Shown here: positions 1-64,000 of the stretch, one piece after another
How the letters are laid out: every line of letters begins with the position of its first letter
How positions within the stretch are numbered: the first letter of the stretch is position 1
NCBI GenBank assembly: GCA_010015805.1
Contig: ML978127.1
Coordinates: 1,302,001-1,366,000 of the forward strand
Reading direction: 5' to 3'
From: Rhizodiscina lignyota
Lineage: Eukaryota
Length of the DNA stretch: 64,000 nucleotides
Notes under the pieces: model-generated
Told to the model about the DNA's origin: nothing
The model's database searches: none
The model's input: only the letters and a program-made list of their open reading frames with translations
Program-made: the position numbers and the translations under genes

Positions 1-33
1 ACCGAGGCCGAGGCAGGATGAACACGCGCCCAT
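1..33 (-). CDS. N-terminus of a gene running off the left edge; MGACSSCLGLG myristoylation/palmitoylation motif, LAMTOR1/Ego1-like
   Basis: Minus-strand ATG at 33 reads ATG GGC GCG TGT TCA TCC TGC CTC GGC CTC GGT. MGxCxSC is a dual-acylation signature. Only 11 codons are visible. Confidence 0.4.
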   Translation of the reverse strand, partial: MGACSSCLGLG

Positions 34-1222
34 GGAGGGCGATGAGATCAGACTTGTGCAGTCGGGAGTGGTGTTGTGGTTGAATTGCCTCCAGGCATAT
101 GATTGTAAGAATACCTGGGGTGAGGTGGAGCAATAGGCGGGATTACGTTGAGAGAGCTGCACGTTGTACAAACTCAATATGTTGGGTTGGTCTGTTTTTG
201 GGAAGATGAGGTGTTGCTATCGGAGTGCAGGGGTGGTGGAAATTTGGGAGGGGGTTGGGTTCCTGCAGCGATCGGCGGCCGTTATTTCGCGGGTCTTGGC
301 AGCAACTGGCGTCATTCGAGCCTCACTCAACTCCCTCACCCATTCATGGACAAGCCAACCTTCTTTGAGACGGAATTGGAGTTTGAGCTTTGAGACATAA
401 CATCTGCTACATTTTTCCCAGCAACGTGCGGTCTCTTCCGAGCACTGAGAGGCTGGAGAGAATGACCCGGGCACCAGGTTCCGCAAGAATGTCTTGTCAT
501 TTTCATAACATCACACTCTTTCTCTCAGTGGACTCTTTCGCAAGTAGAAATGGACTAACAGGGCTAATCAAGCCTCAATTGCTCTTGTTTCAATTAAGCC
601 CAGTCTCCAATGCAGGAACAACTTAGTTGAGCTTCCTGGTCTCCAATCTAGCCTCCCTTTGGTGCTACGCGGTCGCTAAGGCGCGTCTCAACACGCGACT
701 TATGCATTCAATTATCTCCCTCTTTTGAGTCTAGTTCGTCCTTACGTTTCTTAAGAATGTAGATTGATAGAAAACTTCTCGAATGGATCGCCTCGCTTTG
801 TCTGCCGAAGTAAGGGGCAGGCTACCCGTGCGATCGCATACCTCCTAGCAACCGAGAATGGAAACCTCCACCACCAAGTCCCCACACGCAAAGTGCAAAC
901 GCGCCCACGAACTTCTGAAAGGGCTGGTCTTCTGCAAGGCCGTTTCTCTAATCGACGAACTAATTCATACACGGACATTCGAAGTGGCGGGCGTTCGTAT
1001 CCACGTCTCCAATACCGCGAAACTGCAAGGCACGCTCGTCCCAGGCTGCCCCTCTGCCAATGTGGCTATCACCTTGGACCTTGAGGCCGAGCCCGAAATG
1101 TCTTAGATGACCATTTCCTATAAAGTATTATGTCTTTCTTCACGGCCTCCTGACCCATCCACTCACTCATCACTCTTTATCATACCCGACGAGCATTCAT
1201 CAATCGTTTTGAGTGCTCCGTC

Positions 1223-4200
1223 ATGCCATCCACTCATTTCTTCAGCTGGCCTCGAGCCCTTTGCCTATTCTTCGCCTCCACGCAGGCTCGCGTTGCCTTG
1301 TTCGATCTATTGGAGTATCGAGCAGAAGATGCAGCCCAGAGATACGAAAATGTTCTTGAAAAGCGCCAGCAGGACTGCACTGTCGATCTCTACCTTTCCA
1401 TTCTTTCAGCGGAACCGTCAAACAGCGCATTTTGCTACAAGTTTGTCACGAACTATTACAACACTCAAACCAGCACTTCCACAGTTGTCCCAATAACGTA
1501 AGTGACATTCCACAGTCGTTGGAGGTCGACACTAATGGGCATAAGGACCGTCTACTCACAAAGTACAACCTACATCGATACAAGAATCGTGACGAGCTTG
1601 GCGACAGCCACTGTCACAAGCACTGCCACTGATACCTCATATGTTCTTCAGAAACGGGCGCCTGAACCCACGGAGAAAGCAATACTTCCAAGGCAGGATG
1701 ATCTTGCGGCTGAAGTTGGTCAAATCATCGCACGAGCCCTAGGCGACAACGGCACTTCAAGCACTACTTCAATCTCCGCGAACCAAGCGTCGTCGATAAC
1801 TTCTGCCCTGTCGAGCGGCTGCAGATGCTTAAATCTACCTCAACCTACCGTGGATACCACAACCACTCAGGCTCTATCAGTAAGTTGGCCGCCAGATATT
1901 CCGGACGCGTGCTGACCAGGACAGACGTATTACCAAGGGGGCTTCCAAATCCTTTCCGTGACCCAGAGCACGACCAGTACAGTCACCACAACCATTGTGC
2001 AGAGATCAGTGACCACTGTCTCCACAAGTTCAATTCCGAGCAGTGCCGCACCACCTCCCAGCTCCAGTTCTACCGTACCAATAGTGAACGAGATCAATTG
2101 TCCTGCCGCCGACAATACTACCGATAGCGTCATGATTGGCGATCATCGCTATGACTTCCTTATTCTTTGCAACACGAATGCTACCGGGGCAAGCTCGCTT
2201 TTAATGCTCCCAGTTGGGTCCGCAGCCGACTGTGCGGCAGCCTGTTCAGAATACGACAATGGCCTCAATGGCGACCCCTGCCGCACGTGGACCTTTGAAA
2301 ACATGGCCTGCACATTGTACAGCGGTGGAGCAGGTTTTAGCACAAGCTCCGACGGATCACTCCCAATCACTGGTACTCTCCTCCGAATCGCTGTCGGATC
2401 GAATACCACCAATGCCTCTGATATTAGCACTGCTTCTAGCTCCGTCGACACGTCCGCAGTCATTGCTTCCATCACGAGCGGAGTCACGCATATGAATCCG
2501 CCTTCCACATTCCAGACTGGTGGTACAACTGGGACCGAGAGCTGTTTCAGCAGTGGAACGACATACTCAAACGGCAATTACACCTACTCGTGGGGATGTT
2601 ATTCAACCAGCTCTTGGTGGCAAGAGACTTACTCTACATACTCAAATGTGTACGAATCCAACACTACAATCGTTCGCTCCATTGCTGGAGGCGCCCAGAC
2701 AATCACTGGCAGCGCAGGATCTGGAGGCGGAAATGGTGGGGTTGGCGGTGGAGTCATAACTACTATTAGCGGCCAAGCCACAACCCTTTCCGGAGCTTAC
2801 TCAACGGGTGCGGTCGGTGGAGGAGGAGGCAGCATTGGTGGAAATGGTGGTGGGAACGGCGGGAACGGCGGCGGAGCAGGAGGTGCTACGCCTTCAGTTA
2901 CTGCCAGCATCGTGGCTCCAACCGGCTCGCAAAACTCAACCTACACGACAACAGTTGTTGGAAATTCTTCCACCATTGTTTATGTCATCTCGAACGGCGC
3001 CAGCGGCGCTGTTACACTCAGCACTGGCGGCGTCGGCGGTGGCTTCGCTGGAGGCTCAGGAGGGAGCACTGGCGGCGTCGGTGGTGGAGCCGGTGGAGGC
3101 GTGGGAGGAGGCACTGGAGGCGTCGGGGGTGGCCTTGGGACCGGGGGTCCGACAACAATTACACTTGGCACCGCTTTCACGTCTGTCTCCGTTGCGTCAA
3201 ATATTCAAAGCGGTGGTGGTGCTTTCTCGACTGGCGGCGCTGGTGGCGGTGTCCTCCTCTCGACCGGTGGTGCTGGTGGAGGCGCTGGCTCTGCTTCGCC
3301 ATCGAGTGAGACTATCATTTACACATACATCAACACGACGGTCACGATCACATCGAGCCCGAGCAGTGGCATGCTGGTAGGCTCCACTGGCGGTGTTGGA
3401 GGAGGCGTCGTGCCCACGAACATCACCAGTGTCTTCACGAACGGGACGACCGTAGTCAGCATCGGCTCCGCCATTTCCAGTGGTGGAGGCATCGTGTCTT
3501 CGGGTGGTGCAGGAGGAGGCCATATCGGCGCGACTGGTGGAACCGGAGGCGGAAGCTTTGGCAATTCTGGAGCACCCCGTGGACCTGGATCTGTCCCATC
3601 CTCTGTTCCTTATGGAGCATTTAGCGACACCGGCGCACCTCGTGGCCCTGGAAACGTACCATCTTCTGTTGCACCTAGTTCCCCCATTGGGACGGGTGGA
3701 AGCACCGGCATCCTTTCAAATAGTGTCAATTCAACCGCCGGCGGAAGTTTCAGCAATACCGGAGCCCCCCGTGGACCAGGCTCAGTCACCTCCAGCGCTC
3801 CCGCTGGCACCGGTCCAAGCACTGGTGTGCCTTATAACAGTGCCAATTCGACAGGTGGCGGCAGCTTCAGCAACACAGGCGCTCCTCGCGGTCCCGGAAA
3901 TGTGCCGTCTTCTGTTCCTTATGGTGCCTTCAACAACAGCGGCGCTCCTCGTGGGCCGGGATCTGTTACTTCCGGCTCACCTGCCGGCACTGGTCCAAGC
4001 ACTGGTGTGCCTTCTAACAGTGCCAATTCCACAGGTGGTGGCAGCTTCAGCGACACCGGTGCAAATCGAGGACCATATTTCCCGTCAAGCTCTCCCATGG
4101 GGACTGGTCCGAGCACTGGCGTACCTTCGAACAGCATAAACTCGACGACAAGTGGCCCAACCGGTACTGCAGGCGGCAGCTTCAGTAATAGCGGTGCTCC

Positions 4201-5131
4201 TCGTGGACCTGGTTCAGTGTCATCGGTCTTCGCGAACAGCTCCAGCACGAGGCCTACTGCCGTCATTGCAACGGGGCCATCGAGCGGCTTCCCAATATCA
4301 TCGAGGAATTCCAGTATCCCAAGTACCTGCCCTTGCACTTCGTCAACGCCGACATCGTCTTGCCCCACAGCTACACCAGTTACAGTGACAGTAACGACTA
4401 CCATCTACCCTTCAAGCTGTGCATCTTCTTCGACTACGCCTCTTGGCGCCCCACCAGCCTATGGCGGAGTGCCTCCATTCTTCCAAGGCTCAGTCCTCGG
4501 TCCACAGACTCCACCATCGCACACATCGCAAACCACATCAGCGTCGGGTTCCGGCTCAGTAGCCACTCCATCTATCGGCCGTCGTGTCGCGGGACAAACT
4601 GCTTCGCCTGAGCAAATCGCGCAAGCCTGCTTTTGGACCCTGGAGCCTACACCAGTGAACCTCGTCGTGAACCCCGGCTTCGAAATGACCGACTCGTCCC
4701 AAGATGCACTTGATTGGACCTCCAGCACGTCTTCGCAACAAGTCATCTACTTCGATGCCGTGGACCCGACCCAACATACACCCAACGGCACGCATCTTGC
4801 ACGCATTGTAGCATCGCAGGCTAATGCCGCTCTTACGCTGTCTCAGCCGCTCACGCTGTGCGAGAATAGCACGTACACTGTAAGCATATGGAGCAGGCAG
4901 ACAAATTCCGCAATGCAATGCAGTGCGACCGTGGTGCTGGGCGGCACGACGGTACTTGTGGCAGATGGATTCCAAACGAATTGGACGCAGCAAACAGGAA
5001 CGTACTCTGCCAACGGCACAGTCCAGGGCGCCAGCGCGGATATCAATATTGGAGTGACCTGCGTGGGTACTGCTGGGTCGGATGGCACGCTTGTCATGGA
5101 GCTCGATGATGTTTCGGTTATGGGGATGTAG
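1223..5131 (+). CDS. Large secreted Ser/Thr/Gly-rich cell-surface protein (~1271 aa): Cys-rich PAN/apple-like module, Gly-rich region, GAPRGPG repeats, C-terminal CBM_4_9-like domain
   Basis: Exons 1223-1497, 1546-1879 and 1925-5131 are joined in frame by GTAAGT introns 1498-1545 and 1880-1924, both with branch sites. Hydrophobic N-terminus, KR sites, C..C..DCAAAC..C..C module, and NLVVNPGFE at the start of the C-terminal domain. Confidence 0.8.
3556..4222 (+). repeat. Seven imperfect coding repeats, consensus F(S/G/N)(N/D)(S/T)GAPRGPG(S/N)V
   Basis: Visible in the translation of ORF 1958..5131: six GAPRGPG copies plus one GANRGPY variant, with spacers such as GTGPSTGVP.NS.NSTGGGS. Confidence 0.9.
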
Positions 5132-5506
5132 AAGCGGAAGTGGACAATAGTAAGTAGACGGATGACGAACTCTCAGAGACGAGAGGGATCCAAGAAAGCA
5201 AAGGGAAATGAACACTGGGCAACGGCGTTACAGAACATACTTAGCCATGATTGCAGGTCTTTCGAGCTCTTGTTTCATTTTTCGTTGGTTTCAAAAGCCA
5301 TGTTTAGACATCTTGATTCCTTGCCGTTGATTCGGTTCAGGTAGCTGCGCAGGTCGAAATTGATATCTTAATGAGAAGAATAGAACATTGCTATCATTGA
5401 GACATTATTCTGCAGTTATGGTACATTGGCAACAATCGGAAACAGTGCATGTGAAAGACTTGAACGACATTGTGTGACGCATTCGAGATGCAAAGTTGCA
5501 CGACCT

Positions 5507-6217
5507 TTAGACAAGATAGCCAAACACGGCCAACACGAATGCAAGGCCGCCGCCGATCTCAGCATGGGCGTTCGCGGCGCCAGTGAACAGACTTGTGGGA
5601 GGCTGTGTGAAGCTGCCAGCGCCAGTGCCAGTTGGGAGAACCTTCGGAGTGGTTGACGAGGAAGTTGGGAATGGCGGTGCAGATGAAGAGGGCGTTGAGG
5701 AGACAACCGGTGCCGGCGCAGATGAGGGCGTCGACGAAACAACCGGAGCAGACGACGGCGTGGTAGCCACGACAGAGGAGGACGCTGAGGACGAGGATGC
5801 CGCTGCAGAGCTTGGAGGCAGAGGCGACGTGTTGAAGTCTGGTGGGAGCGAGACGCCATTCGCGCGAGCGCATTCCTTCGGGTCGTCACCATCAGGGCAG
5901 CAGTAGCCTTGAGTAAGGCAGAATGAGCCTCCGGGGCAAGCATCTGGGTGTTTCTGTCAGTACAAAGATTCAGCGTCCCGAGAACAGATGAACTTACAGC
6001 CTTCTTTGCAGCACACGTCGCCTCGAGAGGGAATGGTACACCACTGAGTACCGCAGGGCAGCTGGCCAGATGGGCAAGTGTCGCCCACTACAACAGAGCC
6101 AGGTATGAAGGAGTCCCCGCCCTGACGCTTCACGAGAGCGAAAGGAGCGGCATCATACACCGTCGCACTGGCAACGGCTGCTACACCAGCGAGCGTGAGG
6201 ATGGTAGTGAATTGCAT
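5507..6217 (-). CDS. Small secreted Cys-rich, Ser/Pro/Thr-stalked, probably GPI-anchored protein
   Basis: Signal peptide [18 protein letters not shown] and a KR site. Intron 5944-5997 joins ...DVCCKEG to [19 protein letters not shown]. Low-complexity stalk, then FTGAA plus a hydrophobic C-terminal tail. Confidence 0.85.
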
Positions 6218-7710
6218 TTTGATAGTAGAGTATTGCGATGCAAAAACGAACGTGTGAGAAGAGCTGAAATGACACGACTTTCGATTTTGGAGGAAGGAAA
6301 CGATAGTTTGTACTTATGAGAGGGCAGCTAGAGTGGCGACTGTCACCACAATCTACATAGGCTCTATACTTAGGCCACTAGCTGAAGTTGTCTGCAAGCT
6401 AGATCCTACGAAACAAAATCGAGCGGGTGAATACGAGCATCGTGGAAGGAGTCACTCGCTGGAAAATTGACCATGCGCCACAAATAGGGCACAATAGCAG
6501 TCTAAACCGACAGATCACAGCCAGTGGTTTTGCGGCTGCAAGGTACAGTCTAGTTTGATGGGCGACAAGGCTGGGCGTTGACGGAAGTTCCCATACGAGG
6601 CGCTGCCCGCGCCTAGTTTGATGCGGGGAGCCCTTGGTGGAGGCTGGGGAACGATTGGGATATGCAACTTGACTCGAAATTAGGACTTGGCGACAAGACA
6701 AAAGAAAGTATTGACTTGCAGATCGAGGAGATTTGACGGTTCTCATACGTAGAAGGAAATGAAAAAAGGGAGGGGGAGGATTCTCAGTAACAGGGCAAAC
6801 AGAACACAGACGAAGAGGAAAAGCTCACGCTAGACTACCACAGGGCTAAAGTGAACATCAACTGGATAAGAACAATTGCTTTTTCATTCTGATCAGGCGT
6901 TGTGGCTGCGATGCATGCGTTCCTTCAATGGTTGTGGCAGAAGAGCCTGTGTCAGTCACTCTCACCGGTCAACACAGGAATCTGTAGGTGGCTCTAGACC
7001 AGACTTGACATGGTGCAAGGGTATAGAGTAACCACGTTGACCAGGTTGAAGTGCTTAAAGTGTGCCTTGCCGTTACATATATTGAGGTTGTAACGTTAAT
7101 TTATTGTTGATGATGTACGAAAGAGGAAGCTAGACTAGGAGGCGACGGCGAGAAGAGGTTCGAACGACCAGCCCCGCCAGACGACGAAATTACGTAATCG
7201 CAGGGTTCGGAGAATTGGCCGATAGGTATCAAAACCGCTGCAATGACTTCAACTTGTGTATGAATCAGAGTATTGAGTTATACGGGATTCATCTCGATCT
7301 CTCTTCTCAGCGTTCCCGAAGGTATCAGAGCATGTAGATGCGGGATTTCCGAGTATCGCAGGACTTCTTGCCGAGACCGAATTACTTTGGGGTTCAAAGC
7401 TTTGTCCGGCACATCAAATTCAATCCAGCGAGTTCGTTTCCATAGAGCTATTAAAGTGCTCCTGCCATAGGCCACCTCACGAGAGCCAGAATTGCTGACC
7501 TTGATGAAGGTTGAATCTTTGCTGCAGAATCTAATTTTGCTCTTCTAGACTCGAGGTAGCATATCTGGAGGCCTGATTAGATACGCACCAGACGGGACTT
7601 GTTCGCAGTGCACAGCTTAAGCGTGGATAAGACGTATTGTCTGAAGAGCATACATATCGTTCCAATTCAGTGCATCGTTGAAGGGCAACGTTTTTGTCAC
7701 CTCCAAGACC

Positions 7711-9039
7711 ATGTCATCAAAGTCAACTTCGGCATACACCAAGCCTCGGATTATCATCCATGGCGGAGCTGGTAACATCTCACACTCGACCCTCCCACCA
7801 GATCGTCAAATTGCGTATAAGTCATCCATGCTCAGAATCATCTCCTCGGCGCGTTCTCTTTTGAAGGAAGGTCATACAGCTCTCGACGTCGCAACCCATG
7901 CTGTCACACTGTTCGAAAATGATCCTCTCTTTAATTGCGGACGGGGGGCAGTGTTTACCCGGTCTGGTACGATCGAACTTGAAGCTAGTATTATGGTGTC
8001 ACGAGGCTATCGCAAACGAGGCGTCGGTTGCATGTTGCTGAAGCACATAAAGCATCCGATACAGCTTGCACGGGAAATGTTGATTAGAGGGGAAGAGGAA
8101 GATGGGAAGGGAGGCGGTGCTTACGCGCATAGTCAGCTTAGCGGCAAGGAGCTGGAGCGACTCGCAGGGGAATGGGGACTGGAGTTGGTGGATCCGAAAT
8201 GGTTTTGGACGAGACGTCGGTGGGAAGAGCATCTGAAGGGACTGGAGAGGGAGAACAAAAATCTCGCCGACATTGAAGAAAAGACGCCCGATATAACCGA
8301 ACCTCATTTCGACGGCGATGATCCTTCTTGGGATGGACATGAGTATCTACCTCAAGGGACTGTTGGAGCGGTTGTCCTTGATCATTATGGGACTCTGTGT
8401 GTTGCAACGTCGACAGGAGGTCTCACAAACAAGTTGCCAGGCCGCATTGGTGACACGCCGACTCTTGGTGCTGGTTTCTGGGCAGAAGAGTGGGAGGACC
8501 AAGATATCGAACCTGCTAATACGATGCAGTACGCGCCGACCGGAACACCAAGCGAAATTGAAATGCCTTGGGTGGCGTCATTCGTTGAAACATTTAGAGA
8601 ATGTTTGCCCGTGTTGTCCAATCGGCCGAGATATTATCGGCCAATTGTTCAGGCCGTTCCGAGCTTTTCTCAGCATCTTGAGTCTGCAAAGCAAGAGTAT
8701 ACCGACAAGATTCACGCTGTTGCAATGTCTGGGACAGGAAACGGCGACTCTTTCCTCCGTGTAGCAGCTGCACGTACTGCGGCGGCGATGACGCGCTTTT
8801 CTCAGCTTAAGTTACCTTTAGCGACAGCGGTGACCCAAGTAGCAGGGCCATGTGGCGAGTTGCAGCGATCTGCAGGTGATAGATGGGGCAGGACCGGTGA
8901 GGGCGAGGGTGGTTTAATTGGTATAGAGCTTATGCATGGGAAGGGTAGGGTCGTATGGGACTTCAACTGTGGCGGGATGTTTAGGGCCTGGCTAGACGAA
9001 GAGGATAAAGCACAGTGGTTGGTCTTCAGAGAGTCTTGA
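7711..9039 (+). CDS. L-asparaginase/isoaspartyl peptidase, asparaginase-2 (Ntn-hydrolase) family
   Basis: IIIHGGAG, FENDPLFNCGRGAVF, ELEASIM, autocleavage site G|TVGAV, ATSTGG..KLPGRIGDTP, SGTGNGD. First ATG is at 7711. Confidence 0.93.
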   Translation: MSSKSTSAYTKPRIIIHGGAGNISHSTLPPDRQIAYKSSMLRIISSARSLLKEGHTALDVATHAVTLFENDPLFNCGRGAVFTRSGTIELEASIMVSRGYRKRGVGCMLLKHIKHPIQLAREMLIRGEEEDGKGGGAYAHSQLSGKELERLAGEWGLELVDPKWFWTRRRWEEHLKGLERENKNLADIEEKTPDITEPHFDGDDPSWDGHEYLPQGTVGAVVLDHYGTLCVATSTGGLTNKLPGRIGDTPTLGAGFWAEEWEDQDIEPANTMQYAPTGTPSEIEMPWVASFVETFRECLPVLSNRPRYYRPIVQAVPSFSQHLESAKQEYTDKIHAVAMSGTGNGDSFLRVAAARTAAAMTRFSQLKLPLATAVTQVAGPCGELQRSAGDRWGRTGEGEGGLIGIELMHGKGRVVWDFNCGGMFRAWLDEEDKAQWLVFRES

Positions 9040-11133
9040 TGGCGTGGCACACCTTTCAAGGTGAGAATTATAGAATCAGGCAGGCCTATCTCCTCTCGAA
9101 GACGGAAGAATTCTTGGCCAAGTTGGCTTTACGTGACAACTCGGGCGGCTCCATAGTGTCACATCCAGTCTCCAGGACAAAGCGGATTAAGACGACGGTG
9201 CAACCTTGAATAATAGACAGACACCATTTGTAGAAATTGAACATCACCGCAAACCACTCGAGACAATGATTTGCTCCGAGAGGTTTGGTAGCGCTGTGGA
9301 GTATCGAGTGAAACCACGTGACATGGATTGATTGGCTCCCAGGAACGCGGCTCGGTTAGGTGCATGCTGCAGTAACCAAGCGAAAAGGCGCGCGAGAAAC
9401 AAAAAGAATTGCAAATCATCGAAGGCTGATATTGGAGAGCTGGAGGTGGATATGTTGATCGGTGCTTCGTGGACACGTGGGTCGCCTCCAGCGCTTCGCT
9501 CTGATCGAATAAGCGTCGAGGGACGCGAGGTACAGCGATAGCACCCTGTAAGTGGACCAAAACGGATGACACGCAACCTGTGAGAGGTAAAAGGGTGGGC
9601 TGACGATATATCTGCCTGATCTCCCAGCTCTTCTCCTGCACTTGATGCCCATCCGGACTGCTTTCGCTACCATCTCCTCCTGACATACGAACGAGACAAA
9701 CATAGAGTTCTTACCGAGCAAAGAAACTACCTGAAGCATATATTTGGTCAGCGACTCTCAAAACGGGATATATTCAAACTTGTAATCAAGACAAATGCCC
9801 TACCGTAACGCCTGTGTTACATCCAGAGGTGAGAATCAGGACCCTGAGAAAAATTCAACCGCGGTATTAAAGGTGTTGCGCTGACGATTGATTAATTCAA
9901 AGTACGAAGAGAGAGTTTCGCTTTTACGAATACCGATCGGCACTGAACAAAATTGCGCATCTCCACTGTGTCGTCTGTCCGGATTCGAACATCCACTTAC
10001 AACTTGCCACGTCAGCCAAAGACCAAGAACGATTTCAGATACGCAAAGGATGGGAGGTTGCATTATTCGGGAAGCAGTGTGTAAGGAATATAATTTGAGA
10101 GGTTTGGGCTTCATGTAACAGAGACGGCCCGAGCAGAAAAGGAGTGAGTATGATAAAGAGGCTCCCATACTTTGTGAGTGCTACTTGAGAGAAACCAGAG
10201 AGTACGAAGCGAGAATCACAATTGTAAGAGGACACACTAGGTGCAAGGACATGGCACGCCGTTGAGGATCGTAGCGAAAGGCGCAACCAGGCCCTGGAGA
10301 GCGCTCTGGTGAAGGAGGAGGTGGAAACCATGCTGCTGCCGAAGCACGGGTTTGCCTTCGGTTGTACGTCTTCTGCGCTACTGCACATTCAAGAAGCAAA
10401 CGTCTTCATGGATCTCCACGGGGAGCCCGGAACCACCCAGTCGAGCGAGCATGCATTCCTCATGGCAGGTCAGGAGAAGATACTGAGTGCAGAAAGACAC
10501 AGGGGAGCCGCAGAGAAAAAGGAATGGGAAATGCGCTAGGGCAGCCAGGCTGTATCCGGCTTAGCGCCATCGATCACGTGGCCCCGTCACACTTTCGTTT
10601 TGTACCCCGCTCCGACGCGACCGTTTCTCCGACCTCATCTCTTCAACTCATCCGCGAGGACATGGCCATCCATCGATTTCCATCATGGCGCGTATCTCGA
10701 ACGTTTCCTGTCACCTGTGGGCAGCTTCACCGGTGAGCGACGGCGGTGTTGCGGCACGCTTGCAAGGGAGACCATCTAAACGCAGTGGGACGGGCCATTT
10801 CGAATAGCCGAGTCAATCGGATTGGACCCCTTCGAGCCCGGACTGTCACATCAGCGGCTACGGATTCGGCCTCAAAGCAAAGCGAAGCGCCAATGGTGTG
10901 ACAAAGAAGACTCGTTTCAATTCTTCCCTCAGGGAGCTACATGAAAACAGCGACCGACTACCTGTCGACTTCTGCAATTTCCAATTTTGCCTTATCATCC
11001 GCGCCTCGATATCAACCAATGCCTCAACTCCACCGCCAAGTATCCAACCGAAAGGATCGTGGCTTCTCATGAAGGAAAGATGAAACTACAGAACAGAAAT
11101 TTGGCTGGTGTACATGAATCGAAGAGGCGCTTC

Positions 11134-11511
11134 TCACTGGTACGCCTGGTACTGGGATTGATAAGGCTGCGACTGGGCGCCAATGGCGTTGAGTTTCTTC
11201 TGTTTTTCACTCCAAAGCTTCTGAATCTCCTCCTCCAATTCGTTGATGGTGTCACGCGCTTTCTCAATGGACGCCTTGTATTTATGCGGCTCCTTCATCC
11301 ATCGCTGGATCCGTTCAGCCTCTTGCTGTTGTCGGCGGCGCTTGGTCTGGATCTTGTCGCAAGTTTTGCAGTTCTCTTGGACGTTGACGGTTGCCATGAT
11401 AAGTTTCATGCCGCATGTTTCACCGATGCGGTATTCGCGGTTGCAGTGTTGTCGAAAGTGGCTCCACTTCCAGTCACCGCACTTGAATCTGATTTGCTCA
11501 AAGAAGCACAT
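11134..11511 (-). CDS. Conserved-looking small fungal protein (125 aa) with Cys-rich N-terminus and C-terminal coiled coil
   Basis: Clean ORF with AAAATG context. MCFF..RFKCGDWKW..FRQHC.REYR.GETCGMKL and CKTC resemble hypothetical proteins I recall from Pezizomycotina. Two spliceable introns lie upstream of the ATG. Confidence 0.8.
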   Translation of the reverse strand: MCFFEQIRFKCGDWKWSHFRQHCNREYRIGETCGMKLIMATVNVQENCKTCDKIQTKRRRQQQEAERIQRWMKEPHKYKASIEKARDTINELEEEIQKLWSEKQKKLNAIGAQSQPYQSQYQAYQ

Positions 11512-14500
11512 TTTTGGAAGAGCTTGGCACTCCTGGAGCGGGTACCTGCGTCAGCCACGAGGACATTCTGGAGTTCGGCAAGCCTTACCGATCGATGGTT
11601 GTTCTGGATACAGGCCTTCGCCGGTTATGATTGGCTACCGTTGTAGACCCTATGCATTGATCAGCCCTGCCGTTTGATGAACCACCCTGTAGGGCAGGCC
11701 TTACTCGACGACAATGACAGTTGGTACACAAGTGTTGTACTGATGTACAATGTGTATACCAAATGAAAGAGGAAGCTTGGATGAGGGAAGAGAGAGCAAG
11801 AGGTCTGCCTTTGTGGAGACAAGAGTTTGATGTTTGGAAATGAAAACTTGTGGTCGATGCTGTCCTGGAAATCTCTTCCATCAGCGCCATCTACGGCGGT
11901 ATTTATGCTCGAAAGGCTGGCGCTTCGTGCCGCTATCGTCTGGTCACCTCACTTCCATTTCTGGCTCAACACGGACGTCGTCGTCGGCCCACCATACCGG
12001 CATACTCAGACATGCAACCTGATAGCCAACAAAACCTCCTCGATCCATCAATCCATGGCGTCTCCACGGCGAAAATGTCGCACGCGCTATCTGCAATGGC
12101 ACCTTAGGCCGTCTCCGGCGCTCACTACTGCAAAGACATTTCACATCCGCATAGGATCACCGCCATCCAGCGGTTCTAGCCGTGGCCTTTGGTCCTGTGG
12201 GGCCGACTCGCCTCCCCTCACTATCCATGTCGAAGATTGCTAATCGCCTGACTCTTGTGGTTTCGTGTCCGGCCGATGCTTTTTGTTCGAATCGCTGAGG
12301 GCTCTCGCAGCCGGAGTTGAAGAGAGGTCGGGAGTACGCATATCAGTCACATGACTACGTGCGCCCACTGAAGCGAGACGTTTCCCGCTATTCGTTGGCG
12401 AGTTCAGACCTTCTTATTGGGTACCGTCAATAGCTAGGTTTCTCATATTGTTGACAACAAACGTTTTGCCGTTCGGCACCAACGCCGTCCGATGTCGTTT
12501 CATGCCAATCTCCTAAAGCTCCCCTCATTTGTCAGTCTTCGCAGAGCCTCATTTTCAGCGCTTTTCTCAATCCCTTTTGCTAATTGAACACCTTCCAGCG
12601 TTGTACTCGATCCCTCAGCCGAATCAACTTACAACGACTTGCCAATCCACGGCGCCAAGCCGTCTCGCGAATCCCGATGAAGTCTGATCCCAGCTGATGA
12701 GCATAGGTATCGCCAACACGAGTGGAACGATACTCCCTGGTTGGCCTTACCTCATCTGCCTCGATGCCTGATACTCCGCCCTAAGCCGTGGCCACTCCCT
12801 TCTCCCTGTATCTGCATGGTCCGAGCCGAAACTAACCAGTCACCTTATCTATCCCGTCTGCAAGGCCAACTAGATGTAACTCCACTTGGTCATAGGATGG
12901 TGCCGTTCTCCACCATTGGGCGCTGCCATGCATGAAACGAGCGGGCCGCTGGGGGCAAATTTTCTCACCTGATTGACATCCCGTCTGCTCGGTCCATTCT
13001 TCCCGTAATTGCAACCTCTTGCATGTTCTAGTCAATGCGGGCTGACAGTGTCTGGCCTCGATAACAAATAGTGCTGGGTCTTATGCATCGAATCCCTCGA
13101 GGCCGCGGATCTGTGCAATCATCTAGGGTGGATGATACACTAGGCTCACCGGATCACACCCTATCGGAGATCCTCTGACGTGGCGAGCGCGGTATGGTTG
13201 ATCTGTGACGAAGCACCTTTGCGGGGTTTCATCAAATTTTCGCGTGGAATTGGCATACAGAAGCTGTTGGGCCGTCTACGACTTTCACAGCCCCCCTGAC
13301 TCGCCCGGCATGTTTCGGCGTCTACGAGCAATTGGGCTTCGCAATCCGCTTTATTCTGATGTGATCAGAAGCGCTGTAGGCTTTCCTGACCGGTCACACT
13401 GGATCCTGGAGCTTCCATCGCTTGACAAACGTGGAGTGGCATAAAGATTGGCATCATGGTGGCGAGTTCTACATGCATCCTTCATGCGCATAGCCGTGCC
13501 ATGCTGTCATACCTCCGGAAGCACCAAGTAAGGCAAGTACAGATACGTTTGCCTGCTTCAACCATGTCAATGTCTCTTTTCTTGCAAGCGCAATTGCTTT
13601 TAAGACGTGGTTCGTCGGAAATTGGGGTGGTTGGTTGAGGCCCGACGTTGTCGATGAGCGCAGCATCGCCTCTGCGACGCCTGCATAATAAGCAGGCCCT
13701 CCCCCAACTTGGACTAGGGTTTTTGTAAACAAAACATCAATCCCACAGGTGGAGCACAGATCCCCCGCCTCTCCAGGACAATTGCTTCGTGTACAAGGTT
13801 CACATTTGGCCTCAATGTGCTTTTTTGCCGCGTGTAATACGCAAATGTTGCCCGCTGGATATTTGCGGCCACGAGCGTGGCCTTGAGTCGACGTCAAATT
13901 TGCCTACCTGCAAGCGCGCCTGGCCCTGGTAGTCAATTCAATCATGTGAATGTTAGGCGATGTGAGCTGGTGAGCGGGAGTGAGCGTAGGCCCCAGCTGT
14001 CACTCTCCCGCGATGGGCGGGTACATGGAGTTTTGAGGGCGTGAGCGGGAGCGAGGGTAAATGGGACTACCGCTCTCAGCATGAAGACCATCTGCCTTGC
14101 CTGAGCCGATCTTCTGTTTGGTCCTTCGGCCTTATTCATGCTGATAGGTGCGCGGGATAATAGCCAATGGCAGGAGGGTTGGGCTGCAGAAGCGGGGATG
14201 AGTTTCGGGCAGCGCAACGGAGTAGGAAGGGGTATCCATGCTGAGCTTGCCCTGTTTGCTTACGCCTGATTGGTCAATCGCTGCCAATTGTGTCCGCAGT
14301 TCTGCTGCATGGCTGAAGCTCTAAGTATTAGCATGTGGTAGTACCCATTTGCTGGGACACAGCATCGATGATCCGGCGGCCGATACCAGAGAACATCATG
14401 GTCTCAAGGGAAGATAGCCAAAGGTGAAGGGAATAAAAAGTCAATTTTGGCAGCGACTAACAGCCAGATATTCTGACAGCTGTAAAGATAAGCTGGCCAG

Positions 14501-15841
14501 AGTGAGGGCCGCTAGTAGGCTTCTGGCCATTTCTGACCATTATTCCTCTTCGGCATCCTCAACCCGCTTCGTGCAAGATATCGTCAAGTAAAAGAAAAAG
14601 AAAATCCCACGCCTGCGAGCTAGGGCGAGTCCGTGGTCTCCCGCAGCCTCACTCTAAGCCCCACCGGTGCGACCTCTCCGCTAAGATGCACAGTGCCTCC
14701 AACTACTCACCGGGATCTGTGAGCAGCCAGGAGCGAGACTGGCCTCCTGTGGCTCTCAAGGACATCCGCTTCTGCCGCCTTTCCTGGGCAGTGGCAAGGG
14801 CCTGTACGCTGACTCGAGGGAAATGTTGGCAAATGTTCACGTATCATCTTCTTAATGTCAAACATGACGAACCATCCCTTGTCTGGATGTACCAGAGACA
14901 GGGCACTGTCAACCTCTTTCTCATCTCTTTTGCTTCTCGCAAGAGTGCCAGAGCCATGCGTAGCTCCGAGAGGCAGCGTCGCCGAGATAAAAGCGGTGAG
15001 CGGAGTATAGGGCGTCGTTCAGGTCATGGCCACGAGGACACGTAGGGACTGAAAGAATGCCGACGAGGATCGGAGAGAAGTTGAAGCTACCACTTAGCAC
15101 GCAATAACCGGACGCCATGCCGAACCGAGGTCGGACGCGGTCCGTAAAATCACATTTGAACAATGCTGAATTGAGCGAGGGTATTATTGTCACCGAATTG
15201 TAGCGCAACGAACGGCGGTCGATGAGCAGACGTCCCAGCTCTCATACATCCACAGGAAAGATATCGCCATGAACTTAATGGCAGACAAAAGATTCGAGAG
15301 AAAGTTGATGCAGACTTTTGACGCGTCTCGCGAGCTGCGGGAGTGGCAAACCTTCCGATTCGCCTGCGACTCCTATATGTTCTCTGAAATATCAAATGAA
15401 TGAAATGTTTCGCCGTCCACAATTACCATTGGACGTCGTTCGTCAAATTCGGGCGAATTACCGGGCCGCAGCAGCACTATTTACTCACGTGATCAGGCAC
15501 GTGCAATAAAAGTGGGACCTCGAAAATTTCCATCTCATTTCGGGCATGAGGTCCATCCAGACCACGACGCTCCTTGGAGTCGATTATGTGTATGTTTGCT
15601 TCCATGTTCAATACATGCCTTGCTCCCATAATGACGTTATAAATCCCCAGGCTCTCTGGACAGTCTGCATACGAAGTAGGAGTTCAGCTGTCATCAAAAC
15701 ATCGCGCAGGTTTCATGCAGCTCAAGGAGGCTGTGTCGTGCAGCCACAGCCACGGTAGGTTATTCATTGAACATATGGTGCGATGCTTTCCTAGATGTCT
15801 TTTACTTTCAAAAATTTGTCAAGATCTGAAGTGTCGACTCT

Positions 15842-17863
15842 ATGGACTATCGCTCCAGATTATACAACAAACCGCGTTGCGTCAATCGGGACTGGTTGCG
15901 GGCGGAGAAGACTCTTGGTCGGTCTCAGAATACGTTGCCGTCATTTAAACAATCACCAACGCGATGGGATAGCCGTTCGCGAGTCTCGAAATCACGACAA
16001 TGGAGCAGCAGGCGCAGCGTTCTCGAAGAGAAGGATCCTCTTAGGTGTTCTTCCACTCAAAACCGCAACTCCGACCCCATTATTGAGGTTGCTCGCAATC
16101 CCGACCTTAGTTGGCATGGAATCGACCTATCACACTCCTATCATATGCTCAAAACGTGCTGGCATACACACACGAGATGCGCAAAGACTTACCTTAATGC
16201 ACCAGGAAGCCATAACGACGAAATACTTCTCTTAGACGTCCACGACTTATGTCTCGTCCAAAACCGTCTGAGTTGCTCATATCTTACTCTCAGTTATGTA
16301 TGGGGTGGGACGGCACAATTTGAGACGACACGCGAAAACTTCATCGACTTGCAACGGCCTGGCGCAATCGCTGAACACTTTGATCTGATCCCACAGGTCA
16401 TCAAGGACGGCATAGAGGTGACAAGACTACTCGGCGAGAGATTTCTTTGGGTCGACCGTTTGTCAATTATTCAGGATGACTCTCAATCGAAGCACGATCA
16501 TATCCAGCGGATGGGGCGAATATATCACGGCTGTTTGCTCACTATTGTTGCGCTCGGCGGAAACAAAGCAAGCGATTCGCTGAACTGTTCATCCGAGCAA
16601 TCCAGACCTTTTGTTGACCAGGAAAACATTTCAAGTATTCCGGCATACACGACTTCTCTTCAAATGCGTGTTCTCGGTTCTGCCCATAATGAGCGAGCAT
16701 GGACATTTCAAGAAAGGCTCCTTTCACCTCGTTGCTTGTTCTTTCATGGCAAGGAGCAGAGTCCTTTCTTCGTATGTCGACAAGACTTTGCGTACGACAT
16801 GCCTGGTAAACTCCATAATGGCGACAAGACCATTGATCGGGTCGTTGTGCATAAGGCACATGTTCTCAATCCTCTCGCATCCTACTTTGATAGCTCCAGG
16901 ATGATAACGGATGAGAAACAGCGTCGATTTGAAGCGTTCTCACGATACGATCAACTCGTCAGCGGATACACATCACGGAAACTTTCCTTTTCTTCCGACA
17001 TCCTAAATGCCTTTGTTGGGATCTTGGAAATTCTTGCATATAACCGAAGCTGGGATTATATTATGGGTCTGCCAGTACCTGTGTTATCCTTAGCCCTGCT
17101 ATGGACTCCGTCAAAGTTCACACGTCGTCGCTCAGCAAGGTCCTTTCCTTCATGGTCATGGGTCGGATGGGAGGGACATGTGGATTACCGGCCGCTCCGC
17201 GCTTACGACCTTGCGCAAGACCTGAGATCCACTATCAGGAGCTTTACCTACTACGATGGAAACCTGGATACCATCCGTCGTATTCACTGTGCCGTCCAAC
17301 CACACACCAGACAACATTTAAACCCCTCTCCTACAATGCTTGGGAAACGGACAGTCGACGAATGCTGCATTACGAAGACGCAACTGTTGCAATCCATTCA
17401 GCGACAAAGTCTCAAGGACATTTTGATATTCTCGACCAAATGTGTTTCAGTGTCCGCATTTTCCTACATCAATGGGCCTACTTACACTCAAGACAACTTG
17501 ATATCTTGCCCCAATGACAGACCAGTGCTTCAAATAATGACCTCAAACCGGCACTACTGCGGACTCCTGTATGGTATCAATCTTCAAGGCGACTACTTTG
17601 TGATGGACGAATGCTTCGTACCTCCAAGTGAATGCAGTTTCGTGCTCATGTCGGACTTGTATGGGATGAGGGTCTATGAAGATGAACAGAGTTCCACAGG
17701 AGGCATTGATGAAGCTTACTTTCCTCACGGGCCCTGGTGTGTCCTCAATGTCCTCCTAGTACAGCGGAAGGATAGATTCATGGAAAGGGTCGCCTTTGGC
17801 CAAATTCATGCAGCTGCCTGGGCTGAGGCAGGGCCCAGAGAGAAGAGGATAATGATGTGCTGA
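15842..17863 (+). CDS. Heterokaryon-incompatibility (HET domain, PF06985-type) protein
   Basis: C..H..C upstream motif, YLTLSYVWG, P.VIKDGI.V...LGERFLWVDRLSIIQDD, IQRMGRIY...LLTIVA, RAWTFQERLLSPR, Y..R.L....DILNAF.G, FPSWSWVGW. The true start codon is uncertain. Confidence 0.92.
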   Translation: MDYRSRLYNKPRCVNRDWLRAEKTLGRSQNTLPSFKQSPTRWDSRSRVSKSRQWSSRRSVLEEKDPLRCSSTQNRNSDPIIEVARNPDLSWHGIDLSHSYHMLKTCWHTHTRCAKTYLNAPGSHNDEILLLDVHDLCLVQNRLSCSYLTLSYVWGGTAQFETTRENFIDLQRPGAIAEHFDLIPQVIKDGIEVTRLLGERFLWVDRLSIIQDDSQSKHDHIQRMGRIYHGCLLTIVALGGNKASDSLNCSSEQSRPFVDQENISSIPAYTTSLQMRVLGSAHNERAWTFQERLLSPRCLFFHGKEQSPFFVCRQDFAYDMPGKLHNGDKTIDRVVVHKAHVLNPLASYFDSSRMITDEKQRRFEAFSRYDQLVSGYTSRKLSFSSDILNAFVGILEILAYNRSWDYIMGLPVPVLSLALLWTPSKFTRRRSARSFPSWSWVGWEGHVDYRPLRAYDLAQDLRSTIRSFTYYDGNLDTIRRIHCAVQPHTRQHLNPSPTMLGKRTVDECCITKTQLLQSIQRQSLKDILIFSTKCVSVSAFSYINGPTYTQDNLISCPNDRPVLQIMTSNRHYCGLLYGINLQGDYFVMDECFVPPSECSFVLMSDLYGMRVYEDEQSSTGGIDEAYFPHGPWCVLNVLLVQRKDRFMERVAFGQIHAAAWAEAGPREKRIMMC

Positions 17864-19442
17864 AGAGAATTGGAATTATTGATTGCCCTCGGTGGCGTCG
17901 AGCCACACTTTTTGAGCTGTTGAATTGTACGAAGTTACGCCGAATATGTAGTAACTCTGGATCGGACATGTTCAAGCTTTTACATGCGAAGCTCATCCTT
18001 GCTCTGCTGAGCAGTACTGGTGCGCGAGCTGGCGACCTTGCGGTGTCCAAATGGGCTTCTCCTGAGCAGTGCTTAAAGTGGAACCACATTATGTTAATCA
18101 TGGTTCAACGGGATGGCGATGAACTCTTGAGCTGCAGGATTACTTTGGCGTTCACGAAAGGCAAAAAGTAAGCACCCCATCGATACCAAGCAGAGCTCCG
18201 CTAAGATCCACATCCGCAGAGACGATGGTACAACAGCAGAAGTCCATACAATTGACCAGACACCCATCGAATTTAGTACCAACTGCGTGGTCAGGTGGCT
18301 CCTGATCCAAGCCTTTCGCACAAAGGCCGTTATGCATGAGTTAATCCCTTCACTGGTTTCCGATATGCGAGGCAGGAAGGACGAGCCCAGTCCAGAGCAG
18401 AGATGTCTACAGTGGAAGACCCCAGAGGCCCCAGTTCCGAGGCAAGAAAAGAAAGGCAACACCCGCGGCTTGGAGATGAGCAAGCCGGCGGGAACAGATC
18501 GTGTCTTGGGTGCATTTAGAAAGGCTGCACAAGCTAACGACATGGACCCAAAACTGTTCGTCACACGTGATATTCGGCGAGGCGCGGCACTGGGCGAGGC
18601 ATACGCCGAAGAACCACGCGAAGGCGTCTCTACAGAAGCGGCGGCACGTCTGCTGGACCATAGTGGGAACAGTGGGGACATGACAAGGAAGTACTGCATT
18701 GGGGGCTCCCGTAAAGATACGTTCAACTCGAGGTTAAAGCGGAAAAGAGTTATTGATGAATTTGGCTGGAGGAGAAGTCGAAGCCGACCGAGACGCCGCT
18801 GGCAAATGGGGCTATTAACACAACTTTGAGCAACTCGCGCTCAAGCAACCCGGCCTTGATCGAACCGACCTTGATCGAACCGACCTTGATCGACCCGGCC
18901 TTGATCGATGCGGCAACAGCTGATGCAACTTTGACTGACGAAGCGCCGGCGAACGACGAGAGCGAAATACTACCAGAGGAGTGGAGTGGCATCACAGGCA
19001 CACTTGACGCCCTTGCAGAAGACACCGCAATCTTCTCTGCTGACCTCACCACGTTTTGCACGTATTTCATAGAGATTGCGAATACCGAATTTCACGGGTA
19101 CCCACCGGCCTGACGAGGCACCTCAGGAAGGAGCATGGAATACCTGATATTGCGATGACCGAAAGCCAGACTGCTTTAGCGAACGAGATCACTATATTTG
19201 TTCTGGGCGATGGACTCACTCTCGGCTGGTGGAAACGGTGTCCCGCGCCCATTCCGATGCGATGAGCCAGGATGTGAAAAGAGCTACACCACCAAGTCTA
19301 ATTTGACGGAGCACCACCTCAAAGTTCATGGCGTAAACGATGTCCCACGCCGATTTCGATGCGACGTCAGCGGTTGTAAAAGGAGTACAAAAAGATCCAC
19401 TTCTTGTGGAAGCACCAGAGGGAAAAGCATGGCTTCGAATAA
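17857..19442 (+). pseudogene. Degraded tyrosine-recombinase (Crypton/DUF3435-like) gene with C-terminal C2H2 zinc fingers
   Basis: Intron 18168-18219 joins two ORFs in frame. Motifs in order: TGARAGDL (R, 18025), FTKG (K, 18157), RDIRRGAA (18566-18589), LLDH (H, 18659), TRKY (Y, 18692). Frameshifts near 18765, about 19100-19240 and about 19380. Fingers are CDEPGC..HHLKVH and CDVSGC/KEY..HQREKH. The N-terminus is missing. Confidence 0.75.
18856..18908 (+). repeat. 15-bp tandem repeat (TTGATCGAACCGACC, about 3.5 copies) encoding LIEPT/LIDPA
   Basis: TTGATCGA occurs at 18856, 18871, 18886 and 18901. Confidence 0.95.
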
Positions 19443-19723
19443 ATCTCATGGGTATAGATGGGATTTCGGCCATTGCTGGAGCAGCTACATAATGAGGAAG
19501 TACACATTGACATACAGAAGGCGAGGCAGCCTTATGCGCCGGCATGATGTTTTACATTTAGAGATTTCGTGTTGCTAGAGTGAGTTTAAATATACGAATT
19601 TAATAGTTCTTACTTAGAGCTTTTGGATTACGTAGATATACAGCGGAATATATATTCTGTACGTCAGGGAATTTTAAACTCTTGGTGTAAAATGCTATAT
19701 ATTACAGACCTTAACATAATCGT

Positions 19724-19750
19724 CCCCCCCCCCCCCCCCCCCCCCCCCCC
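19724..19750. repeat. Poly-C homopolymer (27 nt)
   Basis: Directly visible. Confidence 0.97.
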
Positions 19751-20091
19751 GGTTCGCTAAGTAAGCATCGTTGTGGCGGAATTATCTTCGAAGGGTCGGA
19801 TCACGTTAGCGCACTCCACTTTTTTTTGGCCCACGTTTTTCAGGATTGGATTTTATCTTATCCTCCCTCTGGCCCCTCAGGCGCGCTTTTCACCTTCTTC
19901 CTACGACTTTTCCTTTCGTTTGGGTACTCTCCACTCATCTTGCATAGACTTGTTTCATTAGAAGATTTACAAACGGTGTCCGGCCGTTGAAGGACACTTC
20001 GCTGTGCTTCGCAGCTGCCCAACCCTTTCAGGCGCCACACACTCATTCCATCCTTCAACCACACTTCTTTCCCCCATCTGTTCCTCTGAGA

Positions 20092-23000
20092 ATGCCACAT
20101 ATCGACTCACCTCCGATGGCATCTGTTGTTGCGATCAAGTCCGGTCCCGCGTCCGCCCCAGCGCCAGCACAAGAAGATGTTAAGGCGATTCTCTCGCTAA
20201 TCCTCACGACGGAGAAGGCCCAGGACTCGTTAGACGCATCATACAACATCACACAACTTCTACTGGATTCAGTAGGGTATCGAGGATTCAAACAATATGG
20301 GGTGTTCGAACCAATACGTAAGGCTGCAGCGGACAAGAAGAGTGGTGCAAAACGCGAAGGTGCCATGTTCGCGCTTGGTGCATTCTTCGAGCGTTTCCCA
20401 CCGAAGCAGCCGATCAGCGAAGTTGTGTTTATGGTACAAGAAGAAGGACTCGTTGGGATAGCACTGGACGCATTGTCGGATAAGGGCTCGTCTGTACGAG
20501 ACTCTGCGCAATACGCCCTGAATTCATTGTTCGACAATCTCAAGCCAGAGGCGCTCGTCTTTGGGCTCCTGCCAGCCCTGATGGCTTATTTGAAGAAGGG
20601 CACAGGCAAGTGGCAGGGTGCTGTCGGCGCATATGCGCTTATCGCCAAAATGGCAGACAAGGCAAAGTTGGGCAATGGCACCAGAGAGGAGGAGCATTTC
20701 AAGGATGTGCTGCGTGAGGCGATGGGAAAGCGATTGGAGGGTCTGATCCCAATCGTGGAGAGTGGCATGCACGACCTGAAGGCCGAAGTTACAAAACAGG
20801 CGATCAAGACGATGAACTCTGTTACAAACCTACTTCAGAACGACGACGTGGCTCCGCGGATACCTCTGCTTATCAAGTACATGGAGAAGCCTTCTACAGA
20901 AAGTTTGCAGAAGGCTATCCATGCCCTTTCGCAAACGACTTTTGTCGCCGTCGTCACCTCTCCTGTCCTCGCACTCCTCACACCACCTCTCGAACGATCG
21001 CTTAATACACCGACGACTTCACAAGAAGTCCTTCGACAGACTGTCGTGGTCGTAGAGAACCTCACAAAACTTGTACACGATCCCGTTGAAGCGCGAACCT
21101 TCCTACCGAAACTCAAACCTGGTGTTAAGGCTGTGATGGAGCGGGCATCACTTCCTGAAGTCCGAGAGATAGCAACTCGAGCATACAATGTGCTGAACAA
21201 GGCAATGGGTGAAGATACAAACGGAGAAACGAATGCAGCGATTGCACGCACAACGCCAGAAGACGTGCTGGCTGTTTTGGAGAAAAATCTCAAGCTTGAT
21301 GCTGGTACGGCAAAGGCTCCGGAGACTAGCCTTACCAAGACATACATCAGCCAAATGGTTGCGGAGGATGTCAACCAGAGACAGCTGGAAAGAATCAAAC
21401 TCTGCGTTACTCCATATCTCAAATCTTTGGTCCCGGAGGCTACTGCGATCGAGATTGGAGATGCTATGCATCAGCATTTCGTCGAAGAGGACAATCGCAA
21501 GTTCGGTGCGCCTATTAAAGAAGATGATGGAGAAGTCGAAATTGTCAATGCGACTTTCTCCCTCGGCTACGGAGGAATGCTATTGCTTTCCCACACCAAT
21601 CTCAGACTCCTGAAAGGACACAGATATGGGCTCTGTGGTCGTAATGGAGCCGGAAAATCCACGCTCATGCGAAGTATCTCTGAGAATAAGCTTGAAGGGT
21701 TTCCGCCGCCAGAGGAAGTCAAAACTTGTTTCGTGGAGCACAACCAAGGCGAAGATGCCGATCTCAGTATTCTGGAATACATTTCCAAAGATCCCAGGTT
21801 CGCATCCGAAAGTACCGAACGTGTCTCATCTGTTCTCGAGGAAGTCGGCTTCACGTCTGGTCCAGAGGGTCGCCAATCTCACAAAGTCGGCTCGTTGTCC
21901 GGTGGATGGAAGATGAAGCTTGCGCTTGCTCGAGCGATGTTGATGCGCGCCGATGTGCTCCTTCTGGACGAACCTACTAACCATCTCGATGTCGGAAATG
22001 TTAAATGGCTGCAGGAGTATCTCAAGAAGCACACGGAAATCACAAGTCTGATCGTCAGTCACGATTCCGGCTTTCTTGATGATGTCTGCACCGACATCTA
22101 CCACTACGAGCAGAAGAAGCTTGTTCTCTACAGAGGCAACTTGGCTGCTTTGGTCAAAGTCAAACCTGAAGCCAAGACTTATTACACGCTTTCGGCATCA
22201 AACGTACAGTTTAAATTCCCGCCGCCAGGTATCTTGACCGGCGTGAAGTCCAACACCAGAGCGATTTTGAGAATGACCAATTGCACTTTCACATATCCAA
22301 AGGCCAGTAAACCGTCACTGTACGACGTCACTTGCGCTCTCACCCTGTCTTCGCGAGTGGCCATCATCGGCGCTAATGGTGCCGGCAAATCCACTCTCAT
22401 CAAAATCTTGACGGGCGAAGTGGTTCCGCAGGAAGGCAAAGTGGAGAAGCACCCTAATCTTCGAATTGGATATATCAAACAGCACGCTCTCGAGCACGTC
22501 GAGATGCACATGGAGAAGACCCCGAATCAATATCTGCAGTGGCGTTACGCAAACGGCGACGATCGGGAAGTGTTGATGAAGCAGACTCGTGTGTTGACCG
22601 ACGAAGATAAGGCTCAAATGGAGAAGAAAATTGATCTTAAAGATGGAAAGGGCGCAAGACAGATCGAGGCGCTCATTGGACGGCAGAAATGGAAGAAGAG
22701 CTTTCAGTACGAAGTCAAGTGGATTGGGTGGCTGCCTAAGTTCAACAGTCAAATCTCGCGCGAGACTCTGTTGGAGCTCGGATTCCAGAAGCTGGTGCAA
22801 GAGTTTGACGACCACGAGGCTTCCCGTGAAGGTTTGGGTTATCGCATCCTGGAGCCAAAGGTCATCTCGAAGCATTTTGAAGACATGGGTATGGATCCTG
22901 AGATTGCGAATCACAATCAGATCTCTGGCTTGTCTGGTGGTCAAAAGGTCAAGGTCGTTATTGCAGGGTGAGTTTCGCTCCTCTCTTTTCGCTCGATTCG

Positions 23001-23516
23001 ACGTCATCCCGGACATTAACAGGCTGACTTCGTTACAGTGCAATGTGGAACAACCCACAAATTCTCGTCCTGGACGAACCTACCAACTTCTTGGATAGAG
23101 ACTCGATGGGTGGCCTTGCTGCCGCAATTCGTGACTTCAAGGGTGGCGTCGTCATGATTTCCCACAACGAAGAGTTTGTCGGCGCACTGTGTCCGGAGCA
23201 ATGGCATGTTGCAGACGGCCGCCTAACGCACAAGGGTCATCTTGCTGTTTCTTTCGACCGTTTCGAGGACAGTAGCCGCGGCCCAAGCACACAAGCGTCT
23301 TCTGTCGTGTCAAGTGCTGTGAACAGCGCCAGCGCCAGCGCGGTCAACTCGGAAGCTGAACAGGGAGAGATGAAGTTCAAATCGAGAAAGAAGAAGAAGT
23401 TGACGAGAGCACAGTTGAAAGAGAGGGAGGTGAGAAGGAGGTTGAGGCATATTGAGTGGTTGAACTCGCCAAAGGGCACGCCGAAACCTGCAGATACGGA
23501 TGATGAGGCTACCTAA
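20092..23516 (+). CDS. NEW1: eEF3-family ABC-F ATPase New1/Elf1 (HEAT repeats, two ABC cassettes, chromo insertion)
   Basis: GRNGAGKST, LSGGWKMK and LLLDEPTNHLD in the first cassette. GANGAGKST, chromo-like IEALIGRQKWKKSFQYEVKW and LSGGQKVK in the second. Intron 22968-23038. The C-terminal tail KKLTRAQLKEREVRRRLRHIEWL.SPKGTPKP is New1/Elf1-type rather than eEF3-type. Confidence 0.9.
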
Positions 23517-24111
23517 ATGCCTTGCGGTGCGGATTCTTTCTGAGCTGATTTGGCGTCATCGTCGTGCATTTCCGGGCGTTTTCAGAGATGGTTGGGACGA
23601 GATTTTGCTTGAGAAGAGACACTGATGTGGGCGTCTGGAATGATAATGTGACATAGAGTTTGCTAAAATGGGATATGAAGGAGAATAGACGAATCAGAAA
23701 AGTTCATAGAAATCCGCCCAATTGTTTGGATTGAATCATCTAACGTGGTGCTACAGATACATCTATTGCGCACAAAAGCCATTTATATGAGCAGATGGGC
23801 AGTAACAGCCAGAGCAGACCGTGGCCTGCCATCCAATGGTTAAGATAGCAAGGTCAAATTGGCTCACTATGAAGACCAGAGCACTGTCGATACCTGAATG
23901 AGAGGAATGTCTCTCGTTATTAGACAACCTCATATTTATTTTCCGAGAGCTTTTTCAACGTGTACTACATATCGCAGAGTGTACACTTTCTCAATCTTCA
24001 AAGACTTTCAAAGCATTCTTTCAGTATGACGGCTACTTGTACCCACCCGGAGATGAGAACCGAGAAACTCTTGAGGCCACTTATACCAACTTCGATCAGA
24101 TCCACTAACTT

Positions 24112-25128
24112 TTATGCCCATGAGGAGGAAGGCTGAGATGAGGGGAGCACACCAGGCATGCTGGTCGCATGAGCTTTCGATCTATGTTTCTGAAGGTCGC
24201 TTTCTCTTTTGAATCCCATCTTGCCAGTGCGGTTGCACCCCGGAAAGCCACACTCATAGACGCCATCTCCATGTTCTAACCTCATGTGCTGGGAGAATTC
24301 TTTACTGTTCCTGAAGCCTGCCCAACCCTCCGCCTTTGTGTGTCGACAGCCTTTGTAAGAACAGTATTTCTCGAACTCTTCCTTTTCCACCCCATGACAT
24401 CTTTGTATGTGTTGTCGTAGATGATCTTTTCGCTTGAATGCGTCCTCCCCTTGATATTTACGACAGTACTTGCAAGGAAATCGTCTCGATGTATGTGTGG
24501 CACGATGTCGGGAGAGGGAACTGGCAAGATGGTAGGTTCGATCGCATCCTGGTTCTGTACAAGCGAACTGTGCTTGTGAGTCGGATGAAGAGTTGTCATT
24601 GAGATGCACAGCTGCATCATCAGGTGGAGCAGAGGTAGAACCTGGTAAATTTCCAGGTGCCGTATTCTCCACGTCCAGCAGGCCACTCCCATACCATCCC
24701 CCTGACTGGAGACCAGCTTGTGAATACGATATGGAGTTAGCTGACTCATTCGATTGACCTGCAGCCACTTCTGAAATGTTGGGTTGCAAAAAGATATCAG
24801 CGTCTGCGGTGTGCAAGCATCGCAAATGAGGGTCAAAGCCGTCGGTGGCAATCAGGGACTCGATGTCATTGGAAGTGGTGAGTTCTTGTGGTTCCAACGC
24901 AATCTGTCCAGTGGCATGGAGAGCAGCACGCTCAACAAATGTTCCAGTGAATGGATACACAGTTTCCTTGTGTAAGCATGGATTTTGTTCGATCCAAGCT
25001 GGGTCCCCATAGCCAACATCTAATTCTGATGAGTGCCGTTCTGTCGAAGTAGCGGGGATAGAATTGTATTCTCTTTCTGGATGATCCGCACTCGCTCTGT
25101 GCATGGCTATCAACTGGCATTGATGCAA
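24112..25128 (-). CDS. C2H2 zinc-finger transcription factor (four C-terminal fingers)
   Basis: CTEPGC..LSRHRATH, CKYC..F.RKDHLRQHIQRCH, CSYKGC..QHMRLEH, CGFPGC..F.RESDLQKHRSKAH. The 5' end is uncertain; first in-frame ATG is at 25104. Confidence 0.85.
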   Translation of the reverse strand: MHQCQLIAMHRASADHPEREYNSIPATSTERHSSELDVGYGDPAWIEQNPCLHKETVYPFTGTFVERAALHATGQIALEPQELTTSNDIESLIATDGFDPHLRCLHTADADIFLQPNISEVAAGQSNESANSISYSQAGLQSGGWYGSGLLDVENTAPGNLPGSTSAPPDDAAVHLNDNSSSDSQAQFACTEPGCDRTYHLASSLSRHRATHTSRRFPCKYCRKYQGEDAFKRKDHLRQHIQRCHGVEKEEFEKYCSYKGCRHTKAEGWAGFRNSKEFSQHMRLEHGDGVYECGFPGCNRTGKMGFKRESDLQKHRSKAHATSMPGVLPSSQPSSSWA

Positions 25129-26587
25129 GACTCGACCTGATGCGGTCGTCTGCCCATAGGCGGTTTGGATGGATGATTTTGCAGAGCTTTACCAGAAGGG
25201 TGCAAGTAGCGTATCTCAGGTGCAGGTTCTGTACCACGAGAGACTAGAGTTGTGCAAGAGCGACAATGAGAGAGTATTGAAAGATATAGATGACTAGTTT
25301 AGCGGACAACCACACACGATCCGCTAAGGAAGGGATATGCCCCTAAGAGGTTGCTCCTTGTTTATCACATTATGAGATGTCGGTGTGAAACTTAGATAGA
25401 TGCGCACTGAAGCCAGGAAAGCTCGTTACTCGGGTAAGGCTTTGGTGGCATTCGCCCTACGGCGAGGAATCTGATTCCCCTGCGGTGATGTATATATTCA
25501 GACGTCCCTGAACTTTTCTACTTACGCTAGACGCCCTACTACTATACATTTGCCTTAGTTTCTTAAAATGTTCATACCACTCTCTTATAACCTGCCATTT
25601 ATACATCGCTGCGGCGCTCAAGGCCCGGGGAGTAAGAAAAAGAGGCCCGAATCACCTCAACCCGAGGGTCGATCTCGTTGGACAAGGTCAACCATTGCTT
25701 GCCAGAATTGTGATTCAATGAACTGTGGTCCGTCCCCAGGATGCACGATCGTGCAGAGAGATCTATTCCTAGTGAGTATTGCTCTCATTGGCGGATTTTA
25801 TGTGGCAATGGCTTAGGGGCAGTTCAATTTGCTTTCATGATTCCTTTACAAGGCGAGACTTCATGAAGGTGTGGAGACTTCAGTTGCCGTAGGTTCGCTT
25901 CACGTCTCTTTATGTTCGCTTGGCCTTAGAGTCTTCTCCTGCAAGCCTATCGTAGGCAACTGATGCGCCTTTTTCTCATCCCTTAGTCGTGTATGGCTAA
26001 TAATGTTTGCGATAGGTCACAAAGCGGTTTGGACTTTGGAGTAAAATGCTTGGGGCATTAACTAGTGTCTGGTCATCAAGTCGCGGCATCCGCGGCTGCG
26101 AGATTGGCGTCGCCGAAGAGCGCCTAACCAATGCTGGACGTTCACGAAACTCATAAGCAATAATAGCAAGTGAAATCTCACATCCTCTACCGTGGTTTGG
26201 ACCGTGCTGGATTCATTTGCCATGGAAACGGTAAACCGAACGAGGCTCCGACAAGGCTGTGGGTCTGTGGCGCTCCTCCAACCCGTGTGCGGATCCCCTC
26301 CCTGCAGACCGCATTTTCGATCATATCAGGATGTGGGCAGAAGCGACAAAGTATCGGGCAGTTCGACCTATGCGGGAGTCCCATTCAATTGCCCTTCGAG
26401 AGCGCCAGCGAGCACTTTGAAAAAAGCGAAGCCACAAGATCGACTCTCACCTCCTGGGACTCAAGTTGGAGGACAACACGTCCCTTGCTGGCGGAGTTCT
26501 CCAGCATACTTATAAGATCAGCCGTGCGTGGCCCTAAGAGGTTTAGGCTTTAGCGACGCTCTCTGCGAGTTTGACTCCCCGGCAGTA

Positions 26588-26915
26588 CAAAGCGCGGCTG
26601 GCGTCCAGTCGGGTGCCATAGATCTTTCAATTTTCGATTGTCGACGCTTGCCCCCCGACGTGGCGCCAGCTCCGTTTTTACATCGAAAACTGGGTTAGGA
26701 TACATATCTACGTAAGAGTCTAGCCTAAGGCTCACCTGACTGGATCGACCTCTAAGAGTCTAAGGTAGACAGACTTACAAAAGCTAGGCCTATCTCAGTA
26801 TACCTCCTGTGTACCTACTCAACTCCCGGCAAAAAACGAGCAGACGCTTTGCGTCGAAAATCGAAAACTGAAAAATCTACGGCACCCGACCGGACACCGG
26901 GGGCATGGCGCTTTG
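26588..26915. mobile_element. Degenerate inverted-repeat element (MITE/foldback-like relic)
   Basis: 26605-26647 matches the reverse complement of 26851-26893 at 38 of 43 positions. Weaker pairing extends out to CAAAGCGC/GCGCTTTG and inward to about 26707/26808. No convincing coding ORF. Confidence 0.55.
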
Positions 26916-27766
26916 GCATGGGACCAAGCTCCACCAACCGGATAGGTCTGCCCAATGAAGAACGCATTCTTGTGTCCACCAAAGGCTTGCACAGAGAAAT
27001 CACGAGGTTCCCATTTCCTAGCCACCAGGACTCAGACATCCCATTATACGCCGCTATCTGCTCAAATACTAATGGACTTACCCCACGAGTATCAACTTGA
27101 TCGATCGTACTGTTTCCTTACATCGATTTGGCTTTGATTAAAGCAGATTAACTTCTGAAGTGCTACATTTGGGCGATGGATGTCGCCGTTTCGTGGCACA
27201 TCTTTTAGTGAACATGCCTTGCCACTGCAACGCAACCCGGTTTCAGCAACTCCTTCCTTGAAGACCGCCATTGCATCCGTTGCTAGCATTGCATCCGAGT
27301 CTCAAATGCCATTGCCGTATTAGGGGACCGGTGAACGATTTTCTTAAGCACCGCGGGCAACACAATGTCCCAGGGAGATTGGAAGCCCAGTCCATTGTGT
27401 AACAAGGTACCATAAGGATCGGATATGCGTTGCAAGGTGTCGTTTGTCCCTAAGCATCTGTGCGCAAACATTCCGATATCTATGGCCTATCTCTTGTTTC
27501 TCCTCGAGCCTGTTTATATCTGACTCCGCGTTCGTGGGATCGCAACTACTTGTCCTGTTTCTCCCATGTATTATCTGTTTTCCTGATCAGTAAAGGAAGG
27601 CTCTTTTCGTCCGTTAACTCTTCAGCACTGGAGGTGATCGAATCGCCGTAATATCCCCAGCTGTCCCTTGTTTTGACAGTTCAACCCAAGTGCCTCGTGG
27701 CCACATTTCGAGAGCGTTGACCATTCACTACCTCTTCGTTCTGAATTTAGCTACGTATATCATCAA

Positions 27767-28550
27767 ATGGTGAGTGTGTTCAGTCATTCCTTGCGCACTA
27801 TGTTTCTCCATTACCATCTCCGAGGGGAGTTGCTAACTGCAAATGTAGGCACAGCATCTCCCTCAAGTTTCCGGGGAAATACATCTCGATAATCACCACC
27901 TCGACACCAGTCAGCTCGATATTGAAGATACTTGCACCGGTTTCTCCCACCGGCCGAACAATGGAGTCGTTGCAGGACACGCATGGCCTTCACCTTGCGA
28001 TGTTCTATGGGATTTGCTTGAGAGCGCTTTCAGAAACAACTTCATACTCTGGACGGCGATAATCGCTTTGGTTATTGGTATCTTAATATGCTTGGGACTC
28101 TCCGCCTTTACCGATAAGGGCCTCATTGGAATGGCTGCCGTCAACATGGGTGCCTTCGTTATATTCACCTTCCATTCGGTTGCCATTATTCGGTATCGCC
28201 GCATCATTAGCGGTCTCAGTCTGGCAGTATATCTCCTCAGCATTATCACAAATATCATTGGGATCATTTCTTCTGTTTGGCTCGGGACGGTGTGGCAAAA
28301 TCGAAAGTGGGCTATATGGGCTGGGACTTTAATCCCCGGCATTATCATTATATTTACAACTCTACCTTTCATTTTGGTTTCACAGATCCGGTGCCTTCAA
28401 TACCGGGGCTTAACTATAACGGACCAACCGGTCAGAGCGGGAGATGATCTTGGGTGTCGTCATGAAAACAGAGCTCCGGCGAGACAGATTCAAAACTGGC
28501 AGGCAAGAGACTCCGGCCATGATCAAAGGGTTATCAATGGCGGGATATGA
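27767..28550 (+). CDS. Hypothetical integral membrane protein (about 4 TM helices)
   Basis: ATG-only first exon 27767-27769, then intron 27770-27848 (GTGAGT..GCTAAC..TAG), continuing in frame into ORF 28014..28550 with four hydrophobic segments. Confidence 0.65.
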
Positions 28551-29277
28551 TGCAACAAGAATGATACATAGTTCACAAAATTCTCCCAATGTCCAAGATA
28601 CCACAAGAGCTTTCGCGACGGGCCGTTGACTAATGCGACAGATGTAGACATAAATGGTTCGTTTACGTAGGCTTTCAGGGTTTAATATGAACGGAAAGCC
28701 ATGTGAAGGGCTTTGTTCCCCATTAGTTGTTGCGCCATGTTCAATGTTCGCTATCTTACAAAAGACGTCCTTTCCGACGAAGGCGATCGCAAACGGAGAG
28801 GCGGAAATCGGGAGGATCGCCACCCAGGTTTGGGTACGAGCCACCTAGAATTTGGGTACCTTGACAGGGACCCCGCTGCCAGGCCGCGGCACCTAATCAA
28901 GTTTAACCTCGACTCAAAACAATTGGACTGTTCGTATCAGAGACCGACCGGAAACTTATTACAAGCTCAACGTCAGCTATTCAGCATGCTTCTACCGTGT
29001 TTTGCTCCAATGCACCCGTCGACGTTCTCATTCGTCCTCGCGACTGTGCTCGAGCACTCGTTAGCCTATTGAGAGAAGATCCGTAGACGATGAACGACTG
29101 GAACGGCGAAGCTCCCTACCGTCAGCGGCTAACAACTCAGGCAAAACGTGGTGATTATGGCCTCACGCACAAATTGCTCCTTTTCGAGGCACTCGGGTCA
29201 TCATCTATCAATAGGCACGCCATGGTTTCGAAGATATAAAGTCTCTGTGCGAAACGTACCTTTCAACATGTCACGGT

Positions 29278-30797
29278 ATGGAAAGAGCATCTGCCGGAAT
29301 GGATCCTGGAGTACGCACATCGACGGCTGTCGACTCTGGGGACGTCTTTGACAGCCTTCTCACACAGCTAAAAGCTCTCGATTCAGTTGAGAACCTGCGT
29401 CATGCAGTGGGCCCGGAGAAACGTCAAGAATTGATGCTTCAATGCCAGAAGGTCTTTGCATCGCTTGAAGCTCCATTCGAGTTGACACAGAGAGTTACAT
29501 ACTCTGTAAGTTCCTGAAGCAATTTGGACGTCGAGCGTGATTGCTATTTTAATGGTCTTCCTGAATAATATATACCAACCTTGCTAATCTTCCACACAGC
29601 CTTTCTTACTTATCGCGACCCGGACTGCCCAAGGCTACGGTATTCTATCTCGCCTAGCTCGCGCAAGATCCAGCGGCGTGCCATGTAGAATTTCCGAGCT
29701 AGCCACACACACGCAGATCGAGGAAGGCGTTCTCATATCGTTGCTTGATTATCTCTGTTCTCAATTTATCTGCGAGGAGGTCGCTCCGGAAGAGTATGTC
29801 GGAACAGCAACGGCCGACATGCTCAACGCACCTGCTATGGAAGTCCCGTTTCAAAATTTGTGGGTGATAAGACTTCAGGGACATCTGTCCAGGCTCTCCG
29901 CACCGCCAATGGAGTGTAGCTCCCGCAAGTACGATGAAATAAACTAATCATATTTGTAGCCAGGATATTATTCTCCCTGGTGGCTGGATTGGTTTCTACA
30001 GATCACTCGCACCAGACGAGTCGCGTTCTGGGTGGCAGATCGGACGAAACACCCAGAGCACTTTCTACGAATGGTTAGATGACCCGTCACACGCCGTCGA
30101 CTCGCAAAAATTCCATCGCTTCATGGAGGTACAATTTAAGGGGATCCCAAGTTGGCTGGACGATATTGATTTCATTAGTATGTACGCAAAGGGAGCGAAA
30201 GCCAATGATGTGGTATTCGTCGATGTTGGAGGCGGCAATGGGCAAGAGTCTGGGAAACTAAGGGTGAAGGTCCCCAATCTTGTTGGGAAAGTGGTAGTTC
30301 AGGACCTTCCTGGTCCTTTGAACAGAGCTCCAGAGATTAGTGGGGTGGAGAAAATGGAGTACGACTATACAGGCGAGCAAACTATCAAAGGTAAGCAACG
30401 TGATCATACCGTGAACCCGATTATGCTCTCATTTCTCTTGGGTATCCTGATCTGACAGAAGAAACCCATCATACTAGGCGCTAGAATCTACTACTTCCGC
30501 CAGATCTTCCACAACAATTCCGACAAGGACTGTATTGCGATCCTGAATAACCATCGCCCAGCTATGGCGTCTGAATCGGTGATTCTGATTGACGAGAAGG
30601 TCGTCCCTGACGACGACAAGTCATCGCAGATGTACACGTCTGCACTGAGCCTCAGCATGTGGGCCCTGTTCCGAGGCTTGGAGAGGAAGAGACGGCAGTG
30701 GTTGAAGCTACTGGACCAAGCTGGGTTCGAAGCGAGGGATATTAGGAAGTATACCGACTTTGGCGATTGTATCATCACTGCTGTGCCGAAAGAATAG
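29278..30797 (+). CDS. SAM-dependent O-methyltransferase (methyltransferase-2 family, fungal secondary-metabolism type)
   Basis: VFVDVGGGNG, VVQDLP, EQ.IKGARIYYFRQIFHN..D, ILIDE.V.P, GLER...QW..LL..AG. Three introns at about 29506-29600, 29860-29959 and 30391-30477. Confidence 0.9.
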
Positions 30798-31029
30798 GCA
30801 ATCTACGTATCTCGCCGAGCGTTTGGCATCGCAAGAGCATTCTCTCATGACTTTCGCACCACTCGGAGAGCATCATCTTGGTTTACTCTGGCATCTCCTT
30901 TATCAAGTGAGAAATGGGGTTGAACTTTATACTCCAGTTTACTAAAGGTCCTGAAAGGTGCCAGTGTAGGCATCATGAATTTTTGCTCTGTCTACTCATA
31001 CACCTCCGCCTGCTTGCTCGCCCGCAAGT

Positions 31030-32646
31030 TCAAAACCCAAGATCGATCAAGTCTTCTTCTTCCGCCAAGGGCGCCGGCTCATTCGACCTCTCGGAGGTCT
31101 CGATGCCCACGCTACCGCTCGAGACCGAGCCGCCCATACCACTGCCAAATGGTTGAAGTCCGCCATCAACCCTCGCACCCCTATGGACTGGCGCATCCAT
31201 CTCTTCTTCCTCGGGCATCTGTACCTTCTTTTCATTGATTGCAAGAGCCCACCCTGCAATCTCCTCGTCGTCCTCGAGGCTCCCGTGCACGCTCTTCTTC
31301 AATGAGCATCCCTTACAGTCCGCACGCTCACACGTATGGCGGAAAACGCATCGTAACTTGCGACACAGTTCCCCGTGCAGGCATTGTTGGTTTAGAAAAT
31401 AGAGCCTCATGACGTGTAAGACGCCTTCGGGGACAGGGTTATGGTCGTAGGGACATGGAATTTGGAGGCAGTCGCCCGTCAGATGAAAGTAGCGACAGAG
31501 CTTCCCATGCTGAGCAATTCGAAGGCGATAGGCCTGCTGCGCCTCTGCGGTGGCCGGTGATAGCTTGGGATCCACACGCCCACCGTACTTGTTGACAGCA
31601 ATCAACCGCGCGCGATCTGTCGGTGGCATTTTATCCACTTGTTTGTTGGAGTAGACAGGCCGCTTGTTCTCAGTGCCATGCGAGAAGCTGCAATCGTCCC
31701 CCAGATCACATATCCCCTGGGCAAACAAGATGCAAGGCATTGTCTTGAATGCTGCTTGGTACACCGGGTCAAAGGGTTCCGGACGTGGGGTGTCTGCAGG
31801 TGCAGTTGTATCTAAGGAAACCGTAACCTTCTCCGCATCGGCGAGTGTGCAGAAGACGTTCGGGAATCCTAGCATGGGCAGGTTGAGGCGCTTGTATTCT
31901 TCGAGTGGTGTACGGCTCGCAATGATGAGACTGACTTTCTCAGTCATCTCGCTATAAGGTTCGACTAGCGACAGATACGAATTGCGCTGGCAGCAAGCGA
32001 AGAATATGTGTTTGCAGCGCGTGTCTTCTGCGAACAAGTCAAAGCATCCTGTACATAGTCTCTGATGAGGTGGTAGCTGAGCTTTGAAAGTTTGACATCA
32101 ACAATTACCTCGAATCTTGACCTCCACGTCTGCCAGTTCTTTCCCGGTGTCAACAATCTCGAACATTTGCTCTCTGTTAAAGTCGGCAGCGAAAGTTGCC
32201 AGAGTGGGTGTATCGGCAGTCGTGATACCGAGTCGTGTGAGCCTATCCGACATCCCGTCGAGGTCCAGATACATTTTGACGATAATACGACAGGAATTTT
32301 GGTCGAGCTCGAGTCGCGGGAATGATTGAAGAACGCAACCGCGTAGAGACTGAGCTGCGTCATAGCCGCCGATTTCGGGAGCTGCGAGGAACTCCTTCTG
32401 AAAGATGTAGTCGTTGCCATCTACCAAGACCAGGACTAATGGGGTTGCGTCCTCCTGCCAGTTCTTCCCTGCTTCCTTTTCGGCCTCGAGTTCCGCCTTC
32501 AGCAAACGGTAGGCACGTATGAGATTATCTTGCTGTTTGAGAACTGCTTGCAAGGTGTTCTGCTGTTCCTCGTTGGCAGACTTGAGCGAATCAGTCTGCT
32601 TCTCAATCGCAGCCAAGTCGCTTTCGCTGAGCATATTGAATGGCAT
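31030..32646 (-). CDS. CCCH zinc-finger protein with N-terminal coiled coil and NYN/PIN-like (DUF7923-type) domain
   Basis: Intron 32049-32108 joins the two ORFs. VLVLVDGNDYIF, FEIVDTG.E.AD..KI, CKHIFFACC. Fingers CILFAQGICDLGDDCSFSH, CRYFHLTGDC..PCPYDH, C..GELC...RCVFRH. Confidence 0.85.
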
Positions 32647-33391
32647 CTTGTCTATGCCGTAATGAAGTAGATGAAGGTGTGAGATCGAAGTTGGAGAAGC
32701 AAGCCGAATTTTGAAGAGGAGTGTGCGATGTTGTGGGTGAAGAGAGAAGGCACGTCACCCGGAAAGCTTAAATGAAAAAGCCGAAGTCAGGCACGAAACG
32801 ACCAAACCAGAACTGTGAGTCAGCATTCTAACACGCTTGAAAAAAACCAACTATGATGTAGTCTAACACCAAGGGATAGAACTTTCCGCTGGTGTTTGAG
32901 GGAGCTGGCCTCCTCGTTGAGCAATCGTTCAAGCATGGGCGAAGTCCACTCAGTCTCCACGACCACAGTTTACATAGCTCTCAGGCAATATTCCTCAGTG
33001 CTCTTTTGTTGCTCTCATATAGCAGTTGAAATACACATAGCTCTTACGCTGCCTGCACTTTTAAGAGGCCACCGGTGCTGTGAATTGACGTGTACCCCTG
33101 GACAGCGGCCGCTCCTCTAAAGCGCAACAGTAGAGCTGCGGATTGAGTAGACATACTCGAGGCCTATGCGCGTTGTTCTCTATTATAAACACCATGCAGC
33201 CATTTATGACTTGAACGATGTGAGAAAGACGAGGCCTCACGAGCGCTGAAGGAGAAAGCCCTCTACGCGAGTCAGCCCTTCCCACTCACCAATCAGCTGT
33301 CAGCATCAGCATCAACATTGCCTTCATCCCAAACTCTCCCTTCTATCCCACAACCCATCTTTCCATTTCAGAGATTTCCATTTCATCAAAA

Positions 33392-34133
33392 ATGTCGTCT
33401 CCTCGTCCCAAGCCCGCAACGCCATCACGCTCCACCCTCACGCCGTCCCCCGCGCCTTCCGGAGGCGGCGAAGGCAGAAGTCTTGAAGAGCCGGATGTTG
33501 AGCCTGACACTGAACAAGATGCGGATCTGCCTTTGACCATGGCTGCTTCGGTGGTTTTGACAAGCTTGCCAAAAGATGCTCATGAGGCTCTTGAAGCAGT
33601 TGGGAAGGAGGGAGAGGGAGAAAAAGGTTTGTCTCGCCAACAGTCACTTATTTTCTCAGCTTGAACTTCTCTCTATAAAAGTCATCAACTTTACATTCAT
33701 CATGTTTCACATCAAACTTGAGATTTAAGCATCCTGCCGCACTCTCGCAGAATTGCCCTCTCATCTGAGCTCTTGAGCCTTACAACTTCTATTAGTAACC
33801 GTGCGGCTCGTCCCTCTGGGCGCCGCCAAACCACTCAAGCAGAACCGCTTCAAGATCACCGCGTCTAAACGCTTCGACACTGTTATCCGGAACCTTCGAC
33901 GGCGAGTTGGCGTGCGCGAAGCTGAGAGCATCTTCTGCTACATCAATCAAACATTCAGCCCTGCACCTGATGAAGGCGTGGGCAATCTTTGGAAGGTAGG
34001 TTCACTGATGCGTGATTTATGTTCAGGTAGGGTTCATGAGCTGGATATGAAGCTAATGTTACTGCGAATGTAGTGCTTCAAGACCAATGACGAGCTTGTC
34101 GTGCACTATGCAATCACGCCAACGTACGGATGA
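33392..34133 (+). CDS. ATG12: Autophagy ubiquitin-like protein Atg12
   Basis: [18 protein letters not shown] and F.TVI..LRR....[30 protein letters not shown]...P.YG with terminal Gly. Introns 33627-33795 and 33996-34073. Confidence 0.93.
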
Positions 34134-34355
34134 GCTTTAATACGCCAAAAATGTACGCGTGAGTATGTATAGGCGTAGATGTTCATATGAGACATGCTAA
34201 TCATCTTGCAGAGTCTCCTCAATAACGCCGAACGAATGCAACCTGGGACGAACGAACGTTTCCCATTGATTCAAAATTCGCCTCGCCAATTGTCCAAAGA
34301 TCCCCCGGCAAAGCTCACAGTTTTCCTCAATACCATTCCGAAACCCTGAAAGCAT

Positions 34356-35543
34356 CTAAAGATCACCTTCTCGTTCATCAGTCCGCTCCATCCTCTTCAC
34401 CACTCTTTCAAACTCCTCAACTTCCTCCATCTTCATTGGATATGTATATTCTCCAAGTGGATAACTCCGTTGTTTCACCTCATCTTTATAAGTTTCAATC
34501 GCCTTCAACGCCTCGCTCCAAACATCCCCATACTTCTTCACAAACTTTGGTAAATACCGTCCCGGTGGGAAATTTCCTAACATATCTGTCTGCACAAGCA
34601 CCTGCCCGCTACATCCTGCACCGGCGCCAATACCAATTGTTGGTATCTTCAGTTTTTTCGTTACGAAATCTGCAACTGGTGCAGGAATCGCTTCCAGCAC
34701 GACACCAAACGCACCAGCTTCTTGGACGGCGAGAGCATCGGCGAGGATGGCAAGCGCAGACGCTACAGACTTGCCTTGCACGCGGAAACCGCCAAGCGCA
34801 TTTTGGCGTTGTGGAGTAAGACCAATGTGTGCGAGGACGGGGATACCGGCGCGGGTTATGGCGGCGATGGTGGGGGCCATGCCCGCACCACCTTCGAGCT
34901 TGATGGCGTGGCACCGGCCTTGCTTTACGAGGCGGATTGAGGATTCGACGGCTTGCTCTGGAGATACTTCGTACGAACCCATGGGGAGGTCACCGACCTA
35001 AGAAAGAGAAGTCACATCAGCATTGGTAGAAGGGAAGAGACAGAAAGAGTCGAGGTGAGAGTTATATGGAGAGCATGTATGATGCGGAGGGGGACCAACA
35101 ATGAAAGCACTCCTTGTAGCCCTTGCTACACTCCGGCAATGCATTATCATCTCCTCCAGCAGCACCTCGCTTGTGTCTTCCATACCAAGGGCCACCATTG
35201 CTAGACTATCCCCCACTAGTACCATGTCCATACCAGCATGGTCGGCGACGTGTGCGGATGGAAAGTCGTGCGCCGTAATCATGGTGATGGGCTCGTTCTT
35301 GTTATACAGGGATTGTAGCGTGGCAAGTGTAACTTTCTTTCGAGCCTTCGCTGGCGGTGTACCCATTGGGGAGTGGGAAGAATGACGGACTTGGAGCACA
35401 GTGGAGGTTTGGATTGGAGTACAGGCGATTGCTGGGTGTATCGGTGACTGCCATGGCCGCATTGATGAGGTTGTGGATACTATGGCGGAGGCATTGCGAG
35501 GTGTATGTCTTGATGCTATTGTCCTCGCCAAGGCACGAGACAT
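34356..35543 (-). CDS. ECM31: 3-methyl-2-oxobutanoate (ketopantoate) hydroxymethyltransferase, mitochondrial
   Basis: ITMITAHD, LVGDSLAMVALG, VGDLPMGSYE, IKLEGG, HIGLTPQ, PTIGIGAG..CSGQVLV, PKFVKKY. Intron 34998-35099. Basic N-terminal presequence. Confidence 0.95.
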
Positions 35544-36732
35544 CTTGGACTATGGGGGCTGTGGTAATGGGGGTATCGTAAGGGAATCTGATACGCCTGA
35601 TTCAAAGAGAGGATCAAGAAGGCCGGAGTCCATCTCTCTGTTGCCGCAGCGAGGCGGTGGATTTAAAGAATTGGGTATCGTGATGGGGCGTGCAGCGAAG
35701 ATGTGAGGACGTGTGGTGGAGAGAACGAAGTGCGGTCAGAGCTCGGCTCAGCTGCTGCGGAAGATTCCTCGGTCCGGTGGACTCTGGCCGGTTTCAGCAA
35801 GATGATGATTATCAATGCATTCTCTGTGCCATCTCTCTCGTGCAAATCCGAGGTTGAGGTTTGGTTGGAGGCATGGAGGATGAGACGAGTTCAGCGCTGC
35901 GGTGGGTTTGATCGCGCTCTTTGTGCCACTGACATTGTGCCTTGACTGTTGACCATTCCGACCAATCACAGGCCAAGGAAGTAGTGGACCGAATAGTTCG
36001 GAGCGCTCTTTACCAATTCCTATGGCAGGCGATGGACATGGCACTTTCGCCTTCATCGATAGCTCATGGCGTAATGTGCACCCTGTTCGCCCCATATTGC
36101 GGAACTGGTCAAGTGCCACCCCGGCTATGCGCTTCGATGATTGGTAGTCGGCGGCCATCGGGGTAGCACTGTGGAGCGCTCCGTAATGATGCGGATTCCC
36201 TGCATGATCTCGTGGTTCCTTAGGCCGTGGCCGTGACCTGGTCACCACCTCCAACATCACATCACCCCAACCTTGCCCCGTTCCTGACAACAAACCCTCC
36301 TTCCCTCCTGCCACCTGTGCATCTTGCCCCTACGTCCAGCCTTAAAGCAAGCTCTCGCCTCTCTCGCCCGACCTTTCCTTAGCCCAGCAACCCAACGAGC
36401 CAGCGTCAAAGAACCGTCAAAAGGCCCGCGTATCAACCGCTAGCACCCAACAACGCACTGCGTACAAGGCGGACAAAGAGCAACGACAACACCAGATTCG
36501 GCCGTAATCGGGCCATCCGCGGCAGTCACCTGAGAAATTCAGGCGTCATCGGCAAATCCGACCACAATATAATCGCCTTCCCCACGTAGAGCCTTCCGTG
36601 GTGATTGCCTCCAGTCTCGCTACACTGTCGACAGAGCCTTGAACCTCGGAGCAGCTCTTCAATTATAAGGCACGCACATCTTCACGAGCATTACTCTGGG
36701 AGGAGCAGGGTACTGCGGACAAGAGCGGCAAG

Positions 36733-37497
36733 ATGAGTAGTCCAAAGCGGAGGATCGAGACAGACGTGATGAAGATGTGAGCTTCCTGCCTAGCTATTAC
36801 GTTCCTGCTCGAACCAAATATTAACATGTACTTCTAATCATAGGCTCATGAGCGACTATGAGGTCACGCTCGTCAACGATAACATGCAGGAGTTCTACGT
36901 GCGCTTCAAGGGCCCCGAAGAGACACCATTCTCCGGTGGATTGTGGAAGATCCACGTCGAGCTCCCAGACCAGTATCCGTACAAGAGCCCTAGCATTGGT
37001 TTCATGAACAGGATATTCCACCCCAACATCGACGAGATGTGTGTTCCCCCTTCCCTTTTCCCTTCTTCCAAGGTCATCTGCCGTTGGTTTGAACTTTCCC
37101 CCAACGGGGAGCAACGGTCAACCCCACCACGTTCGAACAACGTCAGGCTAACATTCAGCGTCCGTGCAGATCTGGCTCCGTGTGCCTCGACGTCATCAAC
37201 CAGACCTGGTCGCCCATGTACGACATGATCAACATCTTCGAAGTCTTCCTCCCTCAGCTGCTGCGCTACCCCAACCCTACCGACCCTCTGAACGGCGAGG
37301 CAGCAGCGCTCATGATGCGCGAGCCGAAGAGCTATGAGGCGAAGGTCAAGGAGTACGTCCTCAAGTACGCGAGCAAGGACGCTGCAGACGAGGCAGGTGA
37401 AGAGGATGAGAGCGACGACGACATGAGCAGCGTGGGCAGCTACGAGGCGAATGACGATGACGAGGAGGAAGCTGCTGGTAACATGGATGATATCTGA
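36733..37497 (+). CDS. UBC8: Ubiquitin-conjugating enzyme E2, Ubc8/UBE2H type
   Basis: [64 protein letters not shown], acidic tail. Introns at about 36777-36843 and 37039-37169. Confidence 0.95.
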
Positions 37498-37804
37498 GCG
37501 GCATGCCGCAGCTCTTACGAAGGCTAAAGAGCCACACAGGATGAATATACGGTTTGCATGTCGACATGAATTAGGACGGCGCTGATACCATCGGCGCTGG
37601 GATATGAGGCGCTGCCAAGTGGGACACAAGGTGACCACGGCGTCCTACTGCTTTTGCTATTCGGAACGGGAACTGGGATCGGGAACTGGATAAGGACTTT
37701 GGCATAGGGCGCTCGGCACAGCATGTAATTACTTTTCTCACGACATAGCTGAAATCCCCCATCTGTCTAACTTCAAACGCTTCAACTTCTTGTCCTTTGC
37801 AACC

Positions 37805-38404
37805 TCAGTGGTGAGGATTCCCCGCCCCCGCGCCTTTCCTTACCATGCAAACCAGCCCGTCTTCGTCCAAACCCGTGCCGCTCATGCCCAATTCCCGCTC
37901 GTAGAACTTCACAGCGGGCCCTTTCTTCCCTGTCAATAGCAAGAAGCGACGCAGCTTAGGGATCGCGGATACCACTTCATTGATGCAGGAGATGAGCCAT
38001 ATCCCAAGGCCTTTGCCCTGCTGGGACGGCACTACATATACATCCTTCGAGAGTCAATTTGTTCAGACACGGCACATTTTTTAATTCTCGGGATAAAGTG
38101 AACGTACAGTAAGATAAGCGGTCGTAACGTAATCCGTCATAAGTCTCGCCATGCCAATTTGCTCCAAGGTTGGATTGTTCCCGGTCTTTGGATCTGCGGA
38201 GTGCTGAATGTAGAGGCCGAAGTTGCAGCCATGTTCAAGAAGAATGTCCAGCTGATCCGGGGGGACGGGCCCGGTCCAGTACATCTCTGGCGTCTCGAAT
38301 GCTTTAAGAACGAAATCACGAGAGATGAGCGATGTGTCGGTGGAAATGATAAAGGTCGTGGCGTCGACTGTGCGATTCCATGTCTGAGGTTGAAGATGTG
38401 GCAT
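37805..38404 (-). CDS. GNAT-family N-acetyltransferase
   Basis: ISTD..LI, MYW, NFGLY, QIGMARLMTDYVT.AYLT|DVYV.P..QGKGLG.WL (acetyl-CoA motif A), KFYE..LG. One intron at about 38045-38107. Confidence 0.9.
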
Positions 38405-38817
38405 TTTCAGAAGGGAAAGAGACGAAAAGACTTCAGGGAAATGTATGAGTGAAACTGAAATCAATTGAAAGTTGGAATCTAGAAATTTGAAAGGAGGATG
38501 CCCGATTGCGAGGTATGACTCCACAGTCCTACCTTGTCGATCTATCCTCCGAGTCTATACAACAGGGCGTCAGGAACGATCCCACAGAACGCAAGATCGT
38601 ATGGTGCATAGTTAGCTTGAAGTTTCTCCGGAATACATCTCCGGCTTTAAGATTCTGAATATCTCTGTGGCCGAGTGGGTTTCCTAATCAATTGAGGCAT
38701 GTCGAGCGAAATTCCTCACCGAGCTATACCCGATGCAGAGCCGATACATGAAGAAGTGTTTGCATTAGATTAACAACAGTGATAATATTGTTCCCTTTTA
38801 TATCAGTGTTGTGATAA

Positions 38818-40403
38818 CTATGACCTGAACAGCATCAACCCTTCCGCTCCCTGTAAAGCATCTGCTTCTATCTCATCTTCATCGCCACTACTCTCCCTCT
38901 CCTCACCCAATGCCATCCTCCGTCCAAACAAGCTTCCGAATAGTTCATCAACCTGCCGTTCTCCCCATCTCCCCCTATCCTCCGGTGCCATAAAATTCTG
39001 TAGCTTCTCATGCACCGTATACCTCAACTTCCTCCCCTTACTCGCCTTCGTATCAACCACCTTCTTCGTCTTTGCATCACGCACCGCCTGCCACGGCGCA
39101 CTAAAGTTGAAACCGGCACCTGCTGCACTTGCAGAGTCGCTGCGCCGCTCCAGTAGCTCTTTCAGAAGGAGCCCGTAAAAGTCTGCGTCGTCATAGATGT
39201 GCGGTGATTCCGCCCCTCCAGATTTCGCCTGCACAGGTGCACATGAGCGTGGTGTACGAGTCCGTTTGACGAGGCGGTCTTTGTCGAGGAGCTGACCGTT
39301 GAGAACATCGCTCAGCGTCTGTTCTTTCGTATTATTCAGTCTGCCTCGTGTGCTGGTGAGCGCCGCAGTAGCACCTCGTGCTTTGGCAGACCATTTGTTC
39401 AAGACTGCCTGGCGGTGCGGTCGGGCCGTCGAGTCGTATGATTTCATGTGTGACCAGAGTTCGTCGGCGGTGGAATCTATAGAAAATTCGGTGTGTTTTC
39501 GCTTTGAGCCAGTGCGCGATGCTTCTAGGCTTGATCGGAATTCATTAAGCGAATTCCATAGGGAGAATGCAGCGGTTTCAGCAGCCCTCATAGTCTCGGT
39601 ACCCTTCTCCTCATCAAATTCCGCTGCGTCCGGTGCGGCGAGCGAATTGGTAGCAATTAATGCCTTTTGCAGTCTGATTCGGACATTTAAAAGGGTGTCG
39701 AATGTACTACGTTGATTTTTGACCGCCTTGCCCTTTTCGACATCAGCCTTTGCCGCTTGGGATATGGTTGCCGCAACATTCTTTTGGTCCTGAGCCATTA
39801 TCCGGCGTAGCTCTGCGCGATCAATGCCATCCTCTTCCCCCGACTGTCCAAAGCCATCTTCATCATCGTCGTCCTCTGTCTCATCTTCCATCGAGTCGGA
39901 CTCGTCGCCATCGAGTTCGTCTGAACCGTCGTCCTCACTCCCACTGGTGTCTGAGCCATATGTATCATGCGCCCCGCCATTCAATCGTCGAGTATTAACT
40001 TCGCGCTGGTCATCGCTCCCTTCATCGACCTCATCTTCCCCAAAATCTCGCTCGAGAGGGTCGTCGCTGTCCTCGTTGAAAGCATCCTCTCGGCTAACCC
40101 TGGAACCTTTATATTGCGGTCCCAGAGGAACTCCATCGCGCTTCCGCAATTTGCTCTTCCCAACTTCTACGTAGTGATCGCGAGCATGATCTTCGCTTTC
40201 TGACCCTGAGTCGATGGCGGAATCGTCGCTGCGGCTTTCATAGCCATTCAGCTCTTCGGGGTCGACATCTGCATGGAGAAATCTCTGTCAGTAAGTGTAT
40301 TGGGCGTATTTAGACATCTTCCATAACTGCTACCTTTTGGCCGTGTATCGTCAAGCTCTGCGAATTGCTCTGCAACCGTTTTGGGTCGTCTGGACTTCGC
40401 CAT
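38818..40403 (-). CDS. BFR2: Bfr2/AATF ribosome biogenesis factor
   Basis: HYV.VGKSKLR, Y.GSRVSR, D..KG.AV..Q..FD.LL..RIRLQKAL, IYDDADFY..LL.EL, VDTKASKGRKLRY.VHEKLQNFMAP, DELF.SLFG. Intron 40269-40333. Confidence 0.93.
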
Positions 40404-40743
40404 TGTTGGAGATGGCTGACGCAAAAGGTGTGGCTCCAGAAAATCATGCTGAAATCTTGGCATTATTTTTCTCTACCGGAGTTTAGCGAGTTAACTCCGA
40501 CAAGTATATAAACGAAAAGCTTTTCGTGCCGACGCATCTATGAATATAAACTTGGATATAATTTATATAGGCAGGAATTATATCCAAACTCGATTTATTT
40601 CCCAAAGGCATAATTTCATCTACGTAGGATCCACAGTACAAATTGAGCCACTGGTTCATCCGAGATCTTGGCCATGGAGGGTGAGAGGAGACGTGCAGTG
40701 TCCCAGAGAAGAATGCAATTGAGTTGGAAGGCAAGCTTCCAGC

Positions 40744-42685
40744 TCAAAGTGCGTATCTAAAGAAGGGACTCTTGTCCCCCATGTCCACAAGCTCCTTATC
40801 GGTATATCTGGCCCTGATTCCCTCTTCTCCAATATCCGCAAGGAGTTTGTCTCTTTTCCTATTCTCCAGGGCGTATGCGAATCGCAGAACCAAAACTGCG
40901 AACACACCTAGGCAAAGCATGCCGAGTGATGCCCCAAAGCCAGTGGGATACTTCGGAGCTTCTCGAAGGAGGTAGATATTGGAGCCCATGATGGCTCCCA
41001 TGTTACCGACAGAGATCATGACGGCCATGCCGACAGCTCGTTTTGAAGATGGCGCGAGATTATTCGCTGTCGCAGTGGTTAGCAACGCAGGACGCAACCA
41101 GAATGCGAGTCAAGGGGCTTGTCTCAGACTCACCAGCCCAAGCTATCATAGGTGCAAAGCCACCGTACATTCCTGCGGCGAGAGGGAACAGAAAGCCATA
41201 TGTCAAGCCGGGATATTTAGGATGGGGAATGGCTAACTCTGCAATCAAGCCAATTCCTCCGACGGCATAGCTGCAAAAGATGAAGATCCATCGGACGCGG
41301 ACTCTGTCGGACCAGAATGCTAGAATAAGCACGACTATCACCGCACAAACATAGATGGGTATCGTAAGTAACTGAGCATTCGCCGCGGAGTAGCCGAGGT
41401 CCTCAATTGCAGTTGGGGCTATAGCCGCAAAACTACATCGCGATTAGCAAAGGGGAATACACGCACTGAAATAGCTCGGCAAAGTGTGGGCAGATGGTGG
41501 CGGATCGAAGCTTACCCATAAAGACTGATACTGTTAGCCCAGAAAACCATGACCATACACCACATTTTCCACTCCGTTAATCCAGCTTTGATCAGTTGCC
41601 AATTGATTCGATCTCTGTTTGTCACATGGCCTTGGCCGGTGCCTGTTTCGATGGCGATGCGATTGATAACCCACTCTTTCTCTTCCTTGTTTAAAAATTT
41701 AGCCGTCTCCGGATTATCTGGAAGGATGGCCCATAGAACAAAGGACATGGCAACAGGTACTAGTCCCTCAAGGATGAAAATCCTGTATTGCAGTGAGCCA
41801 CGGGCCACATTGTTCATATTGCGCAGGGCTCGTTCTTGAAGCCATGGTTACAGAAAAGGAATCGTCAATTAAGTAAGGGGTGACATACCATTGCCAACCA
41901 CTTCTTCCTCCGATCCCATCCATCTTCTCGATAGCAAACGCCAGGAGGCCGGAGAAGGCGCCAGACATCGATGCTGAAGCGTAAAAAATCGCAAAGCGTT
42001 GTTGGTATTCATATCGTTTGTACCAAATCGTCAGTAAGAACGTCGCCGCCGGGAAGAATCCAGCCTGTCTAATGGGTTAGTGACCAAGTAAAGAGGCTTT
42101 CAACTCTTGGTCACATACCTCGCAAGTACCGAGGAACCAGCGTGCAGCGAGTAGCCCACCGTAGCTTGATACAACACCCATCAATCTACAGTACATTAGT
42201 AACTGACTCCCACATGGTCACAGTATTCGAATAGTCCCTTACGTCATGACTGTGCCCCAACCAAACAGGAGGATTGATATGTATCTCGAAGGGCGTGTGA
42301 GCTTGAGGAGAATATTGCTCGGTACTTCTAAGAGCGTGTATGGAACGAAGAAGAGAGTGACCGCGGTATTGTAATTTAACCCATGCATATTGAGATCATC
42401 TGTGAGTCCAGCGATCTTTGCATTTCCAATATTAGTTCTGTCGACGAACGCAATGAGGTAAAGGAATGTGAGCAGAGGGATGATTCTCCAGTCGATTTTT
42501 CTGAGTATCCGTCTTTGGTCCGCCTCTGGCAGTTCGATGACAACTAGATCCTCGGTGAGACCATTGTCAACTGTTACGAGCCCGCCCTGCTCCTCAAGTT
42601 CTTTGTCCGAGTGAGTCACGGCGTGCTCATGATGCTCAGTATGTTGGGTAATTTGCTTTTCGTCGTCGATAGAATGGGAAGCCAT
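40744..42685 (-). CDS. MFS transporter, anion:cation symporter (Dal5/Tna1 allantoate-nicotinate permease) family
   Basis: RKIDWRIIP...YL.AFVDR.NIGNA, FFVPY.LLEVPSN, GAFSGLLAFAI, GW.W.IFILEG, LPD.P.TA.FL, W.ANN.A...KRA, GD.SP.FRY. Several introns (CTTAC/CATAC donors seen on the + strand). Confidence 0.93.
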
Positions 42686-43749
42686 ATCGGATGTGACTAT
42701 AACAATTCCCCGCTCATCGAGAGCGATAAGGAACTGAGCATTATATAGGCCAGCTCGGTTATCTCTCGTAGTACACAGTCCCAGCTCTCTTCATTGTGTA
42801 GCTGACGCCCTTGACCAAAGCCTTGGCTTTGGTCTTCGGCGACCAAACAACATGCTTGATACGCAAGGCCAACTCTTGCGGGGTAAAGGGCTTGCTGTCT
42901 CCGCAAAATGACTCGCAGCATGGTATACCTGCTCGGTAAATCTGGGGTAGAGGATGGGGCATGGGCGCTAATTGAGTTAATTCGACGTGGTATCCAGGAT
43001 TGAAACCATGGAACCAGTCCTTTGGGACAGAATAAGAAATGGGAGTACGGAGCTACACCAAAGACGGGCCGAATACAGCTTCCAGAAAGTATGTATAACT
43101 TATACATAACGTAATAGAGAAATTGAGTGGTAGAGCATATTTATCTTACTATACTGCTCGAGCAAGTGTTGCATTCACATAAATCCGTGTGCATCGCAGT
43201 TTCTTTGAATCCGAGATGATATCAGACGTGTTGAAATGATACGGATGGAGGAAAAGCTACTCCACTAGCTCGACGATCATCTACAAGATGACTCGAAGGA
43301 AACAATTGACCTTGGCGACGGGTGCTTTGCATCCGCATGCATCATGCTACTCGGTTACAGACTCGTCTTGTTTGAGGAGTTTCTGCAGAAGAGCCATTGC
43401 AGTATACAACGAAGATGCAGGGTGAACGTTGGTCGAGGTTGGGATCGAAATTCCTCGGGATGTTTTAGCATGGGGTGACAGGGAGAGGGTTGAAACAGAC
43501 TGGGTGCTTGGGAGAATTCAGTCCAAAGTCTTCGGATGAGAGTAGCAAGCTCGAACGTTCTTATACGGGCGTGATGAACCCTGCTATAAAGATGGATAAA
43601 CAAAGCTGCAAAGTGCTGGCCACGGCCCGTGGCATTAGTACGAAAGAGAGCTCACCCGGTCTTGGCGTCGGTGATTTCTCGCCAAAATTTCGACATCAAG
43701 AGGGCCCTTTAACGGTCAAAAGCGAACCCATATTATTAAATATGTGATA

Positions 43750-44878
43750 ATGCAAAGACGACTCTTCTCAACAGGCAGAAGACTTCTCAGCCATGAAAAC
43801 CCCTTGGTACATTCTATTTTTCCAACAGATGAGCAAGAATTCATGGGTTCTTAGGGACTACCTCGCTCCGGCGCGCCACCACAGATCCCCCGAATGCAGA
43901 GGGGGCTTCCAAAGAAACAGAACATTCGTGATGTGAAGCATGTTGTTGCGGTATCATCAGCAAAAGGAGGCGTTGGGAAGTCCACGATAGCAGGTGAGTC
44001 CCCGAAATGGAAGGATATTGAGGAAAGAGTTTGACAATATCGGAAGTTAACCTCGCATTGTCCCTGGCGCGACTTGGCCATCGAACTGGAATTCTCGACA
44101 CCGATATCTTCGGCCCTTCGATCCCAACATTGCTAAACCTCTCTGGGGAGCCTCGTCTGACAGAAGGTACATCCAAAATCTCTTCAAAATCACGTGATCA
44201 CGCGTTGTTTATTAAATCCCTGATTTAATACGTGTAATATCTACGCGATTTCCGCGTATAAAGTATCAAGATAGAGTCTGCTGACATTCTGACACAGATA
44301 ATCGGCTTATCCCCCTCCAAAACTATGGACTGCCCTCCATGTCCATGGGCTACCTGGTCCCTGAATCTTCACCGGTAGTCTGGCGCGGCCTCATGGTGCA
44401 GAAAGCCCTGCAACAGCTACTCTTCTCCGTCGCATGGCCCTCTCTCGACATTTTAATATTAGATCTGCCCCCTGGAACCGGTGATGTGCAACTCACCATA
44501 ACTCAATCGATACATCTTTCCGGTGCGCTCATCGTGTCGACGCCGCAGGACCTGAGTCTTAAAGACGCGATCCGCGGTGTTGAGATGTTCAAGAAAGTCG
44601 ATGTGAAGATTTTGGGGATGGTACAGAATATGAGCGTGTTCCGGTGCGAGGCGTGCGGGCATGAGCAACACATATTCGGGACCGATGGAGTGAAGCAGAA
44701 GTGCGAAGAGCTGGGAATCAAATTGCTGGGCGACGTCCCTCTGCATGCGCGGATATGCGACGATGCAGATGGGGGAAGGCCGACCGTCGTGGCGGAGCCA
44801 GAGAGTGAGAGGGCTGCAGCATTCCGGGGAATAGCGGAGAGAGTTGCCGATGAGGTCGGGTTTACAAAGAGTGTATGA
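43750..44878 (+). CDS. IND1: Mitochondrial Fe-S carrier Ind1/NUBPL (Mrp/NBP35 ATPase)
   Basis: Presequence [77 protein letters not shown]. Three introns. Confidence 0.92.
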
Positions 44879-45399
44879 TTATGTGGTGTGTACTAAAAGG
44901 CTTGAAATAGAGGATTGAATGTGTATGGATGTGTAATTACACATTGACATGACGTTACGGAGCTATAGAGCTAAGCGTACGCTCTTTCTGACTCGCCAGT
45001 GACATAGATTCATCTCCTTTCGTGTTGTCTTAGCAAAAAAGCAATGATAAAGAAAACCAATGGGTATGACAGACTCGTTTACAATGCATGAATGGTATAT
45101 ACAGGCAAGGCCTCTAGCAACAATCGCTCCCACCCGCACGCTATGCAATGGTATGAAGCCATGCAGCCACGCCAGAAATGCTTTCGGAGAATGTAAAAAC
45201 GGGAGTGAAGGACAGTACGAATACAATGCAGTGGTAGGTACGCTCTCTAACAATAACGGCTTTTCGGATGCTGTGAGAGACAAACGTTCACAGGTGCCAA
45301 AGTGATGCCAATTAGGTCTATCCGCCAATATATGCTGATACGCACAGGAAATGTCGATTCGAAACACTGATAACAGGACAGCGAAACGAGGCGATTATT

Positions 45400-47437
45400 C
45401 TAGATGCGGATGAGGTGTGTAAGAAGCTGATCAAGCTTCGTCCAGTTGTCCGCCGTAGTGGCGAACTTTCGATGCTTCTTCGATAGAATGTGCTTTTCTA
45501 AAGTTAGTAACGACATTGGATGAAGATGAATGGTAGTGGACTTACCTCTTCGAAGTCATTGAATTTGTCCTGGCAGTTTTCGCAGTAGCCTGGCTTGAGT
45601 TCTCGCTCCACAGCTTTCTTCTTTCGAGTAGCCTTTACTTTTTGCTTCACTTCTTCTTCTTCATCTTCCATATCCTCATCGATGGGTACCAGTTGCTCTG
45701 CCTTTCGTTTGCGTTGCACTGGCCTATCATTGTTGATTGCTGCCCGCACATCATTCATGTATGATGACGGGATGCTGTTTGTGGATTGCGCACTATTCTT
45801 CGCGAACACTTTTCTCTTAAGCTGAGTTACCTCTCTGCTTGTACCTGCTCTCGCTCCAGGAGCAGCGGCAGTGGATGAGATCATCTGCGACTTGATTGCC
45901 GAAGTGACATTAGACGGTTGAACGCCAGACGCAATTGGTTCTCCGGCAACAATGCGAGGAAGTTGACGAAGACTAGCTTGAGCGCTACCGAATAGAGGTG
46001 GAGGAAGATTCTGGGTGTCTGTGCTACCTCGTTTCGCGGGAATGGTCTTTGGTGGATCCAAGGGCTTGACAAGAGCCTCATTGGGGTTCTGTACAGTGGC
46101 AGCAGCATGGTTTCTACGCGTTGCAAGGTTGTTATTCTCGGTTAGAATTCGACTGTCGCCTTGCTTTTGTTCTCTTGCCTGTTGCATGGCGAAAGCAGCG
46201 CGCGTACGCGGAGCAGCAGTGGCTTGGGTCTGGTCTCTGAGCATCTTTTGCTTTGCTTTTGCTTGTTGCAATTTGAGCTTCCTCGCGGATGCTTGATCGT
46301 CGACAAATGGGCATCTGCCAGCAGGAGTGGCTCGAAGCTGTGGCCACTGTCCATCTTCCTTTCGTTCTGGCTTGGCATAATCTCGGACCATGACTGGCTT
46401 GGTTTGCTCATCCATATCGTGGACATAGATATAGTATCCTCTGAATTGCGTCATCTCTTGAACCGCGACCGTCACATCACGATCTGCTGGTCCATGGAGT
46501 TTCTCCTGTTGCAGCAGGGTTGACAAATCTGGTTGGCCATGAGGGACGGTGGACGCTCCACGAGTTCTTGTATCATGACCATGACGTACTCCTTCTCCTG
46601 TAGAAGTATCAAACATTGTCATCATTATACGTTGCAGCTTCTCTAAAGCCCATATCTTCATTCCCAAGTCTCTTGCCCTCTGAAGTACATCGACGGCTTT
46701 CCGTGGCGGCTCGAAGCTGAATTTGCCCTTTGCCTGTCCATGATGGTCCTGAGAACGGTCAAGAACAGAGGGGTTGATGGTTGCTTGTGGTGCAACGGCC
46801 TCTGAGCTGGAGCTAGACGTGACAGGTGGTATTGGACGAGTGGTGATGACATGTGTGACGGACTTTGAGAAGAACTTGTCGTCTCTCTAAACAGATGAAC
46901 TTCTATTAGCCAGGTGAAAATGGCGAGGACAAGTGACATTGTCAATCTTACAGCTCCAAGTGCATGAAGGCCCGATAGAACTTCGCCCTTCATATCCGAC
47001 GGGATACTATCCAGGTAGAACACAAAACTCGGAAAGACCTTTTTGTAGTGGTTCTGCCATTGTCGAATATGCTCCAGAGTCTGCTCGTTATATTGCTGTC
47101 GGTCTACCGCCTGTTGGGTGGGCTTCGGTTCGCGTGCTGCTTCGAGTTTTCTCTGAAGAGTTGTTGGTTGGCCCTTGCCGACTCTTTTGAGAAGTATATT
47201 GCGGCGCTGTATTGATTCTTCCGTCTCTACCACCTGTCTCTTCGATGGTGGTGGCTGGCCGTACACAAGTTCGCGTTGCTCCATGCTCTGTGGTCGAGGT
47301 CGCTTCCCGGCAGTCGCGCCGACAGTGACTGCTCGAAACGGCGAATTGGCGGCATTAGGCACGTCGGCGAGAGGTACTCTTCGTCCTGCCATGTTGGATG
47401 GCACACTGGGTGATGGAGGTATCGACACAGATGCCAT
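45400..47437 (-). CDS. DBF4: Dbf4/Dfp1/NimO, regulatory subunit of Cdc7 kinase (DDK)
   Basis: RRVPL...PNAANSP; motif N RQWQ.HY.K.FP.F.FY; MKIWALEKLQR; motif M YIYVHDMDE.TKPVMVR.Y...WP..R....GRCPF; zinc finger KPGYCENC.DKF.DFEE|HI.S.KHRKFA. Two introns. Confidence 0.92.
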
Positions 47438-47572
47438 GTATATATGAGAACGTGCAAGGCTGGGATGCCTTGCAAGCTGTAGCTCACCGTTTGTGGAGGG
47501 GCAGTGGAGCACACGCGACTGCTACACGTCGAGGTGCAGCTAGCGGCGGGATGATGGAATCATAGTCTGACG

Positions 47573-47578
47573 ACGCGT
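47573..47578. promoter_or_regulatory. Putative MCB (ACGCGT) cell-cycle box upstream of DBF4
   Basis: Exact ACGCGT 136 bp upstream of the DBF4 ATG, with more CGCG cores nearby. Yeast DBF4 is an MBF target. Confidence 0.4.
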
Positions 47579-48954
47579 TTGACGAGCAAAGAGCAAAGGA
47601 GAATGCAAATTGGAGTTGGGAGAGAACGGAGTGAAGAGAAGCTTCAGTGAGTGAAGAGCACAGACGAGAGGTGGTTGTTGATGGTCGTTGAATGTTGTTG
47701 GATCCGTCCAGCGTGCCGGCCAAACGTCAGTGCGGCGAAATTCGCGCTAACGCAGGTTCAACTCCACGGCAACAGCGATTCGCGCTTGCTGCATGCGTCC
47801 ACCATAATACGGATCTTCTCATCGCTCCAAGCGCATTCTTTTCCAATAATCCACATCACAATTGGCATTGAGCGGTCTCGTCTCTTTGTTGCGAGCGCAG
47901 TGCTACGTAGCCATGCGACATTGTTCCACAACCGAGATTCTCCGCAAGCAGCACGGCAGTCAAGTTTTCGGACGACTAACCGCGAATCCACTTCATTTAC
48001 CATTTGGTAGACTATATGATCAGGAAGCGCCGGGTAATGCCTTGGCTTTGATTGTTGATATGAACAGTTGCTGTGTTCTGGGTGGAGTGCGGTTCTGCTT
48101 ATATTATCATCAAGCGTCGTCTCAATGCCTCACGCGATAGTCGCGTGGTCGAGTCTCCAACAAAGGCAACGCACGTTAATCGTGATACCATTCCGTCTCT
48201 TTGTTCTCAGTGATGGATCGCCAGGACTCTTTCATGCCAGATCGACCTACAATAGTATTGTATTTGAAAAGTTGCGCTCTCACCTACTATCTTGGATAAT
48301 GCTTATATCCTCAAGTCCACGCTTGCCTTTTTACCTGTTTTCTTCCCCAGAAACACATTCCGAAGGTCCAATCATCAATATCACGCATAAGCACAATGTC
48401 TGGAAAGATCTCCTCCGATATTAGCACTGGGTTTTCATCAATCCCAAGGTTCGGAAGATGCATTGTCATGTAGATTTCAATTAATCCATTCAAGTACGGA
48501 ACTGAACCCATTGTAAGCTCATTCAACCTCATAACTGTACAATCGCCGCTGAGAGCGAAGGTTCTTTCTCGACGCAGTATTATAAATATATTTAACTATG
48601 GAGCTCCCTGCAGTACATTATACATGTACCCCGCAAACGAGTGGTGAGTGAAATTCCCTTGCTGAAGCGGACTCGGCAGGTTTGGTCATAGGCTAATTCT
48701 TCATTCCCTAGTTCGACCACCGATTTACTCTACAAGAAAATGCATGATCCGGGGAATTATACAAATGCAGGAACCGAAATATTGATCTGTCTTTGCGATC
48801 TTTGAGTACGAACATTCCCAGCTTCATCGCTCTCAATTGCACCGAGATGATTATTTTGTCGGGCGTGCCTTTTCAAAAATACCCGTCTTAAAGACACATG
48901 TAGGTTGCATTCCATTTTGAGACGTCTGTCATTTCCTTCATTCCTGCGCCCACC

Positions 48955-50688
48955 ATGTTCAAGTCTGCGCTTCTTTCCACTGTTTTTAACACTCTGTTCG
49001 CAGTTTGCGAGATAATCCCACTCGTTGTTCAGACCACTCCTCCTGCATCCGCTTCCACCATCGTTCCATTAGACTTCTTATCCTACTCGATTGAGTTCTC
49101 GTTCTGGGGAGACTATGCAGGATTCAACGCGACAAATGAATTCACAAACAACCTGATTGGAAACCTGAAGACGGAGACAGGCCAAGATCTCATAATCAGA
49201 GTCGGTGGCGCAACTCAGTCGGTATTATCTAATTATAATATATGCATGCATTGCTAATGCGGAGTTCAGAGACCGTACGACATACATCGCCAGCCAAAAG
49301 CAGCCCATCATCAACAACTGGGACTACACCTACAATCTCGACCAACCTAAGAACTCTACTATCGGACCATCCTTCTGGCGCTCATTCAATCGTCTCTCTA
49401 GCACAAAATATATCTTTGGACTCAACTTTTTCAAGAATGACTCGACGTTTATGCAGAACCTGTACGGCGAGGTCTCCGAGTCGCGCAAGAACATCCCGAC
49501 AGAGAAGCTGTACCTATTCGAACTGGGCAATGAGAACGACGTCGGCACGGGCAATGGATTCCGGCCCGCAAACTGGACGCAGAAAGATTACGTGAATGAA
49601 TGGGTTTACCGCACTGAGCATCTCCAATCGAAAAATAATGATAAGTTGCGGTTTTATGCGCCAAGTTTCGCAGGCTTGGGGAACGATGTCTTTTCGCCCA
49701 TTACAGTGTGGAACTCGACGTATGACTATGACCAAGACGGATGGATCGCGGAGGTCTCGCAGCATGGGTACGTCGTCTCTTGATACGTTATGGGTTCGCT
49801 TGCTGATATGCATTTCGTTTCATACAGGTATGTCACATTCGCAACAAGGAACCCGACTCTTGCAAGTGAGTGTAAAATCATGGCATGCTAATGCTGTTCA
49901 CTAAATTCTCCATAAGGCGACATCATGAACCACACAACGACAAGCAGATTTGTTGCTCCATTCGTAAACCTGAACAACTTCCACACATCACACGGCCGAA
50001 TATTCACCATCGGAGAGACGAATAGTGTCGCCGGCCAGGGCGCATTCAACGTGTCTGATGTTTTCGGGTCTGCTTTATGGGGTATCGACTTCAGCCTGCT
50101 TTCTGCTGCCAACGTTAGTTCATGCCTCATAGGCTTTGCGATAAGGGATGCTGACGGCCGTAGAATATCACCCGCCTCCACTTCCACCAGGGAACGGCAT
50201 ATCGCTATGCTTCCTGGCAGCCGGTAACAGTTAATGGTACAGCTCCATTGACGAAGCCCCCATACTACGGCAACATATTCGTTGCCCGATTCATAGGCAG
50301 CTCAAACAACACGCAGATAATGAATTACCCGCTCGACGGAGAGTCCAACGTAGCGTATGCCGCATATGATGGCGGCAAACTGGCACGGATGGCCTTCCTG
50401 AACATGGATATATACAATCTGACTGCATCGGCCGGGGCTCCGAAACCATCGAATACATTCGTTTTCAACGCACCTTCGTGGGCGACGAGTGCAGAGGTGA
50501 CGAAGTTGACCGCTCCAGAAGCGACGTCGAATACTACGATTACGTTCGGAGGATACTCGTACGATTATAATCTCGCCAAAGGGAGGCCGGTTAAGGTCTC
50601 AAATGGGACGTCCATGATTATGCCTAATAATGGAGTTTTCAGCGTCGAGGTTGCGGCGAGCGAGGCTGTTATTGTGGCATTACAGTGA
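48955..50688 (+). CDS. Secreted glycoside hydrolase family 79 (beta-glucuronidase-like)
   Basis: Signal peptide, F.SYSIE, IRVGGATQD, FELGNE (acid/base), IGETNS (nucleophile), VSDVFGSALW.IDF.L, HFHQG..YRY..WQP, PPYYG. Introns 49218-49269, 49768-49827, 49866-49916 and about 50115-50163. Confidence 0.92.
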
Positions 50689-50883
50689 AAATGTCAATTC
50701 GAGGCTCAGCAAGCAAACATTGCCTTTATTCGATATGGAATCTTCTTGAGTAATTCTAAGAGACTATTACAAGTCTTCATCTGATAGCATAAGCAATAAA
50801 GTGAAAAGAAAAGTTAGAAGTACACTATCGTCCTCAACTCAACACGCTATTCAACTGATTAACTCCTCAAGTCTCATTCAGAT

Positions 50884-53160
50884 TTAGTTCTTCTGCGTGA
50901 ACAGGGTCAAATAGCCCTCCTTCAACACCTTAAGCGCATCAAAGCCGCCCTCAAACACTTGCTGCGCAGAACCCTGTCCTTCACCAACCGCAGCTTCAGC
51001 CAAGCCCTGAAGTCCCATCATCGTGGCAGAATTGCCTGCACTCGAGAGCACGAAATTGCTGATTGTACGCTCCCAGCTGTCTTCCCTTCCGGATCGCGAT
51101 AGAATTTGATCCAAGATACTCGCTTCGGCAGCGATCCCTTCGACGCCATTCTGCACTGCAGACTCGGCGAGGGTGACACCTGCCAGGGCGGCGAAATGGT
51201 GGAAGAACGGAGATGGCTGAACTATTTCATTGGGTAGGATGTTGAGCACTTTGCCTGCATGCTCAACCAACGAAGCCTGGGGGACGTACTCCTGAAGTCG
51301 CAGGACGAGCGATTCGACATGCCAGAAAGCAGCGTGAAGAACCGGATAGTTGGCGATGTAAGACTGCATATCTTCTCGCATACGGTCGATTTGCGCCTGA
51401 CAGAGCGTGGCAGCCATGTTTTTCATCTGCTGTAATGGGCTAGGATCGAGAAGGTCTGTGTTGAGTGATGGCGGAAAGTCAGGGATAATGTCTGCAAGGT
51501 GAGCCAGAACGAAAGAGAGGCCTGTAATACGGATTAGACGAAATCAAATTGAGTGGCAGTATTGACTTACGCGCTAATTGGTAGCATTGCTGCCCAAGCA
51601 TACCAGCACTCAGGTCCTCAGGCAGAAGCGTGAGACCACGGGCGGAAATCATCTGGGGAGAAGCATTGCCAATCGCGTACCACTTGTCGAGTATGAAAAT
51701 GGCCACGTATAGCCTGCGAGCTAGCTTGCTCTCAGAGTCTCCCATGCCTTCAGTTAGCTTCTGCGGGTTCGGGCGCAGGTTGATTCTGATATCCGTCGCA
51801 AGAATGTTCGCTCTGGACAGCCAAGATCTGCTTGAGGGCATGGCTGCTCCATGAGCTGGCACCGGACCGAGAGCATCGGTCGTCAGTGCGAGGAGAATGA
51901 GCGTCTCGATCATGACCAGATTCTTGGCAGTGGAAGTCGTAAGGTCAAACTCCGCTGTATGGAACATGGTAGCTGCCTCCTGGATCTGAGAAGCATCAAC
52001 GGGGCCCTTGCCTGGTGACGTCGCACGAACGAAGCAGCTCATAGCCTTCGAGAATGCTGAGCGGACTATATCAGGGACTTGCCCCATGAGCGCTCGAAGG
52101 AAAGCCTGATCAGCTGGGAGAATAGGGAGCGTCGCTTGGATGATTTGATGGCATCTACCCGAGATTAGTATGCGCTGAGATCAAGAACATCAAATAGCTT
52201 ACTCTTTCAAAACATTCTCATCCAGCTCTTGCGTAGTAGCGGATTGCAGAGCTGACAGATCTGGGCCAGACACGCTCATTGGAGGCGCGCTGTGCCAGAA
52301 TGAGCTGGTGTCGCCATTTCCGGTATAGTCAAGACGACCATCGCTTGGTGCGCCAGACTGGGCTTGATGCATGCCATCGATGGGACCGCCAGGAGAGTAC
52401 ATGGAAAGATCAGCGGGCTCCGGTTTACCAATCCTATGTGCAGCTTGTGGCACATATTCCCGTATTGCGCTTTCAACGTTCTGCAGGCGCTCGTCGAGTT
52501 TGCTGATATATCTGCACATTGTTAGCAATGTTTAATAGTCTAAAGACTTCTTGGAGGCTAATAAGCGAATGTCATTTACCCTTTGCTTGGTCCTCTCTTC
52601 TGAGGAACTCTGCTGAACTGGCACTGTAGACCAGACTTCCTACAGGCGAGGCACGCCTCGATGCCAAGCTCCTGCCCCTCTTCGGACTCACACTTCACCT
52701 ACGATAGATTTAGAGTCCCGAAAAAATGATACATGGGATGGCAAGCAGTTAAGCTCAGTACCTTCTTGCGCCGACACTCATCACAGGCTCGCGTGTTCTT
52801 CTGCCGCTTATCCTCCTTCGTCTTCTGCCGTTTACGCTTGCGCGTGCCGCCCTCTGACTCGCTACCATCATCGTCATCATCATCAAACTCTGCTCGACCA
52901 TCAAGATGGCCCATGGCATCCTGCGCCATCTGCTGATGAGGATCAGGGCCGTGCATGGCCTGACCCATGGGCTGGGGTATCATCACGTTCTCAGCATGGT
53001 GCATGTCGTTGTTGAGCTGGCGCGAGAGCTCCTCGCTCAACTGCACCATGGCCGGCACGTCTGAAGATTGCGACACGGCATTTTGGCCGTAGAATGGCAC
53101 TCCAGAGGCAACTTGGGCGGAGTTGGGCGAGGGATAGGATCCCGGCCGCTGGTTGCTCAT
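50884..53160 (-). CDS. Zn(II)2Cys6 transcription factor, Rgt1-like glucose-responsive regulator
   Basis: RACDECRRKK|VKC...C.AC......CQFSRVPQKRGPSKG|YI resembles the Rgt1 DNA-binding region. Four introns. Orthology is inferred from this motif only. Confidence 0.85.
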
Positions 53161-55611
53161 CGCGCCGTTTCGTTCAGCTAATCGTATGAAGATGTTTGAG
53201 ATGCTCAAAGACGTGTGAATGAACTTGGTCGAAGGGATGAAAAGAAAGGACGATGCGCGTTGATGGAGATATCAACGCGACGACTGTTGCGGTTGACAGA
53301 AGACGGACAGAGAGGAATGGCGACGGGCGCGATGTTTTTCTAGGTGCACGTGTTCTACCTACCTCTATTCGCGCTAGCGCGAGTTGGGATTGCTGCTTTC
53401 ACTTCACAACAGTGCATTTTGACAAAGGCTCGCAACTCCATCAAAGTCGACGAGTATATACTGGCATATGCACGCATGGTAGTTGGGAGAGGTGGAGTTT
53501 GCCTATCCACCCGGAAAATCAGTAGGCGCGAGAGCTCTTGAAGCGCTACGGAGACTCGATTTTCCCAAGGCCGAACGGCCTGGAGTCACAATTCGCCGTC
53601 GTTTCCCTTTCATGGGTGAAGGAAAAGGCACGCTTTTCCGTCTTACAACCAATAATAACACGGCATGAATTTGTTGAACTTCGTGTCTGAAACGTTCTGT
53701 TACTCTGCGAACCCGTGGCGACCTCCAGGTATCATCAGAACGGCAGCTCGAGTGTTGAGGCAAGATTAACCTAGGTTGAACTACAATATGGAGTTTCGCA
53801 TCCACCGAAAATATTGGTCCTTCAGTCTATCTGCGAATGTCTTCCGGTACGCCAATGCTGTTCAGAAACCAATTTTCCAACTTCTCATGCCTCTGTCCAA
53901 TCTTCGTCCTGCGATGCGTTGTGTCACCAAGGAGCAGTATCTTCATAAATTCGCAGTACAGTAGAGCCGTCCCACGCATGTACATCTGCCATTCAGCGCG
54001 AGAAAAGGTAATAATCCATATCTGCATGAGTCTGCAGTGTCCCGTTCGGAGCCAAGTCAATCATCTTCTCTGGGATTCTCCCGCATATTCGAAGCATGCC
54101 GAGTACCTTATCCACGTCGGAAGGTTTGTTTGCTATCACGGATTTCTACTTCAAGCTCACCGGAAGTCGATGGAGTACAGTCGGAATAGACTTCATATGA
54201 GGTTTCATGTTATGATCATCGGACGAGGCAATCATACAGGCAGTGCGCACAGTATAAGCGATGTCGTTCTTGTTGGCTTCGTCCCAGGAAGGACGAGGTG
54301 CACAAACGGCACGCGGGGAACTGTGCCTAGAATCTGGTGTTCGCAGGACACAGCAAACGAGGTAGAGGCTGGAATCTGGTGTCGCCCATACTTTGCTTCC
54401 AAAAGCCATCAATTACGCATTCCCAGACTCGATCAGCGCTACGAGGACACGCAAGCACACTGTCCTGGTGGTAAAGCGGTCCAGGGTCGCAGTATTGGTG
54501 CAAGAATGACAGGGGCACGAGCTGATCTAATGATGCAGGGCGATGGCTAAGCTCATCGCCGCCCGGCGGATCATCGTCTAACGCGCAAGGGTATCGGGGG
54601 GGTAGTGCCCGTCAGAGCGCCACTGGCAATTGCTCGATTCTCGAGGCGTTCCGCATCTCCAGGCCTGTGTACATACATGAGTGTGGTGCCTGGGCTGGTG
54701 CACGCATAGAATTGCACTTCTGTCAGGTCCGCACGAGGTGAGGAAGGCACAGCAGGCCGTTGGTGACAGCTGGGCGCCCCGGTCGCCCGGTGAGCGAGCG
54801 GTGGTTCGCGATGCGATGCGACGGGCGGCGGTCGAGGAGAGTGGGATGCTGTACGATTGTGACGAGCTCACCGAACAGCGCAAACGCGCGCCCTAGTCGC
54901 ACGCGGAGCTTTGTCGATGCAACTGAAGATGGGGGCATGCTCGCACTCCACACGCATTCCCCGCAGATCAAGAAGTGAGGCCGGGCTTGAAATAGAGCTC
55001 ATGACCCAGCGTGCGGCGGATAAAGAGAAAAAATCGGAGAGGCCTGGCGCTGACTTGCCTGGTTGGTCTCTTCACCGTGCTTCGCCTGACCATTCCTCTT
55101 GCAGGCTAGGGAGCAGTGCCCCCATCGTCACCCGCGCTTCAGTAGTAAAAGCCTGCGGACTCGCACCCACGCCGCCCTCTCTTGCCTCTTTCTTCCCTCC
55201 TACCACTCTGTAATTCCTGACGAAGGGAACAACACCACTGCAATCGCTGACAGGGCCAGCGCCGTTGCTGGTGCACACGCTTCCTACGGCCAGCGCCTTT
55301 TGGTGCGTGGTTTGTACGGTTTTGTCTCTTCTACTTGCTTCGGCTTTTCGTCTCGTCTGGTACCGTCGGCGCTCTGCTGCACACTTCAACCCGCCTCACC
55401 ACCACAACCAATTCTTAATCTTGCACCAACCACCCAATCCGAAGCTATGATCGTGGATCTTTAAGACCCGCGCCCCTCATATTTCTCCCTGCCTTCGTGG
55501 CATAGGCCGCCGAATCGATTCAATTCGACCACCTCTACCGCAACCAACGCACGCACTCACCCAAGACTAAGCGGCCGGCGCGCCCCCATCTACCCCATCA
55601 ATTGAACAGAC

Positions 55612-57328
55612 ATGGTGCTGAAGGACGGAAACAAGTACGCATGTGAATCATGCATTCGTGGCCATCGCGTCAGTGGATGCAATCACACTGGTATGCTCTC
55701 GGCCGGATGGTGGATGCAATTGCGGGTACTGACATGGACTTATTCTTAGATCGGGAACTGCACTTCATCGCCCCCAAGGGTCGTCCTGTCAAGCAATGCG
55801 ACCATTGTCGTGGAGCTCGTAAATCTAAATCTCATCATGCGAAATGTGACTGTGGAGGAAGGAAGGAGAGGGGAGAAGTCAAACGTGAGCAATTCGTAAC
55901 CTTCACAGCCCTGCGTTGTGTCTAATAAGAGCAGCAGTTGACGACAAGAATTGTTGCTGCACGCTTGGAGATAACTGCATCTGTGGCCTGAAGAATGCGT
56001 CTGAGTTGCGCGTTGACACCGCACTTGCCAACCCGCCTCACCCCAGGCCTGGTCTGGTCAAAGGAACTTCGGAGAGCCACATCGAGACATACTATAATGA
56101 GCAACACAAGGCTTGCCATAAGCCCAAACACTATAGTCAGATGCATGGAGTACCTTATCCATGCCCCAGGACGAACACCGGAAGTGGCGCATCGAACACC
56201 CCCAGCAGTGCTGATTGTCAAGGTCAAATTCGCAGGATGGAGATCCCGCACCGCGGCTCCAAGGATGATTCAGCTCTGCTGTCTCCATCGTCTGGACTCT
56301 ACTCCTCGTCAAGTCAAGCTCAACTGTCGGTTGACAACTTGCCACTTTCCTCTTTCTCTGGTGGCTCGCTTTTCAACTCCCAGACTTACCAGCAGTACTC
56401 GACGTCAACCCCTATCGAAGGTCAAGATCAACTACCATTCTCACCAAACGACTCTTGCTCGGAACAATTCTTGAACGAGTTGATGTCTGCGAATTCAACC
56501 ACAAGCCCCGCCGAAGAGTTGCTTTCGCAGCTTCAAACCACTCCTGACTTGTACCAAAGCCAAGAGGAAGTCTTTGGCGGCGATCATCCTAGCTTCTCTC
56601 CGGCTGATCTACCATTGACGTCGAGCACGTTCTCGACCAACTTCCCTCAGCCGACATCTTTTAGCGAGGAGTCCAACGCTCAGAGCGCCCCTGGTCTAAC
56701 TGCCGCTTCATCTACGACTCATTCTGAACTTGGGGACGCACACACCTTGATCGATGGCATGCCCAATCCTTTCGATGCAAACAACGTGTTTCCCGCTAGT
56801 TTTGACCTTCAGAATATGGCCAGCTTCACCGGGGGCAGTCCGACGACGGTGCAAAAGCCAGTGCAGCCTCCAACCTCTGAACCGGCTGAGAACTCACGTC
56901 GCTCCCTCGACATCGAGACCATGCGCAGCCTCTCAAGCTTCCCGGCCTTTGATGATACCCTCGAATCGTATCTGAGCAACACTGCTATCGTCAACTCCGC
57001 GGCTAGCGATGCGAATAGTTTTGTTGGCAGCTTCCCTGGCACTTCGGGCCTTGCTTTCGACACGCAGCAGCCAACCTCTACCCCTACATCGAACCCTGGC
57101 ACCTTCAAACCTTCACCTACGACTGTTAACTTTGATTCCGGTATGACATCCACCGCCGTGAACGACCGTCCTCGATCCATGCCAATCCCTATCGCCGGTG
57201 CTTACAACCCCAACACCACGATCAACAACCTCTACCCGCAGCTCGACCAAGACTTCTCCGCTGCCGCAGCTTGGGACCCATCTGCTCTCGACATAGGTAG
57301 CAGCAGCTTCCAATTTCCGCTGCAATAA
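55612..57328 (+). CDS. Copper-fist DNA-binding transcription factor (Ace1/Haa1/AceA type)
   Basis: KYACESCIRGHRVSGCNHT|DREL.....KGRPVKQCDHCR..RK.KS.H.KCDC, then CCC..G..CIC. Introns 55691-55749 and 55885-55934/55937. Confidence 0.92.
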
Positions 57329-58314
57329 CATTAGTGGTTCCGGCCCTCCTTCTCTGATCCAAACTTTCTCTGGGAGGGCTGGAACGCCAATGCGAGAGAA
57401 ACCGATTCACGCGTGTTTCAAAAATGATTGATTTGAGCTAGGAATGGGACAGCAAGCAAGATACCCATGATACCACAGACGTTCATTTGTGCAAAGATCG
57501 TTACTGCGTTTTCTGGTTTTGGGAGCGGGTGCCTAACGATGCGATGAATTTTCCATAAGACAAAATTGCAGGAACATCATTAGGGGGAGGTTTTTTTCAA
57601 GGTCTTTTTTTGGTTTGTTTTGTTTCTGGTGTGGTGTTGAAGCACTTGTCTTCGCTTCGTTGATATGCATTGTTTCTGCAGAAGTTAAGCATTCTCGGGC
57701 TCTTTCCTTCGTATCCTTACCATTCGTGCTAGGGTGCCTTGGAGGAGAGGTACGCTCTTTTAAAAGGCGGTGAAAATTTTCAGCGATTTTGCGCACATTG
57801 TCCATAGACACAGCAGACTGCGTTATGGAGATTTTTGAATTGCCACTGTCAATATTCATACTTCAATGTTATAGACTCCGTTTCTACAAGCAATATTTTC
57901 CAAGCCAAAATTTGCACAGTGCGGGCACCAGCTTTGGAGCCTCAACACGAAGTGGCAAATATAGCGCTTCATCCATCCCTAAATTCCCCACGGCCCCAGA
58001 ATTGCAAGATGTCGAATTCCGGAAGACCCATAAAATGCCTCTGTAGAGTCCAGGCACGCGACTCAGATCCCCACGCCAAGCGGTATGGCATCTGCGATCA
58101 AGAATGACGATAAATGATAAATGCCGCATACATTGGATCCTCGCCCTTGTAGATCTCCGCACTCTCCTCGGAACAGCATCCGATATGACCTTTCCCTTCC
58201 CTGCTTACTCATTCGTCATTGCTTCCCATTTTTTGCTGTCGAGCTGCTCATCTGGGTTTGACGCCCGATTGGCGGTCAAGAGCAGAAGCTCGAAGGATTT
58301 GTTTTCGGGATCCC

Positions 58315-59952
58315 TTACCGTTCCAGCCCGATACGCTTCCAACAGCCTTCCACATCTTCGCAGAGCGTCTTGAAATTTTCGTCCTCGAGGACTTGCGCGA
58401 TTAAAGACTCGAGTGTTTCTGCGCGGAGATCATAAGGCTGCGCAGCGTACAAGGCGAGATTCTCCTTGCAATCTGAGCTGGATTCTGATGCTTGTAAGAG
58501 CTCAGTCAATTTCGCCACGGGCGTTGGACGTTCTTGCCAACTTTCCGCCAGTGTCAATGAACTTGAGCGTTGCGGGACATCAGTGAGGACATGGTCAGAA
58601 GCTAAAGATGAGCTCGATGCTGTCACGGGACGTTTGGATTCAGCCTTGCCTTTCCCAGCTGCAGGGCGCTTCTTCGACACATGTTGCATCTTTGCTTTGT
58701 TAGTGTCTTGTAGTGGAATCTGGGCCGACATGTCATGCAGCCACGAGCGCTCGGATTTGTCGCCGACAAGCTTTGGCTTCGGCAGTGGAGGGAGATCAAG
58801 CGAGGAGCTTGATGGCCTCGTGGTTTTGTTCGATCCAGGCCTCGAGAACGGCAGCTCACGCGGCGGAGGAATCATGTCCGCGAAAGGATCATCCAGCGAG
58901 TACATCGGTGCCGTTGCAGGTCTCTGAGCTGAGGGATTTCTTGCTGGAGATGATGTTGGAAAGAAAGAGTCGGGTTTGATTTGATCCGTAGCTGGATCAG
59001 ACACTAGATAAGGAGCATGGCCGATACTGAGCTGCTGCCCATGAGTGGCCACATTCCCAGCAGATGACGGTCTCCGGATTTGTGAGCCACGAGGAGAGGT
59101 CAGTGATCGTTGCAGTAATACTTGGTGCTGCACATGTTGAGGAAGCTCAGGGACTGCAAATGAATTGCTAGGAGTGCCGGCACTACCAGTCGGATTGTTT
59201 AAACCGTATGCAGAGACAGAACTCGGCTCCCGGCTTTCCAAATGAGTCACAGCAGATGCATAAGAAGAGACTGGCCGGATTGAGTCGTCCAACTTAGGTT
59301 CTGAGGATGCGTAGCGCAACGCCTCAGTAAATCCAGTGGATGTTGAGGGACGGGAGTCCACAGAAGATGCAGTACCCTCGCTTGGAGGAGCGGATGCAAT
59401 CAATGGGCACCCGATTCGCTCGAAATAGCTTAATGCGGTGTCGAAGTCATTGATAGAAGCAAACTTCAACTGGATCCGTCTAACGCTGTTTCCATCGGCA
59501 GCAGTGTATCTAAGGGCGATTGTACAGGCAACTCGTCGATGCAGGGCTGATGTTGGAAGCTGTTCGCTGCGAAGCTGCACGTTCCATTTCTTGGAGTCTG
59601 CAATCGCCTGTTTTGACTGTTGAACTCTGTCCACTATGTCGACATGTTCCTAGCACATACCATTATCGTCAGTGTCAACAGGGCGACGCATCGGAAACTT
59701 CTGGTCGAGTTAGCGTCGTCTTACCAGGATATTGTGTCCTTGGACGACCTTCATCATCAATGGTTCTGCAGCATTCGGAGACAGGTAGGTTGCACTAGAG
59801 CGGAATGAATCAAACATGATTGAAAGATCCTCATATGCATGCTTCCACGAAAACTTGGCTGCGCCTTGAGAATCTGTTGCAAAAGAGAATTTTAAGAGAG
59901 GAAGGGAGAAGTCTGCTGAACGTGGGTGCAACGCGTTAGATTGAGGAAACAT
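58315..59952 (-). CDS. Probable meiotic double-strand-break factor Rec114/Rec7 homolog
   Basis: Intron 59650-59724. N-terminal PH-like region (LPLLKFS, W.H, ALRY, VRRIQLKF....DF), disordered middle, and C-terminal LI...LEDENFKTLCEDVE..W helix resembling the Rec114 C-terminal signature. Confidence 0.65.
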
Positions 59953-60366
59953 TTTTTGGCTGGATATGCTGTGCCATTAGCTGTGTCATTAGCTGTGAAT
60001 TTTTATATCCTGAGGCAGCACATTTGACCTCGCCATCGGGATTGACTCCACTGAACTGATGAAGTTGGAGTTGGAAGGAGAATAGACGAAAATGACAGGG
60101 TTAGGGTTTGACCCGGTCTGCGCTAAGGTCACGTTGGGACTAGCGGCATTCTAGCTGAAAGATGCGCGAACATCGCGACTTTCGCGCCTCGCAAGTGAAC
60201 CGCAAGAATCGCGCCCGCAAGTTTGCGCACTACGACTCCATCAACACGCTCTTGTGCTTGGCGTATCCTGGCCCTCGTACCTCATGCCGGATTGCTCATC
60301 GAAGGCCAATCTTCGCGCTTCGCTTCCTGCGGCTAATAGTCTACTTCGCGGACACCTTCCTTAAAA

Positions 60367-63253
60367 ATGGCACCACTGAAGCAGAAGGAACCATCCATCG
60401 ACCGCTCGACCGAGTACGAGGACTTTATGAAAACGCTAGAGGTATATCATGAGAAGCGAGGGTATGTCCGAGGCGTTTGTGCTGTTGTAGATCGCAAGGC
60501 TAATGAAGTGGGTAGAACTACCCTTGAGCGCGAACCAAAAGTTGCGAATCGACACATTGATCTCCTCAGGCTTTACAAGAGAGTATTAGAGGAAGGTGGA
60601 TATGATAGAGCATCAGATACAAGGGGTAACCCTCTAGCATGGCGTCGCATAGCCTCTGAGTTCCTTCCTGCGAATGCGCAGGTCACAACTCTTGCCTTCC
60701 TCGTCAAAACGGCCTATTACAAGAATCTGGCGGCCTACGAAATCTCTACACATCACGACAAGGACCCACCTCCGAGAGAAATTCTTGAGGATGTTACTGC
60801 CAAGGGAGGCGACCTTCTGAATCGCACACTCGAGAACTACACTCCTAAGATGAGCCGTGAAGCTGAGAATCTTGTGAACGGAAGGGACAGCGATGGATCT
60901 GATAGTGAACAAAGGACACCAGGAAATGATAAGATGGATGTTGACGAGTTGGCAAACACACCTGGTAGAGTCACTAGAGCTCTCCGTCATGCGCCTCCAC
61001 AACGAGTCCTCTTCCAACCAGACATGTCTTCCGGTCGACAAACACGATCAGCAAATCAAGCCAACTCGCCAACTCCAGGTCAAGCGAATGGTGTACACGG
61101 CATGAGCGGCGCATCCGTCACGATCGCAAACTACGAGCCGCGACCTTTGATTCCGTCCTCAGTCCGACCTGTCACAACTCCTGCCAATAACCCTGATCAT
61201 TACAATGCGCTCCGAAAGAAATGGATAGCTACTCGCAATGCAAGGAGAGGTATCTATGCTACAAAGGGGATGATGCTCCCCGGTACTGGATTCACGGGAC
61301 CGAACATCTACATCCGAGCCCTGCAGGCATTGCAATCAGGACTTCCCGGCGAAGTGTCATATGCATTGCATCACCTCGTCAAGATTTCGCATGAGAGAGG
61401 CGACAAATATCAGTTCGGTAGCTTCATAGGTCTCGCTGAGGCTCTCATCAATCGTGTTCTCAAGGTCTCCTCACTCTTCTACGATATCGACTGGGACGTT
61501 CAGTATGACGGCTTCGAAGACAGCCACGATGTTCTGAATGGAACGACTGGCACGCCGAATCTCCTCGAAAAAATCCGCACGCAGGTACCGCTGGACGTCT
61601 CGGATGACTTGCTGCCAGAGGAATTTTTCCAAAACTTGGGGAACATCAACGAGGCTGCGCTTGTGATTCGCAACATGGTCATGCTCGAAGAGAACGCCAG
61701 CTACCTCTCTAGTATACCTCTAATCCGTGATGTTCTCACCATCGTACTTCATCTCCCTCGCCGATCACTCCTCGTTGAGCTTCGACACTACGCTCTCGAA
61801 ATTGCAGAGCAACTCACCAAATTCTGGAAAATGGGTGCCGAGGACCCACTATACCAGTCACTGCTCTTGCAATTAGAATCGGACGATCGAGGCGTCATCA
61901 TAACGACACTCCGAACGCTCAGTCGAATATCTATGATCGATCCGGACGCAAGGAATCTGCTCCACGGCGTACCACCACACATCATAGACAGCATATGCAA
62001 CTGGCTCCTTGTAGAAGATGAGGACCTCAGGAACGGCTGCCTCGATTTCCTGTACCAGTTTACCGCCGTCACAGAAAACGTCGAATTGATGACTCAGACA
62101 CTCAATTTGGAAGCACTTGTGGAACAGCTGGTGCGATTGCTAATGTTCAATGCTAATCCTAGAGTTGAGTATGAGAGACAACAGTCGCAAACCAAAAGAA
62201 TAAAAGCACCAGCTGGCCCGCCAAAGCTGTCCACCAATATCATCGACGATATCCTGAAGATTCCGGATAACCGGGAGCTCAGCTCGAACTGGTCAGTGCC
62301 CCAGCCTTATTGATTCATGTTACAGATGACTCACAATCCACAGGCTACGTACATGCTACGAAGAAGACAAGGAGGAACAAGTGACCCAGATCGCCATATG
62401 GCAGGCCTATAACGACACTTTCAATCCCCAGAAGACTCGCCGCGAAATGATGCAAGCCAAAGACTTCATCCAGAACGTCTCAGCTACCTTTGTTGGCGCG
62501 AGCGCGCATATCGATCAAGACCCGAATGGCCAGAACAAATACGTCATCAGGGGTCTGAAACCACGCGTTGTCCCAGTGGACCCGAGGACGAAGACTCCAT
62601 ATTTCAAGTGCAACTGGGTGGTGCCTGGAGATGGGGATAAGGAGACGGAATGCGGGGAGTACTATTCAAAACCGAAGGATCTATGGCAGCACGTCATCAC
62701 ATCGCACCTGGAAATCCAACAGGACGGGCGTGGTGGACCGAAGTTCGCTCCGGAGGGCGCGCCGAAGTACATATGCCGTTGGGGTGGGTGCGGAAAGTTC
62801 GCAGCAAAAGGTGGAACGACGAGTCCGTGGCTTATAAGCAAACATGTGCAAACACATATGCCGGATACGAGCTCGAAGGCAGGCCTGCGACAGAAGGCAC
62901 ACCGCAATGGAGAAGAAGAGGCCAGTCCTCCTAGAGTGGGTGCCACACGCTTCTGGCTGAACACGCAGGATGACGACGGCGGGAATGCTGCTGGCCTGCC
63001 ACTTGCTAGCGTACTGGTGCTGAGGAATCTGGCGAGGCAGCTTGCGAAGGTCGACGCGCACTCTGAAGCTGGTGTTGCGCAGGAAATGCGCATGACGATG
63101 GGAGGAGGTGGCGGACAAGTTGAGAAGGATGGGCTGGTGGCAAAGGTATTTGCGCCAGTGAAGGAGCAGCTCTACTTCGTCATGGCTTATAATAAGTCCC
63201 TGAGGGAGTATATCGCCAGTTTGACGACTGCGATAGCGGCAGGAGACGGTTGA
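60367..63253 (+). CDS. RSC9: RSC chromatin-remodelling subunit Rsc9 (ARID, ARM-like, RFX-like winged helix, C2H2-like)
   Basis: ARID (IDLLRLYK.V...GGYD, W..IA, YYKNL.AYE), PGTGF.GPNIY.R, ALHHLVKIS.ERGD, W|LR.CYEED, TQIAIWQAY, A.DFI.NVS..F, AAGLPL.S.LVLRNLAR. Introns 60462-60515 and about 62292-62343. Confidence 0.9.
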
Positions 63254-64000
63254 TGAGGCACTAATGGACGGGATGGGAATGCATGCAGCGAGGAGTCTGG
63301 CGTCCGGAAAATGCATTTGACAGTTTTTATCATGGCTTAATCTGTCCTTCCTTGCTGAGATTAGCATGGCTCTTGCCTATCGGCGCTGCTTTGATGTACC
63401 ATTAGAATTTTATCGACACTGAATTCAAGTTAAATTAGATTTGCATACCAAAGCGAAGGCCGTTATTCGTCTGCGTTATCTAAAAGTCTCGATGTCCCTC
63501 TTTTTCCTCTCGAGCATCAATCCAATTCGGTCAAAAATCTTAAAATGTACTTCTCACATACCTATTGAGCGTGAATCGACGAAAGTTAGAAGCGTCAAAC
63601 GCGAAATCTGGCGTGTTTGCACAGCATCAATGTAAGTACCTACAGGGTCCACTCACATGCTGTACGCGGACTTGGAGATTCTTCACTACTTGTGAATCAA
63701 GCTAAGTTTTCAGACGGCATTAAATCCATAATTGCTACCACGTCCCAGATCCGGATTCTGAATTTCCTTTCCTCGCCTCCTCGTCGAGCATCAGTTTGCT
63801 GATATCAGAAGCGTTGAGGCGCAATTCCCAAGTGGTTGTGAAGCATCAATTCGCTCGGGTCAGAAGTATTAACACTGATTTTATGTGTCGATCGAGCATC
63901 GGTATGATTATATCAGAAGAGTCAGAGCCCCTTTCCCGCAAATTCGCGCCAGCACTACACATTTCTGCGCAAAGAGATAGGACTTCACGCGACGCAAGGC

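What the first reader, a model, noticed from the sequence alone, without database searches (positions are those of the whole stretch)
17857..19442. Cryptic tyrosine-recombinase + C2H2 zinc-finger gene: relic of a Crypton/Starship-like mobile element
Seen: the ORF track splits this region into unrelated-looking pieces. Splicing a canonical intron (18168-18219) and repairing 1-nt frameshifts (DEFG|LEEK near 18765; SGC|KEY near 19380) joins them, although the junctions around 19100-19240 are not fully resolved. The product has tyrosine-recombinase residues in the right order (R in TGARAGD, K in FTKG, RDIRRGAA, LLDH, and Y eleven residues later), then an acidic linker and at least two intact plus one partial C2H2 finger. 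The Arg codon (CGT) at the HxxR His position is one transition from CAT. Known: fungal YR elements include Cryptons, DIRS/Ngaro and DUF3435 Starship captains; CryptonF typically carries GCR1_C, not tandem C2H2 fingers. Inference: this is a dead copy of a YR-C2H2 element family that may be poorly described.
Basis: partly seen in the sequence, partly recalled or inferred. Interest (0 to 1): 0.75.

Follow-up and report, generated by a model that had tools for sequence, protein, structure and literature searches.

The report
Fungal recombinase relic, gene-end-restoring family
This is a broken copy of a fungal DNA cut-and-rejoin (tyrosine recombinase) gene with zinc fingers; two intact relatives in other fungi sit inside the end of an essential proteasome gene and bring a replacement end with them, as bacterial viruses do when they integrate.

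Summary
17881-19442 (+) in Rhizodiscina lignyota is a decayed tyrosine-recombinase (YR) gene with C-terminal C2H2 fingers. It has a real intron, at least four frameshifts and no N-terminal core-binding domain. Two more decayed paralogs lie elsewhere in the genome.

It belongs to a widespread Pezizomycotina family: distantly DUF3435-related, Cre-like fold in an intact member, 1-7 fingers in most full-length members, mostly absent from the published Starship catalogue. Arg at the HxxR His position is not evidence of decay, since a 12-member clade of relatives has Arg or Lys there.

The main new result comes from relatives. Two different intact elements (3.9 and 5.9 kb) sit at the same codon near the 3' end of RPT6, flanked by an 11-12 bp direct repeat. 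Each supplies new last codons for RPT6 and pushes the host's own tail to its far end. The two displaced tails differ at 11 of 39 bases, all synonymous, which points to independent, prophage-like site-specific integration.

The window copy is in a sister lineage, and its ends and target were not found. Excision and mobility are inferred, not shown.

The parts
17881..18167 (+). Surviving part of the YR exon before the intron: end of the inter-domain helix (conserved W 17893), catalytic R (18025, TGARAGD), catalytic K region (18157, FTKGKK). First in-frame ATG at 17968. The core-binding domain upstream is missing.
18168..18219 (+). 52-nt phase-2 intron (GTAAGC...GCTAAG...CAG) at a family-conserved position
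   Evidence: same site in paralogs and in L020/L022
18220..18829 (+). Exon with the rest of the catalytic domain: R-D-I-R (18566-18577), H 18659, Y 18692. The frame runs on to a premature stop at 18827-18829. Spliced ORF from 17968 is 269 aa.
18772..18797 (+). Zone of the first frameshift (net 5-nt difference from the C1 paralog)
18797..19065 (+). Acidic linker, with 15-bp tandem repeats (18853-18908) encoding LIEPT/IDPAL; IDPxL recurs in the family
19066..19145 (+). Half C2H2 finger (C..LTRHLRKEHG) in another frame
   Evidence: read from sequence; HMM score only 0.2 bits
19150..19226 (+). Tentative degenerate finger (CDDRKPDC...H), unresolved frame junctions
   Evidence: inference only
19252..19329 (+). 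Intact C2H2 finger (FRCDEPGC...HHLKVH)
   Evidence: Pfam zf-C2H2 E 1.2e-4, below the curated cut-off; family tail HMM 24 bits
19354..19442 (+). Last C2H2 finger, broken by a frameshift at about 19380; stop at 19440-19442. Second copy of a 102-bp repeat unit.
15830..17863 (+). Neighbour, not shown to be part of the element: intact HET-domain gene whose stop abuts the truncated YR. The public gene model wrongly fuses it to the YR exon (P0001, 884 aa).
20092..23516 (+). Neighbour: EF-3/NEW1-type ABC ATPase host gene
   Evidence: the name NEW1 is recalled; Pfam gives HEAT_EF3, ABC_tran, Chromo

Best explanation
The locus is a dead, 5'-truncated copy of a small, single-gene YR DNA element of Pezizomycotina whose protein is core-binding domain + catalytic domain + acidic linker + C2H2 finger array. 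SHOWN: the family, its motifs, its fold in an intact member, the lesions in this copy, and, for two intact relatives, an integrated structure in the last codons of RPT6 with a short direct repeat, a replacement tail and a displaced host tail. INFERRED: the element excises as a circle and re-integrates by one YR crossover within the GACGACAAGGA core. The circle carries the last codons and stop of the target, so the essential gene stays whole and the element persists at a site found in every host. The fingers probably bind the five internal AAA(A/T)GTACTTT palindromes, like arm-type sites that organise or regulate recombination. NOT SHOWN: that the window's own lineage used a gene tail as target (about 0.4). 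This copy cannot move itself.
For: Family and motifs: (catalytic Y in 33 of 36 rows, second H in 35 of 36, outgroup captain included). Fold of intact member P0023: Foldseek Cre E 3.5e-7; VIA Z 16.0, rmsd 8.3, 291 aligned to Cre, then XerA, XerH and other integrases. Atlas features put the window frame next to DUF3435, NDC10_II and phage-integrase clusters. Three decayed dispersed copies in G000, 33-47% amino-acid identity, with no intact copy found. Window + C1 paralog + P0010 form a supported group inside the family (97/94), and the intron site is shared with L020/L022. RPT6 integration; core-to-core spans 3917 and 5855 bases; both tail duplications top a stop-anchored scan (scores 52 and 54 against background at most 27 and 21). 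The displaced tails differ at 11 of 39 bases yet encode the same DDKEVSLGKLWK*; 0 of 2,000,000 neutral simulations kept the peptide. Palindrome: 6 matches in L022 (0.69 expected), 5 of them inside the element; 4 in L020 (0.20 expected) plus one in L023. The Rpt6 tail matters for proteasome assembly and activation (PMC4598862, abstract). Circular intermediates are reported for Starships (10.64898/2026.09.21.753150, abstract).
Against: Only 2 independent elements have flanks; the second was pieced from two overlapping contigs (99.9% over 2473 bases). No empty site or circle was seen. No element ends, tail duplication or palindrome were found around the window, C1 or C9 copies. The window copy is not in the RPT6 clade, and this genome's RPT6 has no element in the 1.5 kb downstream that I read. 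One family member (F. xylarioides) is listed as a Starship clade-3 captain of a predicted 50.8-kb element and RPT6 is not among that element's annotated genes. A model of the window's exon 2 alone found no significant fold match. The RPT6 clade lacks the HxxR His, so its catalysis is untested.
Confidence: 0.75

Rival explanations
1. The locus is the derelict captain of a large cargo-carrying Starship (unassigned clade 3), and the HET gene is leftover cargo.
For: 10 of 22 relatives hit Pfam DUF3435, 4 above the cut-off. The F. xylarioides member is classed 'clade03' and called captain of predicted element s06715 in the supplement of PMC11162782. A HET gene abuts the relic.
Against: The DUF3435 hits are weak (17-41 bits) and mostly cover profile positions ~25-230 of 418, whereas this genome's true captain scores 117 and 135 bits in two exons. 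Profile comparison of the family with two of that captain's exons gave probability 1.4% and 0.5%. The paper's list for this species has only two YRs, matching my C2 hits, and not this locus. Six relatives from genomes of species in that data set are not listed. The s06715 'cargo' is housekeeping-type genes (SEN1, CHS5, eIF-1A, WASP, ERCC4) and the YR is its second gene. Both mapped elements are under 6 kb. HET lies upstream of the YR and takes the place of its 5' end.
Confidence: 0.1
2. The RPT6 arrangement is one ancient insertion inherited vertically (a domesticated or resident element), with the two tails kept coding by repeated excision and re-insertion or gene conversion, not by spread to new hosts.
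For: Same site and orientation in both hosts. Named members of that clade are all Leotiomycetes. Fourfold-site divergence of the YR (0.58) is near that of RPT6 (0.67), both close to saturation. In L022 the last 15 bases of the two tails are identical, as conversion would give.
Against: A displaced tail that had been non-coding since the hosts split could not keep its peptide through 11 substitutions. Repeated excision still needs an active recombinase at this core, so the mechanism is the same and only the history differs.
Confidence: 0.12
3. The window copy is a domesticated or still-selected truncated gene making a 269-aa catalytic-domain-only protein; only the finger tail is dead.
For: The catalytic part is open for about 300 codons while all four certain frame changes fall in the last 650 of about 1510 coding bases (p about 0.03, post hoc). 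No RIP signature. YRs without a core-binding domain exist among Tangerine captains (10.1101/2025.11.25.690456, passages).
Against: No room for its own promoter: homology begins ~27 bases after the HET stop. Linker and repeat regions are indel-prone. Both paralogs are broken. No ortholog closer than 38% identity was found among 1.84 billion representatives.
Confidence: 0.07
4. The frameshifts are assembly errors in an intact gene.
For: One-base frame changes are a typical consensus error (own knowledge).
Against: A separate reassembly of a public DNA run is identical over the whole gene, and the missing core-binding domain cannot be an indel error.
Confidence: 0.02

Closest known systems
Starship captains (DUF3435 YRs; PMC11162782, PMC10104507)
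   Same: Fungal YR with core-binding and catalytic domains and the R-K-H-R-H-Y order; weak DUF3435 similarity; short direct repeats at the ends; one member is catalogued as unassigned clade 3. Some Starships target a conserved gene (5S rDNA), and the Enterprise captain has a zinc finger.
   Different: Very distant (branch length 5.5 to this genome's captain; no profile match to two of its exons). Tandem C2H2 array and its own linker motif. Mapped elements are 3.9-5.9 kb with no recognised cargo. Starship 5S insertions are described as likely disrupting the RNA, whereas these restore the target's coding end.
CryptonF and other Cryptons (PMC3212892, PMC13465315, PMC9977147)
   Same: Small, single-gene, intron-containing YR DNA elements with short terminal direct repeats that reflect site-specific recombination.
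   Different: No GCR1_C, DUF3504 or NDC10_II domain. Repeat of 11-12 bp plus a 27-base replacement gene tail rather than 4-6 bp. A fixed single-copy gene target rather than a short dispersed motif.
Prophages, ICEs and genomic islands that integrate in the 3' end of a gene and rebuild it from attP (own knowledge, recalled)
   Same: YR, crossover in a short core inside a conserved gene, element-borne replacement 3' end, displaced host end at the far junction, repeated internal sites resembling arm-type sites.
   Different: Eukaryotic, intron-containing, no transfer or virion genes, C2H2 fingers at the C-terminus in place of an N-terminal arm-binding domain.
DIRS and Ngaro YR retrotransposons (PMC13465315, Background)
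   Same: Fungal YR-encoding elements.
   Different: No reverse transcriptase or RNase H ORF and no split or inverted terminal repeats in the mapped 3.9-kb element.

Membership tests
Tyrosine recombinase superfamily | Catalytic R-K-H-R-H/W-Y in order | tested here: met
   Window: R, K, R (for H), R, H, Y. R or K at the His column in 13 of 35 family rows.
Tyrosine recombinase superfamily | Cre/Xer/Int fold | tested here: met
   Intact relative P0023: Cre E 3.5e-7, Z 16.0, rmsd 8.3, 291 aligned. The window's own half-domain model was inconclusive.
Tyrosine recombinase superfamily | Core-binding domain present in the window copy | tested here: not met
   N-terminal HMM scores 81-117 bits on L020/L022 and finds nothing in the 64-kb window.
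Starship | Captain is a DUF3435 YR | tested here: inconclusive
   Window pieces: no hit. Relatives: 10 of 22 hit, 4 over the cut-off, mostly the first half of the profile.
Starship | YR is the first gene of a large element with cargo | tested here: not met
   Both elements with two ends are 3917 and 5855 bases with no second gene recognised in the ORF list (their short extra ORFs were not scanned against Pfam). Not determinable for the window copy.
Starship | Terminal direct repeats matching an empty site | tested here: inconclusive
   11-12 bp repeat in 2 of 2 mapped relatives; no empty-site genome available; none found for the window copy.
Starship | Placement in one of the named captain families by phylogeny | not testable with these tools
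   Only one reference captain was in my tree. The paper's table gives one member 'clade03', no family.
CryptonF | C-terminal GCR1_C domain | tested here: not met
   No GCR1_C hit in the 5 window pieces or the 24 phmmer hits scanned; C2H2 fingers instead.
CryptonF | Small single-gene element with short terminal direct repeats and no TIRs | tested here: met
   L022 and L023+L020, though the repeat is longer than 4-6 bp. Not shown for the window copy.
DIRS/Ngaro | Reverse transcriptase/RNase H ORF in the same element | tested here: not met
   The YR gene fills most of the 3.9-kb L022 element; the window neighbours are HET and an EF-3-like gene.
att-site integrative elements that rebuild a target gene end | Target gene's 3' end duplicated at both junctions with an in-frame replacement | tested here: met
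   2 of 2 relatives with both ends; not found for the window, C1 or C9 copies.
att-site integrative elements that rebuild a target gene end | Excised circle and recombinase-dependent integration | not testable with these tools
   Needs reads or experiment.

The most novel reading that the evidence does not exclude
Pezizomycotina carry an undescribed class of small, prophage-like integrative elements: a YR with a C2H2 array that inserts into the last codons of essential single-copy genes (RPT6 for one clade, other genes for other clades), rebuilds the gene with its own tail and is directed by internal palindromic sites. Because the element donates the protein's C-terminus, and this Dothideomycete's uninterrupted RPT6 ends in a tail (ATSLSKLWK) close to the element-borne type (ETSLSKLWK), such elements may have carried proteasome tail variants between fungal classes.
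Probability: 0.5. Interest if true: 0.88.

Novelty: new variant of a known kind. Interest (0 to 1): 0.72.

Why it matters
The relic itself is ordinary decay, but it leads to a YR family that the main Starship catalogue mostly misses and that public annotations call 'hypothetical' or 'C2H2-type domain protein'. If the RPT6 structure is what it appears to be, it is a eukaryotic DNA element that integrates the way a prophage does: into an essential protein-coding gene, without breaking it. That would explain how solo YR genes persist among housekeeping genes, give a precise testable target and core for a eukaryotic YR, show an element swapping the functionally important Rpt6 tail, and offer a candidate single-site integrase for fungal genetics.

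Tried and rejected
DNA search of G000 for copies of 17000-20100: only the locus itself and a 46-base match to the sequence after the poly-C run.

Word-based protein search with exon 2 among longer proteins: only the locus's own protein, of 1701 candidates.

Pfam: no YR family for any of the 5 window pieces at E<=1. PDB sequence search with the family profile: the 60 best of 207 hits shown were all C2H2 proteins.

AlphaFold model of exon 2 alone (pLDDT 71): no Foldseek match at E<=1e-3 (HP1 integrase rank 4, E 2.0) and best VIA Z 3.1 (XerH 2.6). It is half a domain, so inconclusive.

Ends and target of the window, C1 and C9 copies: stop-anchored tail scan (both controls found), ATG-anchored scan and short direct-repeat blastn within 8-12 kb (the blastn found only 1 of 2 controls, so it is weak). 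No tRNA in 11 sources. Rfam found only U2 and RNase P about 12 kb from the C1 copy, with no partial duplicates.

RIP as the cause of decay: indices are normal. A 5' remnant of the YR upstream of HET: none. A weak hit 3.7 kb beyond the C9 copy was noise on inspection.

Metagenome scan with the P0031 subgroup: 0 of 191 pattern matches confirmed. Viral contigs: 0 of 44 and no RPT6-tail pattern.

Alternative splicing as the use of the distal RPT6 tail: rejected because there is no GT donor at the proximal core.

No RNA holder listed for the locus: no evidence either way on expression.

Literature searches that found no description of this family or of an RPT6-targeting element. The library lacks most subscription papers and Repbase.
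Full report
Setting. The window is G000:C7:1302001-1366000 of a 33.4-Mb fungal assembly. A public protein identical to the exon is named from Rhizodiscina lignyota, a Dothideomycete. The region lies between an intact HET gene and an EF-3-like ABC ATPase gene.

1. Observation. Splicing gives an open frame from 17881 through the catalytic Tyr to a stop at 18829, 269 aa from the first ATG. Residue positions are R 18025, K 18157, R 18566 (His position), R 18575, H 18659 and Y 18692. Alignment with the C1 paralog puts the first frameshift at about 18772-18797. The tail needs at least three further frame changes, near 19070, 19155-19225 and 19380. One finger is intact (Pfam E 1.2e-4). Reassembled contigs of one DNA run match the region with no difference, so the lesions are not assembly errors, although the run may be the source sample. 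There is no RIP signature.

2. Family. Pfam names no YR family for the pieces, but Atlas features point to DUF3435, NDC10_II and phage-integrase clusters. phmmer gave 25 hits: the locus itself, 22 relatives, and 2 repeat proteins that I dropped. Profile searches added 6 of 7 and 17 of 20 new proteins. Named members come from Eurotiomycetes, Sordariomycetes, Dothideomycetes and Leotiomycetes. Full-length members are about 650-1040 aa: N-terminal helical domain, R(A/P/S)GD, KGxK, THDIRRG, LxH, Y, an acidic linker with IDPxL, a conserved F..F..IN...GxSRD..C..C..H..C block, then C2H2 fingers, 1-7 by my pattern count in most of them and 0 in a few such as P0020 and P0023. Ten of the 22 hit DUF3435 weakly, 4 above the cut-off. 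An AlphaFold model of intact P0023 (15 sequences, mean pLDDT 66) matches Cre (Foldseek E 3.5e-7; VIA Z 16.0, rmsd 8.3, 291 aligned) and then Xer and integrase structures. A model of the window's exon 2 alone matched nothing significant.

In G000 there are two more decayed copies, on C1 and C9, and no intact one was found. The window copy has no core-binding domain: an N-terminal profile scores 81-117 bits on intact relatives and nothing in the window. In a 36-row tree of catalytic domains (35 family rows, one captain; the C9 fragment and several short proteins left out) the window groups with C1 (100/97) and P0010 (97/94), apart from a 12-row clade (100/99) in which the HxxR His is always R or K.

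3. How relatives are integrated. A metagenome scan with four members of that clade confirmed 4 of 55 candidates, which are two elements seen twice each: L021/L022 and L020/L023. Their YRs are 62% identical. Both lie tail to tail with a 26S ATPase gene I identify as RPT6 (name recalled from the sequence; 96% identical to a gene in G000).

In L022 the gene ends DDKE-TSIAKLWK* (12239-12277), and 3.9 kb away, beyond the YR's 5' end, the same strand reads DDKE-VSLGKLWK* (8322-8360). In L020 the gene ends DDKE-TSLSKLWK* (4564-4602), and the distal DDKE-VSLGKLWK* is at L023 570-608. The shared core is GACGACAAGGA(A), 3917 and 5855 bases apart. This is the pattern left by a single crossover between a circle carrying a replacement tail and the host gene.

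The two distal tails differ at 11 of 39 bases, all synonymous; none of 2,000,000 neutral simulations kept the peptide. So each was coding after the hosts diverged, which means independent or repeated integration at one site. Each element also has five AAA(A/T)GTACTT(T) palindromes at matching places (upstream, both introns, coding region, after the stop), far above shuffled expectation in the loci tested. The Rpt6 tail docks in the core particle and is important for assembly and activation (PMC4598862, abstract and start of the introduction), which explains why a resident element must rebuild it.

4. What could not be shown for the window copy. The same tail scan finds both controls but nothing for the window, C1 or C9. 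The palindrome is absent from the window, and RPT6 in G000 is 290 kb away with no element in the 1.5 kb read downstream. The window lineage's target is unknown; its 5' end is gone and its 3' end is unrecognisable.

5. Mechanism, shown and inferred. Shown: architecture, fold, lesions, junction structure in two relatives. Inferred by analogy with Starships (circle reported in 10.64898/2026.09.21.753150, abstract; catalytic Tyr needed in PMC10104507, passages), CryptonF (clean excision, PMC9977147, passages) and phage integrases (recalled): excision to a circle, re-integration at the core, fingers acting at the palindromes. My odds: relic of this family 0.92; att-type, gene-restoring mobility of the RPT6 clade 0.8; same strategy in the window's lineage 0.4.

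6. Comparison with what is known. PMC11162782 (passages, two Results sections, and supplement rows from a file cut when stored) lists two YRs for this species, matching my DUF3435 hits on C2 and not this locus. Of family accessions searched there, the F. xylarioides gene is present as 'clade03' without a family and as captain of a predicted 50.8-kb element whose annotated genes are housekeeping types. Seven others are absent: six from species in the data set, one not checked. The Rhinocladiella member is not testable by accession, but none of the 7 YRs listed for that genome is as long as its 1040 codons. The same paper says Starship 5S insertions likely disrupt the RNA.

CryptonF is defined by GCR1_C and 6-bp repeats (PMC3212892, passages), and DIRS/Ngaro by reverse transcriptase (PMC13465315, abstract and Background); neither fits. 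The Tangerine preprint (10.1101/2025.11.25.690456, passages) does not mention C2H2; its closed supplements might list members. The ToxB preprint (10.1101/2025.11.13.688278, passages) was irrelevant. Seven searches found no description of the family or of RPT6 targeting, within a library that lacks most subscription papers. Earlier scan notes probably include the C9 fragment and mention other solo or tRNA-adjacent YRs; none mentions RPT6. I used them as leads only.

Verdict. It is a new variant of YR DNA element, and the gene-end-restoring integration seen in two relatives is the part worth following. Interest 0.72.

Noticed in passing
window 15830-18829 (P0001): The public 884-aa 'HET-domain-containing protein' is a false fusion: it skips the HET stop and the true intron and joins HET to the YR exon.
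   Followed up: yes
G000:C1:1389050-1390100 (L006 4560-5610): Second decayed copy, 58% DNA identity over 676 bases, same intron, His kept, fingers absent; like the window copy it has no detectable core-binding domain and starts shortly after another gene's stop.
   Followed up: partly
G000:C9:21700-22750, minus strand (L012): Third decayed copy keeping the core-binding region but cut off before the HxxR box; near the contig start, beside BTB-like and NACHT-ankyrin genes.
   Followed up: partly
G000:C7:1030257-1031165 (L024): This genome's RPT6 ends DDKATSLSKLWK*, closer to the element-borne tails (DDKETSLSKLWK*, DDKETSIAKLWK*) than to the displaced host tails (DDKEVSLGKLWK*).
   Followed up: partly
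L023 600-2100 and L020 4074-4155: Several dispersed copies, in both orientations, of a ~55-base G/C hairpin repeat (GGGGGCAAGCCCCC...CTCGCTGCGCTCG), plus an AT-rich block with inverted flanks, lie inside the larger RPT6 element and explain its extra 2 kb; they may be small non-autonomous elements.
   Followed up: no
L020 4639-4778 versus L022: RPT6 has an intron near its 3' end in the L020 host but not in the L022 host, showing the two hosts are well separated.
   Followed up: partly
G000:C2:2387223-2389504 and C2:1464178-1465417: Two conventional DUF3435 captains, one with a stop inside the match, listed as families 5 and 2 in PMC11162782.
   Followed up: partly
window 19724-19749: A run of about 25 C upstream of the EF-3-like gene; the sequence just after it has a 46-base match on contig C8.
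   Followed up: no
window 24115-25188, minus strand: A separate C2H2 protein gives weak hits to the family's finger arrays; probably a host transcription factor.
   Followed up: no
L007 1200-1597 and 1950-2141: RNase P RNA-like and U2 snRNA genes sit back to back about 12 kb from the C1 copy.
   Followed up: partly
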